A DNA stretch of 26,342 bases from an uncultured archaeon (GCA_964493715.1 CAZBPC010000044.1:1-26342); one strand, 5' to 3'; counted from the stretch's first letter, positions 1-26,342 are shown. Numbers and translations are program-made. Notes: a model not told the origin generated them from the letters alone.

Positions 1-2
1 TC

Positions 3-1982
3 GTCGAATATGAGGATTTATTAGCATTTGATTCTGAAATAGCAGAAATGTTAAGGAAAGATCCAAAAACCATTTTAGACGATGCAGTTGAAGCTTTGAA
101 AAATATACTCACGTTTCAAGGGAGTAAATTAATAAATCAAGATTATTTTGTGAGAATTTCAACTAAAGATGAAAATTGTCCTATATTTATTCCATTAAGG
201 GGATTAAGAGCAAAAAATATCGATAATCTTATATGGACTAAAGGAATTTTGGTAAGGAGTTCTGCTATTAGACCCAAATTAGTAAAAGCTATTTTTGAGT
301 GCAATCTCTGTGGCGCTCATATAGATGTTGAACAATACTCTTCAAAATTAAGGGGACCAAAAGGATGTACTAATACTAGATGCAAAGCTAATTCACAATC
401 AGATTTTAGACTTGTATCCAAAATTTCTGAGTTCATTGATTGGCAAAGTATAATGATACAAGAAATACCCGAGGATTTACCCCCTGGAAGAATTCCGAGA
501 TCAGTACAAGCTATATTAACACATGATTTAGTGGATACTGTCAAACCGGGAGATCGAGTAAAAATTATGGGGGTCTACAATTCTGTATTAGCGCAATCCC
601 CAGCAAGCATGAATAGTAACTTATTTAAAACTTTTATTGATGTAAATTTAATCGATCCTGAAGATAAAGCGGATGAGTTTATTGAACTTTCTAAAGAGGA
701 TAAAGAGGCTATTGAAAAACTGTCAAAAGAACCCAATATTCAGAAAAAAATTGCCCGATCTATTGCTCCTGTCATATATGGTCGTGATGACCTTAAATTA
801 GCTTCTGTATTGAGTTTATTTGCGGGTACAAGAAAAAAAAGACCGGGTGGTGGTTTTAAACGTGGTGATATTCACATCTTATTTGTGGGAGATCCTGGAA
901 CGGGTAAGAGCGAAATTTTGAAAAGCGCTATTGAAGTATCACCTAGGGGGTTATATACTTCTGGTAAAGGATCAACAGCAGTTGGTTTAACGGCAGCCGT
1001 AATAAAAGATGGAGAAACAGGTCAAATGAACTTGGAAGCTGGTGCAATTGTTTTGGCAAATGGAGGAGTTGCTGCTATAGATGAATTTGACAAGATGGAT
1101 ACTGCAGACAGATCAGCTCTGCATGAGGCGATGGAACAGCAAACCGTAAGTATAGCTAAAGCAGGAATAGTTGCTACTTTAAAAGCTCAAACAGCGATGA
1201 TTGCCGCAGCTAATCCTCGTTCTGGGAGATATGATAGATATAAAACAGCAACACAAAATATTAATCTCCCCCCATCATTACTATCCAGATTTGATCTCAT
1301 ATTTGTAGTAGTAGATAAACCCGATCATGCAAATGATGCCCAAATGGCAGAGTTTATTTTAAAGAATGCCATGAATGATCCTGAAAATCCAGTAGAAGAT
1401 GATAGCCTAATTATAGCCCCAATTCCAGCAGATATGTTAAAAAAATATATCAAACATGCTCGTAGGACCTGTCACCCTATTCTGAGCTCAGAAGCAAAAG
1501 ATCGTATTAAAGAATTTTATTTAGAATTACGAGGACAATATGATAGTGAAGATGCAGTCATATCTATTCTAGCTAGGAATTTAGATGGTTTGGTGCGTCT
1601 TAGTGAAGCATATGCCAAAATGGCTCTAAGAGAAAAAGTTCTTAAAAGTGATGTTGAAGCAATTATTAAACTCTTTAGAAGGTATCTTCAAGATACGGGC
1701 TATGATGAAACAACGGGTAAGATTGATATGGATCGCATATTAGTAGGGCAATCAAGAAGCGCTTTAAGCAAATTAGATAAATTAATGAATAGATTAAAAG
1801 GAATATTTGAAGAGAACAATTGGAGAGCCTTAGAAAAAGCCAGTTTAATTCAAATTCTTGATTTAGAAGAAGATTTGGATGAGAAATTCATTAAAAGTGC
1901 ATTTGAAGAACTAATAAAAGAAGGCACTCTTTATGAACCAAAAAATAACATGATCAAATTTACAAATAAAGTTGAAGAATAA
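3..1982 (+). CDS. mcm: Replicative helicase MCM (5' end lies outside the window)
   Basis: The frame is open from position 3 (VEYEDLLAFDSEIAEM...), so ATG 48 is internal. Zn finger CNLC...CTNTRC; Walker A GDPGTGKS; YTSGKGSTAVGLTAAV; Walker B IDEFDKM; Arg finger LLSRFD; C-terminal winged-helix-like region. No intein. Confidence 0.97.
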   Translation, partial: VEYEDLLAFDSEIAEMLRKDPKTILDDAVEALKNILTFQGSKLINQDYFVRISTKDENCPIFIPLRGLRAKNIDNLIWTKGILVRSSAIRPKLVKAIFECNLCGAHIDVEQYSSKLRGPKGCTNTRCKANSQSDFRLVSKISEFIDWQSIMIQEIPEDLPPGRIPRSVQAILTHDLVDTVKPGDRVKIMGVYNSVLAQSPASMNSNLFKTFIDVNLIDPEDKADEFIELSKEDKEAIEKLSKEPNIQKKIARSIAPVIYGRDDLKLASVLSLFAGTRKKRPGGGFKRGDIHILFVGDPGTGKSEILKSAIEVSPRGLYTSGKGSTAVGLTAAVIKDGETGQMNLEAGAIVLANGGVAAIDEFDKMDTADRSALHEAMEQQTVSIAKAGIVATLKAQTAMIAAANPRSGRYDRYKTATQNINLPPSLLSRFDLIFVVVDKPDHANDAQMAEFILKNAMNDPENPVEDDSLIIAPIPADMLKKYIKHARRTCHPILSSEAKDRIKEFYLELRGQYDSEDAVISILARNLDGLVRLSEAYAKMALREKVLKSDVEAIIKLFRRYLQDTGYDETTGKIDMDRILVGQSRSALSKLDKLMNRLKGIFEENNWRALEKASLIQILDLEEDLDEKFIKSAFEELIKEGTLYEPKNNMIKFTNKVEE

Positions 1983-2057
1983 TCAAAAAAACTCTCTAAT
2001 GTTCTTTACTTTAATTAACTTACGTTGTTATTTATTCAATCTATTTTAAATGTAAAT

Positions 2058-3917
2058 TTAAAAATTCAAATTTGATAGTCCTAATCTTTTTATTGTTCGA
2101 AAGTTAGGTTTCCCGGTGTTTTCATTCCAATCTCTTAAACCATAATAAATTTTTTTCATTTTATTGAATTCTGGAGATAATCCTCTTAGAGGTCCTTCTT
2201 TTAAAGGGGTTAATAATATCTCAGGAATTGTGTCATTTACCGGTTTTATTCCCATTTTTATATTAAACAACCTCTTCAAAGTAAAAATTCTTTCACCTAA
2301 CATTTTAGTAGATTCAATATTCAATTTACTCCCTAACAAGTTATTTATCAATTCAATCATATATTCTGGTGGTGGATTCGCAAAGAAACATGAAATTAAG
2401 CTTGAATACAAAGATCTGTAATCCTGAAGAATGATAGTCCCCTTGATCATTTTATCATTATTTGAATTCATATCAACCTTTTCTATGCCTAAAGAAGAAA
2501 AATCTATTTCAACAGATGATCTTAACACTTTAAATCCATCAGCAGAAGTATGGCATGCACCTCGAGGGCTAAATGCATAGGTTATTGCCATTCCATGACA
2601 AAATCTTAAATCATGATAGGGTACTTCCAATTTATTTACAGTTGCTATATTATCACTGGAGATGTTAAATTTAACGCCAACAGCATTGGAGCCCTCTGCT
2701 AATATTTTACCAATTCCTTCCTTGAAAGTTGTTTTTTTTATTAATGCTAACATCGAGTCCGCTTGACCCCATGAAAGATTTAGATCGTCTACTTGTTCTT
2801 TATCGATTATTCCCTTATTATACAAATCATAAAGTAAAGAAATACTACCACTGGTACTTATGGTGTCCAACCCATAATCATTACACATATCATTAGCAAT
2901 AGAAATTGATTCTAAATCGTTGTTCAATATCATAGAACCAAAACCGGCAATGGTTTCATATTCAGGACCTTCACAAAAGGGAACATCATAATTCCTATTA
3001 AGTATGTTGATGATTCTTCCGCATCCTATAGAACATCCATAACATGATTTGTTTTTGATTAAAAACTGTTTTTTTAAGGTTTCACCTGAAATATCTAATA
3101 TACCATTCCATTCTCCTTTTGACCAATACTTAATTGGTATATCTCCCAATGAATACGCTCCCATTACGCCAGCGCTGGTCCCCATATCTCTTAAAATTTG
3201 CGTGATGTTGGAATTTAGTATAGAATGAAGCGTTTTCTTGATCGAAGCTTTGAATTGGTGAGGAGAATATATTTTTGGTTTAAATCGATCTCCTTTAACT
3301 ATTATTGCCTTCAAGTTTTTTGAGCCAAAGATAGCACCCATACCTGTGCGTCCTGCAGATCTGCCTTCCGCATTTACATTAGCATATTTAACTTGATTCT
3401 CCCCCGCTTGTCCTATACATAGTACTTTTGATTTCGGTAATTCTAACAATTCTTTTAACTTAATTCTTGTTTCTTTTATTCCTTTTCCCCAGAACTTTCC
3501 TGCATCACATAAATTTACTTTATCGTTTATAATTTGTAAATAAACGGGTTCATCTGATTTTCCCGTGATTATAATACCATCAAATCCCGCTTTCTTCAAT
3601 TCAGGTCCAAAGGTCCCTCCACAATTTGCTTCTCCCCATAAACCCGTGTACGGTGATTTTGAACAAATAACAAATCTATTAGAAGATGGTGCTCCTGTCA
3701 GGGTAAATGGACCGTTCATTATCATTATTGAATTATGAGAGGATAATCCATCAAGATCCTTATCGACTTTATCAATTAAATAGCGACATGCATAACCCGC
3801 TCCACCAAGAAAATCAATGGTATAATCCCTATTGATAGGTTCAAATGAAATTTTATCTTGGCTAAGATTCACATTCAATAAAACTCCAGTAAAACCAAAA
3901 ATTACTTGATCATCCAA
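2058..3917 (-). CDS. aor: Tungsten-dependent aldehyde:ferredoxin oxidoreductase (AOR family)
   Basis: SKSPYTG, GGTFGPELKKAGFDGIIITGK, AGRTGMGAIFGSKNLKAI, 4Fe-4S motif CYGCSIGC, GPEYET, DYGLDTIS, RGACH. TTG start with GGAG about 11 nt upstream. Confidence 0.93.
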   Translation of the reverse strand: MDDQVIFGFTGVLLNVNLSQDKISFEPINRDYTIDFLGGAGYACRYLIDKVDKDLDGLSSHNSIMIMNGPFTLTGAPSSNRFVICSKSPYTGLWGEANCGGTFGPELKKAGFDGIIITGKSDEPVYLQIINDKVNLCDAGKFWGKGIKETRIKLKELLELPKSKVLCIGQAGENQVKYANVNAEGRSAGRTGMGAIFGSKNLKAIIVKGDRFKPKIYSPHQFKASIKKTLHSILNSNITQILRDMGTSAGVMGAYSLGDIPIKYWSKGEWNGILDISGETLKKQFLIKNKSCYGCSIGCGRIINILNRNYDVPFCEGPEYETIAGFGSMILNNDLESISIANDMCNDYGLDTISTSGSISLLYDLYNKGIIDKEQVDDLNLSWGQADSMLALIKKTTFKEGIGKILAEGSNAVGVKFNISSDNIATVNKLEVPYHDLRFCHGMAITYAFSPRGACHTSADGFKVLRSSVEIDFSSLGIEKVDMNSNNDKMIKGTIILQDYRSLYSSLISCFFANPPPEYMIELINNLLGSKLNIESTKMLGERIFTLKRLFNIKMGIKPVNDTIPEILLTPLKEGPLRGLSPEFNKMKKIYYGLRDWNENTGKPNFRTIKRLGLSNLNF

Positions 3918-4096
3918 TACCCTAAAATCTCCTATAAATCATAAATACAATGAAAAAACCATTAAAATTTAAAATTAAGATTAGCCATTAAATTTTCTTA
4001 AGTTTAATATGTGAATACAACTAACTTAAATAAAGAATTAAAATAAAAAAGAATTAACAAATCAAGATAATAATTAAATTAACTTAAGGGATCATA

Positions 4097-5077
4097 ATGA
4101 AAGCTGCCATTTTTGAAGATGTCAAGAAAATTGTATATAGAGAAGATTATCCCGATCCAATACCTGGAGATGATGATGTTATCCTAAAGGTTCATTATTG
4201 TGGAATCTGTGGAAGCGATATTACAAACTTTAAAATTAAAATGTATCAAGTGCCACTAATTATGGGCCATGAATTCACTGGAGAAGTAGTAGAAATTGGA
4301 AATAATATTAATGATGTAAAAATTGGAGATAAAGCATGTGGAATTAACGTAAAATTAGATCTAAGTGAGAAAAATTTAGATGGAATGGGAATATTTAAGG
4401 ATGGAGGTTTTGCCGAGTTTGTAAAAGTTCCAAGAAAATATCTTTTTCATATTCCTAATTCTGTATCAACAAAGGAAGCCCTTATGATTGAATCATTCGC
4501 TAATGCTGCAAGAGGAGTTCGCTTATCAAAAATTGGCCAGAATGAAAAAGTAGCAATAATTGGAGGCGGGAATATTGGATTATGCTTTTTGAAATACATT
4601 TTAAATGAAAAAAAACCTAAATACCTAGTTGTAATTGAACCGCATGAATACTTAAGGAATAAGGCAACAAAAATGGGAGCAAATGAGACTTTTCCCCCCA
4701 ACAAATCAAAAATAAAGAAATACTTCAAGGACAATGGATCTCCTACATATATTTTTGATTGTGCAGGTAATGAAAAATCTATTTTGTTAGCAATTGATTT
4801 AATTGAACGAGGTGGTACTATTTTACTAGAAGGTGTATATAAAGGTAGTGTGTCATTTCCATTGTTTCTAATCAATTCAAAAGAGGTCACAATCACAGGA
4901 GTTCTTGGACATGATTATGAGGATATAAATCTAGCGTTAAACTTTTTTTCTCAAAATAGAGTAGATGCCAATGAATATATTACCGAGATTATTTCGTTAA
5001 ATGAGATCCAAAATGCGTTTGAAAAATTCTTAGAGCTAGGAGAGAGAAAATTTATAAAAATTGGAATAAAGATTTAA
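4097..5077 (+). CDS. Zn-dependent medium-chain dehydrogenase (sorbitol/threonine dehydrogenase-like), substrate unknown
   Basis: Catalytic Zn motifs CGICGSD and GHEFTGEV; Rossmann motif IIGGGNIG; the 4-Cys structural-Zn loop is absent. Confidence 0.9.
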   Translation: MKAAIFEDVKKIVYREDYPDPIPGDDDVILKVHYCGICGSDITNFKIKMYQVPLIMGHEFTGEVVEIGNNINDVKIGDKACGINVKLDLSEKNLDGMGIFKDGGFAEFVKVPRKYLFHIPNSVSTKEALMIESFANAARGVRLSKIGQNEKVAIIGGGNIGLCFLKYILNEKKPKYLVVIEPHEYLRNKATKMGANETFPPNKSKIKKYFKDNGSPTYIFDCAGNEKSILLAIDLIERGGTILLEGVYKGSVSFPLFLINSKEVTITGVLGHDYEDINLALNFFSQNRVDANEYITEIISLNEIQNAFEKFLELGERKFIKIGIKI

Positions 5078-5088
5078 GCTCAAATTCT

Positions 5089-5601
5089 TTAAAAGTTGTT
5101 TGTTACAATCTCATTCGCTAATATTTCAAATGATTTGTTGACATTCGTTCCATCTTTAGCGGAGGTATTGAAGAAATATCTGGCTCCAATATCATTTCTA
5201 ATAATTTCAATTTCTTCTTTGGTGATTTCATTAATTAGGTCATTTTTATTTGCAATCAAGATAATTGGGGCTTTTTCACAATGTTCCATCAAATCAAGTT
5301 TCCAAAATTTAACAAGTTGTTCAAATGTTTTTCTTCTCGTGAGATCAGCTACCATCATCACACCATGAGCCCCATTATAATATAAATGGCGCATTTTTAT
5401 CCATCGTTCTTGACCTGCTATATCCCATAATTGCATTTTGACAGTTTCTCCCGTGTGAAGTATTAGTTTTTTAGTGAAAATATTAGTTCCAATTGTTATT
5501 CTATAATCTCTGGAGAATTTTTCGGATATAAATTGTTTAACTAAACTAGTCTTACCTACCCCAGGATCCCCTATAATTATGGTTTTGATTAAAAATGGCA
5601 T
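5089..5601 (-). CDS. Rab-like small GTPase (Ras superfamily)
   Basis: G1 GDPGVGKTS, G2 TIG, G3 WDIAGQER, G4 NKND, G5 TSAK; YYNGAHG resembles Rab YYRGA; 170 aa with no C-terminal Cys tail. Confidence 0.95.
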   Translation of the reverse strand: MPFLIKTIIIGDPGVGKTSLVKQFISEKFSRDYRITIGTNIFTKKLILHTGETVKMQLWDIAGQERWIKMRHLYYNGAHGVMMVADLTRRKTFEQLVKFWKLDLMEHCEKAPIILIANKNDLINEITKEEIEIIRNDIGARYFFNTSAKDGTNVNKSFEILANEIVTNNF

Positions 5602-5899
5602 GTCTTTCTACTTTTAAACGATTAAATCCAGTTTTAGTTCTATTTAATTATTAAATTACAGAAATATAAATAATATTGAATCGATGCCCCCTATTAAACT
5701 AGAATTTACGTATATAGGATGTCATAAAAAAAGCAAAATTATATGTCATTATGAACTTAATGTTTCGCGGTATAATAGATTGTTTTTTAGATCATTAAAT
5801 TGACATCTTACGTGATTCTTTCGCATAGATTCATTTAATATACTTTAAAAAAAAGATATATTCAAATAGTCATAAATTCTAATAAGAGGAGTATCATTA

Positions 5900-5913
5900 G
5901 AAAGTTATATAAA
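5900..5913 (+). promoter_or_regulatory. Candidate BRE/TATA promoter of the deacetylase gene
   Basis: GAAAG followed by TTATATAAA (5905-5913), about 55 nt upstream of ATG 5968. The AT-rich background lowers specificity. Confidence 0.4.
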
Positions 5914-5967
5914 GAATAATGAAAAATCATTAATTATTAATTTAAAAAATGGAATTATGTTATTATA

Positions 5968-7056
5968 ATGACCACAGGAATAGTATATGATGATATATAC
6001 CTTAGCCATCAGATAGGAAATCATGTCGAAAGTCACTTAAGATTAGTAACAATTATGGATTTTCTTAAACAACAAAAATTATTACAAAATCCCAATTTTA
6101 AATTGGTAAAACCAAGAAAAGCAACAATAGATCAAGTCAAATATGTTCATGCAGAGAGATTAATTAATGAAGTGAAAGAACTTTGCGAACTCAGTCAAAA
6201 AACGGGAAGGATTCAGCAACTTGATATGGATACTGCAGTATCTGCTAAGACATATGAGGCTTCTCTGTTTTCCGTGGGTGGAAATTTACAAGGTATAGAT
6301 GAGATCTTATCAGGAAATATTAAAAATGGATTTGCCTTAGTACGTCCCCCAGGTCATCATTCAAGTAAGTATAGATGTGCTGGATTTTGCATTTTTAATA
6401 ACATTGCTATTGCAGCTGAGTATTTATTTCGAGAAAAAAACTTTAAAAGGGTAGCAATCATAGATTGGGATTGTCATCATGGAAATGGAACACAATCCAT
6501 ATTCTATGGCGGATCGGAAAATGGAGATTTGGTCATGATAAATTCCCATCAAGATCCTACTTATTTTTATCCTGGTTCAGGATTTTTCAATGAAATCGGT
6601 GAAGATAAAGGTTTAGGAAAAATAGTTAATTTTCCAATGCCTCCTAATTCAGCTGATGATGTTATAATGAAATATTATGATGAAATAGTTAATCCTCTTT
6701 TAAGCGAATTTAAACCAGAGTTTATACTTATTTCAGCGGGTTTTGATACTCACTGGACGGACAGGTTAACTAATATGGGTTGGACTTATCAAGCACCAGC
6801 AAAATATTTAGAAAAAATCAAGGAAATTGCCAAAAAATATGCAAAAGATAGAATTTTGCTTACTTTAGAAGGGGGTTACGAATTAGATAAGCAAGCAATA
6901 GCGGTATATAATTGTTTGCAGATATTAAATGATAATGATAATGGTTTAATTGAGGAAAATTCAAGAACATCAAATGCAGAAATTTTGAATTATGTAAATA
7001 ATAACCTCATCCCAAAATTGAAAAAGAAACTGAGTGATCATTGGAGTTGCTTTTAA
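5968..7056 (+). CDS. Zn-dependent histone deacetylase-family protein (class II-like/AcuC/APAH superfamily)
   Basis: RPPGHH, GFCIFNN, DWDCHHGNGTQ, YPGSG, SAGFD and LEGGY motifs are all intact. Confidence 0.95.
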   Translation: MTTGIVYDDIYLSHQIGNHVESHLRLVTIMDFLKQQKLLQNPNFKLVKPRKATIDQVKYVHAERLINEVKELCELSQKTGRIQQLDMDTAVSAKTYEASLFSVGGNLQGIDEILSGNIKNGFALVRPPGHHSSKYRCAGFCIFNNIAIAAEYLFREKNFKRVAIIDWDCHHGNGTQSIFYGGSENGDLVMINSHQDPTYFYPGSGFFNEIGEDKGLGKIVNFPMPPNSADDVIMKYYDEIVNPLLSEFKPEFILISAGFDTHWTDRLTNMGWTYQAPAKYLEKIKEIAKKYAKDRILLTLEGGYELDKQAIAVYNCLQILNDNDNGLIEENSRTSNAEILNYVNNNLIPKLKKKLSDHWSCF

Positions 7057-7157
7057 AATTCTACCATCGCTTTCTTGCATTAGTTTATAAACTTAGTCCA
7101 CTATTTATTTATCAAGTCAATAATAAAAAAAATAAAATAAAATAAAGGTAAAAATTA

Positions 7158-8045
7158 ATGTCTGATGAATATGAGAGAGACGACGAGGAAGAATATAGAC
7201 CCCCAAAACCTCCGTCTATGCCACCCCCTACAATGGCCCCTCCATCAATCCACCCTCCCCCGGGATTACCTCCATCCCCAACCATGACACCTCCCCCCGT
7301 TGCACCAGTTCCCCCTCCAGTCTACCAAACTGAATCATTTGCCCCCACATATGAACAAGAATCTACCGGATCGTTACAATATGAATATGAGTCGGCAATG
7401 TCTCAAGTTCAGCAAAAACAAAATACAATATCTCAATTACAAGAGCAAGTACAGAATGCAAATGGTCAAATTGCTAATCTAAATGCTCAACTTATCGAAA
7501 AGGAAAATTATATTAATCGATTATCTAATCAAATGAATAGTGTCCAAGCTTCTATGGAAAGTTATCAATCTCAAATAACCCAATTGACAAATGAAAAAAA
7601 TCAATTACAAACAATCATTCCTCAATTACAAGGACAGTTACAAGATGTACAACAAGAAAATATGCAACTCCAACAACAAATCGGACCACTTCAAGCACAA
7701 GTTACTAAACTTCAAGAAGAATTATTATACAAAGAGAGACGTATCCAGGAATTAAAAGAGCCAAAAGCAGTAATGCCATCAAGCTTAGCACAAGGTATTA
7801 CTTCTCAAGCCTCTAATATAGGAGGCACTCCTTCCTTTGGAACATCTACGGGATCCACAACTACACCCCTCCCTGCTCCATCTCCTAACATAAATCTTGG
7901 ATCTGGAAGAAGAATATGCCCAAATTGCGGAGCTAGTGGTTTTGCTATAAAAGAGGTTGAAGATAAAACAAAAATTATTAGTTACATTCCTAAACCTCAA
8001 TATGCGAAGAAATCTATCTGCTCGAAGTGCGGTTTTGAGTTTTAG
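7158..8045 (+). CDS. Hypothetical protein: acidic N-terminus, polyproline region, Gln-rich coiled coil, C-terminal Zn ribbon
   Basis: MSDEYERDDEEEY, then about 45 aa Pro-rich, about 130 aa of Q/E/L heptads, a S/T/G/P linker, and CPNC...CSKC at the C-terminus. Confidence 0.85.
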   Translation: MSDEYERDDEEEYRPPKPPSMPPPTMAPPSIHPPPGLPPSPTMTPPPVAPVPPPVYQTESFAPTYEQESTGSLQYEYESAMSQVQQKQNTISQLQEQVQNANGQIANLNAQLIEKENYINRLSNQMNSVQASMESYQSQITQLTNEKNQLQTIIPQLQGQLQDVQQENMQLQQQIGPLQAQVTKLQEELLYKERRIQELKEPKAVMPSSLAQGITSQASNIGGTPSFGTSTGSTTTPLPAPSPNINLGSGRRICPNCGASGFAIKEVEDKTKIISYIPKPQYAKKSICSKCGFEF

Positions 8046-8068
8046 ATCTTCTAAGGCTATCCAGTAGT

Positions 8069-8095
8069 ATAGGGATTTATAACCTATTTTTTTTA
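8069..8095 (+). terminator. Possible oligo-T terminator after the Pro-rich protein gene
   Basis: Short ATAGG...CCTAT stem followed by a T run, about 40 nt after the stop codon. Confidence 0.3.
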
Positions 8096-8194
8096 TCATT
8101 TCTTAATTTTATAAAACTCCTCAATAATATCAATTTTCAAAATTTCAAATATTACTTTGTTTTACAGATATTTCAAAGATTTTGAAAATGCTAG

Positions 8195-8210
8195 GAAAAT
8201 TATTTATATT
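8195..8210 (+). promoter_or_regulatory. Candidate BRE/TATA promoter of the surface-protein/MoxR operon
   Basis: GAAAA followed by TTATTTATAT, about 65 nt upstream of ATG 8272. Confidence 0.35.
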
Positions 8211-8271
8211 ATAATTTTAATTAATATTGCAAATTGATCACGGTATAAGTAGAATAAAGTCTTGAGAAAGC

Positions 8272-11200
8272 ATGTCAGAATTTCGTGAAGAATTATTAGT
8301 TACAAGTATAGATAAAAAAAGAGTTATTAAAATTATTTTAGTTGCAGTTTTATTAATTGCTGCATTTGCTTTCTCAATTATATTATCTAGCTTTCTTTTT
8401 AATACACTAAGACCCTATCCAAGTGACCAACTTGCACGTGCGAAGGAAGAAACTGGCATCCAATTAACTTTACCCCCATTTCCCTACAATTTATCCGATT
8501 TCCAAAATTTGAATTTAACTCAAGACCAATTAAATAATTTACTCGATGCGTTAAAAAATATGTTTAATGGGAATATTGATAATTTGGACCTTGGGAATTT
8601 TTCTCAAAGTCAATTAGCTTTAATGGCTTCAGAAATTGAAGTATTTAGAGTTTTTAATTATACTGATTTTAATAGCATGTCTAATAAATTATGGAAATAT
8701 GAATGCTTTGATGAGTACGCTGGCGATGGATGGCAATCTACTGCCGCATCGCAAATTAACGATTTCTACACTTATGCTGATTATGGAACTTATCATTCGG
8801 ATAAAGACATTCTAAGAATTAAAATGCCCCTAACGCCTTCAATTGGCATTAATTCGATGGTCATCCCATCATTATTCCCTACGCCGTTTATAATGAATGG
8901 AAGTCTGACAGCAACAAATTTGGATAATAAATCTGTAAGTTTATATCGGGATGATTTTAATTGCACCACTGTTGATTTGAATTTTAGTTCTAATGAAGAT
9001 GTGAATATGAGTTATGACTTATTTGGATTAAATCTTCCTTCAAACAGTCAAATAAACAGTAGTGCTTTACATGCTAGCTACACTCCTTTACCGATTCAAA
9101 ATAAGTATTTACGATTGCCCCCCTCAACCCAAGCTTATTTAGGCAATAACCCTCATGTATATACTCACTTTTTAGCATTAAATAGTACCATTTCACCTAG
9201 TGATAATGCTTTTATGGTCGCAAATAAAATTAGAAATTATTTACAATTTTATTTTTCATTACCCAGTGATCCAGCTACATATACTTCGGCACCTCCTGGA
9301 AGAGATGCAGTCGATTATTTCTGTGAAACTCAAGAAGGAATGTGGGCTGATTTTGCTTCTGCATTTTGTGTGTTTGCCCGAATTTTTGGAGTTTCATGTC
9401 GTTTTGTGGATGGATTTAATTCTATAGGAATTCAGGAGATTTGGGATAATCAAGATTCCCAAAATACTTTTACTGTAAAATATAAAAACATCTATAATTG
9501 GGCAGAGATCTTTGTACCCACCGATATCAGCGGAACCGGACAATGGGTTCAAATGGATGTACTTCTTGATAGTTATGGCGTAGGAGGAAATCCTTGGAAT
9601 GATCCTTGGAGTGAAAATAACTATACTTTAACTATGAGTAGTAATTTCACAAGTGGCTACAGAAATAATCAATATGCTAATATTACTGCCACTTTAACCT
9701 TGAATAATAATCCTATTCAAGGTAGCACAGTAATTTTTACGGACCATCCAGATGATAGAAACCCAACAAATGTAATTGGTCAAGCGGTGACAAATACCAA
9801 CGGTCAAGCATCAATTTTAATCCCCATAGATAATGCCCAAACAGCAGGGATTCACGTAATTACTGGGATATATAACGCACTGGCTATTAGTACCACCAGT
9901 TATATTATATATGGAGATGTTCAATTAAATTTAATGAATGTAAATCCACAAGAAGTGAATACTTCTATAAGCACTCAAACAAACGTGCAAGGTTATATGA
10001 TAGATCCTCTCACCAATCAAAGAATTGTTGGCGCAACTGTTGAATTTTTATTGCTTAATAAAGGAACAAATGTTAGAGTAGGAGCTCCACCTTTTGATAT
10101 TACTTATGTAGATACCGATAGTAATGGAGATTTTAACGAGATAATAAATGTTGATCCTTCTGTATTAGTTGGTCAATATGATATAAGGGTTGACTTCAAT
10201 GGAAGTTTTTATGGTTATCCTCTTGCTATGGGTTTTATGAACGATTCTAGTAATATAATGGATTTTAATGTTACAAAAGGTCCAATTAAAAAAGTATGGT
10301 TTTATATTGATGATGTCCCTTCAGACATTTATATAGCGCCTACATTGAGCAGGTATTCTACAATTACCCTTAAGGCTTATGTGTTAAATGAAACTAATAG
10401 TCCCCTCGCTAATCAGAATGTAGAATTCTATGATTATAGAACGGGTAGCTTTATTAATAGTAATACTACAAATATTCAAGGATATGCGACGTATGATTAT
10501 TTTGTCGGAACTCAAGCTCTATCTGGTCCAAATTTGCTTTATGCAAAATTAGGAAATGTTTGTAATTATTCTTATTATGTTCTAAATGATGCTCCCACAA
10601 TTCACATTTTTTCAGGACCAACACCTCTCGAAATTAATCGTACTGGGGGTGGTGGTGCAACCTCATTTAATGTTGTTGGTCAAGTCACGGATACATTAGA
10701 TGGTTCAAAACCAGTAGGATACTCAACTATAACATTAAAATTATTACGTGGAGGTTCAGACTATTCTTCATATCTGCTAGCTTATGATAGTTATCCTTTC
10801 GAAACATGGAGTTCGGGGATGTTTGATCTTAATTTCGGTGTCGCTTCAGACACTCCTACAGGTAATTATACTTTAAGGATGGACTTTAATGGAAGCATCA
10901 ATTTAATGAATTATCCACATCCCTATTTATTTAATTTACCCTTTTTAAGTAATTCAACAACTTTTGATTATGAATTACAAGTCACTGCACCTGAGACACT
11001 GAAGTTTGATTTCTGGATTGATGGGTTTACTTCACATGATTATAATCAACCATCAATTAATAGAAATAGACAATTGAACTTGTCAACTTATCTCGAATGG
11101 GGCTCTAGCCCAATAGGAGATGGAGAGTTGGTTGAATTTTATGATATAACTCAAGGCCAATCAATTGGACTTGCTTCAACGACAAATGGTAGAGCTTCTT

Positions 11201-12723
11201 TAATTTATTCGACCGGGGGTCTAACAATTGCAGGACCTCACTTGATTTCCGCAAGATGGGGTTCAAATTATAATTATTCATATTTCATTCTAAACGATCA
11301 AATAAATGTCTCATTATTATCAGGACCTTCACCAAGAGAGATTTATAGGAGTGGTGCAACTCAACGCACATTCAATATTCAAGGTTCTATTATTGATGGT
11401 TCGAATGGATCTCCAATTAAATTTCCTGAAATTCATATCGCTTTATTAGATGGTACAATGACCGATGTCTCCTATTATTTATCCTCTAGTTATTTCCAAT
11501 TAGATGATACTGGAGCATTTGATCTCACAATTTCTGTAAGTAGTGGAACTCCAGCAAATAATTATACATTGAGAGTAGAATTCAATGGAGTTTTCATATA
11601 TTCCTTAACAAACAATCAATATAATGAGCATAATTTTTATATACCTACTTTAAATTTCACCGATTATAAGAATGGATATTTCCCATTGAAAGTTATTGAT
11701 CCTGATGCTGTTAGTATTTTGTTTTCAATAGATGGAACTCCTACTCGATCATTTTATGATGATTCTCATCTTCCTGACCGTTATTCACCGGGAGATCTAA
11801 TAAACTTTTCAGTTTACGTGGCTCAAAGTGGTGCCCCAGTAACTTCTGGAACAGTTGTACTTAGGGATGTATATATCGGTTCACAAATCGGGTCTCATAC
11901 GTATGTCCCAGCTAATAATGGATATCACGAATTTATTATTAATAGCTCTTTATGGCATGCGGGATTACATAGGATAGAAGTACAATGGTCAACATATTCA
12001 ACTTTTAATACAACATATATAATTATAAATAAAACAATCACCATATCCGCATATTCTTCCTCATATCATATTCAGAGAGATTTTGACGCGTTCAGTGTGT
12101 TTGGTTCTGTTCAAGATGGAACAACCAATCTCAGAGGTTTGAATATTAAAATTTTGTTATTTAATTCAAATAATGTTGATGTTTCAGGATACCTTAATTT
12201 AGCAGGGAGTCAAATAATCAATGTTTATAATGGAAATTATCAATTTAATGTGAATTTTATCTCACTCAATTGTCCACTCGGTCAATATCATTTTAGGATT
12301 GATTTTAACGGAAGTATAAACGAAGCTGGAATCTCTTTAAGTGATTACATGATTCATACTAGCAGCATCCCTGTTTCGGTAAACATAACTGCAGGAATTA
12401 CTTTAACTGGTAATTACGACACTCAGACCGTTAAAGATCAATTTTATGAAGGAGATACATTATATGCATATGGTTATTTATTATGGGATAATGGCACTGC
12501 TATAATTGGCAAAGAAGTAGTCATTACAATAAAAGATAGCTATGGAGCTACCATTACATCTGCAACAGGTTTTACTGACGGAAGTGGGTGGTTTAATATA
12601 TCAATCTCAATTGGAAACTGGCCAAATGATGCAGAAGTGTGGGTTAGTTTTGATCCTAAAGATAATTATGTTAACCCATTTTATTATTATATTGAATATA
12701 CAGAAAGAGAATTATTTAGATAA
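8272..12723 (+). CDS. Large N-terminally anchored surface glycoprotein with a degenerate transglutaminase-like domain and Ig-like repeats
   Basis: N-terminal TM (IILVAVLLIAAFAFSIIL); TgpA-like segment DAVDYFC...EGMWADFASAF...ARIFGVSCRFVDGF...YNWAEIF...GQWVQMD; beta-rich C-terminal ~1000 aa with many N-x-S/T sequons. Confidence 0.85.
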   Translation: MSEFREELLVTSIDKKRVIKIILVAVLLIAAFAFSIILSSFLFNTLRPYPSDQLARAKEETGIQLTLPPFPYNLSDFQNLNLTQDQLNNLLDALKNMFNGNIDNLDLGNFSQSQLALMASEIEVFRVFNYTDFNSMSNKLWKYECFDEYAGDGWQSTAASQINDFYTYADYGTYHSDKDILRIKMPLTPSIGINSMVIPSLFPTPFIMNGSLTATNLDNKSVSLYRDDFNCTTVDLNFSSNEDVNMSYDLFGLNLPSNSQINSSALHASYTPLPIQNKYLRLPPSTQAYLGNNPHVYTHFLALNSTISPSDNAFMVANKIRNYLQFYFSLPSDPATYTSAPPGRDAVDYFCETQEGMWADFASAFCVFARIFGVSCRFVDGFNSIGIQEIWDNQDSQNTFTVKYKNIYNWAEIFVPTDISGTGQWVQMDVLLDSYGVGGNPWNDPWSENNYTLTMSSNFTSGYRNNQYANITATLTLNNNPIQGSTVIFTDHPDDRNPTNVIGQAVTNTNGQASILIPIDNAQTAGIHVITGIYNALAISTTSYIIYGDVQLNLMNVNPQEVNTSISTQTNVQGYMIDPLTNQRIVGATVEFLLLNKGTNVRVGAPPFDITYVDTDSNGDFNEIINVDPSVLVGQYDIRVDFNGSFYGYPLAMGFMNDSSNIMDFNVTKGPIKKVWFYIDDVPSDIYIAPTLSRYSTITLKAYVLNETNSPLANQNVEFYDYRTGSFINSNTTNIQGYATYDYFVGTQALSGPNLLYAKLGNVCNYSYYVLNDAPTIHIFSGPTPLEINRTGGGGATSFNVVGQVTDTLDGSKPVGYSTITLKLLRGGSDYSSYLLAYDSYPFETWSSGMFDLNFGVASDTPTGNYTLRMDFNGSINLMNYPHPYLFNLPFLSNSTTFDYELQVTAPETLKFDFWIDGFTSHDYNQPSINRNRQLNLSTYLEWGSSPIGDGELVEFYDITQGQSIGLASTTNGRASLIYSTGGLTIAGPHLISARWGSNYNYSYFILNDQINVSLLSGPSPREIYRSGATQRTFNIQGSIIDGSNGSPIKFPEIHIALLDGTMTDVSYYLSSSYFQLDDTGAFDLTISVSSGTPANNYTLRVEFNGVFIYSLTNNQYNEHNFYIPTLNFTDYKNGYFPLKVIDPDAVSILFSIDGTPTRSFYDDSHLPDRYSPGDLINFSVYVAQSGAPVTSGTVVLRDVYIGSQIGSHTYVPANNGYHEFIINSSLWHAGLHRIEVQWSTYSTFNTTYIIINKTITISAYSSSYHIQRDFDAFSVFGSVQDGTTNLRGLNIKILLFNSNNVDVSGYLNLAGSQIINVYNGNYQFNVNFISLNCPLGQYHFRIDFNGSINEAGISLSDYMIHTSSIPVSVNITAGITLTGNYDTQTVKDQFYEGDTLYAYGYLLWDNGTAIIGKEVVITIKDSYGATITSATGFTDGSGWFNISISIGNWPNDAEVWVSFDPKDNYVNPFYYYIEYTERELFR
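9620..12400 (+). repeat. Four diverged protein-level tandem repeats of about 230-241 aa (boundaries approximate)
   Basis: The motif recurs as GQYDIRVDFNGS (10171), GNYTLRMDFNGS (10861), NNYTLRVEFNGV (11557) and GQYHFRIDFNGS (12280), spaced 230/232/241 codons. Confidence 0.75.
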
Positions 12724-12739
12724 ATGGTGAGATAGTTTT

Positions 12740-14287
12740 ATGATAGTATTGAGAAAATCGTTCATTAGTATTACTTTCCTAATCAGTATTTCATTGCTAT
12801 CATTTGTGTTTATTAATCAAAATCATAGTTATCAATCAGAAGATAAGGAAAACCTGAAACTCTCGGGTACTTGGGCGACTTTAGATTTAAATAATAGTAC
12901 CTTTAATGGAACTGGAATTCGAATTCAAACAGGTCACCCAATAAATGTCCAAGGAAGACTTTGGAACAGAATAACAAGTGTGGGCAAGGATGGGTATACT
13001 GTAGTAATGGAAATTGACGGCATCCTTCATTCAGGATTTAACGATATCACATCAGGAGGTGGTTATTTCCAAATTGATTATATTATAGATGATTCTCTTA
13101 ATGTGTTTAAAAGTCATCGATTAGAGGTTAAGGTTACTAATCCTATTCCTCCTGGTGACGTAGAATACAGAACTCATTATATTATTGATATAAATACTAC
13201 TTCTTATTTTGAAACATATAATCCAAAAGATCCAAAAATACTTGGTGAAACCTTTTCATTTGAAGGATATTTAAGATATGAGAATGCTACTGGTATAGCA
13301 TTTCAAAACTTTAATTATTCTTGGTACCATGGGACTACTTTACAATCCTGGGGTAATGGATTTACTGATAATATGGGTCAAATTCAAAATTCCATCCCTG
13401 TACCTGATATGGGAATTGAGGATTTATCATTAAAATTAAGTTATAAGTTTAATCCATTTATTAGTTATACAGAGTCATATATTAATAACACCAAATTATT
13501 TTCAAATGTCTCTTGTATTTGGAACATACCAACAACAATAGTCGAAAATAGAAATTTTCGAATTCGAGGGCAATTAGTTTCCAGAAGTGATCCTAGTTTA
13601 TTAATCAGTAATAAATACATCAGGATATTCTATAATGGTACTCAGATTAATGCCGTAACAACTGACGCAAATGGACGTTTTAATTACACCTATATGTTAG
13701 GAGCAGGTATAGGATTAACTTACTTAGAAATAGAGGTAGATAATTTTCTTGGAAAGGATATTTCAACTCAGCATTTTATAAACATTGAAGCTGCCCCTCC
13801 AATTGTAACCCCCCCACCAGTTAGTGACCCTCCATTTGTATTATTTTTATCAATATTTATCCCTATAATTGTTGGAATAGTCGTTGGATTAGCAATTTAT
13901 GGTTATTATCATTATAAAAAGCAAGATAAAGAATCTCGAGTAGTAAATTTACCTCTTGAGAACAAGATTAAAAATTTACTGATATTGAAAGATACGGGAA
14001 GATTAGAAGAGTCGCTTTCATATTTATTTAATGCAATATATTTGGATTTAGTCCAAGCAAAATTTGGGAAAACTCGTAAAGATAATGAATCAATTCGAGA
14101 CTTTGCTATAATCTCTGTTAGAGAATTTAAATTATCCCCTACTAGCATATATCCATTCATTCAAAAAGTAGAAGAAATTATATATGCAAAACCGTATCGT
14201 ATATCAGATATTGATTTTTATAATACTATAGAATTATTTTCACCAATTTATCATGAACTTACGGGATATAATTTCGTTTTAAATTAA
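12740..14287 (+). CDS. Single-pass membrane protein: Ig-like ectodomain, Pro-rich stalk, TM helix, cytoplasmic DUF4129-like domain
   Basis: Signal/anchor peptide, beta-rich ectodomain, APPIVTPPPVSDPP, TM FVLFLSIFIPIIVGIVVGLAIYGYY, then helical ESIRDFA...VEEIIYA. GGTGA RBS at 12726-12730. Confidence 0.8.
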   Translation: MIVLRKSFISITFLISISLLSFVFINQNHSYQSEDKENLKLSGTWATLDLNNSTFNGTGIRIQTGHPINVQGRLWNRITSVGKDGYTVVMEIDGILHSGFNDITSGGGYFQIDYIIDDSLNVFKSHRLEVKVTNPIPPGDVEYRTHYIIDINTTSYFETYNPKDPKILGETFSFEGYLRYENATGIAFQNFNYSWYHGTTLQSWGNGFTDNMGQIQNSIPVPDMGIEDLSLKLSYKFNPFISYTESYINNTKLFSNVSCIWNIPTTIVENRNFRIRGQLVSRSDPSLLISNKYIRIFYNGTQINAVTTDANGRFNYTYMLGAGIGLTYLEIEVDNFLGKDISTQHFINIEAAPPIVTPPPVSDPPFVLFLSIFIPIIVGIVVGLAIYGYYHYKKQDKESRVVNLPLENKIKNLLILKDTGRLEESLSYLFNAIYLDLVQAKFGKTRKDNESIRDFAIISVREFKLSPTSIYPFIQKVEEIIYAKPYRISDIDFYNTIELFSPIYHELTGYNFVLN

Positions 14288-14341
14288 TTAAAAAAAATCA
14301 AGAAATAAAAAATAAGAATAAACAAAATAAAGGAAAAGAAA

Positions 14342-14716
14342 ATGGCAAAAAAGAATAAAAAAATGATTGAACCAGAAGTCGACATTCGACAAAAGTTTGA
14401 AAACGTTCAAGTACTTGTGCAATCTCATCGGGCAAAAGAAGCTATTGCATATATATATTTGGTTTATAATGATTTAATATCTTTGAAATTTAAAAAACCA
14501 CGTTTAGCCTATCAAACCATACGAGAATATGCAATCACGTGTGTTAATGAATTAGATCAAAAACCAGAATCAGTGTATCCTTTCATAAAAAAAATTGAAG
14601 ATATCATTTATGGTGGAATTGAACCTACGAGTAAAGAAATAAATTTTACCGTGCAATTATTTTCCACTCTATACAATGAAGTTACTGGAAAACCACTGCC
14701 CGCAATGAGTTTTTAA
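14342..14716 (+). CDS. Stand-alone soluble DUF4129-like protein
   Basis: AIAYIY...QTIREYA...YPFIKKIEDIIYG; aligns by eye with the C-terminal domain of the upstream protein. Confidence 0.8.
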   Translation: MAKKNKKMIEPEVDIRQKFENVQVLVQSHRAKEAIAYIYLVYNDLISLKFKKPRLAYQTIREYAITCVNELDQKPESVYPFIKKIEDIIYGGIEPTSKEINFTVQLFSTLYNEVTGKPLPAMSF

Positions 14717-14772
14717 TTGAAGAGGTATTTGATTATTTTCATAAAAGTAAAAAAAACTATTGGGATGACATA

Positions 14773-16515
14773 ATGTCTAGTAATGGTAAAGTCTCTGAGA
14801 AAAACGTGAATTTATCAAAGGGGATTTTATATTCATTTTTCGTGATCTTTCTCCTATTTTATGGTGTTTTTCTCACAGATTTTGTTGAGATTTATCAAAA
14901 TAATAACCCCAGCCCCAGTTCACAACTTCCAATTTTCATAACGTATATTCCATTAGTATGCTATGTTGCATCAGCATTTGTTGGAATAGGATTATTGATT
15001 TTCATTAGAAAAACTAACGTTCAAAAATCACGAGAGATTCAATCACGGAAAAAAGCAAAAACAGGATCGATCTACAAGAATGCGTTATTTTTGGTCGTCT
15101 TTATATTCGTTTTTATCCCCTTATTTGGTTCAATATTTGACCAAGGTATGAATGATCAAAACTTTTCAATTTATAATGATAATTGGAATGGATCATCCTC
15201 ATTTAGAAATACGATAAAAGCACAAGGATATGATGTAATGTCTATTCAATCCAGTTTGAGTGCAACAGAACGATTGAATAAATCAGTTTTGTTAATCCTT
15301 CTTGGACCAAATCAGTATTACAATGCCATGTTCGAAATCCCCTTCTTTATTAATTTTTTCAATAATGAAACAACAAATTCATTACTAATTTGTCATGATC
15401 ATGGAAGCACGAGTACCCTATTATGGGAGATATTCATTGCAGGAGCTCTTGATCCCGATATAGCGGGGGCTATTCCTGTAACTATTTTCCCAAATGGTAT
15501 TTTAAGAGATAATGCTTCATATGATAAAAGAACAGATTTTCCTATCATTAAATCATTTACAACTCATCCTACTACAAATGGAATTAATGAAGTAATTTTA
15601 TCTCAAGCAACCACCGTTGTTGGAGGACCTTTCATTGATTATTTTGGATGGGATTTAGTAGGTTCATCCACGAAATATGGCTATGTAGATAAAAATAATG
15701 ATCACATGTATAAATTTGCTGATGATCATGTTGATCTAAGCATAATTGCTGGGTTGGGGATACCCCTTCCAGACCCTCCGTGGTGGCCATTGGGGGGGTA
15801 TTCTCAAGGCGTCTTTATGGCAAAAGATACTGGCAATGGACGTGTATTCGTTTCTTCTGATGCAAGTTTATTTGATAATGAACTGATTGAATTATATGAT
15901 AATCGACAATTTGGGATTAATATAATCGATTGGCTAACCTATGGTGGACCAAAAGAAGATTGGGTAGTGGTGTTTGATGAAGCACATATCAGACCAGAAT
16001 TTTCAAGAGATTTAACTTCAGCAGGAATATATGGATTTATCATTCAATATGTTATTCATCTATCTACAAATCCGATAACAGCATGGATATATCCAATAAT
16101 AGCGATATATACGTTAAGAAAATATTTGCCCAAAAAAGACGATAAAAAACAAAAGAAAAAAATAAAAGAACAAGAAACGAAAGAAGAACAGGAAAGATTT
16201 AGGACTTCATCATTTTTTGCTGAAAAAATTCAGTGGTATCGAGAAAAAGGAAGATATGGGAAAGCGTTAATGCTTCTCTTTAGGAGACTTGAAAGAAAAT
16301 TAAATAATCTGTTGAGAGGGAAAAACATAACAACTAAAAATGTGTTAGATATGGTGATTGCAAAGGAGCAAAATCTAACGAAACTCAAAATTAGACGAAT
16401 AACTCGATTTATGGATCGAATAATTGCCATAAAAGAAGGAAAAAGTAAGGTTAAGAATGAAGCAGATTTTGAAACTCTATTCTTTGATATGGAATGGGTT
16501 ATGAACAATATTTAA
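14773..16515 (+). CDS. DUF4350/GldG-like membrane protein
   Basis: Three N-terminal TMs; FSIYNDNWNGSSSF, GNGRVFVSSDASLFDN, NRQFGINIIDWL and VVVFDEAH are typical of archaeal DUF4350 proteins; a further TM and a basic cytoplasmic tail follow. Confidence 0.8.
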   Translation: MSSNGKVSEKNVNLSKGILYSFFVIFLLFYGVFLTDFVEIYQNNNPSPSSQLPIFITYIPLVCYVASAFVGIGLLIFIRKTNVQKSREIQSRKKAKTGSIYKNALFLVVFIFVFIPLFGSIFDQGMNDQNFSIYNDNWNGSSSFRNTIKAQGYDVMSIQSSLSATERLNKSVLLILLGPNQYYNAMFEIPFFINFFNNETTNSLLICHDHGSTSTLLWEIFIAGALDPDIAGAIPVTIFPNGILRDNASYDKRTDFPIIKSFTTHPTTNGINEVILSQATTVVGGPFIDYFGWDLVGSSTKYGYVDKNNDHMYKFADDHVDLSIIAGLGIPLPDPPWWPLGGYSQGVFMAKDTGNGRVFVSSDASLFDNELIELYDNRQFGINIIDWLTYGGPKEDWVVVFDEAHIRPEFSRDLTSAGIYGFIIQYVIHLSTNPITAWIYPIIAIYTLRKYLPKKDDKKQKKKIKEQETKEEQERFRTSSFFAEKIQWYREKGRYGKALMLLFRRLERKLNNLLRGKNITTKNVLDMVIAKEQNLTKLKIRRITRFMDRIIAIKEGKSKVKNEADFETLFFDMEWVMNNI

Positions 16516-16590
16516 GAAAATTAAGTTAACCAAATATAATTAAAAATCAAATAAACAAAAATTAAAATTAAAAAAAAGAAGTGAATTAAA

Positions 16591-17571
16591 ATGGAAGCTC
16601 CAAACAAAGCAAAGTATTATGAAAGAGAAGAATTGGATGTAAGTTCAATTCGATCAATAGCACAAGATGTTTTAAGTGAAGTAAGTCGCGTGATTGTTGG
16701 CAATGGAGAAATTCTTCAGCAACTTTTTATAGCTCTCCTCGTTAATGGTCATGTTCTTCTTGAAGGAGTTCCTGGTTTAGGTAAAACTGTTATGGCTAAA
16801 ACTTTCGCTAAAACATTAGGAATTTCTTTCAAGCGCGTTCAATTTACACCTGATTTATTACCTTCTGATATAACCGGTACAAAAATATTTGATCAGAATG
16901 AGGGTGCGTTTGTACTTCAGAAAGGTCCGATTTTTGCCAATGTTGTGTTAGCTGATGAAATTAATAGAAGTGCACCAAAAACTCAAGCAGCACTTCTAGA
17001 AGCCATGGCTGAACGACAAGTAACTATTGAAGGTCAAACACTTGAATTAGTGAAACCATTTATAGTCATTGCAACAGAGAACCCCGTTGAAATGGAAGGA
17101 ACTTATCCATTACCAGAAGCACAGGTTGATCGTTTCTTGTTTAAGTTATGGTTAGATTATCCTGAAATGGACGAAGAGGTAGAAATCATGAGGAGACAAA
17201 TCTCAGGCGATATGCCTTCGATAGATGTCATCACAAATGCAGAAGAACTATTAGCAGCTCAAAAAATTATGAATATGGTTTATATAGATGAAAGAATACT
17301 TAAATACGTTAGAGACATAATAATAAAAACACGAAATCATCCACAAATCGCATTAGGATGTGGACCTCGAGCCTCACTTACGATAATGAAAACAGCGAAA
17401 GCTAGAGCTGCAATCCTTGGACGCACTTATGTCACACCGGATGATGTTAGAGCTCTCATCATACCTGCCCTTAATCATCGAATATTATTAAAAGCAGAAA
17501 GTGAACTTGAAGGTTTAGATTCAAAATCTGTGCTAAGATCAATAGTGGAAGACATTCCTGTTCCAATATAA
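16591..17571 (+). CDS. moxR: MoxR-family AAA+ ATPase (MoxR-proper type)
   Basis: GHVLLEGVPGLGKT, RVQFTPDLLPSDITG, LADEINRSAPKTQAALLEAM, NPVEMEGTYPLPEAQVDRF. Confidence 0.96.
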   Translation: MEAPNKAKYYEREELDVSSIRSIAQDVLSEVSRVIVGNGEILQQLFIALLVNGHVLLEGVPGLGKTVMAKTFAKTLGISFKRVQFTPDLLPSDITGTKIFDQNEGAFVLQKGPIFANVVLADEINRSAPKTQAALLEAMAERQVTIEGQTLELVKPFIVIATENPVEMEGTYPLPEAQVDRFLFKLWLDYPEMDEEVEIMRRQISGDMPSIDVITNAEELLAAQKIMNMVYIDERILKYVRDIIIKTRNHPQIALGCGPRASLTIMKTAKARAAILGRTYVTPDDVRALIIPALNHRILLKAESELEGLDSKSVLRSIVEDIPVPI

Positions 17572-17640
17572 ATTTTTTTTTAAACAAATAAAATAGTAAA
17601 TGAAAAGCGGTAAAATTTAAAATTAAATAATGGGATATAA

Positions 17641-18969
17641 ATGCTTGGTGGAAAGGGTCGAACATTGATTATATTTGCAGTATTTTTCCTAACTGCAGGA
17701 TTTTCATTCGTAAATTATTTTTTTATTTTTTTTGCAATTCTCCTATTATTCAGTACTATTATCAGCTTACCGCTTTTTTATTGGCAAATGAATATAGAAG
17801 AATTACGAGTTCATAGAGAACTTGAAAAAGAGAAGGTATTTAAAGATGATTTTGTCCATGTTAAGGTTATCATAAAAAATATGGGAAAAAATAGTTTTGA
17901 TCTTATAGAAATTAGAGATTATTATAATCCTCAACTTTTTCGATTAATCCTTGGTGAAAATTTCATATCTACACGTATTGGTCCCAAAGGATTAATAAAA
18001 TTCTCTTATGTTCTTGAACCTAAAGTACGAGGAGAATATCCCCTTGGACCAATCTCAGTAACTGTTAAGGATCGATTAGGGTTTAATTCTGTTGAAAGAG
18101 TAATCCCTAATAGTGTTTCAGATATTTTAATATATCCTCCTTATGAAGATATAAAAAGAATCGAAATTCTTGGGTCTAAACGATCTCTTCAGTTAAATTA
18201 TGGTTTACAAAGATCTAAACAAATAGGTCTTGGATCAGAATTTCATGGAATGAGAAAATATGTTTTTGGGGATCAGTTTCGATTAATTGATTGGAAGGCA
18301 AGTGCACGGACTCAGCAATTAGTAGTAAGGGAATTTGAAAGTGAACGAGATATAACTGTTATGATTTTAGTGGATTCATCTAATAGCATGGCCGGGGGTG
18401 CGATTGAGAACACAAAATTCGAATATGCAATTCGAGCATGCATGTTACTAACCAAAGTGGCTCTCACACGAAGAGATAGTGTAGGAATATTTTCATATTC
18501 AGATAAGAAGAATCTACAATTCCTAAAACCACAAAGTGGAGATGATCATTTTTATAAAGTCCTGGATTTTGTTGCTAGAATAAAACCTCAAGGAAAGAGT
18601 AGAATTGTTGAAGCCATGGATTACTTCGTTAGACGTTTTCAAAAGAGGAGTTTAATATTTATAATATCAGATTTAGAAGGAAATGTGAAAGAAATATCAC
18701 AAGCATTGAAAAAACTTGTTACATTTAACCATTCAATTATAGTAATTAATCCTTTTAGTCCTTGGTTCGAAATTCATGAAATTGATTTATCATCTACTGA
18801 CAAAGCATTAGCTGAAGCAATTAGTGAGGAAATGATGGAACATATACTACTCCTTAAAAGGGATTTTCGCAATTTAGGAATTAACCTCATCACGACGGGA
18901 CCAGATGAAATGATGGCAAATGTACTAAAAACCTATATGGAAGCAAAGAAAAAAGGGAGTGCTTATTAA
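17641..18969 (+). CDS. DUF58 protein with vWA domain (MoxR partner)
   Basis: Two N-terminal TMs, RGEYPLGP...DRLG, GSEFHGMRKYVFGDQFRLIDWKASAR, VREFE, MIDAS-like DSSNSM, IISD. Confidence 0.92.
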   Translation: MLGGKGRTLIIFAVFFLTAGFSFVNYFFIFFAILLLFSTIISLPLFYWQMNIEELRVHRELEKEKVFKDDFVHVKVIIKNMGKNSFDLIEIRDYYNPQLFRLILGENFISTRIGPKGLIKFSYVLEPKVRGEYPLGPISVTVKDRLGFNSVERVIPNSVSDILIYPPYEDIKRIEILGSKRSLQLNYGLQRSKQIGLGSEFHGMRKYVFGDQFRLIDWKASARTQQLVVREFESERDITVMILVDSSNSMAGGAIENTKFEYAIRACMLLTKVALTRRDSVGIFSYSDKKNLQFLKPQSGDDHFYKVLDFVARIKPQGKSRIVEAMDYFVRRFQKRSLIFIISDLEGNVKEISQALKKLVTFNHSIIVINPFSPWFEIHEIDLSSTDKALAEAISEEMMEHILLLKRDFRNLGINLITTGPDEMMANVLKTYMEAKKKGSAY

Positions 18970-18972
18970 AAA

Positions 18973-20409
18973 ATGGTGCGATATTACTTATTAGGATTAA
19001 AAATAATTAAAGTTTTCATATATATTTGGATTTTGGTAATATTTTTCTCCGTTTTTCATATTGACGAGGTTTTAACGACTGATAGCGGAGAATTAGTTAT
19101 AGATGCCTTTATTAAAGGAATAAGGAACATAGTAACCTATGCTTTCTTTGGAGTTGTGTATGTTTTGGCATTAGGAAGTATTCAGATGACTTCCTTTATG
19201 TTTACACCAAACCCACAATTTATGTTTAACTTTCTTGATAATTTCATGCGTAATTATTTTGGATTATGGTTTAACTTTCCTAACGGTACTGTTCCTGAGT
19301 TAACAGAAATTCCAAATCTCATATGGACAGAAATCTCTGTATTTACTGGAGATTTTTATTTATTTACTTTCCAAATTCTGTTATTTATCTCAATAATTTA
19401 TTCTATCAGAGCATTTCTCCAAACAAATCCGAAACACGATATGCTAGTTATTGGTTCTCTAATACTCATGATTGTTGTTCCTCTCATGATATTTGGATAT
19501 AATGATATGCTAGCCCTTTTTAACATTAACGATCCATACATCAGTTCGCTTCCTGATCCCTTGGATCCAGCGTTTTCAGTGATTCCTATAACTAATTTTT
19601 TTAAGTTTTTAGCTAGTCCTGTTATATCATTAGCTATAGTTTCATATATTTATTTAGAATTAGCATTTCAAATTAATTATATTGACACAGTTTCTAAACC
19701 ATCCTTGGAAAGACGAGAAAGGCTTGAGGCTCAGCTAGAAATTCTTCAAAGTGAATCTCATTTTGTTGTAGCAAATATCGACAAGATAAAAGAGGAAGCT
19801 AAGGCACGAAAAGAAGAAATTGAAAAAGAAGGAAAAACTAATATTAATAAATTTCTCTTAAAAATGGAAGAAAGATTTTCCTACGTAAAAGAAATGATTG
19901 AAAAAAAAAAGTTGGAGGAAGAAGAGAAGAGATTAATTACTGCTGCTTCTAAAACAAGAAGATTAGGTGCATACGTAGATAGATTATTCAAGGAAGATCC
20001 AGAAGCTCGTGATACACTTACAGCAAGGACTTCGTCCCCTAAATCACAAAGCTTAGCCCTTTCAACATTAATCAACTTTTTTTCGCGTATTATCATTTTA
20101 GTCTTAGTAAGTTTCGTTGTAATACAACCTCACTGGTTTGCTCAGAATGTTTTCAACTTACCACCCGCAATTACAGAAAGTGTGGCAATGTATTCCCCAG
20201 AAGTAATTTTAGTTCTTTTATTACCAATTGTATCTATATTTCCAGCCATCTCAAAAATTATCTCTTACATAAAACATAGAAATTTAATTATAAATCTGCA
20301 ACAAGAAGGTAGAATTAAAGAAATATTGGCTTCTGTAGGAGATTATGTGAGAAAAGAAGAAATCACTGAAAGCGTCAAAATAGAAGACCCTGTAGCTGAA
20401 TCATCCTAA
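18973..20409 (+). CDS. Uncharacterised polytopic membrane protein with a cytoplasmic coiled coil
   Basis: About 7 hydrophobic segments with a long E/K/R-rich helical loop (LERRERLEAQLE...KKKLEEEEKRL); starts 3 nt after the DUF58 stop. Confidence 0.8.
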   Translation: MVRYYLLGLKIIKVFIYIWILVIFFSVFHIDEVLTTDSGELVIDAFIKGIRNIVTYAFFGVVYVLALGSIQMTSFMFTPNPQFMFNFLDNFMRNYFGLWFNFPNGTVPELTEIPNLIWTEISVFTGDFYLFTFQILLFISIIYSIRAFLQTNPKHDMLVIGSLILMIVVPLMIFGYNDMLALFNINDPYISSLPDPLDPAFSVIPITNFFKFLASPVISLAIVSYIYLELAFQINYIDTVSKPSLERRERLEAQLEILQSESHFVVANIDKIKEEAKARKEEIEKEGKTNINKFLLKMEERFSYVKEMIEKKKLEEEEKRLITAASKTRRLGAYVDRLFKEDPEARDTLTARTSSPKSQSLALSTLINFFSRIIILVLVSFVVIQPHWFAQNVFNLPPAITESVAMYSPEVILVLLLPIVSIFPAISKIISYIKHRNLIINLQQEGRIKEILASVGDYVRKEEITESVKIEDPVAESS

Positions 20410-20414
20410 TTTTA

Positions 20415-21344
20415 TCATAGACTAATGATATCTCTCGCCAAATTTTCTTTTTTTTGAATGTTCGTCATGAGAGTGTCAAGACAATATGTTTTTATGCCCA
20501 TCTCCTCAATTTGTGGTTTTAATGATTGGTCTTTATGATCAATTATAAAATGTCCAATTATTTCTTTATAGAAATTGGCGACACCAACGCTTGAAACTTC
20601 ATAACCAAAAAAATCTAACATTTTATCTGCTGGTCCTTTTACTGCCGACCCTTCTATAATAGGACTAATTGCATACACCTTATCCTTTACACTTGTCATC
20701 GTGTTTTTTATTTCGTTGACACTTAATATAGTTCCAATTGAAACTATTGGATTGCTGGGACATATAATTATCTTTTTTGCTTTTTTAATATAATCTATAA
20801 CACCAATTACGGGACTAGCTTTTTCAGAACCCTTGAAGGTTATATTTAAAATTTTAGGTTGAGATTTATGCTTTATATAATATTCTTCAAAATGCATTTT
20901 TCCCAAGGGTGTTTCGATGTATGTTGTTACCGGTTCATTACTCATTGGAATAAGTTCTGTTTTTATTTTTAATTTCTTACATATTTTAGACGTGATTTGA
21001 GCTTTAGAAAAACCCTTATGATATAAATCTGTACGATATATATGCGTTGCTATATCTTTATCACCCGCATTAAACCATCCAAAGTCGTAATATTTCTTTA
21101 AAATGCTTAAACAATTAAAAGTTTCATTTTCAAAGCCCCACCCTTTTTCCTTATCTACAATTTCAGCAATAGTATACGTTATTATATCAATATCTGGGCA
21201 AATAATAAGACCGAATAATTCAATATCATCCCCTGTATTAATGATTATTTTTAATTTGCTAGGATCGACCACCCGTACTAATCCTTGAATAAACTTTGCT
21301 GCGCCCACTCCTCCTGCAAGTATAGTGTAATAATCTTCTCTCAG
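20415..21344 (-). CDS. cofD: 2-phospho-L-lactate/phosphoenolpyruvate transferase (F420 biosynthesis); start extended upstream of the ORF-track GTG
   Basis: TILAGGVGAAKF, NTGDD, CPDID, GDKDIATH, PSNPIVSIG, VKGPADK. The conserved Gly-rich loop begins upstream of GTG 21308, so CTG at 21344 is proposed as the start (less certain than the product call). Confidence 0.92.
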   Translation of the reverse strand: MREDYYTILAGGVGAAKFIQGLVRVVDPSKLKIIINTGDDIELFGLIICPDIDIITYTIAEIVDKEKGWGFENETFNCLSILKKYYDFGWFNAGDKDIATHIYRTDLYHKGFSKAQITSKICKKLKIKTELIPMSNEPVTTYIETPLGKMHFEEYYIKHKSQPKILNITFKGSEKASPVIGVIDYIKKAKKIIICPSNPIVSIGTILSVNEIKNTMTSVKDKVYAISPIIEGSAVKGPADKMLDFFGYEVSSVGVANFYKEIIGHFIIDHKDQSLKPQIEEMGIKTYCLDTLMTNIQKKENLARDIISL

Positions 21345-21358
21345 TTCAAATCACCATT

Positions 21359-22768
21359 CTAATCCTCAATTTCGAAAAGAATATCATCTAGATTCTTACG
21401 AAATGGTGTTTTAGGAATTTCTAAGGGATATCCTACAGTAAAAAAAGCCATAGGTATATATGATTCTGGAAGATTTAATTCTCTCCTGATTATTTTCTGT
21501 GCAAATAAAGGTGCACAATACCAACAAGAAGATAACTTTTTAGTTTCAAAAGCTAAAAGTAAATAAGTAGCAGAAGAACTTATGCTCTGAATCCCCATAT
21601 ATAACTCATTTAAATTACGTTCATCATTTTCATACAGCTCTAAATCATGTTTATCTAAACAAAGTAGGATTAAATAAGGAGCATTTAAGAACTGATTTCT
21701 AGTTTTTTCGATTTTCAATTTGATGGTAGACTCTGATTTGCCTTCATTAATTAAATCATCTCTGAACTTTTCATTCATCTTGTTTATCAATTTATTTCTT
21801 GTGGCACCTTTACCGAGTATTGCATATCTCCAAAATTGACCATTATGAGCGCTAGGTGCCCACCTTGATAGATCAATACATTCCCTAATAAGTGTTTTAT
21901 GAACTTCTTTCGAAGAAAAACCTAACTTATAACTCCTCCTTGATTTAAGTGTTTTTATAATGGTATTATCACTGTTTTTTTCTCTAAACAAATCTGATTT
22001 TCTTTCACGTATAATTGATTTAATAGACGCTTGATCATTTATATTAAACTTATATCCTTTAATTAGTACAATAGGAAAACCTTCATCTGCCTCACCCATT
22101 ATTAATTGAGCAGCAGATGCAAGATTATCAACTTGCCCAACGATAGTACTTTTTAATTCTTTCCCATAGAGATCATATGAACCTCTCTTATCTAATATAG
22201 CATCTATCCCTGAAAGCCCTATTGCCACCCCAATAGCACCTCGTCTAAAAGGTCTTCCGAATGAATCTGATATAATAACCGCTAGATTTTTATTTACTGA
22301 ATTTTTGAGATTATGCCTAATTTTTTTAGCTTCTTCATCAGGATTATCAGGTAATAATGTTACCATATTATCACCTTCTACATTCGATCTATCGATTCCT
22401 GCGTTAGCACAGATAAATCCATGTTTTGTTTCAACAATCATAACGTGGTCTGATCGAATCAATTCATTTGATTCATCTAAAATTAACTGTATAATTTGCG
22501 GATCTTTGATAGGAATATTTTCTTCAGTAGCTAAAGGTTTCATGCTTTCATGTAACATATTAGCATAATTACTGGGTTCAATTGTATTTAGATCGACTAA
22601 AAACCCACAACTTTTCGACACAATACTCTGAGCAATAACAAGGATATCTCCATCTTCTAATATTGTATTTGATTTACTTACAGATTCAATTATTATATTC
22701 GCTAAATTATCTCCTGGCTTTATTTTTGGTATACCTTTTAATGCGATTAGATTAATACGTTCACTCAT
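21359..22768 (-). CDS. cofE: Coenzyme F420:L-glutamate ligase fused to a nitroreductase-like domain (FbiB architecture)
   Basis: CofE motifs IKPGDNLA, GDILVIAQSIVSK, CANAGIDRSN, IISDSFGRPFR, MGEADEG; C-terminal nitroreductase motifs RRSYK, WAPSAHNGQFW, SCWYCAPLF, VGYP. Confidence 0.93.
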   Translation of the reverse strand: MSERINLIALKGIPKIKPGDNLANIIIESVSKSNTILEDGDILVIAQSIVSKSCGFLVDLNTIEPSNYANMLHESMKPLATEENIPIKDPQIIQLILDESNELIRSDHVMIVETKHGFICANAGIDRSNVEGDNMVTLLPDNPDEEAKKIRHNLKNSVNKNLAVIISDSFGRPFRRGAIGVAIGLSGIDAILDKRGSYDLYGKELKSTIVGQVDNLASAAQLIMGEADEGFPIVLIKGYKFNINDQASIKSIIRERKSDLFREKNSDNTIIKTLKSRRSYKLGFSSKEVHKTLIRECIDLSRWAPSAHNGQFWRYAILGKGATRNKLINKMNEKFRDDLINEGKSESTIKLKIEKTRNQFLNAPYLILLCLDKHDLELYENDERNLNELYMGIQSISSSATYLLLAFETKKLSSCWYCAPLFAQKIIRRELNLPESYIPMAFFTVGYPLEIPKTPFRKNLDDILFEIED

Positions 22769-22770
22769 CT

Positions 22771-23829
22771 TTAATTTTCACCACTTATGAATAATTTGTA
22801 TGGTTTAATATCTTCTTCTTTGCTTTGAGCTATTTTTTCATATTTTTGTGGAATAGCACAACAGGCAGAGTAAAACTCGAACGAAACATTTGGATCGTAT
22901 TTCTTAATCCACCGCAAAGTGCTTTTAGAAGGGATTTCAATTCTTGTAATTCCCGCTTTTATAGCTAATTGTTCAATCTCCTTTTTTACACTTCCACGAG
23001 GTCTCATACATCCTAAAGAAATTTCAGTTTGAGGAAAGATTATTCTTGTCACAGCGATTAATTTGGATATATCTTCAGGTTTTGGGATTTCAAAATCTGA
23101 ATTTTTTGGAGGAATAAGAGCAATTATAACGATTAATGAGGGATTAGGAATTGATTCTTTAATAAATTTAATTGATTTCAACTCTTCGTGAATCTTTCCA
23201 TAATATAATCCAAAGCAGATATGTGGAACTACATTTAAATTATTTTTCTGAAGAAGTTCTAAGGAATGTTTGTAATCTTCTACTGTTTTATCGAGATGGT
23301 AAATTTCCTGGATAATACTCTCATCCATATTAATATCAAATGAGATTATGTCTGCCGTAGTATCTGCTAACTTAATAGTTGTATCTTCATTTATCAATCC
23401 CGTATGAATGTTAATAATCAAATTAGTTTGTTGTTTTACTTCTTTAATAGTATTTAAAAATTCTTTTAGAGGAACAGCTCCATTAGGATCACATCCTCCT
23501 GAAATTAAAGCTCCTACTCCTCCCTCCTTATGAAGATTGATTAAAAATTGTTTTAAATCTCTATTAGTTTGGAGTGGTTTCATGTTTTCCAAATATTTTT
23601 TATTGCAGTGTTCACAATTTAAAGCACATTCGCTCCCAGTTATACTTATTGCGGGGAATTTATGATTTGGAATGTAAATTTTTAAATTTTTACCAAAATT
23701 CTGTACTTTCAAACTATAAGCATAACTTAAAACTGATTCAATCTCCTGAAAGTCATATGAGATTAGTTCTTCGTAATCTGTCCACGTCATTTGATTTTCC
23801 GTAATTTTTTTCATTATGTGCTCAATCAT
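22771..23829 (-). CDS. lipS1: Radical SAM lipoyl synthase component, LipS1 type
   Basis: CALNCEHC (Cx3Cx2C), LISGG, and the LipS1-type motifs GCMRP and CC; adjacent to a lipoate ligase. S1/S2 numbering is from recalled motif assignments. Confidence 0.82.
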   Translation of the reverse strand: MIEHIMKKITENQMTWTDYEELISYDFQEIESVLSYAYSLKVQNFGKNLKIYIPNHKFPAISITGSECALNCEHCNKKYLENMKPLQTNRDLKQFLINLHKEGGVGALISGGCDPNGAVPLKEFLNTIKEVKQQTNLIINIHTGLINEDTTIKLADTTADIISFDINMDESIIQEIYHLDKTVEDYKHSLELLQKNNLNVVPHICFGLYYGKIHEELKSIKFIKESIPNPSLIVIIALIPPKNSDFEIPKPEDISKLIAVTRIIFPQTEISLGCMRPRGSVKKEIEQLAIKAGITRIEIPSKSTLRWIKKYDPNVSFEFYSACCAIPQKYEKIAQSKEEDIKPYKLFISGEN

Positions 23830-24601
23830 ATTTATTCAACCATTCATGATTTGAATATTTCTCTTTCATTAATTTTTCTGCTAATTTAAATTCTTCGTCA
23901 CTAATTTGCCCTTCTATTAGCTTGATTTTCAATGTATTTTCAAATCCTTGTTTTAATGATAGTAAAAATTTATCTTCATTCCATTGAGGCAAGTGTTCCT
24001 TTATTCCAATGCATTTTGCATATACTGATTTAACCATCCTTGATTTTGATATATTATGTGGTGCTTTTAAGACAGAATACATGAGGTCTGCATCTAACTC
24101 TAATAAAATTGTTCCATGTTGAAGAATATGCCCCTTTTTTCTTACTTGTGCATTTCCAGAAAATTTTTTACCCTCTAAAAAAAGAGCTGGGCAATGAATA
24201 ATTCCTAGCTCTGACTCCAAACCATAATTCTTTAAACCAGAAATGATTCCCATTTCAATTATCTCAAACTGTTCAATTACTTTATAGGCATTTAAATTTT
24301 CTAAGAATTTGATAGGACAGATTATAGAGTAAGTTATTTCCCTATCACTATCATGAAATACTGCACCTCCACCTGTAATTCTTCTGACTATATTAAATCC
24401 TTTCTTTTTAGCCACGGTTGTATCAACCTCTGAAGAAAGACTTTGATTTTGCCCTATTGAAATGGTTGATGGATTCCATTTATAAAATCTTAAAGTGTTT
24501 GGAGATTTATTCTCTATTGTCAATTGTAATATAGCCTCATCTATGGCCATGTTCCAATAACCATTATTAATTTCGATTGGTAATAATCTCCACTCATTCA
24601 T
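23822..24601 (-). CDS. lplA: Lipoate/octanoate-protein ligase (LplA catalytic domain only)
   Basis: NMAIDEA, LRFYKW, SIGQNQ, VRRITGGGAVFHD, KFSGNAQ, LQHGT; 259 aa with no fused LplB domain. Confidence 0.9.
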   Translation of the reverse strand: MNEWRLLPIEINNGYWNMAIDEAILQLTIENKSPNTLRFYKWNPSTISIGQNQSLSSEVDTTVAKKKGFNIVRRITGGGAVFHDSDREITYSIICPIKFLENLNAYKVIEQFEIIEMGIISGLKNYGLESELGIIHCPALFLEGKKFSGNAQVRKKGHILQHGTILLELDADLMYSVLKAPHNISKSRMVKSVYAKCIGIKEHLPQWNEDKFLLSLKQGFENTLKIKLIEGQISDEEFKLAEKLMKEKYSNHEWLNKYD

Positions 24602-24618
24602 AATAGTGTAAGTTTTCG

Positions 24619-25620
24619 TTAATTTACAAATTTTAATAAAGAATTATAACTTTCTTGTTTCTCATCTTCGGTTAACTCTCGTGGGTAATTATAAATTGGT
24701 CCTGAGGGGCGTGATGTATAATACGGGCGATTACATCCAGGACATCCTGAAGTTAATAGGAGATCCGATGTATCAATAAGATCCCATAATTCTTTTTTAT
24801 TTATATTATATTTAATAATATTCCCCTTAGAGTTAAAAGTAAAATCTTTCAATTGCTTATTTTGTTTAACAATAAGATAACGTCCTAATTGTATTTTCCT
24901 AAATTGTAATATATCAGGACTTTCTAGATTTTCAAGTTTAGTTCCCTTAATTGGAGTAAAAGCGAAAAGACTAACACGTATTTTTTTATCATTTAATGTT
25001 TTGATTAATTCCAAAATTTCTTTTGAGGTTTCACCTAGACCGACGATTAAATGAGTAGTTATTTGACCATCGGTAAATATGTCTAAAGCCTCTTCTATTG
25101 TTGCAAAATGTTTTTCCCATGAATAAGGGCCATTTGTATTTTTACCTTTCACATTGTTAAATATCTCCGGTGTTGATGCATCTAATGCAATACTAATCCT
25201 ATCGATTCCTATGAGTTTTAATTCTCTCATATTTTCTTTTGAGATAGGTGGAGCTGCCACAGAAATTGGAATATCTGTAATTCTTTTAATCTCTGTAATA
25301 ATTTCAACTAAATCGTTAAAATTATTAGAGTAATTAAGAGTTTGAACGCATATCCTCTTAAAACGCTTATTTGGTGCTAAATAACTCAATCTTGTGAGAA
25401 ATTCTTTAAAGGAATATTCAGGCCAAGTGACACGAGAAAGTTTTTCAGTTGATCCTTCTGATTCTCTCGCTTGTGGGCAAAAACCACAATTTGCTTGACA
25501 ATGTCCTTGTTTATACGTCATGATATAGCAAGTAGTTGGAGGATCTTTGAATCGTATACTCTCATAAAGTCCAAGTACTGAAGCACTCCCGATTGATACT
25601 CTAATTTTAACTATCGTCAT
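24619..25620 (-). CDS. lipS2: Radical SAM lipoyl synthase component, LipS2 type
   Basis: CQANCGFC, LSRVTWP, THLIVGLGET, and the C-terminal TSGCPGCNRP matching TxGCPxC(N/D)RP. Confidence 0.82.
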   Translation of the reverse strand: MTIVKIRVSIGSASVLGLYESIRFKDPPTTCYIMTYKQGHCQANCGFCPQARESEGSTEKLSRVTWPEYSFKEFLTRLSYLAPNKRFKRICVQTLNYSNNFNDLVEIITEIKRITDIPISVAAPPISKENMRELKLIGIDRISIALDASTPEIFNNVKGKNTNGPYSWEKHFATIEEALDIFTDGQITTHLIVGLGETSKEILELIKTLNDKKIRVSLFAFTPIKGTKLENLESPDILQFRKIQLGRYLIVKQNKQLKDFTFNSKGNIIKYNINKKELWDLIDTSDLLLTSGCPGCNRPYYTSRPSGPIYNYPRELTEDEKQESYNSLLKFVN

Positions 25621-25789
25621 TAAATTTCCTAATGCTTTTGTAAAGATAAGTTTTTTCTGAGCAAATTATTATTTTTCTCTTTAAAATACCTTTTTAAAGA
25701 AAAAAAGATAAAATCTTCTCTATTTAGTATTTAGTAAAAAATTTAATTTGCCAATTATTAAAGAAATAAACTATTTCACGCTGAATACT

Positions 25790-26342
25790 ATGACAGATTA
25801 TAATCATAAATTAATTGAGAAGAAATGGCAAGATAAATGGGAAAAAGAACAAATTTTCGAAGTTAATGAAGATCCAAATAAACAAAAATATTATGTTTTG
25901 GAGATGTATCCGTATCCTTCTGGAAGCTTGCATATGGGACATCTTCGTAATTACACAATAGGAGATTCTTTAGCTAGATTTAAGCGAATGGGCGGGTATA
26001 ATGTATTATATCCTATGGGTTATGACTGTATTTCTCAATAAGGGAAATGCCATAAAAGCTTTGGATTACCCGCAGAAAACGCTGCTATAGATCACGGTGC
26101 CAATCCCAATGAGTGGACCGATAAAAATATCCTTTTAATGAAAGAACAACAAAAACGAATTGGATTGTCCTATGATTGGACTCGCATGATATATAGCCAT
26201 GATTCTAATTATTATCGTTGGGATCAGTGGTTCTTTATCAAGATGTTTGAAAAAGGATTAGCTTATCGTCAAGAATCTTATGTTAACTGGTGTCCAAAAT
26301 GTGCGACAGTACTAGCTAACGAGCAAGTGTTAAATGGTAACT
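25790..26342 (+). CDS. leuS: Leucyl-tRNA synthetase, bacterial type; exon 1 25790-26026, exon 2 26057 to beyond the window end
   Basis: ATG 25790 gives [14 protein letters not shown]..., [23 protein letters not shown] (HIGH motif), PMGYD. After a 30-nt insert the same frame continues [11 protein letters not shown]...IGLSYDWTR...YYRWDQWFF...KGLAY...[16 protein letters not shown]. Confidence 0.95.
26027..26056 (+). other. Putative 30-nt bulge-helix-bulge (BHB) mRNA intron in leuS
   Basis: Insert TGTATTTCTCAATAAGGGAAATGCCATAAA with in-frame TAA at 26039-26041. 4-bp central helix TATG(26021-24)/CATA(26051-54); 3-nt bulges AC^T (26025-27) and AA^A (26055-57); 9-bp intron stem GTATTTCTC/GGGAAATGC. 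Canonical cleavage joins GAC to AGC. Confidence 0.88.

Follow-up and report, generated by a model that had tools for sequence, protein, structure and literature searches.

The cbf5 pre-mRNA of Crenarchaeota reportedly contains a BHB intron, a finding credited to Watanabe in 2002. According to the available text of PMC7714728, besides the case in the 5'UTR of HVO_1309, only crenarchaeal cbf5 was known to carry an mRNA BHB intron as of 2020, and the accessible part of a second report describes the distribution of the cbf5 intron as patchy, with lineage-specific gain and loss (Yokobori 2009, PMC2738675). The literature that we searched contained no published account of a BHB intron inside a protein-coding gene of Asgard archaea. 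Here we analysed a 30-nt insert in a leuS gene and found that it argues, with a probability that we put at roughly 0.86, for a genuinely spliced BHB intron at 26027-26056 within coding sequence; from the sequence we infer that the insert is cleaved out and the exons are ligated in vivo.

The leuS locus and its insert

The window, that is the whole stretch of 26,342 nt that was analysed, is contig C44 of genome G000 (3.68 Mb, 160 contigs, 31% G+C). The features of leuS and of its insert are as follows.

25790..26026, + strand: leuS (bacterial-type LeuRS) exon 1, 79 codons from the ATG at 25790, ending in ...PMGYD; relatives align over residues 1-79
26057..26342, + strand: leuS exon 2, first 95 codons (SFGLPAEN...), running off the window onto contig C45; 847 codons overall
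26027..26056, + strand: predicted BHB intron, 30 nt (sequence, fold, relatives), with an in-frame TAA at 26039-26041; about 95% of pair cells paired, versus 36-53% for slid partners
26017..26020, + strand: outer (exon-exon) helix, 5' strand GGGU, pairing with 26058-26061
26058..26061, + strand: outer helix, 3' strand GCUU, in exon 2 (sequence, 8-sequence alignment)
26021..26024, + strand: central 4-bp helix, 5' strand UAUG, in the exon, pairing with 26051-26054
26051..26054, + strand: central 4-bp helix, 3' strand CAUA, in the predicted intron (sequence, fold, 8-sequence alignment)
26025..26027, + strand: 5' bulge ACU, predicted cut 26026^26027
26055..26057, + strand: 3' bulge AAA, predicted cut 26056^26057
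26028..26050, + strand: intron hairpin, 9-bp stem 26028-36/26042-50 (2 G-U), loop AAUAA 26037-41

After ...PMGYD, the unspliced frame reads CISQ, meets the stop TAA at 26039-41, continues with GKCHK and then resumes unchanged. Exon 1 matches PF00133 (profile 1-70) and PF09334 (profile 3-46), and the PF09334 match is taken up again in exon 2 at profile positions 48-135, leaving 46|48 over the junction. The last 55 bases of the window (26288-26342) are identical to G000:C45:1-55, and the assembly breaks within leuS; the frame stays open across this overlap, exon 2 extends over its 847 codons to the stop, and the sole premature stop of the whole gene is the TAA inside the insert. The part on C45 alone scored 733.2 bits against TIGR00396 (leuS_bact), above the cut-off of 548.4, and 169.9 bits against the archaeal model TIGR00395, under the cut-off of 648.5. 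A separate contig bears an intact archaeal-type LeuRS (G000:C19:38975-41839, + strand, 934-935 bits against TIGR00395). Judged by these profile scores, the interrupted gene is a bacterial-type LeuRS, paralogous to the archaeal-type LeuRS of the same genome; this corrects the earlier note, whose leuS is the second, bacterial-type paralog (TIGR00396), with the archaeal-type enzyme encoded elsewhere. Because this intact enzyme is present, the pseudogene alternative for the interrupted paralog deserved a real test. The two types of LeuRS genes, one interrupted and the other intact, coexist in this genome. A 918-aa open reading frame on C73 with a weak LeuRS match was rejected, since profile search gives ValRS.

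At 70-89% identity, the closest named relatives of the protein come from Promethearchaeota/Promethearchaeia MAGs; next are MAGs labelled Hodarchaeota and Thorarchaeota (74-75%), and after them bacteria and DPANN archaea (52-59%). Further genes of the window code for MCM, a Ras-family GTPase, a histone deacetylase and F420 biosynthesis proteins. Because of these Promethearchaeota relatives together with the gene content, the earlier assignment to a probable Asgard archaeon stands, the host being a Lokiarchaeal (Promethearchaeia) member of that group. The Ras-family small GTPase is located at 5092-5601 (- strand). Other genes of the window are a 1483-aa transglutaminase-like/Ig-domain protein at 8272-12720 (+ strand) and a MoxR AAA - DUF58/VWA gene cluster at 16591-20406 (+ strand), followed by a 478-aa open reading frame without Pfam match. 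Rfam gave no gathering-score match anywhere within the window.

By checking the insert base for base, we found every coordinate of the sequence and pairing given in the earlier note to be correct. Two 3-nt bulges lie on opposite strands with a 4-bp helix between them, each bulge 3' of its helix strand, and further helices flank this element on both sides (hBHBh'), the inner one being the 9-bp stem and the outer one a 4-bp helix. With its three G-U pairs, the outer helix of this genome is weak, and its closing pair is C-G in five of eight sequences. The minimum-energy fold from RNAfold shows the 5' bulge together with the central helix and the inner stem; in energy, the fold of the leuS insert is unremarkable (z = -1.23, with 22 of 200 shuffles folding equally well). 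The rule that EndA cuts after the second bulge nucleotide finds support in the available text of PMC12397907, which describes an ARMAN-2 EndA-RNA structure where the A14-A15 bond is cleaved and A15 is the third bulged nucleotide. Cuts at these places remove exactly the 30-nt insert and give ...PMGYD|SFGLPAE..., as in intronless orthologs. The excision boundary required by homology is unique and equals the BHB cut sites, and the agreement between cuts and protein conservation claimed earlier was borne out, with orthologs contiguous at the predicted splice and PF09334 divided 46|48. Only two metatranscriptome runs were found to share any words with the stretch (0.06 and 0.04), and their contigs leave 25841-26174 uncovered: X1 covers only 25806-25840 and 26175-26342 of the window, X2 covers none of it, and neither contains joints.

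Conservation of the insert among relatives

Bacterial-type leuS was found in 59 of the 60 related genomes searched, and 29 loci from relatives were examined, 28 of them belonging to the genus of this genome and the remaining one to its class. Exons 1 and 2 abut without a gap in 23 of the 29, and the six printed read LYPMGYDS(F/Y)GLPAE. The other six carry an insert at the identical codon boundary, 30 nt long in five and 29 nt in one, and two of 12 named public loci also have it (L037, 30 nt; L043, 31 nt); the insert of L037 is identical to that of G006, and L037 and G006 may be the same organism. The BHB cut rule restores G-Y-D|S-F-G in every 29-, 30- and 31-nt version. Since 29 or 31 nt would shift the frame, neither an in-frame peptide insertion nor read-through is possible for inserts of these lengths; additionally, the stops within the copies vary among TAA, TGA and TAG.

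Exon 2 has exactly 847 codons here, in complete intronless genes and in all but one of the six intron-bearing relatives; in the exception, G009, it ends after 54 codons because a second insert is present there. The dN/dS values are 0.05-0.11 for the intron-bearing leuS genes versus 0.05-0.115 for intronless pairs. Intron-bearing pairs differ at 31-81% of their synonymous sites, with saturation in the deeper pairs, and only 1-6 of the 30 insert positions differ across the same lineages. The low dN/dS and the few insert differences show that host gene and insert are both under constraint, with strongly purifying selection on the gene. A LeuRS tree of 29 rows, from which L026 was left out, requires at least three gains or losses to account for the genes that bear the intron.

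In the alignment of eight sequences, 94.8% of pair cells are paired, compared with 36-51% for slid partners. None of the eight departs from the central helix, the outer helix has 100% of its cells paired and the inner 9-bp stem 90%, with the stem pair at columns 31/39 unpaired in four of the eight. Two apical stem pairs show changes in both partners when L043 is counted in, and among the seven genus sequences the leuS insert shows no double compensatory changes. The covariation is weak, since the level reached with L043 was also reached by 33-35 of 500 shuffles.

The same design in other genes and the splicing machinery

As a further correction to the earlier note, the intron is one of a class: the same design occurs in rtcB, nadE, a VWA gene and a thiolase-like gene. 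The four inserts are listed below.

G000:C2:12136-12164, - strand: rtcB insert, 29 nt, between ...ISPGGVGY and DINCGVRL; PF01139 47|48
G000:C39:8748-8777, + strand: nadE insert, 30 nt; PF02540 profile 143|144
G000:C28:34412-34441, + strand: VWA/CoxE-like gene insert, 30 nt, from alignment to a 410-aa homolog
G000:C145:299-328, - strand: thiolase-like gene insert, 30 nt; exons abut (gap 0) in 13 of 13 relatives' loci

The interrupted rtcB, which is the only RtcB-family match in the genome, matches PF01139 with 484.5 + 54.2 bits, and the match falls into two pieces of the profile, 1-47 and 48-426. Its insert folds into a UUGG/CCAA helix and a 9-bp stem closed by a 4-nt loop, the bulges being AUA and AGA, and the BHB cut rule takes out exactly 29 nt and restores the frame. 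Searching 46 genomes gave 43 with an rtcB match, of which 36 are uninterrupted over 1-426 and five are fragmentary; a split at 47|48 occurs only in this genome and in G001. The inserts of these two differ by one bulge base, and the flanking codons show many synonymous changes.

For nadE, a 735-nt match with one internal stop was seen in this genome and in G016 among the 36 genomes searched; the two inserts occupy the same site, have the GGUG/CACU helix in common and are two compensatory stem changes apart. A second NAD-synthase homolog is located at G000:C68:17967-18698. At G023:C10:16510-17370 and G007:C23:12387-13241, a single open frame of ~305 aa encodes an NAD-synthase paralog whose profile match falls into two pieces (about 3-88 and 91/102-242); this looks like an in-frame insertion, not an intron. 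In the VWA gene, exon 1 corresponds to residues 1-312 and exon 2 to residues 314-395 of the 410-aa homolog, and the split codon is residue 313; five of the best 120 homologs listed are 314-aa calls, compared with the 410-aa full-length proteins. The thiolase-like gene has shorter open frames (334-335 aa) in G015, G028 and G031, which might mean the same insert.

A second 30-nt insert is found in leuS of G009 (L026, G009:C316), 54 codons downstream of the first, and its removal restores YYK|WDQWFF. This insert, which is independent of the first, combines a CUAU/AUAG helix with the bulges AAA and AGA and a 10-bp stem carrying one mismatch. All these mini inserts measure 29-31 nt, and both bulges start with A. 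Judged from sequence and homology, at least four further protein genes of this genome (rtcB, nadE, VWA and thiolase-like) are repaired exactly by the same cut rule. The classical host of such introns, cbf5, is uninterrupted in this genome.

Genome-wide scans set the real BHB geometry against a mirror decoy. The BHB motif alone was not enriched in the genome (247797 real versus 247548 decoy raw matches), nor were compact hairpin BHBs without an ORF condition (276 versus 272 decoy at >=9 pairs). A simple ORF-fusion scan, swamped by gene junctions, returned 1193 real versus 1240 decoy matches, and a relaxed hairpin ORF-fusion scan at >=7 pairs returned 22 versus 18, that is noise. When a compact hairpin (inner stem >=7 bp) had to repair a broken long frame, four real matches stood against no decoy, and three of the four have L = 29-30 nt and a 9-bp stem. 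The signal is the BHB motif combined with exact frame repair, not the motif alone. Two candidates were rejected as false: C7:21613-21643, which would join a 2-hydroxyacid dehydrogenase to a metallo-beta-lactamase-fold gene, and C21:20733-20761, which lies inside an AcnX gene that reads on uninterrupted in a different frame. Other ORF-fusing BHB candidates are C129:2124-2151 (-), C38:28074-28097 (+) and C18:18385-18418 (+); with the thresholds that yielded them the decoy rate is similar, and most of them may be due to chance.

The genome encodes two PF01974 EndA homologs, on C5 and C58. The C5 protein aligns best with 3p1z_B of A. pernix and keeps the Tyr/His/Lys positions, the triad named in the available text of PMC12397907; the C58 protein aligns best with M. 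jannaschii EndA and has Ala at the His position. By these residues, C5 EndA would be catalytic-like and C58 EndA structural-like. Asgard archaea are reported to have a broad-specificity (alpha-beta)2 EndA (PMC5829648, in the part available), and on sequence the two homologs fit such an enzyme. Aragorn called 27 tRNAs, 12 of them with introns, of which several are at non-canonical positions and several are 29-30 nt long; many further tRNA genes were probably missed because they are interrupted. The intron boundaries from aragorn are too imprecise for sequence comparison of tRNA and mRNA introns. With a sole RtcB and introns in 12 of 27 tRNAs, the cell cannot do without a functional ligase. This speaks for removal of the rtcB insert and, by the same reasoning, of the leuS insert; a dead rtcB is implausible. 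Because rtcB is itself interrupted, the ligation capacity depends on the very process that we infer.

Proposed mechanism, alternatives and known counterparts

In the proposed mechanism, the exon UAUG of the pre-mRNA would pair with the intron CAUA, so that two 3-nt bulges flank this helix and the remaining intron forms the 9-bp hairpin. A heteromeric EndA, composed of the catalytic-like C5 and the structural-like C58 proteins, would cut at 26026^26027 and 26056^26057, and RtcB would then join the exons into ...PMGYD|SFGLPAE..., the 30-nt intron being released, probably as a circle. The pre-mRNA intron proposed in the earlier note is supported by the intronless orthologs, the 29-, 30- and 31-nt versions, the purifying selection, the presence of EndA and RtcB, and the four additional genes.

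A small hairpin insert could instead have knocked out a dispensable second LeuRS, with the archaeal-type enzyme doing the work. The absence of the insert from 23 of 29 relatives would suit such an inactivating insertion, and the intact archaeal-type LeuRS (TIGR00395, 934 bits) may make the bacterial-type gene dispensable, so that on this argument alone a loss of function would be conceivable. However, the 847 codons are intact here and in five of six intron-bearing relatives with no relaxed selection, dN/dS of 0.05-0.11 equals that of intronless genes despite saturated synonymous sites, the insert evolves far slower than synonymous sites, and the same kind of insert sits in the single-copy rtcB, so that a pseudogene is strongly disfavoured. 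The earlier note had counted a decayed leuS beside another intact one as evidence against its reading; an intact archaeal-type LeuRS does exist, but the interrupted gene is not decayed, as seen from its 847 codons and low dN/dS. Programmed bypass of the type seen in phage T4 gene 60 involves matching take-off and landing codons around the gap. A stop soon after the break and inside a hairpin is superficially like that case, and ribosomes might skip the insert or read through it with no splicing of the RNA involved; yet here GAC precedes the insert and AAA/AGC stand at its end, with no matching codons, the stops (TAA, TGA, TAG) and the lengths (29, 30, 31 nt) differ among copies, and such recoding would leave unexplained the 4-bp helix and the two-bulge geometry, whereas the BHB rule predicts all boundaries. 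We regard it as very improbable. In a MAG of 160 contigs with leuS split over two of them, an assembly or sequencing artefact comes to mind, but six more genomes among the 29 examined, and named public MAGs as well, carry the homologous insert at the same site, and this recurrence in independent assemblies refutes it, leaving it a next to negligible chance.

EndA may also cut while ligation is inefficient or regulated, in which case the insert would mainly gate the output of LeuRS (and of RtcB and NadE). Such conditional processing agrees with the conservation of the leuS BHB, with rtcB itself being among the hosts, and with the 5'UTR BHB intron of Haloferax HVO_1309, which is reported to matter for expression (PMC7714728, available text). 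It is nonetheless unlikely as the main role, since purifying selection on the downstream 847 codons means that a substantial fraction of the transcripts must be joined and translated.

The mechanism itself is already known from cbf5 and from the HVO_1309 5'UTR, while nothing in the literature searched reports these hosts, this lineage, such multiplicity or the uniform mini size. We lean towards a uniform class of 29-31-nt BHB mini-introns that are gained and lost in protein genes of a Lokiarchaeal genus, with an aminoacyl-tRNA synthetase, NAD synthetase and rtcB among the hosts. If this is true, EndA/RtcB splicing of mRNA would be an everyday step of gene expression in prokaryotes closely related to eukaryotes, and it would occur in the lineage that matters most for how eukaryotic gene structure arose. 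Making RtcB would then be self-referential, needing pre-existing RtcB, because the mRNA of the ligase needs the ligase. Standard annotation would systematically truncate such genes, and pipelines would call them pseudogenes or fragments, the truncated VWA calls being an example. Five interrupted coding sequences in one Asgard genome, polymorphic between species, would make a curiosity into a recurring feature. The mini-intron class would also be natural material for the question of how BHB introns arrive, which a recent preprint on Asgard tRNA introns leaves open in its available text.

Short mRNA introns also exist in eukaryotes, and HAC1/XBP1 splicing includes an RtcB-type sealing step. As described in the available text of PMC13149111, a short mRNA intron is excised there without the spliceosome, like the one proposed here; the endonuclease is IRE1, which recognises stem-loops, whereas here EndA would act on a BHB, and no homology of the introns is implied. 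Compared with the tRNA introns of Asgard archaea in the available text of the preprint, the leuS insert has the same motif, the same enzymes and repeated gains, and several tRNA introns of this genome also measure 29-30 nt; the difference is that the host here is an mRNA coding sequence, and the main text of that preprint, supplements apart, contains 0 occurrences of mRNA, RtcB or synthetase. The HVO_1309 5'UTR intron of Haloferax volcanii is likewise an mRNA substrate of the tRNA splicing endonuclease according to the available text of PMC7714728, but its place is a 5'UTR and it has been demonstrated both in vivo and in vitro, whereas the predicted leuS intron breaks a reading frame. A close counterpart is crenarchaeal cbf5, which, in the accessible part of PMC2738675, has a BHB intron within protein-coding sequence. 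A hetero-oligomeric EndA presumably cuts this intron out before the ends are ligated, and its gain and loss resemble the picture for leuS. Unlike the cbf5 system, the hosts here are leuS, rtcB, nadE, VWA and thiolase-like genes, the lineage is Asgard, several hosts occur per genome, and the introns, with their splicing predicted from sequence, have a uniform size of 29-31 nt.
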